A stretch of DNA of 63,363 nucleotides, counting the filler, from Collodictyon triciliatum (Eukaryota): assembly GCA_043381765.1 (NCBI GenBank). It is 15 parts of 15 records of this genome, joined end to end, with 100 filler letters (N's around TTAATTAATTAA, not from the genome) between each part and the next. Parts side by side here need not be neighbours in the genome. Positions count along the whole stretch, not along the records: positions 47,362 to 51,787 come from JBHJMP010006108.1; 14 more parts are not named here. One strand, written 5' to 3'. Positions 1 through 63,363 of the stretch are shown here, one piece after another. The notes beneath the pieces were generated by a model that saw nothing but the letters and a program-made list of their open reading frames with translations, had not been told where the DNA came from and did not search any database. Both the position numbers and the translations under genes were made by a program. The first letter of the stretch is position 1. Every line of letters starts with the position of its first letter.

Positions 1-96
1 TCTAATATCTTTTCTAATATCTTTTCTAATATCTTTTCTAATATCTTTTCTAATATCTTTTCTAATATCTTTTCTAATATCTTTTCTAATATCTTT
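1..96. repeat. 12-bp tandem repeat (TCTAATATCTTT)x~8
   Basis: Read directly from the sequence. Confidence 0.95.
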
Positions 97-129
97 TCTT
101 TGTGGGATGCGGCAGGCAAAGCTTCATCA

Positions 130-1042
130 AATTGTTAATTGACTCGAAATAAGAGAACAAATCCGTTACCCGAATGACATGTTTGTAAGTGGGCGCATGG
201 GTGATGGTATTTCGTTTATATCGGATGGAGGCTGTGGGTAATCGTCTGTTGATTCAAAGAATGGGTCTCTATAGAAGGAGACTGTTGAATGCGCATTTCT
301 AATAGAAAAAGAAAACAAAGTACTTATTCATGAAAGCTCTCCATATACATGTCATCAAAGTACTATTCATTTCGTCATAGGGATTATGTATTGGTGCTTG
401 AGTAATATGTGATGACGATAAATGAACCAACTATCGGAGTTTAGAATGGCTGGTATAATATGTGAATTTGATTGAGGGACATATGTAGGGGCAGATAATA
501 AAAATGTATGTTGACTCACGAGAACGTTTCTTCATAGTAGGGATGTGGTATTTGGATAGAAGTGAATGGTTGCCTCGGCATGAAATTCATATTCTGTTGA
601 ACCCGATGGTTTTGTTCCACTATATGAATACTTGGTTGCGAGTATATAGGTGTTTGTGTTTGTGTTTGTGTTTGTGTTTGTGTTTGTGTTTGTGTTTGTG
701 TTTGTGTTTGTGTTTGTGTTTGTGGCACATAAGCCAGGAGGTACGGATCGCTTGGGCGTGGCATTTGGCAACGATTGCAAAGCTCTCTCCTGGCATAGTT
801 AACGTTTCGACAATGCCCGCATAACCAATTTCCATTTTCTAGGCGAGGCGCTTGGGAACGATCTTTTTTATGTAAGGAGACGAATAAATGAACCCATTGA
901 TGTGCTGTGGCTATAATTTGGTAATTAAATAAAACTACATTTGATAAAAGTGGTATATGAATTTGATTTACAAATGGAAAACAAGGTGATAATTCAACAA
1001 ACTCGAGTTTCTCATCGCAGCTGAGTAGCTGACCTCATCCAT
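130..1042 (-). CDS. RanBP2-type zinc-finger protein (multi-exon; 3' end approximate)
   Basis: Exon 1042-1003 (MDEVSYSAAMRNS) splices in frame to exon 862-520, which encodes NWLCGHCRNVNYARRELCNRCQMPRP (W-x-C-x2-C-x3-N-x6-C-x2-C RanBP2 pattern) followed by a (QT)n run from a GTGTTT microsatellite. Further Pro/Ser-rich exons lie downstream. Confidence 0.7.
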
Positions 1043-2477
1043 GGCTCAAGGAGAAAAGCTATGTCGATTTTCGATACCAAAAAGAAATGAAGCTGTTAAC
1101 ACTTATTTTTTCAGGAAGTAAAAAAAAAGACAGACAGCAATCAAACGAATCTGGCCAGAGGAAAATAACAGTCTTAATATTGTTGATATGATGAAATAAA
1201 TAAAAAATAAAAAAAATAAAAAAAAACAGGTAGTGGGACGGAAAATGATCGAAGTAATGTTGTTGCGTGACAATCGGCTTTGTATCAAGATACTATAATC
1301 CCAATATAGAAAAGAAAATGAGGAAGAAATAGAGCGAGCAACCCAAAGACAAATACTCTAGAAGAGGGGTACGAGAGGAGCAAGGCTGAGGACAAGACTT
1401 TTATCGCAATAGGTTGAATTATAAAAGTGTGTATTTTTCAGAGTAGACTGTGCTGTATATGGCGAAATAAGCAAAAGCAAAAAATAAAAAATCATAATTG
1501 TTATTGTAATTGGTGACAGCAGCGTGAAGTATTCCCTTGAATCGAATAGAGGGAATGAAATAAAGAGTCACAGGAAGGGTGATGAACACAAGCGTTGCAC
1601 ACCATCAGAGAGAAGGGAGTGAAGTCAAAAAAAAAAATACAGGTGTGTTACTTCAACGCCAATAAAAAATAAATAAAAAAAAAAGAAAAATACTTCTCCA
1701 TTTCGATTTTTTTTCCTTTTTTTATCTCTCTTTTTTTCTCTTTTTCTCATCATTTTTTGGATCTCTTCATTATTTTTTCTGATCTTTTCTACATTTTTTT
1801 CTGATCTTTTCATTAATTTTTTTGTCCACTCAGACTGGAAAGCTTTCCGACCGAAAGACAACAATAACAGAAAGAGTTACTTGCTCTTCACATAATTTTT
1901 CGGTATCAAAGCATTCCCCTTCAATGGAGAACGTATCACACAGTCCACTGACACACTACTTGGGACCCCACGCAAACTGTGTGTGCCCTCGCGCCAGAGA
2001 CCAACGATCCTCACCACCCCGCCAAGCATTCGAACAAACGGACAAACAACTTAAGCATATCCCACTCCTACCCCAAGCGCAACCTCTCTAGAAAATGGTA
2101 GAACAACAAAGTGAAAGAAAAAAAAAACGGCACCAGCGCGCGAACAACGTTCAATTCTATATGTGGAAACCCGTTTCGGAACACGATGTGCCCACTAGCT
2201 ATGCACTTCATATTGCCTTAATTTGGTATCATTAGCCCATCTTTATTCAAGTTGTGGGTTGAAACAAGCGGCTTCCCCAGCGCATCATCCTACTCGCCCA
2301 TATTACATCTTGCCAGACAGTATGAAGCTTTTTTTTTCTGAAGTTTCATGAATTCCATTGGCTATATTAAAATTCATTGATACGGGTTTATTTGCAGTGT
2401 TAAATCATAAAAAAAAAAAAAAAAAAATTTTAATTCTTTTTTATAAAAGAAAAAGAAAAACAAATAATTTTTTTTTT

Positions 2478-2577
2478 NNNNNNNNNNNNNNNNNNNNNNN
2501 NNNNNNNNNNNNNNNNNNNNNTTAATTAATTAANNNNNNNNNNNNNNNNNNNNNNNNNNNNNNNNNNNNNNNNNNNN
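2478..2577. other. Artificial scaffold linker N44-TTAATTAATTAA-N44; the same linker starts at 6995, 11533, 16071, 20606, 25142, 29678, 34214, 38196, 42730, 47262, 51788, 55540 and 58838
   Basis: Identical 100-bp spacer with stops in all six frames, separating blocks of mostly ~4.43 kb. Confidence 0.98.
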
Positions 2578-5500
2578 ACGGAAATCTTCCAGACTTTAAT
2601 CTCCCTAGTATTACGTATTTGAATCTCTTTGTGAATCGAATTACTGGAACGATTCCAGACTTTCAAGGAATGCCGAATATTCAACATCTTGAGATTGACG
2701 GGAATGAATTGGAAGGAACAATACCAGATTTTTCTGGAATACAGTCGCTGAAAACATTATATATTGGCGATAGTGAAAAAATTACAGGTACAAAGTAATT
2801 TCCAATATTATTTAGTCTGAATTCTAATGATTTTTCATTTCAGGAACTCTGCCTGACTTCTCAGCGTTGCCAAATATTCAGATTCTTTGGATATATAGCT
2901 GCAAAGTTTATGGTTTGTTTTTAATTATTTTAAATATGATGGCATAGAAAAACTAACTTTTTATTACAGGAACCGTTCCAAACTTCAGTGGAATTCCAAA
3001 TGTTGAAATAATTTCTCTTGGCGACAACCATTTGACTGGTAATTTTAGTTATTATTTCATATATAATTGATACAAAACTAACTTTATATTACAGGAACCG
3101 TTCCAAACTTCAGTGGAATTCCAAATATTGAAATAATTTATCTTTTCAGCAATCAATTAACTGGTAAGTTTTAATTATTATTTCATGCATTATTGATGAA
3201 AAACTAACTTTATACAACAGGAACAGTTCCAAACTTCATTGGAATTCCAAATGTTGAAATAATTTATCTTTCCAGCAACCAGTTGACCGGTAAATTTTAA
3301 TTATTATTTTCATGTAATATAAATAAAAACTAACTTTATACATTACAGGAACAGTTCCAAACTTCAGTGGAATTCCAAATGTTGAAATTATTGATATTTC
3401 CAACAACCAATTGACTGGTAAATTTTATTTAAATTCCATGTGTTATTGATAAAAAACTAACTTTATATTACAGGAACCGTTCCAAACTTCAGTGGAATTC
3501 CAAATGTTTTAGGAATTTCTCTTTACAACAATCAGTTGACTGGTAATTTTTAATTATTAATTTCATGTAATATTAATAAAAACTAACTTTATGCTACAGG
3601 GACAGTTCCAAACTTCAGTGGGATTCCAAATGTTAAAATAATTTATCTTTACAACAATCTATTGACTGGTAAGTTTTAATTATTAATTTCATGTATTATT
3701 GGTACAAAACTAACTTAACATTACAGGAACAGTTCCAAACTTCAGTGGAATTCCGATAGTTTTAAGAATTTATCTTGATAGAAACCGATTGAATGGTAAT
3801 TTCTACACAATTTACCTTTCTATTTCTTTTGATTTTACATTTCCTTTAATATTAATGAGTAATTTTAGGCGCAATTCCAAACTTTTCAAATATTCATAAA
3901 CTGGAGATTTTTTCTGTTTATGATAATCAATTGGAGGGAAATGTTCCTGATTTCAAATATTGCCAAAACACCAAGGAAATAGTGTTGTTCCGAAATAAGT
4001 TGTCAGGCACACTACCGATGTTCAATCTAAATAATCTGACAAGACTGGATGTGAGCGAAAACCAAATTATTGGCTCTATCCCAGAAAACTGGTCATTGCC
4101 TTCAATTAAATACATCGACTTGTCTTGGAACAAAATGAACGGCACAGTCCCAACCTATTTTCAGGGACTTTCAGAACTGAAATCACTCGTTTTGTCTCAC
4201 AATAAATTTTCTGGAAGCATGCCTGATTTATTCTGGAATCTGCCGAATCTAGTCACCATTGATTTGAGAAACAACTCATTTTCAGGAGACGTTGGTATTT
4301 TTATCTCACCAGCTTCAGTGAATTACGATTACTTTTATGAAAACCTTTTGCTTGATGACAACCAATTGAATGGAGTATTGAATTGGTGGATATTTAACTA
4401 TGTTATTAACGTAAAAACATTAAGTATTAAGAATAACAACATCACTAAGCTTGATGAACTTACAAATCTATTGAGATGGACTTCCCTTGACCTCACTGGA
4501 AATCCGATTGTTGGAAATATCCCTGAATCATACATCGGGTTTTCAAAGCTTGAGCATCTGGGATTGAATAAAACATCGATGAATCACGGAACAGCCAGTT
4601 TCCTTCCTGTTTTCATGAATTTCACAACATCTTTCAATCTCCAAGATGAAACAAAACGCTACCTTTGTCCTTCCATTATTTCGAAATCTGGTCTGGTTGA
4701 GTTGGAGGTTGACTTGAATCCAGAATACTATGACTTCGAATTTTGTAAATGCTTGCCTGGTTATTTTGGCTTTGGAAACAATTGCGTTCAATGCCCAAGA
4801 GGATGTGATTGCCTCGATGGAACGTCCTTGAAATTCTGTCATGCTTCACCAAGCATCACCTCTGTGAAATCAATACTGCCATGTCCACGTCGAGAGTCAT
4901 GTGATGTGTCGATTCCAGAGAAAATTTCGAATTCAAATACGACGGTCGAAATCATAGACCTGTGTCAAGAAGGTTATGAAGGGTATGCCTGTTCAAAATG
5001 TCAGAATGGATACGGAAATCACGGAAGGTCATGTGTGAAATGCGATAAAGGAACGATTTATTTAACCCTGATTATTGGTTCGATTGGATTCTTTATGTTC
5101 ATTTGCTACCTGTATTTCACAGAGACATCGAAATCAGGTAAATGTCACTAAATTATTTCACGTGATTCTCATATTAATCAGAATATTTCATTCAGCGAAA
5201 CTCAGGATAATAATGTTCCACATGCAAACACTGTCGATTGTGTCTAGTGGAATCGTTCTTTCAGAAGATGCAAACAGCTTTATTGATGTTTCATCGTCGA
5301 TTGGTTCAATCCAATTTCCCAACCTTTCCTGTGTCCTTGGAGTAGACGATGTGTTTGCTTCTCTGATGTTCAGTTTTGCAAGAATACCAATCTTTATCGT
5401 CGTTGGCTCATCCACGTACTATTTTGGACATGGACACAAGCAGAACAAAGTAAGGATGGAAAAATATATTCAGTTGTGAATCTTTATATTAGTTTCAGTT

Positions 5501-6418
5501 TCATCTTTAGAAATACTAAATTAATTATTTTGGCAGGCTATTTTTATCGCATTGAATCTTCTGTTTTTTATATACTACTCGGTCGCAAGAGAGGTGTTTG
5601 GTGTTTTTGGATGCACTGTTTATGAAGAAGGTGTGAATAGATGGTATCTGAATTTTAAGCCCTGGATTCAATGCAGCCCAGCCTCGGATGAATATCAAAA
5701 ACTGCTTGCAATATCTGTTCCGGTTTTCTTTCTTTTCTTGGTCGGTCTGCCTGCTTTTGTATTGTGGAAAGTGAAAATCATGACAGAAAGATCTGGTTAC
5801 GAACCAGGAGCGCGATATGGATTCCTTTACTTGCCATACAAAGAGGTATGTGATTCAATATTCTTTTTTTGTATTATCATTGTGAATTATTTATGAGAAT
5901 AACATTATTTAGACCTTCAAGTATTGGGAGTTTGTCATAATCGCACGCCGCATCGCTTTTTCGTTTGCGCTCAGTGTCGTTCCATACACAAGCCCAGCGG
6001 TTTTTTTCGTCCTTCTCATCATCGTTATTCAGGTTGATTAAATATGTTTTTATATGGTTCAATATGTGAGATAATTAATTTTTGAAAATGAAATATTAAA
6101 TCAAGCACAAACTTTTAGGGCTCAATTTGGATGCAAAAAGAGTATAAGCCTTACCACTCGAAAATCGAAAATCAAATGGAAGTGTCCAGCCTCTACATTA
6201 TTTTTTTGTCCTTCTTCCTTTCGCTCATGTCGACTCTGTTCGACTCGCAATCGTGGATAACAGCTTTGCTTATTGGAATGAACTCAATATGGCTGCTTTA
6301 TTTTACGTCAACCGCTTTTGTGATTCCTTTATTCAAAAGCGGCGAAATCAAGCAAAAATTGGTCAAGATGAAAAATCTGAAGAATGGAAAACGATTATCT
6401 GACCCGTTGTTGGATTAA
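2578..6418 (+). CDS. 5'-partial LRR + Cys-rich/EGF-like + multipass (7TM-like) surface receptor
   Basis: Exons 2578-2787, 2844-2912, 2970-3038, 3095-3163, 3221-3289, 3349-3417, 3474-3542, 3600-3668, 3727-3795, 3869-5137, 5196-5449, 5537-5845, 5913-6032 and 6119-6418 splice in frame with GT-AG introns. It has plant-type LRRs (LxxLxLxxNxLxGxxP), CKCLPGYFG...CQEGYEGYACSKC, hydrophobic helices and the motif YGFLYLPYKETFKYWEFVIIARR typical of protist multipass receptors. Confidence 0.9.
2970..3795 (+). repeat. Tandem ~125-bp exon+intron units; seven 69-nt LRR exons
   Basis: Each unit is GAAC(C/A)GTTCCAAACTTCAGTGGAATTCC...ACTG followed by a homologous 56-59-nt intron GTAA..AACTAAC..ACAG. Confidence 0.95.
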
Positions 6419-6615
6419 TCGAATAAATGATTAAACAAACATTAAATTATTGACTATACTTTCTCTTTAGAAATTTACAACATTGGAATGTTATGATTAA
6501 CTTTATTTTTCAAGTTTTCAATTCATTATATTATTTTTGATTTTTTTATACTTTGATAATAATAGATATTCCAATCATGTCATTCATTCCAAGGCATGTT
6601 TTTTCCCTTTATTCG

Positions 6616-6994
6616 ATTAAAAGTGCAGCGAGGTTATGCCATACAAAGGGACAAGATAGGTGCTGATGATAAAGAGCAAACGCGAGTAGGGGAAGACACT
6701 ACCGTGGAGAGGCTAGCACTGGAAAGAAATCAGTGATAGCGAGTTGGTCAGATGGGCGACCTAACTGGTTGATTGGTTGCGTGGGTAGCAGGGGTTGGAT
6801 ATGCTGTGGGAGATTTTGTACGACACATTCCCACATCTCTCTTCGCTTGCGGTCAGAGTAGCGAAGAGTGCGAGCGTGTTTCAGCAGGCTGTACAGGAAG
6901 CTGTATTGCACGAGGCTTTCAAGCCTGGATACATTGATTTCTCGTTCGGGTGAATCATTGGAGCGAGAGAATGCACGCACACTCCATAAGAACC
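6616..6994 (-). mobile_element. Dispersed repeat, probable 3' end of a non-LTR retrotransposon (copy 1)
   Basis: Its reverse complement closely matches 29778-30053. It carries an ORF end (FLWSVRAF...ITDFFPVLASPR*), a short 3' UTR and AATAAA, and runs into a scaffold end. Confidence 0.55.
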
Positions 6995-7094
6995 NNNNNN
7001 NNNNNNNNNNNNNNNNNNNNNNNNNNNNNNNNNNNNNNTTAATTAATTAANNNNNNNNNNNNNNNNNNNNNNNNNNNNNNNNNNNNNNNNNNNN

Positions 7095-7213
<119 letters not shown>

Positions 7214-7351
7214 AAGAAAAAGGAAAAAGAATAAAATAAAAAGATAAAAAAGAAAAAAGAAAAAAGAAAAAAAGAAAAAGAGAAAAATCATATATGATAC
7301 AGACACAAACCATCCCACCCAGTGATATATATAATCCTTGATTTATGGCGT

Positions 7352-8193
7352 CATAATCCCGTGGCATAATCCCGTAGTGTCATAATCCCGTGGCATAACC
7401 TCGTGGCATAATCCCGTGTCATAATCCCATATCACAATCCCATGGTATAATCCCGTGGCATAATCCCGTATCATAATCCCGTGGCATAATCCCGTGGCTT
7501 AATCCCGTGTCATAATCCCGTAGTGACATAATTCCGTGGCATAATCCAGTGGCATAATCCCGTGGCATAATCCCGTGGCTTAATCCCGTGGTATAATCCC
7601 GTGTCATAATCCCGTGTCATAATCCCGTAGTGTCATAATTCCGTGGCATAATCCAGTGGCATAATCCAGTGGCATAATCCCGTGGCATAATCCCGTATCA
7701 TAATCCCGTGGCATAATCCCGTGTCATAATCCCGTGTCATAATCCCGTGACATAATCCCGTGACATAATCCCGTGTCATAATCCCGTGGCATAATCCCGT
7801 GTCATAATCCTGTGTCATAATCCCGTGTCATAATCCCGTGTCATAATCCCATGCCATAATCCCGTGTCATTATCCCGTAGCATAACCCCGTGCCATAATC
7901 CCGTGTATAATCCCGTGTATAATCCCGTGGCATAATCCCGTAGCATAATCCCGTGTCATAATCCCGTGTCATTATCCCGTAGCATAACCCCGTGCCATAA
8001 TCCCGTAGCATAACCCCGTGCCATAATCCCGTATCATAATCCCGTGTCATAATCCCATGCCATAACCCCGTAGTGACATAATCCCGTGGCATAACCTCGT
8101 GGCATAATCCCGTGTATAATCCCGTGTATAATCCCGTGGCATAATCCCGTAGCATAATCCAGTATCATAATCCCGTGGCATAATCCCGTGACA
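7352..8193. repeat. 13-bp minisatellite, consensus CATAATCCCGTG(G/T), roughly 60-65 units
   Basis: Read directly; the overlapping RDYDTGLCHGIM ORFs are artefacts of the repeat. Confidence 0.97.
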
Positions 8194-8670
8194 TATCTCA
8201 TCAGGAGCTGCTACATGGACACATTTATAAAAAAAACATCAGTACATCTTAAACTCCATTTCTTTTTTTTTTTTGATTTTTTCACCTTCCACTTTTCTAT
8301 TTCGTTATTTTCTATTTTCTCTTTTTGATTTCCCTTCCTTCACGCAACTCATTTTGCCCCTTGAGTTTTGCAAGAGCCCTTTTTCTCTCCCTCGCTTCTT
8401 TCCCCGTTTATCGTACTCCTCATTTAACGGCCTCCTTTTTCTACATATTTTTATTTATTTAATTTAATTTTGGGAATCAGCATCGTCGTCACTCATTATA
8501 CTTCAGACGATCAAAATACTCTTTCTTATGTTTTGATCAAATGAATGTTGAAGAAACAAAAGCAAATAAAAAAAAAAGGTGCTCTTGTTACCTTTAACTA
8601 ATCCTCTTTGACAAAATGAAATGTGTAAAAGGTAAATTATTATTATGGCTCAACCTATAAACCACCGAAA

Positions 8671-9047
8671 GACGACTTTTCTCACAACGCGCATTCTCTT
8701 TTTTTCGGGCGAAGATCGAAGATCGACTTTTTTCACAACCCGCATTCTCATTTTTTCGGGCGAAGATCGGAGATCGACTTTTCTTACAACCCGCATTCTC
8801 TTTTTTTCGGGCGAAGATCGAAGATCGACTTTTCACACAACCCGCATTCCCATTTTTTCGGGCGAAGATCGACTTTTCTCACAACGCGCATTCTCTTTTT
8901 TTTGGGCGAAGATCGACTTTTCTTCCAACCCGCATTCTTATTTTGTCGGGCGAAGATCGAAGATCGACTTTTCTCACAACCCGCATTCTCTTTTTTTCGG
9001 GCGGAGATCGACTTTTTTTACAACCCGCATTCTTATTTTTTTCGGGT
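8671..9047. repeat. 44-51-bp minisatellite, 8 units (GATCGACTTTTCTCACAACCCGCATTCTCTTTTTTTCGGGCGAAGATCGAA)
   Basis: The CGCATTC core recurs 8 times at a ~50-bp period. Confidence 0.95.
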
Positions 9048-9269
9048 GAGATGCTTTGTGTATGCTTAGTGTGCTTTGTGTATGCTTTGTATGCTTTGTA
9101 CTCTCTGAATGTTTTGTACGGTATTCTGAAGCTTAAAATAGTAAGTGGACATTTTTTTGTACCACCCAAGCGTAAAAAATTTTGGCACATTATTCACACA
9201 ACTCACGTTTTACGTTTTACGTTTTACAACTCACGTTTCACGTTTTACAATTTACACCACGTAACGGAA

Positions 9270-11532
9270 AGTCCAAATTTATTGTATAGATTCTTTGATT
9301 ATCGAAAAGCTGAAAAAATGCTCAAGTGTTTCAAATTGTTGTAATGATAATGGAGAAAATAACAGATTCTCTTAATGAAAAAAATGGTTGTGTTATGGGA
9401 TACTCACCCGAAGTCCTTCGCGTCTGCACATGGACAGGTATATGCTGAGTCTCGTGTCCGCGACTTGACTTTGTTGCTCGATAAACAGGATATTGGCTTC
9501 GAATATTCCCCATAACTGGCACAGGATGCACTATTTTCACAAGAAATTCAATTTTTGTCCTTTATGCATGAATATACCATTCTATATGAATTATAACAAA
9601 AAACATCGACTAAGTGTGTGGTTGCGCAAAACAAAGTGCTGAAGTGAAAGGCAAAATAGAAAATATGATTGCAAGACTTACGCTTTTCGTATTCCGGCAT
9701 AGTGGAGAGCCATTGCAATTCTCAGTGTGTGTGAAGCAGACTTCGTCGTATTCGATAAGCAGGATATTGGACTTCGAATGTTCACCATAACCCATCACAT
9801 ATTGCACTATTTTCACAAGAAATTCAATTTTTGTGCTCTATGCATAAATAAACCTTCTATATGAATAATAATAAAAAGAACATCGGCTAATGTATAGAGG
9901 AAAAAAAACAAAGTGCTCGAAGTGAAAGATGGGAAATAAAATATCTGGTTGCACGAGACTTACAGTTTTCGTATTCGGCATAGTGCAGAGCCTTTGCGAA
10001 TTGAGTGTGAAGCAGACTTTGTTGCTGAATAATCAGGAATTGGGCTTCGAATGTTCACCATATCTGACACAGAGTGCACTATTTTTCACAAGGGAAATTC
10101 AATTTTTATGCTCTATGCATGAATAAACCTTCTATATGAATTATAAAAAAACATCTACTAAGTGTGTGGAGTAAAAAAACAAAGTGCTAAAGTAAAGGGC
10201 ATAATAAAATGTCTGGTTGCAGAAGACTTACGGCTTTCGTCACATTCCAGCATAGTGGAGAGCCTTTGCAGTCTTCGTGTGCGAAGCAGACTTTGTCGAC
10301 GTCCGGCATAGTGGAGATCCTTCGTGGGTCTTGTGTGGAGCAGACTGCGTCGTATTTCGGCATACTGGAGAGCCTTTGAGGGTTGTGTGTAAAGCAGACT
10401 TCGTTGTATTCGGGCATAGTGGAGAGCCTTCGAGGGTTGTGTGTAAAGCAGACTGCGTCGTAATCACGGCTTAGTAGAGAGCCTTTGAGGGTTGTGTGTA
10501 AAGCAGACTGCGTCGTAATCACGGCTTAGTAGAGAGCCTTTGAGGGTTGTGTGTGAAGCAGACTGCGTCGACGTTCAGCATAGTGGAGAGCCTTTGCAGT
10601 CTTCGTGTGCGAAGCAGACTTCGTCGACGTCCGGCATAGTGGAGAGCCTTCGAGGGTTGTGTGTCTTGTGAAGCAGACTTCGTCGTATCCCGGCATAGTG
10701 GAGAGCCTTCGAGGGTTGTGTGTCTTGTGAAGCAGACTTCGTCGACGTTCGGCATGGTGGAGAGCCTTTGCGGGTATTGTGTGTGTGAAGCAGATTTCGT
10801 CACATCCCGGCATAGTGCAGAGCCCCTGTGTGTCTTGTGTGTGTGGAGCAGACTGCGTCGTATCCCGGCATAGTGGAGAGCCTTCGAGGGTTGTGTGTCT
10901 TGTGTGTGTGGAGCAGACTGCGTCACATCCCAGCATAGTGGAGAGCCTTCGAGGGTTGTGTGTAAAGCAGACTGCGTCGTATTCCGGCATAGTGGAGATC
11001 CTTTGCGGGTCTTGTGTGAAGCAGACTGCGTCGACGTTCGGCATAGTGGAGAGCCTTTGCGGGTCTTGTGTGAAGCAGACTGCGTCGTATTCCGGCATAG
11101 TGGAGCCTTTGCAGTCTTCGTGTGCGAAGCAGACTTTGTCGACGTCCGGCATAGTGGAGAGCCTTCGAGGGTTGTGTGTGTGAAGCAGATTTCGTCACAT
11201 CCCGGCATAGTGGAGAGCCTCTGTGTGTCTTGTGTGTGTGAAGCAGACTGCGTCGTATCCCGGCGTAATGGAGAGCCTTCGAGGGTTGTGTGTCTTGTGT
11301 GTGAAGCAGATTTCGTTGTATTCCGACATAGTGGAGATCTTTTGTGGGTCTTGTGTGGAGAAGACTGCGTCATATTCCGGCATAGTGGAGAGCCTCTGCG
11401 ATTGTGTGTGAAGCAGACTTTGTCGACGTTCGGCATAGTGGACTGCCTTCCAAAGCATGTGTGTGGAGCAGACTGCGTCGTATTCGGGCATAGTGGAGAG
11501 CCTTCGGGGGTTGTGCGTGTGTGAAGCAGATT
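9270..11532 (+). repeat. Composite repeat element copy 1: conserved end, ~275-bp units x3, ~57-bp minisatellite array
   Basis: GCTGAAAAAATGCTCAAGTGTTT...GGGATACTCACC.GAAGT.CTTCGCGTCTGC and all internal units match the reverse complement of 25330-28140. Confidence 0.9.
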
Positions 11533-11772
11533 NNNNNNNNNNNNNNNNNNNNNNNNNNNNNNNNNNNNNNNNNNNNTTAATTAATTAANNNNNNNNNNNN
11601 NNNNNNNNNNNNNNNNNNNNNNNNNNNNNNNNTTCTTTTTTTCTCTTCTTTTTTTCTCTTCTTTTTTTCTCTTCTTTTTTTCTCTTCTTTTTTTCTCTTC
11701 TTTTTTTCTCTTCTTTTTTTCTCTTCTTTTTGTTTTCGTGCCCGGCGGCTCCTCACTTAATTATACAAAAAG

Positions 11773-13902
11773 GAAAACACCTCGTCTCCGTCGGGCTGTG
11801 TGGCGACCTGAACTATCTTGACCCCAGAAGCCCCGCTGGTCCAGTACGCGTCGTTCGTGGCCACAATAAAGCCATCACTGCCCTTACTTATGACCAGCAA
11901 CGCAAACGCATATACACCGGAAGCTACGATGGTGCTATTCAAAGCTGGTCTCTTGAAGGATTAGCTGTCAGTTAATCACATGCAACTATATCTCTTATTT
12001 TTATTATTTTTATTTTTATTTTTAAACTCCTAATCCTTCTGGCCATCCTCCGCACTTTTCGATATGCTCCTCTACTTGCTTGTATACAAGTCAAGTAATT
12101 ATATTTGGGTTTACTTATTTTTTTCCTCTTTTTTTCTTTTTTAATTTTTTTAAAGGATGCCCCTGGATTCACCGGCGCTGGACACACAAATGAGATCAAG
12201 AATATGCTGGTGCATGGCCAATCGCAGGTGATTAATGTGTTTATATATGTGAACACAAGCCGCAAGAATATTATCGCCTTCTTTTTTCTATGATATATGT
12301 CCTATGATGCTGAATATAATATGTAGGCTCTTATTTCGGTGGCTCTCGATGACACTATGAGGACAACAAACCTCAATACCAAGACATACTCTCAATCCAA
12401 CACTATCAAACTGACGAGGTGTGTCATCACAGTTTATATTGCTAATCATTTGAGTCTTCGTACAATGAATTATATTTTGATAATAATTGCGCCTCTGATC
12501 TGTGCAAACTCTTTTCTTCAAAAATACAACATGATAAGAAAAAAAAGAGAAAGGAAAGAAAGGACGAGGAACTACTCACATTAAATTAGACCAGTGAAAA
12601 GAATACTTAAAGTGTTTTTTTCATCGAATTCCCAGCGCTCCTACTGGTGTTTCGACTTGTGATGCTACGCCAGACATCACTGTAGTTTCTACGGTCAAGT
12701 CCATAGATGTATATCAAAGAGGTGCCCTTCTTTCTTCGACTCCATTAACCTACAAACCAACTGCTTTGGCGGTCGCGCCAAATGGTGTCAGTGTGAGCGT
12801 TGCTGGGGACGATAAAGTGGTTTGCAGCCAGATTTTTCTTCAGTTATATGTGAACAAGTTAATTCGTACTTAACTGAACTATATCATGAGTTAAATTCAA
12901 CAATGTATATGAGTCAGGTTGAGAGCTGTCACTCTTTTTTTCTCTCCTTTTTTTTTCCACATAGTATTCTCATAGCATATATTTTCATTGTTTTCATAGC
13001 AGCAGTACGGTTTCAAATACGACCACTTATGCTAATTCTCTGAGATATAACATCGCATCTCACTTTTGTGCTTTTAAATCGGAATATCTAGATACACATC
13101 TATCGCATCGGCGAAGGTGGACAGCTGCAGTTGTTGGGTGAGTTGAAGGAGCACCGAGGCATCATAACAGCTGTTGCTTACTCTTTTGATGGAAGGTAAA
13201 TCACCGTTAAATGACAATTAATACCTTTTTGGGGGAAATATACTCCAATAATCTCCAAAGAGCCTCAGTTATGCTCCAGATCAGAGAGCATCATGAAAAA
13301 TTCACATGAGTGTCTTTTTTGAATGCTAAAACTCTGGCTCGACTATTTCTCCTGTATTCAAAGTCTATAACATTCCTGTGCTTTAGGTTTCTCGCCACCG
13401 CCGATGACAACCGCGAAATCATCCTGTGGGATCGCAGGACAGCAACTCCTTTCAAGGTTTTTCACAAACACTTTTTCTTCTTTAGTTTTGCTTGCTATTT
13501 TCTTTTTCTTTTTTCGTATTTTTTATTTTGTTCTTTGAATCGAAAGGGAAAATAATTCTCTTTTGTACTCTTTCACTTCTCTATGGCGTTACTAGACAAC
13601 GACAGTTGTTTTTTCAATGGAACCATGTCAATCGAAGTGAATTGTTACAATCTATCTGTAGTCCGGACTCAGCTACCACACCGGCCGTATCAATACACTG
13701 AGCTGGTCTCTTGACTCCCGTTACCTTGCCAGTGGATCACTCGATCTTTCCATCATTTTGTGGGATGTTCACAACGACTTCCAAAGGTAATCAGCTCGCT
13801 CAACTCACGGTCTTGAAAAATAATCCAAAGTCAAAATGTTCTCGTGTGTGGCTGAGTACTTTCTTTCTCTCTTTTTTCTCTTTTTTTTCTCTTTTTTTTT
13901 TC

Positions 13903-13972
<70 letters not shown>

Positions 13973-14558
13973 CTCTTTTTTTTTCTCTTTTTTTTTCTCT
14001 TTTTTTTTCTCTTTTTTTTCTCTTTTGTTTTTAGTTATATCTCCTAGAGCTTCACATCCTTTTTTTTTTTTTCGAAACGCAGCCCTAATATATTTACTGC
14101 ACAGTTTAAAGAACAATTTAAGAAATTGAAGTGTTAGGTGAAGTAGTTGGCTCTATGATTGATAAATAAAATGGATTTAACTATTCCCTTATCACAGAAC
14201 TGTCGCATCTCGTGCCCACCAAACAGGCGTCAACAAGGTGGAATGAATTTTCTTTTTCTTTTTTTCTTTTTCTTTTGTTCTTTTTGTTCTTTTTGTTCTT
14301 TTTGTTCTTTTTGTTCTTTTTGTTCTTTTTGTTCTTTTCTTTTTCTTTTGTTCTTTTTGTTCTTTCTGTTCTTTCTGTTCTTTTCTCTAATATTCAAGTT
14401 TTCACTTGCCTGTAATGAATCCACCCAAGGAACTTTGAGCGAAGGACAGATTATTTAACATGGCTTATTCTCGCCGCTTGCAGCTTCTCTTCCTGGATGG
14501 CAGCATCCTTGTTTCTGCAGGTCAGGACGGAATGGCGAAGATTTGGGTGGTTTCATAA
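11773..14558 (+). CDS. WDR1: WD repeat-containing protein 1 / actin-interacting protein 1 (C-terminal part, multi-exon)
   Basis: Exons encode HLVSVGLCGDLNYLD...VRVVRGHNKAITAL...IYTGSYDG, GAGHTNEI, ISVALDDTMR, EHRGIITAVAYSFDGRFLATADDNREIILWD, YHTGRINTLSWSLDSRYLASGSLD and LVSAGQDGMAKIW; stop at 14556-14558. Confidence 0.9.
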
Positions 14559-16009
14559 CGCGTGGATGGGTTCTCCTCTTGTCTTTTTTTCTCTTTCTCT
14601 GTCTTTGCTTTCAATTCTCACCATTTTACTCTGCCCTTGGAGGGAGGCAATGGCCCGATGATTGTGTGCGGTTCTAGAGTCTGTGAGTACGCAGAGATTG
14701 AAAGCTATGATTGCAGGATAGATTGGATAGGCACGAGTGAATTCAGGAGTTTAGAAAAAATTTCTACTCCCACAACATAAAGGTGAAGTGAAAGATGAAG
14801 TCCAGGGCGCTCCAAGAGTTTCATTCAGATATTTTCTGATATGAAGTATATAGTTGATTATCAATAATTTACTCTTCTCCACAACATTTCTCTGCCGTAG
14901 TGATATTATTCGGTTTTATGGGAGGTTAATTCAAGGGGAGAAAAATATTATGACATTAAAGAGATGAAAGCGACACAGAAATCAATAATGATGTCAACAT
15001 AAAAGTGAAAATATATGGAAACAAAAAAAAACCAACAACTTGATTATGTGAAGGGGCTACAGAGTGAATAATATTTCAAGCATTCGGATGCGCACCGAAC
15101 ATTGAAACAAGTGGTGATGAAACAATAGTGATAACCAAAAATTAAGAAGAAAAAAATGTATATATAAATTCAGAATTGTTTGCGGTGTCGCTTGCGAATG
15201 TGGAGACCCGCCGATTGGCTGAAAGGAGGACTCTCACGTGTCCTTGCTTGGCTTCGTGGGCCTTGAAAACTTTTTACTGATTTCTGTGTTTTGGATGAAA
15301 CCAGCGTGTCAGAGAGGCTTCGAAGGGTACGGAGAAATGGATATGATTCATCGCAAAGTATCAAATGTCGTATATGTATATGTATGTGGATGTGGATGTG
15401 GATGTGGATGTATTCATGATTTTTGGCATGGCTCCAATGAATGGTTATCTGCTATACTTGTCACTGCCTGGTAATACTGTGTCTCTTCGTCCTCCGGAGG
15501 CTCATCAACCAGAGCCATCAAATTGGAACGAGGCATTGACTCCATTTGCCGAAGGATTTGCCTTCGGTCTTCCGGCTCTGGGGAATTCTGTACTCCAACG
15601 GAGAGAAATGAAGACAAAGAAAAATAAAAAGAAACAAAATATCAATTAGCCAACTATATGGGTATCGTAGGGCGTCAGTGGCTCATGGGGTACTGATGAA
15701 ATGATATATATCACGCAAGACCTCGATTAGGTCTGCATAGCTGACGATGAGAGGAACCACAAATCCTTCATATCTGGTGTCTGGGACAGGCGTTTTTGAT
15801 TGCTGTAGTAGAAATAAAGAAGTAAGATAATGTCTGTCGCTTGCTTCCCTTTTCTTTTTTTATGTTTTTTTTTATGTTTTTATGTTTTTGCTTTTTTTAC
15901 AAAGTTCATGTTTTTTTATGTTTTTTTATGTTTTTTTATGTTTTTTTATGTTTTTTTATGTTTTTTTATGTTTTTTTATGTTTTTTTATTTTTTTTTATG
16001 TTTTTTTAT

Positions 16010-16070
<61 letters not shown>

Positions 16071-16170
16071 NNNNNNNNNNNNNNNNNNNNNNNNNNNNNN
16101 NNNNNNNNNNNNNNTTAATTAATTAANNNNNNNNNNNNNNNNNNNNNNNNNNNNNNNNNNNNNNNNNNNN

Positions 16171-19100
16171 ACCTACATACAATTTAACTTAGTTAACTGG
16201 TCACGATGGTATAATTCATGTTTTATATTTTCAACACTCTCTTAATTATTTTTTCTTAGCCCTGATGGTGGATATTCAGCATATGAAATCAACCTACTGT
16301 CCAGGAAATCTAGCGAAGGCGGCCTGAAAGCTGTATTCTAATATTAATTAATTTTTCTTTAAAAAAAAAAAAGTTAAACCACATTCATTGCCATCCATGG
16401 TTTTTGTATGGTAGAGGCCTTATTTATGACGAAATTCATCACCGTGCATAACACAGGGGGAGTATATCAAAGACGTTCAAACATCAACTATTGGGGAGTT
16501 CTGGGCATTGACTTCACTCAATCGAATATTTTCTGGGGCTGTAACTTCAAGAGAGATGATTGAGATTCAGGTTGTTTAGAATAATCAATATAATAACCGA
16601 TCTTTTTCTTCATCTTTCAAAGTACCATACAAATTCGACAAATGCGACTTATGAGATAATATGAATAATCCCAACACATTTTATTACAATACCTATCCAA
16701 TCAAAACATTTTTTTTTATTGTCAGTCTGGCGCTCCAGAATCCGTCCCTATGTTTATATTCTCAAGAACAGATGGAGCCCTTCTCTCTGTAACCCCCCAA
16801 AATTCGGTCAGCGATGCTCATATTAAGACCATGAAAATTTATTTTTCTCGGCTCTATTCGAGTGTGATTAGAAAGGAAACCAAACAATTTTCTCTACCTC
16901 CTAGATAGTATCAACACTTGCGTAATATGCTACCAACTTCTGAACTAATCCCACATGATTATACGTCAATCCTCATCTAGATTTCAGATTTATCCCTGGC
17001 GTACATCATTCCACACAAAAATGAAGTGATATCACCAAGAAAGCCATTAAAATCAAATCCGATTCTTACATGCCCTTTTCAATCCTGGTCAGACAATATA
17101 ACCTCCCTGGTTCACACCATCGACTATCTGGACCAAGCCCATTATCATATGGTGTAAGCATTTTTCCTCTCATTTCCTCCTTACAATGTTATGATGTGAT
17201 TCATCATAACTGAGTTCCATATATATTAGCATGATTTACACAGGCGAAAATACGCCGTCGTTCTCTCTGTTGACGTCGCAAGCAAACATTTCAAAAATTG
17301 AAGCGAAATCATCATCAAATCCATGTATATTTGCTCTCAATATAATTTACTAATAAAAGCAGTTTCAGATTCAACTAGACAGAATTTCCTTCTTTTAAAA
17401 CCAATAAATTTTTTCTTTATCGAACAGTTGGCTCCTTCATGCAGACCACTACAAACTTCACTCTGGAGAATAACAGTATAAATATAGGATTAACGCTCAC
17501 TTACCAATTACTGTGTTAGTTCGCTATCCTTATGATTCACAATCTAATGTGGGGGGTTTTTTTTTACTCAGTTAAATACATTTCGAATGTCACGTTTCCA
17601 ACCACCCTTGGGGCTGAGACGCGCACTGATGTACGCCTCTCTACATCTATCGGTAGCTTAGCTTGTCCTGTGCACCAGAAAGTGACTTTTCTACCACACA
17701 TAATAAATTATTTATGCCTTAATATACGTGCACATTTCTTAGTGTACTTTTTAAAAATCAGAGAGAAAACTGTTAGCATAATGCACATATTTCCACCTAG
17801 TATTTAGATACAAACCATCAATAGGTTATGCAAATCAAATGGGGCTGTCCTTTGGGAAAGTCGATTCAAGTTTCCCAATTATCATACGACCCGGCAGACT
17901 GTCCTGAATGGGATGGGGCCTCAATCTCGGAGCACATCAACCCGAAGGACATGTATGAGTTCCAATCATCTTCATTGTTTTAATTACACACACTCATATT
18001 TTTTTTTTCACTCGCAACCTTTTGGAGGCTGGTTTATTTTTAAACACGGAAAAACCATATCACGTAAAGCAAAAGGAAACCTTTGCTCACCACGGATGAG
18101 CTTAAGCAATACAATGTGTCTATCTTTGGTTGTCCAATCAAACGCAGAAATGTATATCATTAAAATTACCCTAATGAAGACATCCAAACGGCTGTAATTT
18201 AAAATGATTGCGCTTTTTTAGCTAAAGACTGCTGATATTGTGAATTTCTTGATTTGATTAATATATATTTGAAATATAATACTTTTGTTAATAGACCAAC
18301 GAAGCTTTTCTCCCTCGTCTGACTTTACTTCAAGACGGAATACCTGTAGGCTCTGTAAAAGCGAACTACGTCATCTATGAAGTGAACGGACGTTCAGACT
18401 TTTCATACAACCTCACTGAGACAGATGTATTATCCTGATTCAATATGGTCATATCAATTAACATATTTTTTTTGGTTAGAAAATTATTATTCTCGAATTC
18501 CTAATTTTAAATATTGAACAAAACAAATTATTTTTAATTTTACTTTTAAAAAATACTAATATTATCAATCACCTGAAGGTTAGATGCCTAGTTCGCCAAA
18601 TGGGATGGAGCGAAAGACTGAAAAATGTAACACAAATAGGAACAAACCATCAATAATTATTTTACCGGAAGAATAAATAAACCCATGTTTTAGAATACGA
18701 AAATTATTTTGAAAAGTTTAATCACAATTTATTTATTTATTGTGGTTGTTCGTTTCTTGGTAGAATACCGACCCTAAATATGCTTGGACATCAAGAAATA
18801 TGATGAACTGCTTCGCATCTAATTCTTCAATTGCCGGTGCCAGAAGCTCTCCTTATGAGGTATCAATAAAGCCCCCACGATGAGTATGCACATAGTTAAT
18901 CATGTGTATAAAATATGGCGCCGGGGATTACTACCAATCTCACTGCCAATTGTCTGTGTATTCTCATACTCTCGAATTACAATTTCTTTTCCTATGATTC
19001 ACGGATAGATTCTCAATGGAACATCAAAGAACGCCATAACCTTCCACAAAGCGGAGGGGCTTTTCATTTTTCAGATTCGTATTGTGGAGCCGTCATATAG

Positions 19101-19490
19101 GCGAGTCCCCTACACGGTTTACTTGCCTAATGATAACGTTGAAAAATAGTGACGTACCTTTTTTTTTTTATTTTTATACGAGATTATATCCTGTAATTTG
19201 GCGCTCTTGTTTAACAATATTCTATCAAAATACAGCTTTTGCGACCTAACGACTTTTGTGGCTTTTGACATTCATCCGAAGCCCAAGGAATTGCCAGTAA
19301 CTTTGATTGTGATTTTCGTGGTGATTGCAATATTTGCCATCGTTATTGGCTTATCCTACTCTGTATTTCGCAAGAAAAAGAGGCATTGAAAACATAATAA
19401 AGCTTTTTCTCTCCTTGAGGCATGACTAACAACACTCTATGATTCGATACTTGAATGCCTTGCCCGAAGAAATGAAAAATGTGTAACTTT
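16171..19490 (+). pseudogene. Probable decayed multi-exon single-pass membrane receptor
   Basis: Many short exon-like segments with GT-AG borders. There is a clear TM helix LPVTLIVIFVVIAIFAIVIGLSYSVF followed by RKKKRH and preceded by a GPS-like CDLTTFVAF. In-frame stops appeared in the exons I tried to translate. Confidence 0.35.
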
Positions 19491-19866
19491 TTACAAACTG
19501 GATGAGAAATTTTTTTTTTTTTTGACGTGAGACATGGTGATATATGGCTTGAAAGAAAAATTCACAAGTAGTCATGATGGAATCACCATAAAGCCGCAAC
19601 GAGAGGGTTTTATCACAGTGCCTTTTTTTATACGTACTTAAATTTTTTCCCTTTATTTTTATGTATGAAAAGCTGTATGAAAATGGTATAAGGAATTGGT
19701 AATGACCATATTACCAACTCTGCAAGATTGAGGTGAAGGAATAAAGTAATTAAAGATGAATCCGTTTGGGATTGACCGGCAAAGAGAAGAGAAAGATAAC
19801 GTTCCAAACAATCCTATCTAAAGCGCAAAAATTATGTCGTTTAAATGCTCCTGGAAGGAAAGGGTG

Positions 19867-20605
19867 CTACAAACGGGCCATGTACTTTTGAAACAGCTTG
19901 AAATGGGCAACACAAGATATCTTCTCCTCACATGCTTTTCGCAGGTTTTTTAACGTTAACCCTTTTGATTGCAGCTTGTCTTTTTCCAAAGGGCGCAGGT
20001 CTTTGAAATGCACAAGATTGACAGTGTCTTTCATTTCCCATTCGGGATTCCAATTCAACTTCACAGGAAAGATATCAATCGACCGCTTCGAGCGTTGATA
20101 GAATTCGCTATATGAGCCGTGAACCCCAAAGCCATAGTCGGTTTGTAGGCTTGATTGCGACAAGATGAATGCAAGAAATCTTTTACGCGTGCTGCGCAAG
20201 CTCCTGAGGTTGAGTAGCATAACAGATGTATCGCATGTTTTGACTTTCTGAGCGGCAAGCTTGCGAGCGCATGAGATGTAGCTATATTTTCGAAAGAAGG
20301 GTGTTAATATTTACATAAGCAGACAATATAATATTCAAATATTGTCTGTAATAACTGCATAAGAAGTGTCATTTACGAGCGCATATAAAAAATTATGATG
20401 CAAACTTCGGCCATCCATCAAAACTAGTTGGTCGTACATCTTCGACAAACAGAACATCCGGGGTTGTGTAAAGAACATAATTTAACGAATAAATGTCTTC
20501 AATCAAGGGTATATCTGTAACAAAATAAGACAGGGAGAGTTCTTCGTAATTTGTAAATGGGAATGTCTTAGAAGGTCTTTTGGGAAATTCAATAGATTTC
20601 TCCCT
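19867..20605 (-). CDS. 5'-partial glycosyltransferase family 8-like protein
   Basis: Exon 20605-20406 (YVLYTTPDVLFVEDV) splices over a GT-AG intron at 20405-20282 in frame to CDTSVMLLNLRSLR...HGSYSEFY...LNWNPEW...LVHFKDLRP. This follows the GT8 motif order (YxDxD, NxGVxLxN, DQGxxN, IVHFxGxKP). Confidence 0.6.
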
Positions 20606-21783
20606 NNNNNNNNNNNNNNNNNNNNNNNNNNNNNNNNNNNNNNNNNNNNTTAATTAATTAANNNNNNNNNNNNNNNNNNNNNNNNNNNNNNNNNNNNNNN
20701 NNNNNAAAATTATAAGATTTACAAATGGTATTTCTGAAGTCAAAATTGTTCCTGATGGGAATGGGCAATACTTTGGTGTGCAATCTGGCAAACGATTCGG
20801 TCCTGGGAAATTCCCTGACATCGAACACTGGGCTCAACGCGGTGGGTTTGGGGCAAATGAGAAACGTGAATTGAGAATATTATGGACGCTATCAAGGACC
20901 CCGAAAAGATGAAGGCGGTTGTATTCAGAGCACGCAAACTTTGATTTGTGTTGGGTGGTGCCTCGGTGCTTGGCTAAGACATTGGTTTAGGAACAGATCG
21001 AGAATGAATCCTGGCAGAAGTGTAACTAGATTTTGATATCATAGAAAATGTTAAAACAGCTTAGGCAATCTGTATAGTAACAACAATAGTTATCTATATA
21101 AAATCGAATGGGAAAAATATATGCTTGTGTGTCAGGATTTTCAGTCTCGCCTGTCATAGCACGTACTCATCAGTGCCAGTTTATACTCAACAAATATATC
21201 AAATATAATATCATCAAACAGTTTAATTCAATTGAAAATTTGGAGTGATGTGGTTGTACGCGTAATGTTAAGTATATAAAATTATATCTAATTTTTTTAA
21301 AGTAATAAATTTAATATAACCATCAATAATCATATAATATCAGAATTATTATAATTTCCATATTTAAATTACCTATTTGGATATATTCATTGTATTATCC
21401 ATCAGTATTCTATAGCTTTCGTTTTTTATCATGCGCAACCACTGCGATCAGAAAAGCTGAGACGAAGGCAGAAAGCCAGGCGTCAAATCAGCGGGATCAC
21501 AGACGTTTGGGGCTGCTTTTGGGCGGCAACGGAATGCTTTAAAGTTCGCGCTGTCTCAAATAGCAAGTGATAAGCAGAAACTATGAAAGTATAAAACGGA
21601 AGAAAAACATCAAGAACTCACTTCGCTGCGAAGCTGCTCTACGGCACTTCTTTCTGCTTTCTGTTTTTTTGTTTTATTGTTTTTTATTGTTTTTTTATTT
21701 TTTTTTATTATTATTGTTTTGTTTTTGATTTCATCGTAGCTGATTTAATATAACATTTGACCATCGTTCTGTAGAGGAAGAAT

Positions 21784-24690
21784 ATGGTTGTCCATCGCTG
21801 CCCATGCCTCAATATCGCGGTCCACGCAGCAGACGAAGTCCGGCCATTGAGCACGCCGCAGACACCCGAGGGTTCCTCACAATCGTCTCTGAGCTCGTCC
21901 ATAGCCTCGAAGATCACAGAGTTTGTTGTTGCCGAAGAGATTCGGACAAAAGGCATCATCAAAGCAGTTGGCAAAGGCACCGTCGGAATGGGTGGAGTTA
22001 AAAAGGTACAAAATAATGTTCAACCATTTTTCTTTTTCCCTTTTTTTTTTTTTTAATTTTTATTATCTCTCTTTTCATCCTGCGGATTTCATTCAATCCA
22101 ACAGAGTATTTTTTCGCCTCCATGACATTTGATTTCATGCATATTTAATCAAGTCGATTAGTGAGAGTTGTTTTTGCAGCAGAATAAAGACCTAACATGC
22201 ACATCATATGCAAACAAATAATCAGGAATTCGAGGAACTTTCATCGGTCCATCAACTGTCGAAAACAATTAGAATATATCGGTGTGACAATTGCCTAACA
22301 AACTTTATGGCCACTTGCGATGAACTACCGCAAAACACAATTCTCTTGAATATGGATTTATTGGTAGTACATCGATCTATTCCATGAAATTCTTTTTCTC
22401 ATCCAAGTTTATCCGTGTTTTATGCACGTGCATATGATTAATGTAAACCTGCATTTATTTTTGAGCATGCTTGTATGTACTGTTCCTGTCCTTTTTGAAA
22501 AGGCATATTTTATTTTATTTGGCCTAAACTTTGCAAAAAAAAAAAATCACTAGAAAATTTCGTGTATGTGTACAAGAAACTGTGACTTTAGATACCATTT
22601 CTTTTTCTGCCTTACTTCATTCAGGTAGGAAATGATGCGTATGAAATCCGCTCGCAGCATGAGAAATATTCAAAAGCGTTTCGAATCATCCTTGATGAGC
22701 AAGATTCTGTCTCACCGGGTAAGACGCTCATGATAATTATATTTCTCCGAAAAGTATTATATTATTTTATCTATTCGAGCTTGAAAAAAATGCTTATTCA
22801 CTTTGTAGCATTGGGCCTGCTTTATAATAGAAATGTTCTACTGAATCTCTTATATTATTTTGACTTAATATAATTTATCGCTATTCTGAACCGGTCTCTT
22901 CCACTCATAGACGTCTCCCTTTCAGCTCTGAAGGACACCAAAAAGATTGAAGGTCGCCTGCAAGCGATGATTAGTGATTCGGAATCTATAGAAAAGCGCA
23001 TTATGCACGACCGCATAGAGTAATGCACTCGAAATGATAGAACCGCACAAAAAGAAATAATCAAACTCTTTATTTTCCAGTGATTGCTGATTCAACTGTA
23101 AATAATATTCGTGACAATCCATACTTATTGATGTGGCTATGAGTATATATTCTTACAGAGCTTTTGCATAATCCACAGGGCCTTTACACACAAGCAACAG
23201 ATTCTCTTCAAGAAATTTCAGTCTGAAAATGTCACCCAGAAGCAAACAATTATACAAAGAGCGGCTGATGCAAATCGAAAGAAGATAACCATCACCGCCC
23301 CATCTTCAAATGTCCAACCGACGATAGCGGCGTCCTCCAGTGCTCTGTCCAGTAATACTGATATTGCTTCAACTAAGAGGTGCATATTCCTTTTTCACTT
23401 ATTGTGATTTTCTCATTCTCGAGACCAAATAGAAGCCAATAAAACTTGATAACTCTTTCCTTTCTCATCTTTACTACTTTGTTCACATAACCCATTATTG
23501 AACCACGCTTTAGTTTGTCAAATCTAGCGTCAAATATCACGTCTCCGTCTTCAGCTACGACGTCTCAAAAGATGGTGAGCCCTAGCTTTTTTTTTTTTTT
23601 TTACATTTATTTTTGACTGTGTATATTGTTTCGAGTCATCGATTTGCGTTGGCTATTTGAGACAAGTGTATGCTAGGTAATGTCGGCTGCTATTCATGAC
23701 CTATCTTTTGGCGTTCCGTATAGACAATCTCCACACCACCACTCCCAGCAAAGACTATTGGCCTGACAAAACCCATGCCTACGCCATCGTCCCCACGATC
23801 CCAGAATTCAACCGTCAGTAAATCTGTACCAAAGACAATAGGCAAGCAAAAGCCTAGGCAAGAGGAGTCTGGAAGCGGTTTGTTCTCCACTGGCCCTATA
23901 AACATTTCATAACCTCGTAAATCTTGCATAGTGCTAGTCACTATAATTGCATCGGCAGGAATATCTTGCAAACATCTCTGGCGAGTAGCAAATTTATAAT
24001 CATGTGTAGTTGTTTTTAATCTTGTTTAGTTTCTTTTCAAAATCATATTGTCTTTTCTATGAATTTTTTTTATTTATTTATTTGTAGTGTTTTCATTTGA
24101 AGAGGAAGCTATCCTTGAGGAAGAAATGAAGTCGAGAGGCCAGCTCGACAAATATATTGCTGAGGAAGATGAAGAGGAACCCAAAGCATCGTCCAAGACA
24201 TCAAAAGGACAGCCGAGCGCAGCGGTAACACAATCACAAGGCATCAAACACACACGTGGAGGGAGTCAATCGGGAACAACCGCGCTCGGCTCATCATTAC
24301 CAATCAGCATTCCAGCCAAGTCAGTGGTGCCTTACTATAAAATTATAATCACAACCAAAAGACAGTGCTGCATTTCGGTACTCGTACTAAGATAAGAACT
24401 CTTTAATATTTATGTTTCTTAGTCCCAATATTTATCTATTTTTTACTTGTAGCGTCGGCCGGTATGCAGATGACAGCGACGAAGAAGAGGTTGGCGAGGG
24501 AAAGGTACGAACATCGGTATGCATATGCAACAGCAACCAATAGAAAAGAAGGGGAAAAAAAAGACATGCCGCAGAATTGGTGCTGACAACATCACAATAG
24601 GAGCGCCTGATGCCGCACCAAATTGCTGAGTCGATGTACGAAAACGCACCATCCTTTGGCTCATCTAGACGAAACATCGCTCTTATCTGA
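21784..24690 (+). CDS. PRAS40/Lobe (AKT1S1)-like protein, multi-exon
   Basis: N-terminal CPCLN and CDNC, a coiled segment, a Ser/Pro-rich linker, TOS-like FSFEEE, GSSLPISIP (human PRAS40 has FVMDE and KSLPVSVP) and C-terminal PHQIAESMY..FG; stop at 24688-24690. Confidence 0.5.
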
Positions 24691-25058
24691 GCTACGGAAA
24701 AGAAAAAAGAAAAAAAAGAGCAAAAAAGAAAACTATGGCATCGTTATCTCTTGAAAGAAACATGAAATACAGATTCCCCGAACAAAAAAATGGACTATTA
24801 ACCACATCATCTCACTTTTCTCTTTCCATCCACACTCCCGTTGAATTCCCTTGTCTTTTTCCAGACCACTGCTTTTGATGAGTATCCATGTGTGTATTCC
24901 TGCTCGCTAAAGGATGACCGCATAGACTTTTTGCCGATTCAATTAACCTCGCAGAGATACCCAAATACTCGCACAGAAGCCACGCCTTGGAGGCGGTCTG
25001 ATGCAGACGACTCAACGCACATCCTGCTTATGTCTTCACCACCACCACCACCACCACC

Positions 25059-25137
<79 letters not shown>

Positions 25138-25241
25138 CCAANNNNNNNNNNNNNNNNNNNNNNNNNNNNNNNNNNNNNNNNNNNNTTAATTAATTAANNN
25201 NNNNNNNNNNNNNNNNNNNNNNNNNNNNNNNNNNNNNNNNN

Positions 25242-25277
<36 letters not shown>

Positions 25278-25329
25278 CAAAAAAAAAATTAAAAAAAAAA
25301 AGCAAAAAAAATTAAACAAGTCTAACAAA

Positions 25330-38295: not shown

Positions 38296-41200
38296 AATCA
38301 GCATGCGAGCTTTGTCAACCCGGTTCATATAATCCCAATATTGGCCAATTTTTTTGCATGAATTGTACTGATGGAACCTACAATCCAAAATTTGGTTCAA
38401 CAAGCAACACATCGTGTATTGAATGCCCCAAAGGGACTTATGGAAGTGAGCTAAGAGATGAATGCACATCATGCCCAGCTGGAACATTCAACAATAAAAC
38501 TGGCTCACATAACCAATCATCATGCATTTCATGTCCAAACGGAAGCTACAGCTCAGAAAGAAGCTCGTCATGCAGTTTATGCTTATCAGGATTCTATCAA
38601 AAAGAAGACATCACAAAAGATTCAAGCTCATGCTATACTTGTCCAAAAGGCACATTCAACTCAAACTCCGGCTCATATGGGTACAAATCATGTATTGAAT
38701 GTCCACAAGGCACTTGGAATGATAAAGATGGTCAAGCATCGTGTAAATCATGCCCAGCTGGTACATTTAACAATAAAACTGCATCAGATAATCAATCATC
38801 ATGTATTCCGTGTCCAAATGGAAGCTACAGCTCGGAAAGAAGCGCATCATGCTTTTCATGTTCACCAGGATTCTATCAAAAAGAGGTAGTCACAAAAGAC
38901 CAGAAATCATGCTATGCATGTCCAAAAGGTACATTCAACTCAAACTCCGGCTCATATGGATACAAATCATGTATTGAATGTCCACAAGGCACTTGGAATG
39001 ATAAAGATGGTCAAGCATCATGCACATCATGTCCAGCTGGTACATACAACAATAAAACTGGCTCATTTGATCAATCATCATGTATTCCGTGTCCAAATGG
39101 AAGCTACAGCTCAGAAAGAAGCGCATCATGTATCTCATGTTCACCAGGATTCTATCAAAAAGAGGGAATCATAAAAGACTCAAAATCATGCTACGCTTGT
39201 CCAAAAGGCACATTCAACTCAAATTTCGGCTCATATGGAAATGCATCATGCGTTGAATGTCCACAAGGTACTTGGAATGATAGAGATGGTCAAGCATCAT
39301 GTACATCATGCCCAGCTGGTACATTTAACAATAAAACTGGTTCATTCAACCAATTATCATGCATTCCATGTTCAAACGGAAGCTACAGCTCAGTTGGAAG
39401 CGCATCGTGTAGTTTATGTTTATCAGGATACTATCAAAAAGAGGTAGTCGCAAAAGACCAGAAATCATGCTATGCTTGTCCAAAAGGTACATTCAACTCA
39501 AATTTCGGTTCATATGGAAATACATCATGCATGGAATGTCCCCAAGGCACTTGGAATCATAGAGATGGTCAAGCATCATGCACATCGTGTCCAGCTGGTA
39601 CATTCAACGATAAAACCGGTTCAATTGAATTATCATGTATTACATGTCCAGATGGAAGCTACAGCACAGACAGAAGCGCATCTTGCAGCTCATGCTCATC
39701 AGGATACTATCAAAAAGAGGTAGTCGCAAAAGACCAGAAATCATGCTATGCTTGTCCAAAAGGTACATTCAACTCAAATTTCGGCTCATATGGCAATAAA
39801 TCTTGTGTTGAATGTCCACAAGGGACTTGGAATGATAGAAATGGTCAAGCATCATGCACATCATGTCCAGCTGGTACATTCAACAACAAAACGAGTTCAT
39901 TCAACCAGTCATCATGCATTTCATGCCCAGATGGAAGCTACAGCTCAGAAAGAAGCGCATCATGCAGCTTATGCTTATCAGGATTCTATCAAAAAGAAGG
40001 AATCATAAAAGACTCAAGCTCATGCCATACTTGTCCAAAAGGCACATTCAACTCAAATTTCGGTTTATATGGAGACAAATCATGTATTGAATGTCCACAA
40101 GGTACTTGGAATGATAGAGATGGCCAAGCATCATGCACATCGTGTCCAACCGGAACATTCAATAATAATACTGGCTCATTCAACCAATCATCATGCATTT
40201 CATGTCCAGATGGAAGCTATAGCTTATCTGGAAGCTCATCATGCAGCTTATGCTTATCAGGATTCTATCAAAAAGAGGGAATCATAAAAGACTCAAAATC
40301 ATGCTACGCTTGTCCAAAAGGCACATTCAACTCAAACTTCGGCTCATATGGAAATACATCATGCATGGAATGTCCACAAGGCACTTGGAATGATAGAGAT
40401 GGTCAAGCATCATGCACATCATGTCCGGCTGGTACATTCAACGATAAAACTGGGGCATTCAATCAATCATCATGCATTTCATGTCCGAATGGGAGCTACA
40501 GCTCAGAAAGAAGCGCATCATGCAGCTCTTGCTCATTAGGATTCTATCAAAAAGAAGGAATCATAAAAGACTCACAATCATGCTATGCTTGTCCAAATGG
40601 CACATTCAACTCAAACTCCGGCTCATATGGAAACACATCATGTATTGAATGTCCGCAAGGTACTTGGAATGATAGAGATGGCCAAGCATCATGCACGTCA
40701 TGTACAGCTGGTACATTCAACAATCAAACTGGCTCAGATAATCAATCATCATGCATTTCATGTCCAAACGGAAGCTACAGCTCAGAAAGAAGTGCATCAT
40801 GCAGTTTATGTTCACCAGGATTGTATCAAAAAGAAGATATCACAAAAGACTCCAAATCATGCTATGCTTGTCCAAAAGGCACATTCAACTCAAACTTCGG
40901 CTCATATGGAAACAAATCATGTATTGAATGTCCACAAGGTACTTGGAATGATAGAGATGGTCAAACATCATGCACATCATGTCCAGCTGGTACATTCAAT
41001 AATAGAACTGGCTCATTTAATCAATCATCATGCATTTCATGTCCGGATGGAAGCTACAGCTCAGAAAGAAGTGCATCATGCAGTTTATGTTCACCAGGAT
41101 TCTATCAAAAAGAAGGAATCACAAAAGACTCACAATCATGCTATGCTTGCCCAAAAGGCACATACAACTCCAACTCCGGCTCATATGGAAACAAATCATG

Positions 41201-42729
41201 TACTGAATGTCCACAAGGCACTTGGAATGATAAGGATGGTCAGGCATCATGCACATCATGTCCAGATGGGACATTCAACAATCAAACTGGCTCATTTAAT
41301 CAATCATCATGCATTTCATGTCCAAATGGAAGCTACAGCTCAGAAAGAAGTGCATCATGCAGTTTATGTTCACCAGGATTGTATCAAAAAGAAGGAATCA
41401 CAAAAGACTCAAAATCATGCTATGCTTGTCCAAATGGCACATTCAACTCAAACTCCGGCTCATATGGAAACGAATCATGTACTGAATGTCCACAAGGCAC
41501 TTGGAATGATAAGGATGGTCAGGCATCATGCACATCATGTCCAGTGGGTACATTCAACAATAAAACTGGCTCATTTAATCAATCATCATGCATTTCATGT
41601 CCGAATGGAAGCTACAGCTCAGAAAGAAGTGCATCATGCAGTTTATGTTCACCAGGATTGTATCAAAAAGAAGAAAACATAAAAGACTCAAAATCATGCT
41701 ACGCTTGTCCAAATGGCACATTAAACTCGAACTCCGGCTCATATGGAAACACATCATGTATTGAATGTCCACAAGGCACTTGGAATGATAAAGATAGTCA
41801 GGCATCATGCACATCATGTCCAGCTGGTACATTCAATAATAAAACTGGCTCATTCAATGTATTATCATGTATTTCATGTCCAAATGGAAGCTACAGTCCA
41901 GAAAGAAGCGTATCATGCAACTTGTGCTCACCAGGATTCTATCAAAAAGAGGGAATCAAAAAAGACTCGAAATCATGCTATGCTTGCCCAAAAGGCACAT
42001 TCAACTCAAACTCCGGCTCATATGGAAACAAATCATGTACTGAATGTCCACAAGGCACTTGGAATGATAGAGATGGCCAAGCATCATGCACATCATGTCC
42101 AGCTGGTACATTCAACAATAAAACTGGCTCATTTAATCAATCATCATGCATTTCATGTCCAAATGGAAGCTACAGCTCAGCTGGAAGTTCATCATGCTTT
42201 TCATGTTCACCAGGATTCTACCAAAGAGAAGGAATCATAAAAGATTCAAAATCATGCTATGCATGTCCAAAAGGCACACTCAACTCAAACTCCGGCTCAT
42301 ATGGAAACACATCGTGTATCGAATGTCCACAAGGTACTTGGAATGATAAAGATGGCCAGGCATCATGCACACCGTGTTCAGCTGGTACATACAACAATAA
42401 AACCGGCTCATTCAACCAATCATCATGTATTACATGTCCAGATGGAAGCTACAGCTCAGTTGGTGGCGCATCATGCAGCTTATGCTTATCAGGATTCTAT
42501 CAAAAAGAAAGTGTCATAAAAGACTCACAATCATGCTATGCTTGTCCAAATGGCACATTCAACTCAAACTCTGGCTCTCATGGAAACAAGTCATGCATTG
42601 GATGTCCCCAAGGCACTTGGAATGATAGAGATGGTCAAGCATCATGCACATCATGCCCAGCTGGTACATTCAACAACAAAACGAGTTCATTCAACCAATC
42701 ATCATGCATTTCATGTTCAAATGGAAGCT
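38296..42729 (+). CDS. Giant Cys-rich repeat surface protein (GCC2/GCC3, ephrin-receptor-like CPxGT repeats), partial at both ends
   Basis: Open frame across the whole scaffold; about 15 copies of a 93-aa/279-bp unit with 10 Cys and many N-x-S/T sites. Confidence 0.92.
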
Positions 42730-42836
42730 NNNNNNNNNNNNNNNNNNNNNNNNNNNNNNNNNNNNNNNNNNNNTTAATTAATTAANNNNNNNNNNNNNNN
42801 NNNNNNNNNNNNNNNNNNNNNNNNNNNNNGATTATG

Positions 42837-42958
<122 letters not shown>

Positions 42959-43761
42959 GAATATGAATATGAATATCGGATAAGGTTTTTTTCACTCCCC
43001 AGCCTTGCGATCACGGCTGGTTCACGCTTGGTGACAATGTGTCGCTGGTGCCGCCGAGGCTGTTTTTGCGACGAGGCCCACGTTTGATCCAAAGGAGAGG
43101 AAGGAAGCACATTAATCTGGATTCGTTTGTGTTGGGATGAAACAAGATCCACATTTGTCTACAGTTGGAGACAATTTTCCTATTTGGCCACAGCAATCTG
43201 TATAATTAATCACATTATATTCATGTAATGCGACATATTTTATATATACTCTTATAACATTCAGTCAAATCATACAAACAATAATATCTGTTAAATTCCA
43301 ATATTAGAATAATCTATTGAATATTCTTTTCGCAAAGCTGATTCATCAATCGCAGCTTCGTTTTGAACACCAACACCCAATCCTTACACACAAGCGCGTG
43401 AACCAGGCTAAGACACACTCTGAATACTACTGTCTTGTCGCCTGGAAAAGGAGACGCGAGTTTCAACCTCTTTGATCCACTCATGATTTCGCTGACCATT
43501 ACATACCGTCGCCGCTATTCTTTTTTCTTTTTCTCTTCTTTTTTCTCTTCTTTTTTCTCTTCTTTTTTCTCTTCTTTTTTCTCTTCTTTTTTCTCTTCTT
43601 TTTTGTCACTTTTCTAATTTTCACTTTTTTTTTTTTTTTAAAAAAAAAAGCAATTCTTTTGTAAGGGTTTGTATTTTGGCCAGCGACCCACCCTCCTCCT
43701 AATTGTGTAGGCTGAAACGTAATAAACTTGAAGCAGAAAACAAGCTAGAACGTCTGCACCT

Positions 43762-46700
43762 ATGGACGAAGAACAGTTTGCTGCACTGGCTGCCCTTCTC
43801 AAAGTCACTCCGAGAGCACTCTTAGAAAAAACTGAGGTTATCTTATCATGGAATTCACTTGGGACACTGTCTGCCTCCATCGGAAGGCTTTCTCTTCTAA
43901 CGAAACTTGATGTCTCAGGGAATAAGGTTTCTTTTTTTTTTTATTTCATGAGCAAGGCCCTGGTTCTGTATGATATGCTTTTGTTTTTGTCTTTTGAAGA
44001 TAGATTGTTATTCAAACCAATTTTTTTTTTTTTGGAGGTTCTTTGCACTCTTTGCAGTATTTTGAACGCAGATTATACTAAGTCTCAACCTATACTTATT
44101 CTTATTGGTAGTTGAGTAACCTTCCAGACACAATGTCCCTTCTGACAGATCTAAAGTCTTTGAATCTTTCTGAAAATGAGGTATGTCTTTTTAGCCAAAA
44201 CTGAAACTACAAAGACGCCCAACGCTTGAATCTCTTTATATTATAAAAATATCGAAAATGTATCTCATAATTTAAATCCAACTGTCTAACATTGCCACTG
44301 TGACAAATTTTCACCAGTTTTCTAGCATCCCTGAGATTCTCTCCTTACTTACAAACCTCGTAGACCTCAACTTGTGGGGAAATAAGGTTGCCAACTATAT
44401 CTTGGTCCACCGCTTCAAAATCAATTCCTCAAAACATAACTAAGCATGAATTATCACAAATAAGTGAGCGGTGCAAGTTAAGTTGCGCACCATAATTCAT
44501 TTTACCTCTATAAATTACGTATTCGTCTATATTACTCGTAGCTCCAGGTATGGCCCACTTTCTTGCGTCATCTTTCGAAAATTAGATCCATAGACTACTC
44601 AAATAACGGGGTACATAAAATTTTCATCGATGAATGTTTTGCACAGTTTATTTTGCCTGCAGAGCATATAATATGCCATTCTGATTCATCTCATCTAATT
44701 CCAAATTTTTTGTCATGGCACTTTCCCTAGTTAAATTCTAGTAATCTGCCGACAAGGATGGATAACTTATCAAAGCTATCCATTCTTCATCTTCATCATA
44801 ATAATGTTTGCATTATAATCAGTTCCTTAAGTCATACCCTTTTGTCACTTTTCCACAGTGGGGCACCTGATCTACTTTTTTTCCCGAAATAAATAATCTA
44901 AAAAATATGTATATGTATGCCCAAGAGAAGTATCCCAATTATTATTATTTACTTACCACAAGGAGCAACTAATTTTACAATATTTGTATGATGCAGATGA
45001 CGTCTATACCCAGTGCATTTTCTGTTCTTATTCATCTAGAACAACTACATGTGACAAAAAATAAGGTACAGGAACTTAAGTCTGTCATGTACAAAGAATC
45101 GGTGAGTCCAAACTGTGGCTTTGGTTTTGAAATCCATTTCTGTACAATTATAGCTCTCGGTAATAGACATATCGATTAGCAGCCTCTCATCTCTTAGAGT
45201 GCTCAACTTATCAGACAATCTTGTAAGTTTACGTTTCATAAGGGTTCGCGTTGAATATAAGAGCATATCATGGCATTTCTGTTAATATATGTATATGTGC
45301 AGTTGTTGAGCGTTGGAAGCTTTATTAAAGGTCTTAGCTCTCTTGAAACTTTGGAAATATACTCCAACAAAGTAAGTTGATGGCTGATTCTTACGTACAT
45401 CAATAATACACATGCTTTATTTTATAATTATCAAGACTTTACGGACACACTTTCATCAATCTTTAATATAGGTCACATCAATAGATTCTGGTATCGGACA
45501 GTTGACAAATATGAAGGTCATCCATGCATCAAAAAATAAAGTAAGATTTACAAAGTTGTTATTGTATACTTACCCCTTCCCTAGTATATAGTTTTATTTC
45601 TGATATGCCCTTGTTGTAGCTCAGTAGCATTCCCTCAGAAATTGGCTTGCTCACAAACCTTGAGGTTCTCGGACTTTCGGAGAACAACGTATGAAGAGCA
45701 TATTTTATTTTAAAAAAAAAGAAAAGAAAGAGGAAAATGATACATCTGAGAGCTTTTTATATAGTATGTAACAACCTATCAATCTAGATTTCTCAGCTGC
45801 CAGACTCTCTATGTGGTTTACATGCCCTTGTTAAGTTTGAAATGATTAAAAATAAGGTTCGCATTACTAATGTCCCACATAACGAAAGGTTCTCTTTCAT
45901 TTTCAGTTCCAAAAATAATTCGTATGCTCCTGTCTATTTTGAATTGACTTTATAAAAATAAAAATTCAGATAACGGCCATTCCTGAGAATATTGGCAACC
46001 TTACAAATTTAATCGGCTTCCACATCGGCACAAATTTTGTACAAATATTATTTCAACGGCTGACGATTTGATTGTCTCCAATCATTATTTATTTATTCAA
46101 TCTTATTTCTGTGGACTTAAGTTTTGCTGTGGTGCAGATTACTACAATTCCTGCCTCTATCGGATTAATGACTAAGCTTGAGCAGCTTGGGATTAGTGAT
46201 AATTGTGTAATGATTATTTTCATGAAGAAAAAGTTTTAGATACCGCTGATTCTCTTCACATCTATCCGATTTTACATCAGACTCGCTATTCTTGCCCTTT
46301 TATTGAAGTAATCAAATCATTATTTATCCAAAAGATATCGTATCTTCCCTTATCTATGTCTCGATGTTTAAATCTCAAACACGTATGGGTCAATTATAAA
46401 GGACGGGAAGCTACTCTACCAGTAAGTTGCTCCACCCCTCAGTATCTTCGCTATATTATATACTTATCTAATGATGAAAATGCGTACTAATAATCACTCT
46501 GTACTTTTTCGTAATCTTAGCTGCAAGAATTCCCCGAGGTATTATGCCAAATAACATCGTTGGAAGGCATGTATATATCTAGCAACCTTGTAAGATTTTT
46601 ATCTTTTAAAATGTGATTTGTTCCGGTTAATGCGGATATTGCTAGTTTTTTTTTTTGAAATAATTTATTTCTGCTGGGCAGATATCATCTATTCCAAATT

Positions 46701-47261
46701 CAATTGGAAGACTTACAGGGCTGAACTACTTGTGGCTCAAGGGAAATAAGGTTAATTTATCTCAGTTTATCCTTCTTTTTTTTTTAGTTACTTTTTCATT
46801 CCATTTACCAGCGGCTTTGTACTCCTCTATTAGATAACCTCACTTGTTCCTGAAATTCGATTCTTGACAAACCTGAAAACGCTGAATCTCGAAGACAATA
46901 CCCCAGTATGTAAAAAGAATAATTATGATCTGCCAAACTATACAATCTCATAATTCCAACGCTCCATGTGTAGACCAAGCCAGTTTTATTTATTTTTTAT
47001 TATCCCAGCATCCCCACATCGGCAACTACTTCAGAGATATGCCCAACTTGCGAAAGCTTATTTTGAAGAACATGGATGTACGGAACTGTCTTTGACATTT
47101 CTTCTCAATATTTATTAAAAAAAAATTATTATTTTTGTTCGGGTTTAAAAGATCTCTATTGATGACAAAATATGCATTAGTTTTGTACTAGTCTCACTCT
47201 GCTGATGAATCAAAAAAACATGTTTCTTCCTTCGATAGAGAATCTGCTGTATCACCTCCCT
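43762..47261 (+). CDS. LRR protein with one LRR per exon (3'-partial)
   Basis: Exons 43762-43926, 44112-44180, 44318-44386, 44542-44610 and more than 10 further ~69-nt exons, each encoding a repeat ending in N-x, separated by phase-0 GT-AG introns. Confidence 0.88.
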
Positions 47262-48332
47262 NNNNNNNNNNNNNNNNNNNNNNNNNNNNNNNNNNNNNNN
47301 NNNNNTTAATTAATTAANNNNNNNNNNNNNNNNNNNNNNNNNNNNNNNNNNNNNNNNNNNNTGTTTGTTTTTTCTGTTTGTTTTTTCTGTTTGTTTTTTC
47401 TGTTTGTTTTTTCTGTTTGTTTTTTCTGTTTGTTTTTTCTGTTTGTTTTTTCTTTTTCTTTTTCCTTTCCTTTTCTTTTTTCCTTTTCTTTTTTCCTTTT
47501 CTTTTTTCCTTTTCTTTTTTCCTTTTCTTTTTTCCTTTTCTTTTTTCCTTTCCTTTTTCTCCTTTCCTTTTTCTCCTTTTTTCCTTTTTCTCCTTTTTTC
47601 CTTTTTTTTTCCTTTCCTTTCTTTTTCTTTTTCTTTTTTCATTTTTTCATTTTTTTCTTTTTTTTCGGTCTTATTCAGCCTGTAAATGAATAAACTTCAT
47701 TACAAATGTTGTGACGAACTTGGTTTTATCCCTTTCAAGGCACATCACTTTTTATACAACGAAAGTGTACCCATACAATCCAATCTATTGCACAGACGAC
47801 CATCGAATTAAATCTGGGTTGACAAAAGCAGGAGCTTTGATGAATCCAAGAAACAACCAGAATAATATAAAAGTATGATTAGTATATATAATAAGATTAA
47901 AAATGCTTAAAAATCATTCTATTCCTGTAATCAATTTATATTTTATTATCCATTATACAATATTATCATTAAAATTCAAAGATGACAAACAAGCCCTTGC
48001 GTTGGCCCAGACAGAACCCAGTCTATAAACCTGCCACCAAACATGCATTTCAAAAAAAGCATAATGTCCACACTTGCGGCGGTAATCATGTTGTTTGGGG
48101 CCGATATGTTGACTTTCAGCCACAATGGCTATACGGCCGTCCTTTCCAACTCGCCGAATCGGCTCGGCGTTTTGTCTCAAATCACTTGCATAAAAAACTT
48201 TGAGTGTTTGTTTGCCACAAAGCGCATGTTTTGAAAGTCTCGGTAGATGCTTAATTTTACATAAATTGATTTTTGCAGTTTTTTAATTGAGTAATTGACT
48301 TAAGATTTACTGAAATTGAAAACTCGGTAGTT

Positions 48333-50269
48333 TTCTAAAGGAAAAAGTAAAACAAAGACTTCCAGACGAAGAAAAGAAAACGTTTTGAGTCTGAGAATCT
48401 AAAGTCTGTAAAACCACACTGTCGTAATCTGAAAACATCTCTAAAGTCGATTGTAAAGAATGTGGATGACTATTACAAAAAACGATACGGTTTTATTGTG
48501 TCATAATTTGGTCACCGAAATTTAACTGTTTGCGGGATGTTACGTATTGAAATCACAACAACTCCCAACAATCGGTGAAATGCTTTTTTTGTACGCTTTA
48601 AAGACAGTCGAAACAGTTTCATGTGATAGAACCCGCAAGATTTTAAAAAAAAACCAGATATGAGAGATGCCATGATGACTTTTTATCTCTACGATTTTCG
48701 ATTCCTTTTGTCCCAAGAAGAACGCTTTCCGTTGGTTAGACTGCCTCATACATTACCGTACTTGGCGAAGCAAATGCTAACAGCTTACCATAATAACATT
48801 AAGGAGCATGTCGTAAAGAGGTTACTACGCTTTATAAACCAAACAGTTCCTAAATATGAGAATATTACGGAAGCTATTAAAAAGCCAGAGTTACGAAAGT
48901 TAAAAAGTCATCTTCAAGAATCTCGAAATACCGGAACAATATAAAGAATGGGCTATACTCCATTTGCATCTTATCATTCCCGGCGATATTGTAAAAGGTA
49001 TAGAATATGACGTCAAAGTCCACCAAATAAGTACATTCCATGTCTGATTTACATGAATCGCATTTTTGGGGACATTAGAGCCAAAAATTTTCAACCAATT
49101 TCTATAATAACTAATTATGTAATATGATATATTACTCTAGATAATGCATGTTTGATAGGTCTATTAGTATTGTCTGGAAAAATATCATTACTGAAGAATA
49201 TATCAGGATGCATAGAAACACTATGGTTTGATTTCTTTGAAATGAAGAAGAGAGTCTTTCATCAAAGAGACTACAATTTTAAATACATGATACAAACAGA
49301 CGGCTTGGCGGGGTCATTATTGTTTGAAAAGAAAGGCATTTCAATTCAAAATTCCAATATAACAACAACAAAAAAAAACTAGAATATGTTTATATAGATG
49401 AACTTTCCGAAGAGCAGTTATCTTCATTAGCGACAAAAAATAAAATAAAAAATAACATAGTTTAATGGATGCACGCAACTTTAATCTGGTTTACATGGTG
49501 GATGAGACAGGTAAGAAATTCCGTTTCATGGCGCACCAAAGACATGATAGCAAACCTCTTAAAAATCACAAAATACTCTTGTGCGAAAAAAAAAGGTAAA
49601 GTAAAATGCTTCAGGGATATGCATAGCAACAGATTTACAAAGTGCTGTTTATTTTGGTGCCATGACTTTTGAAGAGAGTCAGCGGTTTGAGACATCAAGA
49701 GTATCTTTAATCGATTTAGAGACAGAACTGAGTAAACATAATTCATGCATGGTCGATTATGAAAAATTTCGAAAATATGTATCTATGAAATCAAGATACC
49801 AGATAGAATTATCCATATTTTATGAACAAGTAACTTTTCGAAAGATGAGATGGAGACAGTATTGTTAATACAAAAAGAAGTTAGCAATTGTTTATGGTCC
49901 GAATCGAAAAGACATTTGGCAAGGATGTTGTACTGGTGAATGGAGAGTGGAGCAGAAAATGTCGATGAACCATCTTATGCCAACAATCGGAAGAGGATTA
50001 CGAAAAATACAATCCAAACATTTTGAAACAGTTACCGTGGATGAATTTAGAACCTCCAAAATGTGCTGCAACTGCGAAAAAGAACTGAAATATATGAAGC
50101 CGAAAGGAAACTCAAAAAAAAAAAGGTGTTTAGATGTCTCATATGTAAAGAATGCAATCGCCCAGAAAGCAAACAAAGAGTATTTTTGACAAGGGACTTT
50201 AACAGCGCTAATCGTATGCTCAAGAAAGTTCTTTTTATCTTTCAAAGAATGCATACACCTTTCTCTTAA
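48333..50269 (+). pseudogene. Fanzor1 (TnpB-like RNA-guided RuvC endonuclease), frameshifted
   Basis: Collinear fragments across frames: KTSLKSIV; LPYLAKQMLTAYHNNIKEH..LLRFIN; IEYDVKV; ITLDNACLI; IQTDGLAGSLLF; RuvC-I D (MDARNFNLVYM, 49468); FRKMRWRQY; GEW..MNHLMPTIGRGLRK; RuvC-II VDEFRTSKMCCNC (E at 50043); CKEC; RuvC-III TRDFNSANRM (D at 50195). Several stops and frameshifts. Confidence 0.9.
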
Positions 50270-50281
50270 AAAAAAAAAAAT

Positions 50282-50416
50282 AGGCTGTCGGGTCTTTCCA
50301 GGCAGCCTTCACCACTACATAATCTTTGTGAAAAAAGTGGTGAGACCTTGGATACTAGCGCACCAGGTTTACCAATCGAAAGATTGGCATACCCCTTCTA
50401 GTAGTGAAACAAACGA
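50282..50416 (+). ncRNA. Predicted Fanzor omegaRNA scaffold plus guide
   Basis: Immediately downstream of the Fanzor stop. Stems at 50282-50289/50301-50308, 50309-50316/50336-50343, 50345-50351/50363-50368 and 50372-50377/50382-50387 (GAAA loop). The loop sequence TACTAG (50353-50358) is complementary to CTAGTA (50398-50403). Confidence 0.65.
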
Positions 50417-50710
50417 GTCTAAATGATTTCCAAATATGTCATTTAGACAAGTGAAGAAACAAGAAAACAAACTGAAAAGGACTTATCGTTCTGTCAGTTG
50501 AACTGCGCCCGCGACTCCCAACGACCCGCCAAATACCCGGCCAAAGCACCAAACGGCGCCCGCCGCAGCAGTCCCCGGACTGTGTCTAAGTCTACGAACA
50601 TTTGTCCCAAAGCCGCCTCCGCAAACTCTCCACTCTGCTTCCTCAGTCGCGTTCAACATTCTCAACCACGCATACAATTCATATACGTGCGCATGCGAAC
50701 AAAGCTAAGG

Positions 50711-51628
50711 ATGAGCAATCACTACCCTGCACACTCGCCAAAAATCCCTGCCATCTCGATCTGCACAAGCCTCGATTGCGAGTCGCCCGTCAGCGAGGAC
50801 GACCCTGCCAGCAACGTACTCTCGCCAGACCCAAACGACCGAAGCACTGAAAAGCCGCCTGCTGAGGAATCAGGAACCGCATGCTCTCGCGCCGACGCTC
50901 AGGCAATCAATGCGGACAAGCTTGAAGTTGCAAAGCAGAGTGGGAACTTGTCAAAGTCCTTCTCTGAGACATTTTTTCCTCTATCCTCCAAGCCACCAGC
51001 GGAACAGATGCCGTCTCAGATTACCATTACCCTTTCCTCACAAAGTTTCACACAAGCAAAGACCCAAACGCAAGCGCAAACGCAAACACGCCATAAGTCG
51101 CCCATCAGAGTCCCGATTGTCCTGCCGCCACCTCGCGAGAGAACAAAGAGTCGCATGGAGGAGTTTGAGAGACTTTCGCAGATGATGGCCCAGCAGCCGT
51201 CAAACTCATATACTAACTCCCATCCGCCTTTGATCCGCAGAAACTCATCTGTGCCATCGATAGTCGAGAGTCTTGCAGCAAAGTCTAGCGATGAAAAGTC
51301 TGAATTGACGGCTCCGTGGCCAATGGCCAGGCCACCAGACCCGCGTACCGGTCACAGGGAATCAGTGGAATCAAAGACCAAAAATGAGACTGCGAATCAG
51401 CCGGTGATGAGGGTATACACATCAGGTATTGCATCGTCAGTTCTGCCATCTATCAGCCGAAAATCGCCCGCTCAAAAGGCAGAGTGCGGTGACTTTTCGG
51501 TGTTCGCTGTGGACAGGGAATCTTTTCATTTTGATGTTACGGACGTGTCGAATATGAGCCAGTACATGCCAAAGATGCTTATTCGTAGCTTGGTGCGAAA
51601 CCCTACGTCGAGGCATTATGCTCAACAG
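50711..51628 (+). CDS. First exon of a protein with a long Ser/Pro-rich disordered N-terminus; function unknown
   Basis: Long open frame (50498-51631) with coding-like composition, ending at a GTGAGT donor. The ATG at 50711 is the assumed start. Confidence 0.6.
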
Positions 51629-51705
51629 TGAGTTACAATATTTTGCTGCATTTTTTCTTTTTTCTTTTCTTTTTCTTTTTCTTTTTCTTTTTCTTTTTCT
51701 TTTTC

Positions 51706-51739
<34 letters not shown>

Positions 51740-52000
51740 CTTTTCTTTTTTCTTTTCTTTTTTCTTTTCTTTTTTCTTTTCTTTTTTNNNNNNNNNNNNN
51801 NNNNNNNNNNNNNNNNNNNNNNNNNNNNNNNTTAATTAATTAANNNNNNNNNNNNNNNNNNNNNNNNNNNNNNNNNNNNNNNNNNNNTTTTGTTATTTTG
51901 TTGGTTCTACAAATCTTTAACTTTTATTTTTCTTTTTTTTTTTTTTTGTTTTTTTTTTAATACCTAATTTTTTTTCATACATGATTCAATCGGCCTTAAG

Positions 52001-54351
52001 ATGAAGCAAGCAAAAGGGAAAAATCAAGGTGCTAGCCAAAAGAAAACGTCGAAACCGGCTGCCAAAGGTATCTCGAGGACTGAAAGAGACCGGGAGTTAC
52101 CGACTTTTTTCTTTTTCTCTCCGTCCCCGTCCCTTTGCTTCTTTTTTCTTCCATTTTTTCTTTTTACCGCCACCCACTTGCCATGAAAAAGACAAGATTT
52201 CCTTAAATATAATAGTTTAGGCGTTCCGCTTAGTTCACAAACATTCCATGAACACGAAGCCCTCATTAAGCTTATCTCCCCCGTTTACGCAGCAGAGAAG
52301 CCCTCTGGAGTATCCGTCGATGTGCAGAGTGTTACGCTCTTTCGTGCACCAATCCAGACGCTGTCGCTACTTTTCAGCTACCTTTATAGCCAGATTATGT
52401 ACGCCGTGGACGTGATTTCCTCCCACACAAAGCTGACTGGGACATTTGTCTTTCTTGTGGTGGCCTCTTTCATCGCCTACCAAATCCCTGGTGATCACCA
52501 AGAGGTTAGTATCCATGAGGCCCTTCTCCATGGGCCAACTACTGAGACCACACGGCTCGGCTAAATCCTTTGATTTCGTAGATTTTCAAGTCTGCGAGCA
52601 GATGGAACATCTTTGTAGGTTACTGGGTTGGGCTGGGAATCATGTCCTCTGTTATGGTTGGTAAGTTGTCCAACACACATTTCAAAGAAAATTATTCGAC
52701 ACTAATATTTAATTTCTTATTTTGGTTATCCATATTTTTGAGCATGGGACTTATGTTGATGGTCGTATTTATATCAGGCACTGGGCTGCACACATTTGTG
52801 CTTTTCCTTGGCCCGCACATAGGAAAAGTGACGCTAGCTGCGACCGAGTGCCAGACTATGAACTTTGAAGAGGTAATCAAAGTAACATGGACAAAATAAT
52901 ACATATAATTATAATCTTATTTGCTAACGATTACAACAAAATACAAAGTCTTTGCAGGCTTATTTTTGTCTTATAAAATTAACTGCTTGTTATTAAGATT
53001 TCGTACGATGTCTTTCGCTGCCCTCCTGAAACGGTCGAGGTGACGGGTGTCACCCTTCTTCAGATATTCCGATATGTTCAACTGGAATCCTTCCTGTGGG
53101 GCCTAGGAACTGCCATAGGCGAATTACCACCCTACTTTGTGGCGCGTGCTGGTAACCATCCCAGCCTATAATTATTAAATAGAGACCGTTCTCTACAATA
53201 GCATTCTTCTCTTGAGTGCATCACCATCACCATAATAATAATAAAAAAATAAATAAATAATTGGTACATAAATATCGTCGACTTGCCAGCACACTTACTC
53301 ATATCTCCCATAGCCCGTCGTGCTGGTGGAGAGACAGAAGAGGAGGCTGAACTTGAGCATGTAGGGCCAAATGATCCTCTAGTGATGAGAATGAAGGCCT
53401 ACTTTTACAAGAACATCAAAAACTTTGGGTTTTTTGGAATCATGTTGTTCGCATCCGTAAGTAGCCTAGATAGCGGATATACGTATTTCTATAGAGGTTT
53501 CAACATCGATGTCGCCGATAATACCATGCTAAAGCTCCTGTAATTCTTTTTCCCTCTTCTCACTAATGCTATCCAGCCTCAGAAACTGATAAAGGTATAG
53601 ATGTAACACGAGAGACATTTATTTTTGTTTTATTTTGTTTTCGCATTAGATCCCAAATCCCCTGTTTGACTTGGCTGGAATCGCCTGCGGACACTTTTTG
53701 ATTCCTTTCCAAACATTCTTTGGCGCTACAGTCATAGGAAAGGCATTCATCAAAGCCCAAATTCAGGTAACCCAGAAACCGCAGTTGCATTTTCATGTCA
53801 TCCGACTAATCATGCTGTTTTATTGGACATTACTCGCATATTTCTCCCTCGAGTCTGAATTTTTATGCATTTTTTTTTGTGTGTGCGCTATAGGCAATAT
53901 TTGTTATTTCCGTCTTTAACAAGGCCACACTCGAAACTATTGTTGATTTTGTTGGGAATTATGCCCCAAGCCTTTCACAGCCAGTACACAAATTCCTTAA
54001 CAATCAAATGGCCCAGTACCATGGTAGCTCTGGCCAATTGAGCACTGAAGGGGTATGCAGTACCTTCTCGTTTTATCTATGTCCGTCGAACGCCTGCATA
54101 TATGATTAAAAAAAATGTCATTCGTCGGGAAATATACGTAAATCATCACGCAAGTTTTATCCTTTATCTCGTGCATTGAACTTTTGCTCACCTTCATCCA
54201 ATCATAGAAATCTGCTGTTGGCAAGCTATGGGATTTAGTCCTGGTCGTCATGCTTCTGTACTTTGTTATATCAATCATTAATTCTACCGCACAGAGCGTC
54301 CTGGCCGAGCGATTGGAAAAGAAGGAGGAAAAGAACAAGAAGAAAAACTAG
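52001..54351 (+). CDS. VMP1: Vacuole membrane protein 1 (TMEM49)
   Basis: [51 protein letters not shown] and [46 protein letters not shown]; stop TAG at 54349-54351. Confidence 0.95.
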
Positions 54352-56471
54352 ACTCTGTCGCGGACTTTCCTTCCTCCCTATCTTTTTCTTTTTCTTTTCC
54401 TTTTCCTTTTTTTTGTTTTGTTTGATTTTCTTTTTATCGTAGTGATTCCTTTAGACTTTTTTTCCTTTCCGGAAGCAATCACAAGAATAACAAGCAAGTC
54501 CCCAATTTTACGTTCCCCGACGTCGATAATAAAGCAACTCAATTACTTTGTGGCCCACGTCCGTGTGGAGTTCTTGTAAATAGAGAGGAAAGTAGCGGCC
54601 GGTTATTTCGATGACGTTTATCAATCGGCGGTAAAAGAAGAAGGAATTAAGAGTCTGCACTTCCACCGCAGTTATCTGCGGCTTGTATCCGGAGAGATGA
54701 ATCGCGCCCGACTATTGATATTCCGGTATTCTGAACTTAAGATACATGCCAGTTTTTTTGGAAGTGGGATTTCCTTTCATCCTTTGTTTGTTTGTTTGTT
54801 TGTTTGTTTGTTTGTTTGTTTGTTTGTTTGTTTGTTTGTTTGTTTGTTTGTTTGTTTGTTTGTTTGTTTGTTTGTTTGTTTGTTTGTTTGTTTCTCTCTT
54901 CTCTCTCTTCTCTCTCTTCTCTCTCTTCTCTCTCTTCTCTCTCTTCTCTCTCTTCTCTCTCTTCTCTCTCTTCTCTTTTTCTCGTAGAAGATAGCTGCGT
55001 ATGAATGAAGCAAAGGGTTTGGGTAATACAGCTTCACCGTTAAGCACCACGATGACCGACTCCGCTTGTTTGGCACATATCCGCCAAAAATCGAGAATCT
55101 TACTTTATGGCTACAGTCAAAAAATTAAAAAAAAGAGAGAGAGAAAAAGAAAAGATAAGTACACAATCTAACTTACAGATTCACAAAAAAAGAAGGAAGC
55201 CTTGGCTTTGGCTTCGGCAACGCCACTGGTGGGCCACATATATAATATCTTCGTACGCAAGCCAAAGAATAAAAGGATTGGAATCGGGAGCACTATCAGA
55301 TTGGAATCATAAACGACTCCATATTTTTTATTTAATTTTAAATCAAGCAGTTCTTGATTGGGGACATCCCCGCAATTAGTTGATTGTAGACTAAAGTTGA
55401 GATGACCGATTGGATGACTTAAGTAATGTTGGTAATATGAGCTTTTTTTTTTTCAAAATAAAATAAAATAATTCGCTGTGTAGCTTACGCGACATAGATT
55501 CTTCTCGACATAAACGCTTTTCTGATTTCTTTTTTTTTTNNNNNNNNNNNNNNNNNNNNNNNNNNNNNNNNNNNNNNNNNNNNTTAATTAATTAANNNNN
55601 NNNNNNNNNNNNNNNNNNNNNNNNNNNNNNNNNNNNNNNAGAAGAAGAAGAAGAAGAAGAAGAAGAAGAAGAAGAAGAAGAAGAAGAAGAAGAAGAAGAA
55701 GAAGAAGAAGAAGAAGAAGAAGAAGAAGAAGAAGAAGAAGAAGAAGAAGAAGGGGAAAAAAGGAGGGGCTGTGAGGCACCCATGGGCCTCACTGAAAGTA
55801 GCTCGGTTGCGTATTTCTGGGTTGATGTCGGCGGTTTCTGGTGGGTGCCCCGAATGAATCCTTTGCGGGCTGTGACAGCTTGTGAAAAAAAACCTCAATG
55901 AGTACGAACATCTTTTTGAATTTGTTGGGACGGAAGTTTCCACAAATGCGTAGCAGCATGAACTCTGTCTTCTTGTTTCCCCAATCTAACATGTATTGCA
56001 ATTATTTATACATTAATGTGTATTTTGCATTATTTTTATTCACCTTTGACTTCAAATAATGGTACATCAAGTACATTTAATTAATAGTTTATAAATTCCA
56101 GAAATTATCATCCTGCACAAAATTGAAAGGAAGAATAAAAAAAATAAATTCCAGAAATTATAAAAGCCTAATAATGGGAAATTGTCTGCATTTAGCCGTG
56201 TTACTTCAACCTCACACTCCTCGGTGGATTCCTATACTGCTGACATGTCTTGGTTTCCACCAACGCACTGGCAAGAGAAGAGAAACGAAATGTAAAAGGA
56301 GAGAAAAGAACTGCACCCTTAACCGATACGCGTCACTGCTCTCAACCAAGGTGCAAAACAATCAAGTTGGGTTGTAGGAAAAAACAAACAAACAAACAAA
56401 CAAACTAAAAACCCTTTCTCCCCTTGAGTTGAATAAAGGAAAGACATTTAAATGACAATTACAGCTTGCTC

Positions 56472-58593
56472 ATGGAGCAAGAGCACAAGGCCCCACCCGT
56501 AGGATGTGTCACAGGGGCTGAATATGGGCCTTTGCAAGGCTCTGTGTGGAAGCGGACAAGTTTCATGAAAAGCTGGCGTCCTCGCTACTTTGTGGCTTCC
56601 GTTCCTGGCATATTGGAATACTTTTCCAACTCTCATACAAGAAAGCGTTTGTCGACTATAAAGTAAATCTGATACAATACATCTATTCATTTTCGGTTGC
56701 TAGGGTTCAATTTTTTTCTTTTTCATTCTGAAAAGCAATATTAAATTATAGTATGTTAAGTTTAACTTGCAACCATCATAAAATATGAAGAGACCTCTTT
56801 CATTTGATAATTTGACAAATATATCTTCCTACTCATAACAGAAGCCTTATATGTTAACAAAGTACGATTTGAATTTATGATATTTTTTTTTCAATCACAC
56901 CCTTCTTATCAAGATCCATTACTGTTTTTTTTTTTTTTTTAATTAATATCTACGTTTGACACAGTTTGTCTGAGGCAGAAATAACCCCATCTTCAAGCAA
57001 AGATGATCAATTTACCGTCACATTAAAAGGAAAGACAGTGTATGTCAAGGTAAATTCGATGGAAGAACGGAATATATGGGTCAGCACTCTTCTGACCTCA
57101 AAGAAATGCTATCTAAAGAGTCTATCTAAGTAAGGTCCAGTTTTTGATGGTTGTGTCAAGAGTTTCAACATAGATGATACATATGTATACCAGTTTATGA
57201 TACTTCTCGTTTGTTTGTATTTCATATTAGAGCTGTCAAGTTGAACCTCAGCATGTCTGTGACCCAAATGACAAAAATACACCAGGAGATGGAATCAATT
57301 AAGAGCTATAATGTTAAATTCATCGCCCATCTCCGCCAATTAAAAGTTCAAGATGCATCGGAAGCTGAAAATATTGAAAACATAGCAAGAGATCTGATTT
57401 CTGCTGTTGAAGAGTGTGTAAATGTGATGGACGAGTATGCAAGGCAATTGGAAACCACAAATGCTCATCGCCGCGTATCCGAGGAAGATAGTGAAACATT
57501 CTATAGCATGAATGTACATATTTAGAGATTCTGATGATTATTTTGAATTTTTATTGTCTTATTCCTGCCACTTTGAATTTGAAGTTTTTTTTTTTTTACC
57601 TCTCTCCTTATGTCGCTCACACGCAAAACAAAAAAAAAAAACTCTTGTTGTTGCTCTTTCCAGTTCGTTCATCTTGTCTTCAATTATACATATTTTCCCA
57701 TAATCCTGATGTAGGAACCCTCCTCAGAGGATGAAGAGGATGACGATGAAGATGACGCCGAGGAGTTTGGAGTGATTCCACCACACGAGTCCCCAAGTTT
57801 TGAGGAACTGGCAGAACAAAGCAACCCCGAGGATAATCCTGGAAAGATATCATCACAGAGTAGATTCAAGCTATGGAAAGAATCCTTCAGACAGAAAAAG
57901 GATAGCAGCGATTCCCTTCACGGGCACTATATGCCCTGCAAGCCTTTCCGGAAAGATGTTGAGTGGACACCTGTCGTGAAAGCATCATTCCGACAAACAC
58001 TGCCATCAGTCAAATTGCCTCGGCGACACAACATGTATGAAGCTTTCAAACAGTTCATAGGACAGGATATTTGCTGTATCCTCACACCCATCGAGTGGCA
58101 CGAGCCCATTGGCTTGTTGCAGCGTTTCTGTGAAATGGTTGAGTATCATTCCCTCTTGGAGACGGCTGCGTCGAACGTGGACCCGATTCAAAGAATACTG
58201 CACGTTGCTGCTTTTGCTGTATCCAGTTACAGCCGAACAGACCATAGGTATAGCCTAAATGCTTATTGTATTCGCTGACAATCACCACATAACATATCAC
58301 AGTTCGTAGATGCTTACGAGCGGATATAATATTGAGTGTATTTGGTTGTGATGTGCTGTTAGAGAATATCCATTCCACATGGAATTGTGTCCTATGTTGA
58401 TATTTATTTCTTTAATGCTTCTTTTTCCTTCTCCTTTAAAAAAAAAAAAAAGGAAGGAAAAGAATCGTTCTAGCACTGAAACTAATAATGCCTCACACTT
58501 TCTCATACCCACAGGTTTAATCTTCCTTTCAAACCATTTCTTGGGGAGACATACGAATACGAAACTTCACACATCCGCTTCATCGCGGAGCAG
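56472..58593 (+). CDS. Oxysterol-binding protein-related protein, 5' part (PH domain + start of ORD)
   Basis: PH motif LQGSVWKRTSFMKSWRPRYF; ORD motifs IGQD..PIEWHEPIGLLQR, RILHVAAFAVSSY and PFLGETYE..RFIAEQ. Confidence 0.9.
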
Positions 58594-58737
58594 GTAAACA
58601 TATCCCCATACATAACAACGTTTCACATGAGACAAAAATAGGACCGTTATAAAGGATCGAGAATAACAATACATTCAAGATAATCAAAGAAAAATGCACA
58701 GATATTTATTGATATCCTTGTATTTGTTTTATTGAGC

Positions 58738-58837
58738 ACTTAGACTTTCGTGTATGAGATGCTGGTTTCCAGTTTCTTGGACTCTGCCACCTTTCGCACC
58801 GCCTTCATAAAGTCTTCCTGGACTACATAGTCTCGCT
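58738..58837 (-). repeat. Exact 100-bp duplicate of the RPT4 3' end (60033-60132)
   Basis: Base-for-base identical sequence at a scaffold end. Confidence 0.95.
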
Positions 58838-59093
58838 NNNNNNNNNNNNNNNNNNNNNNNNNNNNNNNNNNNNNNNNNNNNTTAATTAATTAANNNNNNN
58901 NNNNNNNNNNNNNNNNNNNNNNNNNNNNNNNNNNNNNANNNNNNNNNNNNNNNNNNNNNNNNNNNNNNNNNNNNNNNNNNNNNNNNNNNNNNNNNNNNNN
59001 NNNNNNNNNNNNNNNNNNNNNNNNNNNNNNNNNNNNNNNNNNNAAAATCAAAACAAAACAAAAAACAAAACAAAAAGAAATGGCTTGCCACAG

Positions 59094-59771
59094 GTGCGGA
59101 CGACCGTCAACAGCATGGCCCTCGGGAAGCCATGGGTCGGGTACAACGGGGTGATGCGGATCACAAACTTCCACACGGGGGACAGCTGCCGCTGCGAGTT
59201 TGCCACGGCCGGGCCGGAGCCGCCGACAGCAGAGGCGACGGCAACGGCAACAACCATGACGGTGACAGGGACGGTGCAGACAGCGCAGGGCCACGTCTCG
59301 CACAGGCTGGGCGGCCGGTGGAACGGGCATCTGCGGTGCAGCCCGAGCGGGACGCGGGACCCCGGCGCGTGGACGGAGCTGTGGCGGGCGGCACCGGCGG
59401 TCTCGTCCAGGCCGGAGTCGTACGGGCTGGACGCGTGGGCCGTCTCGCTCAACGACCTGCCCGCCCCGCTCGAGCGCGTCCTGCCCCCGTCCGACACCCG
59501 CCGCCGCAGGGACATCCGCCTGTTCGAGGCCGGCCGCTTCGACGAGGTCCAGACCGAGCGCACCCGCCTCCACGACAAGCTGGCCCTCCTCGGCCTGGCC
59601 CACGCAGCCTGCCCCGCCGCCCCGCACCTGCCTGCCGAGTGGCTGCCCCGCTGGTTCCGCTGGGAGGTCGACCCCGGCTCCCGTCTCCCCTTGTGGATCT
59701 ACCAGGACCGCTACTGGGCGACCCGCGAAGCAGGCGACTGGCCGGCTGCCCTCCGGGACATCTTTGCCTGA
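59094..59771 (+). CDS. Oxysterol-binding protein-related protein, last exon (GC-rich)
   Basis: TTVNSMALGKPWV...NFHTGDSC, LGGRWN, LNDL...LPPSDTRRRRDIRLFEAG, WLPRWF and YQDRYWATRE are the canonical ORD C-terminal motifs. Confidence 0.9.
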   Translation: MRTTVNSMALGKPWVGYNGVMRITNFHTGDSCRCEFATAGPEPPTAEATATATTMTVTGTVQTAQGHVSHRLGGRWNGHLRCSPSGTRDPGAWTELWRAAPAVSSRPESYGLDAWAVSLNDLPAPLERVLPPSDTRRRRDIRLFEAGRFDEVQTERTRLHDKLALLGLAHAACPAAPHLPAEWLPRWFRWEVDPGSRLPLWIYQDRYWATREAGDWPAALRDIFA

Positions 59772-60034
59772 GCCCCGCCATGTCCCGTCTCATCTCGTCT
59801 CATCTCCATTGTGTCCTCCGTAAGCCAGATAAAGCAGCCCTCGTGCAGGGGCTCTTTTCTATTTTCATCTCTGCTTCTGCTTCTGCTTCTCCCAGGTTAC
59901 TTTCTTAGGGTAAATGTAATAAAACGCGATGGGACGACAGGGGAGGTAGAATGAGAAGGATATGCAACATGGAATCAGGATGTGATGATGCGCAAACCAC
60001 CTCGCGTTTTCCTTGTCTTTCTTTTATTGCGTAC

Positions 60035-62293
60035 TTAGACTTTCGTGTATGAGATGCTGGTTTCCAGTTTCTTGGACTCTGCCACCTTTCGCACCGCCTT
60101 CATAAAGTCTTCCTGGACTACATAGTCTCGCTCACCTCGTATCGCAAACATTCCGGCTTCGGTGCATACGTTTCGAAGGTCCGCACAGTTGAAGCCGTCG
60201 GCTAGTTTGATCACGGCTTCATAGTCTGGTGTATTGTATGATGAGTTGGAATAATGGTGCGAGCATCAAGTAAGCAGTGATCATTTTGTAGAAGAGACAC
60301 ACAGGCCCAGAAAAAAAAAAGGTATGCATGGTTGCTGGTACCATGCTGTATACTTGCAGAATGTCACTTGAAATAAATGCCTAAGAACAAACCGATCTCT
60401 CCCATCTTGGTGATTGGTGCTGCATGAATCTTGAGAACTTCGATGCGTCCTTGTTCGTTGGGTAAAGGAATTTCAATCTTCCTATCAAGGCGCCCGGGCC
60501 TGAGGAGAGCAGGGTCCAAGACGTCCTGTAAGTTTTTTTTTTGTTTCTTAATTTTTTGTTTTTTCTGACCGTTTAGACAGTATTTTCGGGCAACAGAGAA
60601 GCAAACGTGAGGACATAAATAAATGTTTATAAATTGAAAAGGATACTTGCATATTGAATGAAGAGAGACATAGCCATCGCACAATCATAGAAAGGCTTTG
60701 AAAATTACTCACCGGCCGGTTTGTAGCCATGATGATTTTCACTCGACCAAGTTGATCGAACCCATCCATTTGGTTGAGAAGCTATACACGGTTTATTAAG
60801 ATGAGATAAATGCTTGAAAGAGACAGACCGAACTCCCGTAGAGTCTAGGATGGTTAGCTTTGATTCAATCTCAATTCATGAACCTCCATGAGTGTTCGCT
60901 GAATCTCACGGTCGGCTGATGTTCCCTCCGAAAATCTGCGGCCTCCGATGGCATCAATTTCGTCCATGAATATGATACAAGGCTGGTTGTCACGTGCATA
61001 GCCTATGGATTCGTATTGGCAACCATTTTGACTGCACTTAATATTGAATCACTTGGCCAAGTGGTTGGATAATAAGGTAATGATGGTCATTTTCATCCGG
61101 TCTTATTGCGAGGCATTACGGAAGGCATACTATGAATTTGAGAGAAGTATACCAAACATTTCGCGAATTACTCGTGCAGACTCTCCAATGTACTTGTCCA
61201 CGATTGCAGACGACACGACTTTTAAAAAAGATGCTTCAATATTACAGGCTATGGCTCGGGCAAGAAGGGTCTTTCCGGTTCCTGGAGGTCCGTAAAGCAA
61301 AACGCCCTGGCGTATATTAATAGTGAGGTAAAAATCAGCGCAAATATGAGCATAACGTATAGGATGATTCCTATTATGAAGAGGAGACTCCGTGCAAGTA
61401 CAATACAATAAAAATTAAAGGAATTAAAACATCATTATAATACACCATAAGAAAAGATAAACAAGATTCCTCGTATACCTTTGGTGCCTTAATTCCAACA
61501 CGCGTGAATAGATCGGGATTTGTCAGCGGCAGCTCAACCACCTCTCGAAGCTCTCTGATTTGGTCACCCAAGCCACCAACACTCGAGTAGCTGACCTTGC
61601 CAGGATCTTCGGACTTCATGTTGTGAACAATTGGATCGACCTCGCGGGGTAAGATGCGCATGATCGTCAGCGTTGTCATGTCAAGAGTGACGCGCGTTCC
61701 AGAGGTAAGTTTAGCTTTGTTCACTTTATCCCGACATCCGACCACGTACCGCGGCCCGCTGGAAGCCTTGACGATGACTGAATTTATATCATAAACGGTG
61801 AAAAAACAGTCTACCTCTCTTTTTTTTCTTTTTTTTCTTTTCAGCTGCTAATAGTAGGCATAACATGAGACACCAAGCCTAAATATCTACGTACACTTTT
61901 CGTCGTCTAGTTGCCGCAAAACTTCGCCGATCATTTGGCCGACACTTTGCAGTGCTTTAAGATCGTCCTCTGATTTGTCGTAGTCCTTCTTGACCTTCTT
62001 CAAAGCCTCACGAGCTAAAAAATAAAAGAAAAGGTTTTATGTGTAAAAAAGAAGTTGAGATTATAAACAAGTAGGCTTCATAAACCAACTCTGATATTCA
62101 TTTCTCTGTATGTGTGAGCGAGCTTGATTTCAGCGTCACGAACAGAGCTAACCCGATCAAAAATAGAAAAGAAAAATGTAGATGTTGATCCAAGTCAATA
62201 AGTTATACTTCTCTTCAGCTTGGCTTCCATTTCTCGGTGGTCTTTCAGCTTCTGTCCGTACTTCCGGATAACCTCCGACCGCTCGTCTGCCAT
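60035..62293 (-). CDS. PSMC6: 26S proteasome AAA-ATPase subunit RPT4 (regulatory subunit 10B)
   Basis: [56 protein letters not shown], Walker [54 protein letters not shown] and [18 protein letters not shown]; complete multi-exon gene. Confidence 0.97.
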
Positions 62294-63363
62294 TTCCAGT
62301 GTTTCTTTCTTTGTTCTGCAAGTTGAAGCATCATATGGGTGAGTATGAGAGTAAAGAGTGGAGGACTCGGTACAAAATGAGCTCCACATTGGGTCGCTTG
62401 AAGCGCGACTACCTCAGCGCACTAAAAAAGAGAGGAAATGAAGATGCAATACTCAGAGACATGCTGTTGACTTCGGCAGCCGGCAGAAATTGTTTATGAA
62501 AAGGATTGTATTGTCTCAGTCTTTTTTTTTTATTTTTTACGGAGAACTGGTACTCTGTTTCTTCTTCTGATTGCGGAGTGGGAGATTTGGCTTTCTGGCT
62601 TGCTGCACACTGTTTGACTTAATTCTTGCGAGATCGGCTCGGCAGCTTCCAGAGATCGGTCTGTGGATTCATCTTGTTTCAACAAATCGAATCTTCCAAA
62701 GAGAAAATTAGCAAAGGAGCTATTGGGGCTATTAGTATCAGATTTTTCTTACAAAATTAATAAAAAAAATAGAAAAATTCATTGAAATTATAAATTGAAT
62801 AAGGATTTTAAACAAAACATCGAATAACAATTATTAATGTGGAGTTTAAATCACGATTGTATCTTGGGACAACTAATCCAATAGATAATCAACATCTATT
62901 ATTCATCTGCCTATGTAATTAAACTTATACATAAGAATAAGCTCAGTTTCCAAGAAGGTAGTCGAAGGTAAACCCACGAGGGTGTGCTAGGCAGAAACCG
63001 ACACAAAACTATCATATTTTCCGGATTTGGAATTCATACGATTTGCAGCATATACGGCAGAATCTTCCGCGGGTGATGCACGACCAGAGCCAAATTAATC
63101 TGGTACAAGTAAAGCAAAAGCCAGGTTTATTTGCAAGCACCCGCCAGCGCCGCAGTACGATAAATAAATAAAATAATAATACTTATAATAATTGAAAAGT
63201 TAAAGAAAAGTACATGGTACAAAAAGCATGCAAGGGCAGTCGCAAAAGAGGAATAAAGCGACCCAATAGCGAGGGAAAAGTGAGGCAAAAGTTCTGTGTG
63301 AGGATGAAACCTCTTGCTGCAGACTTAAGATACGAAAGGGTTGCTTCTGCGAATGTTTTTTTT

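Follow-up and report, generated by a model that had tools for sequence, protein, structure and literature searches.

A tandem array of single-repeat LRR exons with a diversified predicted binding face in a putative multipass protein gene of Collodictyon triciliatum

Arrays in which each exon encodes one leucine-rich repeat (LRR) are already known from brown algae, where the face of the repeats is under selection, and from Tetrahymena, where the exon arrays are clonal. The brown-algal exons belong to ROCO and LRR-kinase genes (Zambounis et al. 2012, PMC3341825; Teng et al. 2024, PMC11378527); the available text of both papers also describes non-coding and inverted exons within introns, along with splice variants. 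The Tetrahymena expansion is attributed, in the accessible portion of its report, to unequal crossing-over (PMC6564038). In plant R genes, the x residues of LRRs are exposed to solvent and under selection, according to the available text of PMC3113787.

An array of this kind is present in Collodictyon triciliatum, a member of CRuMs, a group usually placed beside the lineage that comprises animals, fungi, and amoebae (PMC10492846, in its available part). The window, which is the whole stretch of 63,363 nucleotides that was analysed (assembly GCA_043381765.1), consists of contigs of ~4.4 kb strung together by N-padded linkers. The gene lies on the plus strand of the contig at 2578-6994, and its 5′ part is cut off by the contig start at 2578. 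From that cut end onward, the reading frame is complete: once spliced, it stays open over 14 exons (eight of 69 nt, one upstream, and five downstream) and encodes 1003 residues (Table 1). Splicing was deduced from the genomic sequence and from homology to proteins known from a relative's mRNA. Colinearity of the gene with one of these, P0001, lends support to the splice sites predicted for the membrane-domain exons.

Table 1. Features of the visible gene (positions count along the window)
Feature	Position	Strand	Remark
Upstream exon, three LRRs	2580..2787	+	Pfam LRR_4 E=1.2e-10
Exon of 69 nt and phase 1-1, encoding one LRR that is older, divergent, and outside the burst	2844..2912	+	
Cassette C1: intron 2913-2969, 69-nt exon 2970-3038	2913..3038	+	Intron distance (p) to the other cassette introns ~0.32
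Cassette C2: intron 3039-3094, exon 3095-3163	3039..3163	+	
Cassette C3: intron 3164-3220, exon 3221-3289	3164..3289	+	
Cassette C4: intron 3290-3348, exon 3349-3417	3290..3417	+	
Cassette C5: intron 3418-3473, exon 3474-3542	3418..3542	+	
Cassette C6: intron 3543-3599, exon 3600-3668	3543..3668	+	
Cassette C7: intron 3669-3726, exon 3727-3795	3669..3795	+	
Large exon: the rest of the LRRs (intronless), the Cys-rich stalk, and the first predicted membrane helix	3869..5137	+	
Predicted membrane-domain exon	5196..5449	+	Colinear with mRNA-derived P0001
Predicted membrane-domain exon	5537..5845	+	Colinear with P0001
Predicted membrane-domain exon	5913..6032	+	Colinear with P0001
Last coding exon: final predicted helices, tail of ~30 aa, stop codon	6119..6412	+	

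Positions 2844-3795 hold eight consecutive 69-nt exons, each of phase 1-1 and each encoding one LRR, just as the preliminary description had them. All eight are bounded by AG and GT, with a Gly codon split after its first base, and each of the seven introns within the array (56-59 nt) would bring in an in-frame stop if retained. Seven of the exons form a tandem repeat with their introns: TRF reports period 126, 6.8 copies, and 83% matches over 2948-3799, and the cassette pattern matches seven times within the window and never in 100 shuffles. The introns had been called homologous, and the duplicated unit is indeed intron plus exon. Identity among the seven cassettes is 77-90% for exons and 83-91% for the introns of C2-C7 (9-17% of sites differ); the C1 intron is more diverged. 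The flanking introns, 2788-2843 and 3796-3868, lie outside the repeat. All seven cassette introns share an invariant 11-nt block that includes CTAAC (column shuffle, p=0.011), and CTAAC occurs in none of the six other introns of the gene; presumably, this block contains the branch point. Transposons were not seen in the cassette introns, Rfam gave no match at 6400-7000, and folding the RNA of the array, which was done without a shuffle control for such a length, gave nothing interpretable.

At the protein level, the repeats combine a fixed part with a variable part. The scaffold GTVPNFSGIPN, previously given as common to seven copies, is exact in five of them; copy 3 carries S>I, and copy 7 carries N>I. 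An N-x-S sequon for N-glycosylation lies in the scaffold of six of the seven copies. The seven differing β-strand segments (VEIISLGDNH through VLRIYLDRNR) had all been read correctly.

Six x positions were set beforehand from the LxxLxLxxNxL consensus: codons 13, 14, 16, 18, 19, and 21. Their predicted placement on the concave face follows from the same consensus. These six sites carry 16 amino-acid changes, and the remaining 17 codons together carry 5. In pairwise comparisons, dN is 0.61 for the x codons and 0.04 for the rest; overall dS (0.27) and intron distance (0.22 JC) are mutually consistent. A codon model, in which multi-nucleotide (doublet) changes are left outside, gives omega_x of 2.09-3.38 and omega_other of 0.12-0.17, with p between 0.0001 and 0.051 (below 0.05 in 15 of 16 settings). 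Ratio tests against neutral simulations, with and without free recombination, give P of 0.0005-0.037 in 12/12 settings; the simulated genealogies were star, coalescent, per-codon, and block. Both the model and the simulations omit the splice ends, the invariant block, and the first 37 alignment columns, at the 5′ side, of the C1 intron. All of these tests concern seven short sequences from a single locus chosen for its variable look. The residues of the predicted binding face have changed faster than neutral DNA, and the scaffold and other non-x codons are under strong purifying selection. Synonymous change is alike in the scaffold and strand halves of the unit (pS 0.19, 0.26, 0.25), so the scaffold has not simply been homogenised. 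The dN/dS comparison across cassettes that the preliminary description had proposed thus does find a non-synonymous excess at the concave-face positions.

Could relaxed constraint produce the same pattern? Under this explanation, the exposed positions drifted neutrally after a chance expansion, and conversion or doublet mutations inflated dN/dS. Homoplasy is high: incompatible informative site pairs make up 69 of 120, so the copies have no clean tree, and the tree that is obtained is near star-like, with low support and poor resolution. Several x codons differ at two or three bases, the sample is small, and the weakest codon-model setting reaches only p=0.051. Nevertheless, the 16 changes at the six sites exceed the 6-11 expected at omega=1, a range that includes per-codon and block recombination; a spatial conversion-tract signal is absent (PHI-like test, p 0.81-0.95); and synonymous and intron divergence agree. 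Relaxed constraint alone is therefore judged unlikely.

The burst is young and specific to this gene or lineage: of 40 relatives examined, only two contain repeats that match each other at 65% identity or more, with a single such pair apiece. In 4/4 metagenome runs from two studies, the gene is covered throughout, including the array and its introns, by contig pieces of 80-99% likeness; these pieces are short, were mapped at 80% likeness, and none spans the gene. This coverage of gene and cassettes indicates that relatives with the same layout exist in nature. A search of JGI metagenome contigs for the 69-nt exon pattern yielded 17 loci with 23 matches, 22 of them within continuous open frames; none of the 17 loci matched the C-terminal half of the receptor, and a wild allele of the array was therefore not recovered from them.

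The metagenome pieces also bear on two further doubts, misassembly of the array and a pseudogene at this locus. An artefact would suit the make-up of the window, a chain of ~4.4-kb contigs, and the absence of the gene start. However, all copies differ from one another, the frame is open across all 14 exons, non-x codons are strongly purified, and the gene is covered end to end by the metagenome pieces. An artefact or a dead gene is accordingly very improbable.

Still harder to credit is programmed or somatic rearrangement of cassettes, resembling that of lamprey VLRs, as hypothesised for Ectocarpus. The homologous introns would permit in-register recombination, and 8/9 listed metagenome joints involve the array, most of them roughly in register and in another order. 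Mapping at 80% likeness among copies 77-90% alike means that such joints cannot show cassette order. Moreover, donor, inverted, or broken cassettes are absent from the window: the pattern matches only the seven full cassettes, all on the plus strand, and the introns in the window hold no non-coding, inverted, or inactivated LRR exons of the Ectocarpus type. Even for brown algae, the available text of PMC11378527 reports no somatic ROCO recombinants.

By homology, the gene is a member of an expanded family in Diphylleia and Rigifila (CRuMs). Word-index protein searches found only one and four proteins, and a full HMMER search was needed; a query comprising the last LRRs, the stalk, and the first helix gave 357 matches. 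Origins were looked up for 21: 16 are from Diphylleia rotans, two are from Rigifila ramosa, and three are unnamed. Alignment with P0001 shows 357 identities over 992 columns, with LRR, Cys-rich, and membrane domains colinear. Most full-length members are 33-44% identical over the Cys-rich and membrane part, and the best reach 43-44% over about 470 aa. The cysteines are conserved across the family, and full-length members have N-termini that resemble signal peptides (judged by eye). As a side observation on relatedness, an exon for a proteasome ATPase, found on a different contig of the window, shares 93% identity with D. rotans and no more than 85% with the other listed matches, which suggests a collodictyonid relative distinct from D. 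rotans. Literature on LRR receptors of Diphylleia, Collodictyon, or CRuMs was not found, in coverage lying mostly outside subscription journals; the available text of PMC12716839 and PMC13091385 does not treat the LRR / Cys-rich / multi-TM family.

The visible protein comprises about 20 plant-type LRRs (22-24 aa), a Cys-rich stalk, nine hydrophobic segments, and a tail of ~30 aa. The stalk has 15 Cys in residues 516-650 and a weak DUF7630 match (E=3e-4) that falls under the cut-off. Two familiar classes were considered and rejected. The protein is not a ROCO protein: ROC-COR, a GTPase domain, is absent after the LRRs, which run instead into the stalk and the membrane helices. Nor is it an LRR receptor kinase: there are nine hydrophobic segments instead of a single helix, and no kinase match. 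Neither a kinase nor a GTPase tail is present in the visible protein, whose stop lies ~30 aa past the last helix.

Structural models were taken from two Diphylleia relatives, P0164 and P0167, standing in for the spliced protein of the window (AlphaFold, pLDDT 91 and 87). Both show LRRs, stalk, and nine long membrane helices, one with an additional short helix. A GPCR of the LRR-containing or adhesion type would be expected to have a seven-helix fold, and the fold searches gave no family assignment. The LRR part of a relative's model matches PGIP, FLS2, and BRI1 (Foldseek; PDB 1ogq, 4mn8), whereas its membrane domain has no Foldseek match at E<=0.001. The best VIA-align match of that domain, Hrd1 (Z 7.0, rmsd 5.6), scores as helical bundles generally would and was not taken as an assignment. 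The Pfam family TRP PF06011, of the fungal FLC/Pkd2 type, scores 19.1 and 22.2 bits in two of nine family proteins, against a curated cut-off of 28.5 bits. In the atlas, the membrane part has neighbours at 0.95-0.96: clusters from ciliates, haptophytes, and oomycetes, all uncharacterised, and in addition one cluster (0.95) in which 25% of the members carry PF06011. P0003 and P0004 combine the same membrane module with an FG-GAP or PMP ectodomain. The nine hydrophobic segments, the colinear relatives, and the helices in a relative's model support the proposal, made at the outset, of a multipass protist surface protein, as predicted from sequence.

The preliminary description went further and proposed a combinatorial repertoire, with cassettes skipped, duplicated, or swapped. 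Skipping or mutually exclusive use, in the manner of Dscam or of the brown-algal ROCO genes, would let one gene yield many binding faces. Its premise holds, as all eight exons are multiples of three nucleotides and phase 1-1, and the cassettes, being products of intron-plus-exon duplication, are frame-neutral. With near-identical introns, every donor is compatible with every acceptor. There is precedent as well: splice variants of ROCO genes have been described for Ectocarpus (PMC11378527, available text), and the accessible part of PMC6142364 names some species that show skipping with short introns. The same source associates exon skipping across eukaryotes with short exons between longer introns and with weak sites, whereas the cassette introns, at 56-59 nt, are as short as the ordinary introns of the gene.

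Transcripts were compared in the relative Diphylleia. The comparison covered 35 pairs in 14 clusters, 28 of the pairs covering LRRs; the metagenome pair P0007/P0155 and single-member clusters were left out. A difference of a whole repeat (22-24 residues) occurs in 0/28 pairs, and the only gaps in the LRR region are of 12 residues and one residue. Three pairs assigned to the same Trinity gene (P0001/P0005, P0009/P0161, and P0176/P0177) do differ by 3-4 residues in one LRR only, which would suit alternative exons. Transcript assemblies, however, yield local substitution differences from unphased allele bubbles, and the single-LRR differences are explained equally well in this way. Among the Diphylleia transcript variants as a whole, the x sites take 15 of 33 LRR substitutions against 26% expected (p=0.014), with the changes clustered, non-independent, and drawn from 4/14 clusters.

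Arrays that lack introns show the same division into scaffold and face. A four-repeat intronless LRR array elsewhere in the window (28867-29142) has pN of 0.45 at x and 0.04 elsewhere, with pS of 0.15. Intronless arrays of 23-aa LRRs in metagenome contigs and bacterial genomes have pN of 0.38-0.54 at x, above pS in six of nine loci (10 of 31 loci were examined, and L019, with two units, was left out). Several of these bacterial genomes are titled Beggiatoaceae (sulfur bacteria). The exon layout is thus not needed to explain a fixed scaffold with a variable face. Together with the window's lack of stray cassettes, these results leave combinatorial splicing doubtful.

Were skipping demonstrated, a unicellular eukaryote would have a receptor repertoire generated by splicing. 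Little credence is given to the larger version of the idea, in which Dscam-like alternative LRR exons in a unicellular CRuMs predator vary the receptor panel per cell or clone; were it true, the single-LRR transcript variants of Diphylleia would be the first trace of such a system.

The array is probably the product of inherited tandem duplication and diversifying selection on a CRuMs cell-surface recognition protein, much like the brown-algal ROCO and the Tetrahymena LRR genes. One intron-plus-exon unit of ~126 bp would have been duplicated in register, recently lengthening the LRR solenoid, with copies presumably arising in the lineage by unequal crossing-over or slippage. All cassettes would be spliced in constitutively, a reading favoured by the short introns and the invariant CTAAC block, and each would add one rung to the concave β-sheet. 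Purifying selection would hold the scaffold, while selection for new binding specificity would push the six outward-pointing residues apart. Diversity would therefore be inherited, residing in paralogues, alleles, and repeat number, and would not be generated in individual cells. The likely ligand would be a foreign surface that keeps changing, that of prey or of a parasite such as a virus. The nine-helix membrane domain might then pass binding on as ion flux, or as capture or adhesion, with no enzyme tail. This relay is the least certain step; the domain resembles TRP (FLC/Pkd2) weakly.

Diversifying selection on the predicted binding face suggests that a free-living protist is engaged in an arms race with its prey or parasites. 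The locus also offers a small, defined object for asking what is bound, and what role is played by the widespread protist module that combines DUF7630 with multiple TM segments.

How does the locus compare with its closest counterparts? It shares with the brown-algal type I LRR exons a symmetric one-LRR exon, tandem exon duplication, and a selected LRR face, and like the ROCO and LRR-kinase genes it is a candidate non-self receptor, as those genes are regarded in the available text of their reports. There, however, the exons are of 72 nt, are described as phase 2, and reside in ROC-COR GTPases or kinases; here, the exons are of 69 nt and phase 1, the introns are of 56-59 nt, and the predicted nine-helix carrier has no enzyme tail. 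The origin is probably independent of the brown-algal arrays. Tetrahymena LRR genes likewise underwent recent clonal intron-plus-exon expansion in a unicellular protist (Xiong et al. 2019, PMC6564038), but, in the accessible portion of that report, with 90-bp phase-2 exons, thousands of genes, retrotransposon association, and mostly purifying selection.

Plant LRR ectodomains (PGIP, R genes) share the G-x-x-P turn, and positive selection in them is confined to x residues (PMC3113787, available text). Plant receptors differ in having 24-residue repeats, compared with mostly 22-23 here, and a single-pass helix with a kinase; in the present gene, unlike plant receptors, the variation lies among repeats within one gene. 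Widespread protist proteins with DUF7630 and multiple TM segments, and the PF06011 family, may have a comparable membrane module, though the Pfam cut-off is not reached here. The D. rotans and R. ramosa proteins (EukProt; P0001, P0009-P0017, P0043, P0044) have the same domain order but are uncharacterised and lack the seven-copy burst. New features are the lineage in which the array occurs, a repeat unit of 69 nt and phase 1, and the carrier, a protein of a previously undescribed LRR / Cys-rich / nine-helix family.

Seven tandem cassettes, each an intron plus a 69-nt exon encoding one LRR, make up part of the receptor gene. Their introns share an 11-nt block containing CTAAC, which is invariant in all seven (2913-3726) and lies roughly 13-15 nt upstream of the acceptor. 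The motif is absent from the other six introns of the gene (0/6); on the + strand, CTAAC occurs 24 times in the whole window, seven of them at 2913-3726.

Members of the related LRR/Cys-rich/multi-TM protein family in Diphylleia include three transcript pairs (P0001/P0005, P0009/P0161, and P0176/P0177), each pair from one assembled gene. The sole difference within each pair is 3-4 residues in one LRR, mostly at x sites, the variable positions predicted to form the binding face. These differences represent either allele bubbles or alternative exons. A family subgroup (P0034, P0036, P0037, P0039, and P0029) carries an insertion of about 80-120 aa inside the membrane domain; this insertion diverges between the otherwise near-identical transcripts P0036 and P0305.

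The window consists of contigs of about 4.4 kb separated by 100-bp N-padded linkers. Because these joins are artificial, genes adjacent across the window are not true neighbors. The remaining features are listed below.

Genes and repeats in the window other than the receptor gene
Feature	Position	Strand	Remarks
WD40-like gene fragment, intron-rich	11720-14560	+	by-eye reading
Short intronless LRR gene	28699-29235	+	4.2 tandem 69-bp units
604-aa open frame	35560-37374	-	low-complexity start, many LRRs
Contig-long open frame, 1477 aa	38298-42728	+	built from 15 Cys-rich repeats of 279 bp each
26S proteasome ATPase exon	61479-61775	-	93% identity to Diphylleia rotans
Dispersed repeat	6609-6892		downstream of the receptor gene
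Inverted copy of dispersed repeat	29778-30060		start of another contig; 86% identity to 6609-6892
Satellite array, 13-bp unit	7352-8195
Satellite array, 44/51-bp unit	8669-9046
Satellite array, 54-bp unit	10244-11530 and 25330-27162		opposite orientations on two contigs

The contig-long frame includes 36 stretches matching Pfam Ephrin_rec_like and probably belongs to a giant surface protein. The LRRs of the 604-aa frame are of a different, intracellular-looking type. The proteasome exon served as lineage marker, and the WD40-like fragment is one that we take to resemble actin-interacting protein 1.

Rfam gave no match to the dispersed repeat at 6609-6892; summed contig depth at 6574-6994, across four metagenome runs, far exceeds that of the receptor gene. 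Each 54-bp satellite array adjoins a repeat of about 276-280 bp.

The short intronless LRR gene combines a near-invariant scaffold with variation at all six x sites: pN is 0.45 at x sites and 0.04 at other sites, with pS at 0.15. Intronless arrays of the same 23-aa LRR class were observed at loci L014 (38 LRR units counted), L018, L022, L025, L028, and L031, along with further loci. A literature search (Beggiatoa + LRR) found by title no paper on these arrays. The intronless 23-aa arrays of these loci lie in genomes titled Thioploca, Parabeggiatoa, Halobeggiatoa, Saprospiraceae, and Caldilinea, and the encoded proteins have signal-peptide-like amino termini and a cysteine N-cap. Throughout these arrays the x sites are hypervariable and the scaffold is almost constant, with pN exceeding pS in six of nine loci.

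Follow-up and report, generated by a model that had tools for sequence, protein, structure and literature searches.

The plus strand of the window, that is, of the whole stretch of 63,363 nt that was analysed, very probably carries a defunct Fanzor1 gene copy at 48366-50340, as delimited by frameshift-aware alignment, tblastn and hhalign. Fanzor1 proteins are transposon-borne RNA-guided DNA cutters of eukaryotes and giant viruses. The contig bearing this relic (47362-51787, 4426 nt, unstranded) lies between two N44-TTAATTAATTAA-N44 linkers, 14 of which divide the window into pieces of mostly ~4.4 kb. The TTAATTAATTAA linker is a stop in all six frames, and chaining by N-linkers is the usual way to join unplaced contigs into a single record. 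Because the window consists of separate contigs chained by linkers, the apparent neighbour genes of the relic are not its neighbours, and its true genomic context is 47362-51787 alone. Pyrimidine-rich microsatellite arrays (repeat family D1) were found at both ends of this contig, at 47370-47684 and 51615-51787. Other contigs of the window contain LRR genes, an ORF of 1477 residues with Ephrin-receptor-like repeats, and exons of RRM, oxysterol-binding and proteasome-ATPase genes, which indicates that the assembly is eukaryotic. No second copy of the relic was found within the window by blastn or tblastn, and the 394-codon ORF just downstream of it (50447-51631) lacks both a Pfam family and a homologue. 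A suspected Tc1-like string, 'KH..GG..VVWG' at 47973-48234, was unsupported by Pfam and by PDB sequences, and the best protein-atlas score of the opposite-strand ORF there, 0.81, lent it no support.

Homology and conserved residues of the relic

Our search with P0001, a frame-0 read-through of 49605-50189 in which one TAA was read as X, returned 560 proteins at E<=1e-3 among 1.84 billion, 77 of them at <=1e-10. Many of the matched proteins are 600-700 aa long and were matched at residues ~415-560. Those of at least 560 aa, 77 of the 150 P0001 matches listed, were then used as tblastn queries against the window. They gave zero HSPs beyond 48000-50400, and the best 8 of the 77 were colinear across three frames of that region. 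P0005 (634 aa) matched the window at E 7e-34 and 2e-28 in tblastn, and three single-frame pieces of the window matched a 40-sequence family profile in hhalign at E 8e-31, 4e-12 and 6e-15, the pieces 48630-48944 and 49128-49382 aligning with profile columns 88-173 and 248-321. These E-values indicate that the homology of the relic is far above chance.

The profile of 40 relatives matched five PDB sequences at E<=1e-3. Three of these, PpFz1 (7.5e-103), SpuFz1 (8.1e-100) and GtFz1 (1.5e-76), were matched over their full length, and the other two were LaTranC chains matched in the zinc-ribbon part only. Fanzor2, TnpB and Cas12 were absent from the PDB-sequence matches of this profile at the same threshold. 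Profile positions 6-602 align with SpuFz1 at E 8e-100, so that the long N-terminal half is colinear with the solved Fanzor1. P0162, a relative described below, by itself matched GtFz1 (2e-28), PpFz1 (3e-24) and SpuFz1 (4e-23). Pfam gave one relevant match on eight pieces of the window, Cas12f1-like_TNB (E 0.0018; 18.8 bits against a cut-off of 26.3). The same family was hit at E<=0.01 in five of eight relatives and above the curated cut-off in one of the eight. Pfam alone therefore misses the relic, since its only match falls below the curated cut-off. There was no tblastn match in the phage collection, and in the metagenome scan P0001 had no match and P0002 had three loci, at 39% only.

The protein encoded by the progenitor can be followed from end to end on the plus strand. 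It starts with a basic patch, KKRKR (48369-48383 in translation), which is a candidate NLS; N-terminal NLSs of Fanzors have been demonstrated experimentally (Jiang et al. 2023, PMC10530073). The TDG of IQTDG is at 49296-49304, in columns that are nearly invariant in the family. The RuvC-I catalytic Asp (49468-49470) aligns with D372 of P0005. The DPG around it, given as a feature of Fanzors and pro-Fanzors by Yoon et al. (2023, PMC10711439), has decayed to DAR in the relic, although D372 and P373 are nearly invariant in the family. Alignments with relatives place a lineage-specific insertion of ~34 residues after RuvC-I, at 49593-49697. FRKMRWRQY follows at 49839-49865, and PTIGRGLRK is also present. 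G-E-W was found at the canonical RuvC-II position (49942-49950), where G and W are conserved columns (G496 and W498 of P0005); 'GEW' is read in two frames by coincidence, and the one in frame 1 at 49942-49950 is the homologous one.

The RuvC-II Glu itself is repositioned. It lies in VDEFRTSK (DEFRTSKMCCNC) at 50043-50045 and aligns with the invariant E530 of P0005. Jiang et al. (2023, PMC10530073) place the Fanzor Glu ~45 residues downstream of a canonical site that lacks it, and the repositioned arrangement is also described for Fanzors by Yoon et al. (2023, PMC10711439). Residue alignment further identified a C4 zinc ribbon at 50064-50155, with Cys at 50064, 50073, 50144 and 50153, of which CKEC forms the last pair; a frameshift at the A11 run 50114-50124 splits it. 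The RuvC-III catalytic Asp in TRDFNS (50195-50197) aligns with the invariant D581 of P0005, and the R (50192), D (50195) and N (50201) of the RD.N motif align with R580, D581 and N583. The relic retains each of the five columns that are invariant in the family (Y, R, G, E, D), as well as the RuvC-I Asp, TS and the four Cys. Bao and Jurka (2013, PMC3627910) give the Fanzor motif as D-X(125,275)-[TS][TS]-X-X-C4 zinc finger-X(5,50)-RD. In P0162 the distance from D364 to T558 is 194 residues, within this spacing. The relic reads TS-KM-C and CxxC...CxxC, then 12 residues to RD, the motif being broken by the frameshift at 50125.

An earlier note on this DNA had described a Fanzor1 relic split over small ORFs, and this is confirmed, every motif that it named having been recovered in place by the ORF list and the residue map. 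The D-E-C4-D layout that it had read, with a legible catalytic triad, is present as Asp 49468, Glu 50043, Asp 50195 and the four Cys. Its assignment to Fanzor1 agrees with the profile matches to SpuFz1, PpFz1 and GtFz1 and with the TM-score of 0.72 between the P0162 model and SpuFz1. Frameshift-aware and profile comparisons, which it had proposed, gave Fanzor1 matches, as did the structural comparison of the P0162 model.

Lesions of the relic and other copies of its family

Lesions were located with our own frameshift-allowing protein-to-DNA alignment, which used ad hoc penalties (gap -4, frameshift -12, stop -8), and their counts are approximate and vary with the guide protein. With P0005 as guide, residues 2-627 correspond to 48372-50356 of the window, with 10 frameshifts and seven stops. 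With P0162, residues 2-642 correspond to 48369-50319, with 387 of 621 pairs identical, ~11 frameshifts and six in-frame stops. The relic reads across three frames. Under the P0162 guide the frameshifts lie on the plus strand near 48474, 48653, 48909, 49022, 49345, 49467, 49607, 49863, 49961, 50125 and 50262, and the in-frame stops at 48523, 49125, 49463, 49597, 49882 and 50281. The position of the start codon (Met1, 48366-48368) is ACG; homology begins at 48369 and extends to about 50319, past a stop at 50267. Of the 11 frameshifts, three or four are at or beside A9-A13 runs (48653, 49607, 50125, 50262) and may be slippage or assembly errors. The stops at 48523, 49125 and 49882 are away from homopolymers.

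No uninterrupted Fanzor1-encoding ORF is present at the relic, which has ~17 breaks relative to the intact P0162. In the assembly sequence the start codon is lost and there are ~11 frameshifts and six in-frame stops, so the relic is unable to make the protein. It is a pseudogene of the Fanzor1 family and not a working member. The ORF fragments do join into a full protein as previously suggested, being colinear with P0162, but with more frame switches than the ORF list had implied. Among public sequencing runs, none contains the whole stretch or even half of its words, and no RNA run is among those listed as sharing words with it.

We compared four sequencing runs, two labelled as organisms (X1 and X9) and two metagenomes, with 48300-50400. 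Short contigs at 85-99% identity to this region numbered 327 in X1 and 330 in X9, and all 30 bins were covered. By identity (99% and above, 95-99%, 90-95%, below 90%) they divide into 28, 91, 126 and 82 in X1 and 18, 97, 138 and 77 in X9. The metagenome runs contained 96 and 52 matching contigs. At ~200 nt per contig, these numbers correspond by estimate to a tiling by distinct variants of the order of thirty-fold, which indicates dozens of diverged copies. The relic therefore belongs to a repeat family that is present in many copies in its host, and this multi-copy status argues for past mobility of the family.

Many lesions of the relic were not found in other copies. The unbroken state is seen there as extra or missing bases at 48480, 49022 and 49862, sense codons stand at the relic's stop sites 48523-48525 and 49882-49884, and other copies read differently at 48906, 49129, 49593, 49964 and 50119. 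Altogether, the lesion sites found unbroken elsewhere include at least those near 48480, 48523, 48909, 49022, 49125, 49602, 49862, 49882, 49961 and 50119; this tally is a lower bound, as it was taken from the best-supported rows only, with 532 and 70 further rows outside it. The absence of so many of its lesions from other copies indicates that the relic decayed after its insertion. The expectation that intact copies could be found is borne out in part: an intact relative, P0162 (648 aa), exists in public data, and in the host other copies are less damaged.

The intact lineage and its relation to giant viruses

P0162, the full-length guide of the relic, is an intact 648-aa protein encoded by an uninterrupted ORF. 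It and P0164 are unnamed 648-aa proteins from ~2.6-kb ENA and JGI metagenome contigs and belong to the same lineage as the relic. P0162 and the relic have in common the KKRKR start, the same motif strings and the ~34-residue insertion after RuvC-I; however, the ORF of P0162 is uninterrupted whereas that of the relic has ~17 breaks. The next full-length relatives of P0162 are 46% identical to it. The insertion at 49593-49697 is common to the relic, P0162, P0002, P0003 and P0017, is absent from the viral clade, and in the relic holds one frameshift and one stop. Part of this interval, 49596-49678 (GT...AG, 83 nt, frame-keeping), was also considered as an intron, as ~90 nt here are without counterpart in P0005. 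This reading was rejected: P0162, P0002, P0003 and P0017 read similar residues there, so 49593-49697 is an insertion in the coding sequence rather than an intron.

An AlphaFold model of P0162 from a 41-row alignment had a pLDDT of 82.7 and a pTM of 0.81, and in it the insertion is a low-confidence loop (pLDDT <50 at residues 412-439). Its seven best PDB matches were all SpuFz1, PpFz1 or GtFz1, at query-normalised TM-scores of 0.61-0.73, the match to SpuFz1 having TM 0.72/0.77 and E 1.7e-27. TM-scores to mimivirus Fanzor2 and ISDra2 TnpB were 0.22 and 0.26, respectively. The predicted fold shows that the relic's lineage belongs to the Fanzor1 class.

The solved Fanzor1 nucleases are SpuFz1 (PDB 8GKH, 9CEU-9CEZ), PpFz1 (9CF0-3) and GtFz1 (9CER-T) (Saito et al. 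2023, PMC10432273). They share the Asp / repositioned Glu / Asp and C4 layout with the relic's family, which they match at full-length profile E-values of 1e-76 to 1e-103. Their sequence identity to the P0162 model in the fold alignment (TM 0.61-0.73) is about 20%, and they are without the extra disordered loop of the relic's lineage. Their activity and omega-RNA have been demonstrated, whereas the relic's family is known here from sequence and model, and the relic itself is dead. Fanzor2 (ApmFz2, PDB 9B0L) and TnpB (ISDra2, 8H1J) belong to the same superfamily and are likewise RNA-guided, with RuvC and zinc ribbon, but they are without the long N-terminal half, gave no profile match at E<=1e-3, and reached TM-scores of only 0.22-0.26 to the P0162 model.

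Four IMG/VR contigs, L001-L004, with lengths of 57-254 kb, carry copies of P0005 that are 80-88% identical to it, and one more copy is at 49%. In L001 and L003, Fanzor1 stands beside a divergent DDE_3+HTH transposase within 32-33-nt inverted ends (100% and 97% complementary). The flanks of these two loci differ and look viral, with RNR small subunit and DUF5755 in one and mRNA capping enzyme and helicase in the other. Among other relatives, the IMG/VR copies were at 92% (P0020), 79% (P0047), 56% (P0100) and only 37% (P0160). When the long relatives were compared with 31 viral loci by tblastn, all 87 matched, five at >=75% identity, six at 50-75% and 76 at <50%. The relic is about 43% identical to its nearest viral protein, and six peptide probes of P0162 found no viral-contig relative in IMG/VR.

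Three trees were built. The first was a FastTree of 93 rows. The second, by IQ-TREE in quick mode under LG+G4, had 46 rows, consisting of 34 hand-picked relatives of the 87, the relic and 11 viral rows, from which L006 (same gene as L007), L025 (too short) and L003 and L004 (identical to L002) were left out. P0162 and P0002 were added to this set for the third. All are unrooted trees with midpoint rooting only, in which most rows carry no taxon label. In all three the relic adjoins a clade of L001, L002, P0005, P0153, P0156 and P0160. In the third, it joins P0162 (SH-aLRT 89) and then P0002 (99), and these three are sister to, not nested in, the virus-containing clade (SH-aLRT 93, not starred). 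Neither nesting of the relic in a viral clade nor near-identity to a viral copy was found in the 46-row set with P0162 and P0002. The viral rows are scattered over the tree, with nine changes for 11 rows, and occur in every major clade.

The sister clade of the relic's lineage thus holds giant-virus Mariner-type Fanzor1 elements (L001 and L003 being of this kind), and for this reason virus-host exchange is plausible for the lineage. In contrast to these elements, no transposase, inverted ends or viral end sequence were found on the relic's contig, and the proteins are only ~43% identical. The earlier note had proposed both a resemblance to giant-virus Fanzors and an exchange between virus and host. 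The resemblance holds insofar as the closest clade contains L001-L004, but the relic branches beside that clade, not within it, and is at ~43% identity. The exchange in the form given there is unsupported, six peptides of P0162 having found no viral-contig relative, and the idea was published in 2013 (PMC3627910). Bao and Jurka (2013, PMC3627910) proposed that viral and eukaryotic Fanzor1 intermingle, with viruses as possible spreaders, and described virus-integrated Fanzor elements in Ectocarpus.

Origin and remains of the element

The breaks in the reading frame could in principle be introns and homopolymer errors of the assembly, so that the locus would be a living gene from which a working Fanzor1 is made. 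Fanzor genes of eukaryotes can have introns according to Jiang et al. (2023, PMC10530073), the GT...AG interval 49596-49678 (83 nt) would preserve the frame, and three or four frameshifts are at A9-A13 runs. Against this, 49593-49697 is read as protein in P0162, P0002, P0003 and P0017. At 48523, 49125 and 49882 the stop is a simple substitution, off any homopolymer, and other copies have sense codons there; 48504-48525 is closed in all three frames with no AG acceptor until about 48600, and the start position is ACG. A living gene at this locus is extremely improbable.

It is also very unlikely that the stretch is a piece of an integrated giant-virus genome, with the Fanzor having arrived in viral DNA and not as a copy of a host transposon. 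In its favour, the sister clade includes copies on giant-virus contigs (57-254 kb, L001-L004, 80-88% to P0005) with mRNA capping enzyme, RNR small subunit and DUF5755 in their flanks. Apart from the relic, however, nothing on the 4.4-kb contig can be recognised as a viral gene. A multi-copy family at 85-99% identity is more readily explained by a transposon burst than by a single integration. Viral rows in every major clade of the tree and the virus-integrated elements of Ectocarpus (Bao and Jurka, PMC3627910) would be in keeping with a viral source, but the relic is about 43% identical to its nearest viral protein, P0162 has no IMG/VR relative by six peptide probes, and the viral TIR core is not in the window.

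A decayed copy of a host transposon passenger is thus the preferred reading, and the relic, though genuine, is an unremarkable fossil of a family already known. The Fanzor transposon family has been known since 2013, and its RNA-guided nuclease nature was shown in 2023. Such a family is expected to leave decayed copies behind, and the relic matters little alone. It is of use as a pointer, to an intact relative (648 aa) whose loop is specific to the lineage and to a multi-copy family with less damaged members, and it adds one more eukaryotic branch beside the giant-virus Fanzor1 elements. Such pointers could serve a survey of the natural diversity of Fanzors or of gene flow between viruses and hosts. 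A further reading, which we regard as possible but rather doubtful, is that the relic, P0162 and P0002 form an undescribed Fanzor1 sub-lineage with a ~34-residue disordered insertion after RuvC-I, which has spread to dozens of copies within a eukaryote from fresh water and still has live members, P0162 being intact. If this were true, the lineage, as sister group of the giant-virus Mariner-type Fanzor1 elements, would be a record of the transfer of an RNA-guided nuclease between viruses and eukaryotes, and a new natural nuclease to test. The lists of Fanzor loci and clades in the supplements of papers may include it already.

Beyond the homology, the fold class of the lineage, the lesions, the retained catalytic residues and the multi-copy status documented above, some properties of the progenitor can be proposed. 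It would have been an RNA-guided double-strand DNA endonuclease of ~650 residues in the TnpB/Cas12 superfamily, with a basic patch at the N terminus and an N-terminal half like REC, together with a split RuvC domain (Asp, repositioned Glu, Asp) and a C4 zinc ribbon. It was probably carried as a passenger of a DNA transposon, and was presumably paired with an omega-RNA derived from the gene's 3' end and downstream flank.

Searches for the ends of such a transposon on the relic's contig gave negative results. Repeat searches for terminal inverted repeats returned only low-complexity matches, and no target-site duplication was found. No transposase was identified on the contig by Pfam, and tblastn with viral DDE_3 proteins gave nothing better than E 1.3 in the window. 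The TIR core of the viral element had zero matches in the window with up to three mismatches allowed.

In the 3' tail and downstream region (50270-50447, plus strand), RNA folding predicts several hairpins, which may be the remnant of an omega-RNA scaffold and of the element end. No Rfam match was above threshold, the only one being a chance-level match to RcsR1 (E 0.26). The fold of 50150-50450 compared with shuffles had a z of -3.6 on the plus strand and -2.6 on the minus strand; the score is modest, and the minus strand folds well too. The depth of the repeat family continues up to 50400.

Sequences flanking the Fanzor1 relic

The hairpin with an 11-bp stem found at 50416-50447 (+) when the 3′ region of the relic was folded closes this structured region and lies immediately upstream of a downstream open frame. 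It is a candidate that could mark the end of the element. The open frame itself (394 codons, 50447-51631, +) starts directly 3′ of the repeat's 3′ region, is rich in Ser, Pro and Gln, and has a higher G+C content than the relic. It matched no Pfam family, and a homologue search at E<=1e-3 was likewise negative. This frame may be a host exon or else an artefact of composition.

Directly upstream of the relic, a string at 47973-48234 (+) has a likeness to the KHGGG..WG region of Tc1-type transposases. A Tc1-type identity was not supported by Pfam, PDB sequences or the viral transposases.

Relatives of the relic

Intact 3.3-kb elements were identified on two giant-virus contigs, at 3637-6952 of L001 and 3630-6952 of L003. 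Both have inverted ends of 32-33 nt, and in each of them a DDE_3+HTH transposase lies back to back with a Fanzor1 gene. Their insertion neighbourhoods on these contigs differ.

All listed protein relatives among P0162-P0282 carry the precomputed label PF26935.1. Our search of a local Pfam copy with P0162, an intact relative of 648 residues, returned no family.

Other contigs in the window

Linkers of the form N44-TTAATTAATTAA-N44 occur at 14 sites between 2478 and 59043 (e.g. 47262-47361 and 51788-51887), and the pieces between them are mostly ~4.4 kb. The window is a series of separate contigs chained by linkers, so adjacency across any linker is artificial. On a contig separate from that of the relic, a single open frame of 1477 residues (38298-42728, +) contains 33 Ephrin-receptor-like repeats, and also matches NCD3G and TNFR-type cysteine-rich sequences.

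What the first reader, a model, noticed from the sequence alone, without database searches (positions are those of the whole stretch)
50282..50403. Intact-looking omegaRNA scaffold directly after the Fanzor stop codon
Seen: four nearly back-to-back stems in ~105 nt: AGGCTGTC/GGCAGCCT (one G-U), TCACCACT/AGTGGTGA (perfect 8 bp), ACCTTGG/CCAGGT (one bulge) and CCAATC-GAAA-GATTGG (GNRA tetraloop). The stem-3 loop TACTAG can pair with the terminal CTAGTA as a pseudoknot. Known: TnpB/Fanzor omegaRNAs come from the element's right end and pair a loop with the last scaffold bases just before the guide. Inference: this is the cognate guide scaffold. Its pairing survives although the ORF is broken, so it may still be used in trans.
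Basis: partly seen in the sequence, partly recalled or inferred. Interest (0 to 1): 0.88.

Follow-up and report, generated by a model that had tools for sequence, protein, structure and literature searches.

The report
Guide-RNA scaffold of a dead Fanzor
The folded stretch is the guide-RNA (omegaRNA) scaffold at the right end of a decayed Fanzor1 transposon nuclease gene, a correct but fairly ordinary example of a known kind of element.

Summary
All four stems and the TACTAG/CTAGTA pairing sit at the stated coordinates. The 122 nt fold at -41 kcal/mol, z -3.4, with 0 of 200 shuffles as good. The stretch ranks 13th of 2994 same-size windows.

Upstream lies a Fanzor1 pseudogene (48369-50257). 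Its relatives in giant-virus and metagenome contigs all carry a conserved, covarying 3' RNA that ends sharply.

A covariance model built from the seven loci of the nearest subfamily, without the window, finds one significant match in the whole 63 kb: 50275-50402, + strand, 24.2 bits, E 7e-5. Two broader models and nhmmer do not reach significance there.

So the 'cognate guide scaffold' reading is supported. Three details are not:
- In intact relatives the reading frame runs about 20 codons into the scaffold, so 'directly after the stop' is an effect of decay.
- The terminal pairing matches a nested helix in relatives, not a shown pseudoknot.
- Use in trans is untested.

This is a new member of a known kind.

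The parts
48369..50269 (+). Fanzor1 pseudogene. RuvC motifs are still readable (MDARNFN, VDEFRTSK, TRDFNSA). There are at least 6 frame changes and several in-frame stops.
   Evidence: tblastn of P0003; three-frame reading. P0003 matches solved Fanzor1 proteins: GtFz1 2e-28, PpFz1 3e-24, SpuFz1 4e-23. Other copies lack the window's indels at 49862, 49967 and 49022 (table 4).
50268..50281 (+). A-run between the premature stop and stem 1. It corresponds to the Lys codons (KK) of intact relatives and is 6 nt longer than in other copies.
   Evidence: table 4 (6 letters left out at 50268 in X2 contigs).
50275..50403 (+). omegaRNA scaffold as a whole
   Evidence: R2 covariance-model match 50275-50402, 24.2 bits, E 7.2e-5, the best of the whole window. 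24 of the window's 25 aligned pairs are standard pairs.
50282..50308 (+). Stem-loop 1 (extends to 10 pairs, GGCTGTCGGG / CCAGGCAGCC). It is homologous to stem 1 of the L001-type RNA.
50309..50343 (+). Stem-loop 2 (TCACCACT / AGTGGTGA plus a small inner hairpin). It is homologous to the covarying TGACC/GGTCA and inner stem of relatives.
50345..50368 (+). Stem 3 (ACCTTGG / CCAGGT). It is weak, has no counterpart in relatives, and competes with the terminal helix.
   Evidence: probability 0.11.
50372..50387 (+). Hairpin 4 with GAAA loop, in the variable interior of the scaffold
   Evidence: probability 1.0. It lies in the 37 nt that the model leaves unaligned.
50353..50403 (+). Terminal long-range helix TACTAG / CTAGTA, which closes the 3' domain just before the guide
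   Evidence: It aligns to the family's terminal helix (TTTAC / GTAAA).
50404..50423 (+). Flank that would serve as the guide. This is inferred, and its length is taken from published Fanzor1 guides.
   Evidence: Inference. Another copy reads a run of A here instead (table 7). In relatives, conservation stops at the equivalent point.

Best explanation
Window 50275-50403 (+) encodes the omegaRNA scaffold at the right end of a decayed Fanzor1 element.

How it would work in intact relatives (inferred):
- The Fanzor gene and this RNA are transcribed in the same direction.
- The reading frame ends about 20 codons inside the scaffold.
- The scaffold is bound by the nuclease. It consists of stem-loops 1 and 2, a variable interior with one hairpin, and a terminal helix that brings the last scaffold bases next to an upstream strand.
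- The 15-20 nt of flanking DNA transcribed after base 50403 act as the guide.

What is shown: the position, the strand, the fold, the homology to a covarying RNA of related Fanzor1 genes, and the end of likeness between copies at 50403.

What is inferred: transcription, binding and guiding, taken from published Fanzor1 work.

This copy's gene is dead. The RNA could act only with a nuclease from another copy, and I put that at about 0.15-0.2.
For: 1. Gene. The Fanzor1 pseudogene lies on the same strand and ends at 50257-50269. Its nearest protein, P0003 (55% identity, E 5e-41), matches three solved Fanzor1 proteins.

2. Family RNA.
- 142 of 160 related loci carry the 3' motif at the expected distance.
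- Conservation falls from about 2 bits to about 0.2 bits per position right after ...AAGGTGTAAA, in 110 distinct sequences.
- Of 29 hand-set pairs, 93.5% of cells pair, against 45-54% when partners are slid. 15 pairs change on both sides, and 0 of 500 shuffles reach this.
- On 45 model-aligned sequences without the window, 34 of 44 pairs change on both sides.

3. Homology.
- Model R2 was built from 7 loci of the subfamily nearest in protein identity, window excluded.
- Its best match in 63 kb, both strands, filters off, is 50275-50402 +, at 24.2 bits and E 7.2e-5. The next match has E 0.75.
- True family members of another subfamily score 14-36 bits with R2.
- In the window's row 24 of 25 pairs are standard, and 11 differ on both sides from L001.

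4. Tails. Gene calls of intact relatives read KKQAVG... through stems 1 and 2. P0003 has A where the window has G opposite the U of stem 1, which keeps the pair.

5. Right end. Two X3 contigs read GG..CCTTCTAGTA and then a run of A, where the window reads GTGAAAC (table 7).

7. Literature (passages read). Fanzor1 omegaRNAs lie at the 3' end and may overlap the reading frame, by 17 aa in GtFz1 (PMC10432273). The first stem-loop is the conserved core and the rest varies (PMC11423790).
Against: - Model R1 (57 sequences, mostly the other subfamily) gives no match here at E up to 10.
- nhmmer with the nearest subfamily gives none.
- The broad model R3 finds the same coordinates, but at 11.9 bits and E 1.5, rank 7 of 24.
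- So significance rests on one of three models, whose structure I set by hand after seeing the window. The tool's E-values are rough.
- 64 interior model positions are replaced by 37 unaligned bases.
- No DNA of the window's own clade could be fetched, so covariation within that clade is untested.
- Contig pieces over the RNA are 85-90% like the window, no better than pieces over the gene (88-95%, table 8). The RNA therefore shows no extra conservation.
- The - strand folds equally well.
- There is no evidence on transcription.
Confidence: 0.8

Rival explanations
1. It is the relic of an omegaRNA gene with no present role. The copy is dead, and the stems persist only because little time has passed or because short GC-rich hairpins survive decay.
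For: The gene carries at least 6 frame changes and several stops. The RNA part is no better conserved among copies than the gene (table 8).
Against: 24 of 25 family pairs are intact in this copy. In the published Fanzor1 case SpuFz1, omegaRNAs without a gene of their own ('ghost') worked with the nuclease (PMC10432273, passage). Neither point proves use.
Confidence: 0.65
2. The last 32 bases are a DNA signal for a rolling-circle (Helitron1-type) transposase: a subterminal hairpin, about 10 nt, then CTAG followed by T. On this reading they are not an RNA feature, or not only one.
For: CCAATC-GAAA-GATTGG is followed by 10 nt and then CTAG|T. Helitron1 ends carry one 3' subterminal hairpin and CTRR (PMC3627910, passage). 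Fanzor1 genes are reported inside Helitrons (PMC3627910 and PMC10530073, passages).
Against: The homologous terminus in relatives reads GTAAA, not CTRR. The left end and a 5' TC could not be located. The seven window reading frames scanned showed no rolling-circle transposase domain, but that was a partial scan. CTRR near a boundary is easily a chance match.
Confidence: 0.1
3. The conservation is that of a protein tail. The C-terminal extension of the nuclease is under selection, and the hairpins are incidental.
For: In relatives the reading frame covers much of the element, and the tail reads ...EKVGQSVDFT in many.
Against: Compensatory changes occur in the stems. Conservation continues past the stop to a sharp end. 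The window's stems are kept although the frame is lost.
Confidence: 0.03
4. It is a chance fold in non-coding DNA.
For: Both strands fold equally well. Two of three models and nhmmer give no significant match.
Against: Its rank is 13 of 2994. The only significant R2 match in 126 kb of strand falls exactly at the expected place.
Confidence: 0.02

Closest known systems
omegaRNA of Guillardia theta Fanzor1 (GtFz1)
   Same: It belongs to a Fanzor1 and lies at the 3' end of the gene. It overlaps the last codons (17 aa) and has a first stem-loop plus three more before the guide (PMC10432273 and PMC11423790, passages). GtFz1 is the best solved match of P0003 (E 2e-28).
   Different: Its RNA sequence was not on hand, so no RNA comparison was made. 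Protein likeness is distant.
SpuFz1 omegaRNA and its 'ghost' omegaRNAs
   Same: The scaffold lies at the right end with the guide taken from the flank. Ghost copies without a gene still work with the nuclease (PMC10432273, passage), which is the precedent for use in trans.
   Different: The SpuFz1 scaffold is 75 nt with two stems and a linker and has no pseudoknot. Here there are about 125 nt and four or five helices.
Conserved 3' RNA of the giant-virus and metagenome Fanzor1 family found here (loci L001-L160)
   Same: It holds the same position and has stem 1, the TGACC/GGTCA-type stem with an inner hairpin, and a terminal helix before a sharp end.
   Different: The interior differs: 37 nt with one GAAA hairpin against about 64 positions with two or three helices. 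The terminal bases are CTAGTA against GTGTAAA. Only the nearest subfamily's model detects the window.
ISDra2 TnpB omegaRNA (reRNA)
   Same: It comes from the right end, overlaps the gene's 3' end, and has its guide beyond the element.
   Different: It is bacterial and associated with TnpA. Its pseudoknot is a defining structural feature (PMC10432273, passage), which is not shown here.
Helitron1 3' terminus
   Same: A subterminal hairpin is followed by about 10 nt, then CTAG and T.
   Different: No 5' TC end and no rolling-circle transposase were found. Relatives do not end in CTRR.

Membership tests
Fanzor1 omegaRNA | Lies at the 3' end of a Fanzor1 gene, on the same strand | tested here: met
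   The pseudogene 48369-50269 is on the + strand. P0003 matches solved Fanzor1 proteins.
Fanzor1 omegaRNA | Scaffold runs to the element's right end, and the flank beyond differs between copies (the guide) | tested here: met
   In the window's own clade this rests on only two contigs of one run (table 7). In relatives, information content drops right after the terminal motif in 110 distinct sequences.
Fanzor1 omegaRNA | Conserved secondary structure with compensatory changes among relatives | tested here: met
   Met in related subfamilies. It could not be tested in the window's own clade because no DNA was available.
Fanzor1 omegaRNA | Detectable likeness of this stretch to the relatives' RNA | tested here: met
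   R2 gives E 7.2e-5 as the top hit. R1 gives no hit, nhmmer none, and R3 E 1.5.
Fanzor1 omegaRNA | Transcribed and bound by the nuclease | not testable with these tools
   No run on record as RNA was listed.
Fanzor1 omegaRNA | Directs cleavage next to a target-adjacent motif | not testable with these tools
   The left end and any empty site are unknown.
TnpB-type omegaRNA | Pseudoknot next to the guide | tested here: inconclusive
   TACTAG/CTAGTA can pair with stem 3 in place, which would be a pseudoknot. But stem 3 has probability 0.11 and no counterpart in relatives, where the helix is nested.
Helitron1 terminus | 3' subterminal hairpin and a CTRR end, inserted before T | tested here: met
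   Read from the sequence. A chance match is not excluded.
Helitron1 terminus | 5' TC end after A, with the same ends in other copies | not testable with these tools
   The left end was not found. There is no terminal inverted repeat either.
Helitron1 terminus | The terminus is kept as CTRR in related elements | tested here: not met
   Relatives end in ...GGTGTAAA.

The most novel reading that the evidence does not exclude
The dead copy keeps a working 'ghost' omegaRNA. Intact Fanzor1 paralogues of the same genome would load it and cut the empty allele of this very site, so decayed elements would still be copied back in. On this view the scaffold, not the gene, is the unit that selection keeps.
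Probability: 0.15. Interest if true: 0.6.

Novelty: new member of a known kind. Interest (0 to 1): 0.35.

Why it matters
Fanzor guide RNAs are known, so this finding adds a member rather than a principle. Three things are still useful.

1. It ties a repeat in a eukaryotic genome to a large Fanzor1 family of giant viruses and freshwater metagenomes through both the protein and the RNA.
2. That RNA family has clear covariation and a sharp 3' end. It matched no Rfam 15 family in the window stretch or in the three related loci searched, so a model of it could annotate hundreds of loci.
3. Dead genes with intact scaffolds are the natural place to test whether 'ghost' guides act in nature.

Tried and rejected
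- Whole genome: none is held.
- Second copy inside the window: none.
- Earlier notes of this scan: none.
- Rfam: only a sub-threshold RcsR1 match (22 bits against a gathering score of 60).
- DNA of the window's own clade:
  - Genome contigs with P0003 gave nothing.
  - Genome contigs with the alignment gave 3 loci of at most 39% identity.
  - Two DNA patterns in viral contigs gave 65 and 97 stretches, and none of the 165 new loci is otherwise alike.
- Model R1 and nhmmer gave no match at the finding. Model R3 was not significant there.
- R1 and R3 place a weak match at 58392-58546 (E 0.014 and 0.044). It is A/T-rich low complexity, and I reject it.
- I thought 48100-48200 resembled the relatives' 3' RNA (TCGGCGTTTT...). 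No model or nhmmer supports this, so I dropped it.
- Terminal inverted repeat: none. The best local score was 14, against a shuffle mean of 15.4.
- A blastn match of 50402-50444 to the coding tail of relatives (76%, E 0.04) I take as chance in A-rich sequence.
- Sequencing runs: no RNA holder is listed. X2 is only guessed to be RNA, so nothing is said here on expression.
- Contigs laid at 80% likeness leave almost no cover right of about 50384 (table 2). A part without cover is not used as evidence here.
- Read laying listed only 40 of 712 differing places, none inside 50282-50403. Covariation among copies could therefore not be read from it.

Full report
**What is there.**
- stem 1, 50282-50289 with 50301-50308;
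- stem 2, 50309-50316 with 50336-50343;
- stem 3, 50345-50351 with 50363-50368;
- a GAAA hairpin, 50372-50387;
- TACTAG 50353-50358, complementary to the terminal CTAGTA 50398-50403.

The + strand folds at -41.0 kcal/mol, against -28.6 +/- 3.65 for 200 dinucleotide shuffles. That is z -3.40, with none of the shuffles as good. The - strand does as well (z -3.28). Among 2994 122-nt windows of the same 63 kb, the stretch ranks 13th after GC correction, and most better ones are simple repeats.

In the nested ensemble, stems 1 and 2 and the hairpin are near certain. The terminal helix has probability 0.82 and stem 3 only 0.11.

**The gene upstream.**
A three-frame reading and tblastn with the nearest protein show a Fanzor-type gene at 48369-50257 on the + strand. 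It has at least six frame changes and several in-frame stops. The motifs MDARNFN, VDEFRTSK and TRDFNSA are still readable.

Read through with X at the stops, its last 176 residues find one long protein, P0003 (648 aa, 55% identity, E 5e-41). P0003 matches the solved Fanzor1 proteins of Guillardia theta (2e-28), Parasitella parasitica (3e-24) and Spizellomyces punctatus (4e-23).

The family is large:
- 243 proteins at E up to 1e-5 in the word-indexed search;
- 3147 representatives at E up to 0.001 in the exhaustive one.

The window itself is eukaryote-like. It holds reading frames with LRR repeats and 31 ephrin-receptor-like repeats, and no genome is held for it.

**Relatives carry a conserved RNA.**
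- 417 of 481 candidate stretches in viral contigs, and 510 of 596 in metagenome contigs, encode relatives. I kept 80 of each.
- In 142 of these 160 loci a motif ...AAGGTGTAA lies 170-270 nt behind the RuvC-III region. That gives 116 distinct sequences and 59 representatives at under 90% identity.
- Information content is 1.2-2 bits per position up to that motif and about 0.2 bits from two bases after it, in 110 distinct sequences.
- On 57 representatives (L032 and L037 were dropped for large insertions), 29 hand-set pairs are paired in 93.5% of cells, against 45-54% with slid partners. Fifteen pairs change on both sides, and 0 of 500 shuffles reach this.
- RNAalifold alone recovered 10 pairs, 9 of them with compensatory changes.

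This is what a Fanzor guide-RNA scaffold looks like in print: a conserved, structured 3' region that runs to the right end (PMC10530073 and PMC10432273, passages read).

**Is the window's stretch the same RNA?**
The answers were mixed.
- Model R1, built from those 57 sequences (mostly one subfamily), gave 19 weak matches in the window and none at the finding.
- nhmmer with the eight loci of the L001-type subfamily also gave none.
- I then built R2 from seven of those loci, the L001 type. By protein identity (41-47% to P0003) this is the subfamily nearest to the window's clade. I set 44 pairs by hand on its own sequences.
- With filters off, R2's best match in the whole window on both strands is 50275-50402 +, full model length, 24.2 bits, E 7.2e-5. 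The next match has E 0.75.
- R2 finds 45 of 58 related loci at E up to 0.001, always at the gene's 3' end. Members of the other subfamily score 23-36 bits, so the window scores like a true but distant member.
- The alignment pairs the window's stem 1 with the family's stem 1. It pairs TCACC/GGTGA and the inner hairpin with the covarying TGACC/GGTCA and inner stem. It pairs ACTAG/CTAGT with the terminal helix TTTAC/GTAAA.
- In the window's row 24 of 25 pairs are standard, and 11 differ on both sides from L001.
- The interior is not aligned: 64 model positions against 37 bases that hold the GAAA hairpin.
- Model R3, rebuilt from the 45 matches (again mostly the other subfamily), finds the very same coordinates but only at 11.9 bits, E 1.5, rank 7 of 24.

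So one of three models is significant, and it is the one from the nearest subfamily. Its match falls at the one place predicted beforehand. I take that as good but not overwhelming evidence.

A variable interior behind a conserved first stem-loop is what the solved Fanzor1 complexes show (PMC11423790, passage).

**The window's own clade.**
No DNA of it could be fetched. Two indirect views exist.

1. Protein tails. Gene calls of close relatives run on past the window's stop:
   - P0003 ...LFKKQAVGYSSTALTVTHKRMRM;
   - P0272 ...KKQAVGFHSAACMVTHRNM;
   - P0273 ...KKQAVGYLP.

   The window reads K K stop A V G S F Q A A F T T T in that frame. So stems 1 and 2 lie inside the reading frame of intact copies. 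The stop 'directly before' the RNA is a lesion of this copy, and its A-run is 6 nt longer than in other copies (table 4).

2. Contigs of four public runs from four studies (labels: subsurface metagenome, organism A, freshwater metagenome twice), laid at 80% likeness.
   - They hold many copies 80-99% alike.
   - Several lack the window's one-base indels at 49862, 49967 and 49022.
   - Two X3 contigs continue as GG..CCTTCTAGTA and then a run of A, where the window has GTGAAAC. Likeness therefore ends at 50403, or at 50401 if TA belongs to the target.
   - Pieces over the RNA are 85-90% like the window, no better than pieces over the gene. I see no sign that the RNA is kept better than the gene.

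**Mechanism.**
Shown:
- position and strand;
- the fold;
- homology to a covarying RNA;
- the end of likeness at 50403.

Inferred from published Fanzor1 work:
- transcription with or behind the gene;
- binding of the scaffold by the nuclease;
- use of the next 15-20 flank bases as guide.

The terminal pairing is a family trait, but in relatives it is a nested helix. With stem 3 unsupported, the pseudoknot is possible but not shown. SpuFz1's RNA has none (PMC10432273).

Use in trans has a precedent in the 'ghost' omegaRNAs of S. punctatus (same paper), but nothing here tests it.

**A side reading.**
The hairpin, 10 nt, then CTAG|T fits the Helitron1 3' end (PMC3627910, passage). However, relatives end in GTAAA, no left end or inverted repeat was found, and the seven reading frames scanned showed no rolling-circle transposase domain.

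**Verdict.**
The main interpretation is supported at about 0.8. This is a new member of a known kind, of modest interest.

Noticed in passing
window 50416-50447: A perfect 10-bp inverted repeat, GTCTAAATGA ... TCATTTAGAC with a 12-nt spacer, lies 13 nt beyond the element's end, inside or just behind the would-be guide.
   Followed up: no
window, 14 places from 2478 to 58937: Paired runs of 44 N separated by 12 bases recur, mostly about every 4.53 kb (for example 2478-2577, 6995-7094, 47262-47361). This looks like regular masking or a scaffolding artefact, not biology.
   Followed up: no
window 38358-42785 (+), 35560-37362 (-), 3931-5151 (+): There is a 1475-aa reading frame with 31 ephrin-receptor-like cysteine-rich repeats, and two LRR proteins. 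These are host genes of a eukaryote.
   Followed up: partly
window about 32820-33000: An AT-rich stretch (GC 0.11-0.25) has the strongest folding excess of the whole window, probably a long AT palindrome or repeat next to an N run.
   Followed up: no
window 50403 and other copies: In two contigs of another copy the element's end CTAGTA is followed by a run of at least 12 A (table 7). This could be an A-rich target or a poly(A) tail of a retro-copied transcript.
   Followed up: no
window 48264-48341: Single contigs of two runs (X2, X3) skip 66-67 bases here (table 5). The window may carry a small insertion in the element's 5' leader relative to other copies.
   Followed up: no
L032, L037, L053, L078, L140, L150 (3' RNA region): Some relatives carry extra GC-rich hairpins inserted in loops of the conserved RNA, for example about 50 nt in the loop of the second stem of L032. 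The loops tolerate insertions.
   Followed up: no
L001:1289-1602 (-): A cluster of four tRNA genes lies about 1.4 kb upstream of the Fanzor gene in a 254-kb giant-virus contig.
   Followed up: no
window 58392-58546: Models R1 and R3 give weak matches (E 0.014 and 0.044) in A/T-rich low-complexity DNA. I judge them spurious.
   Followed up: partly
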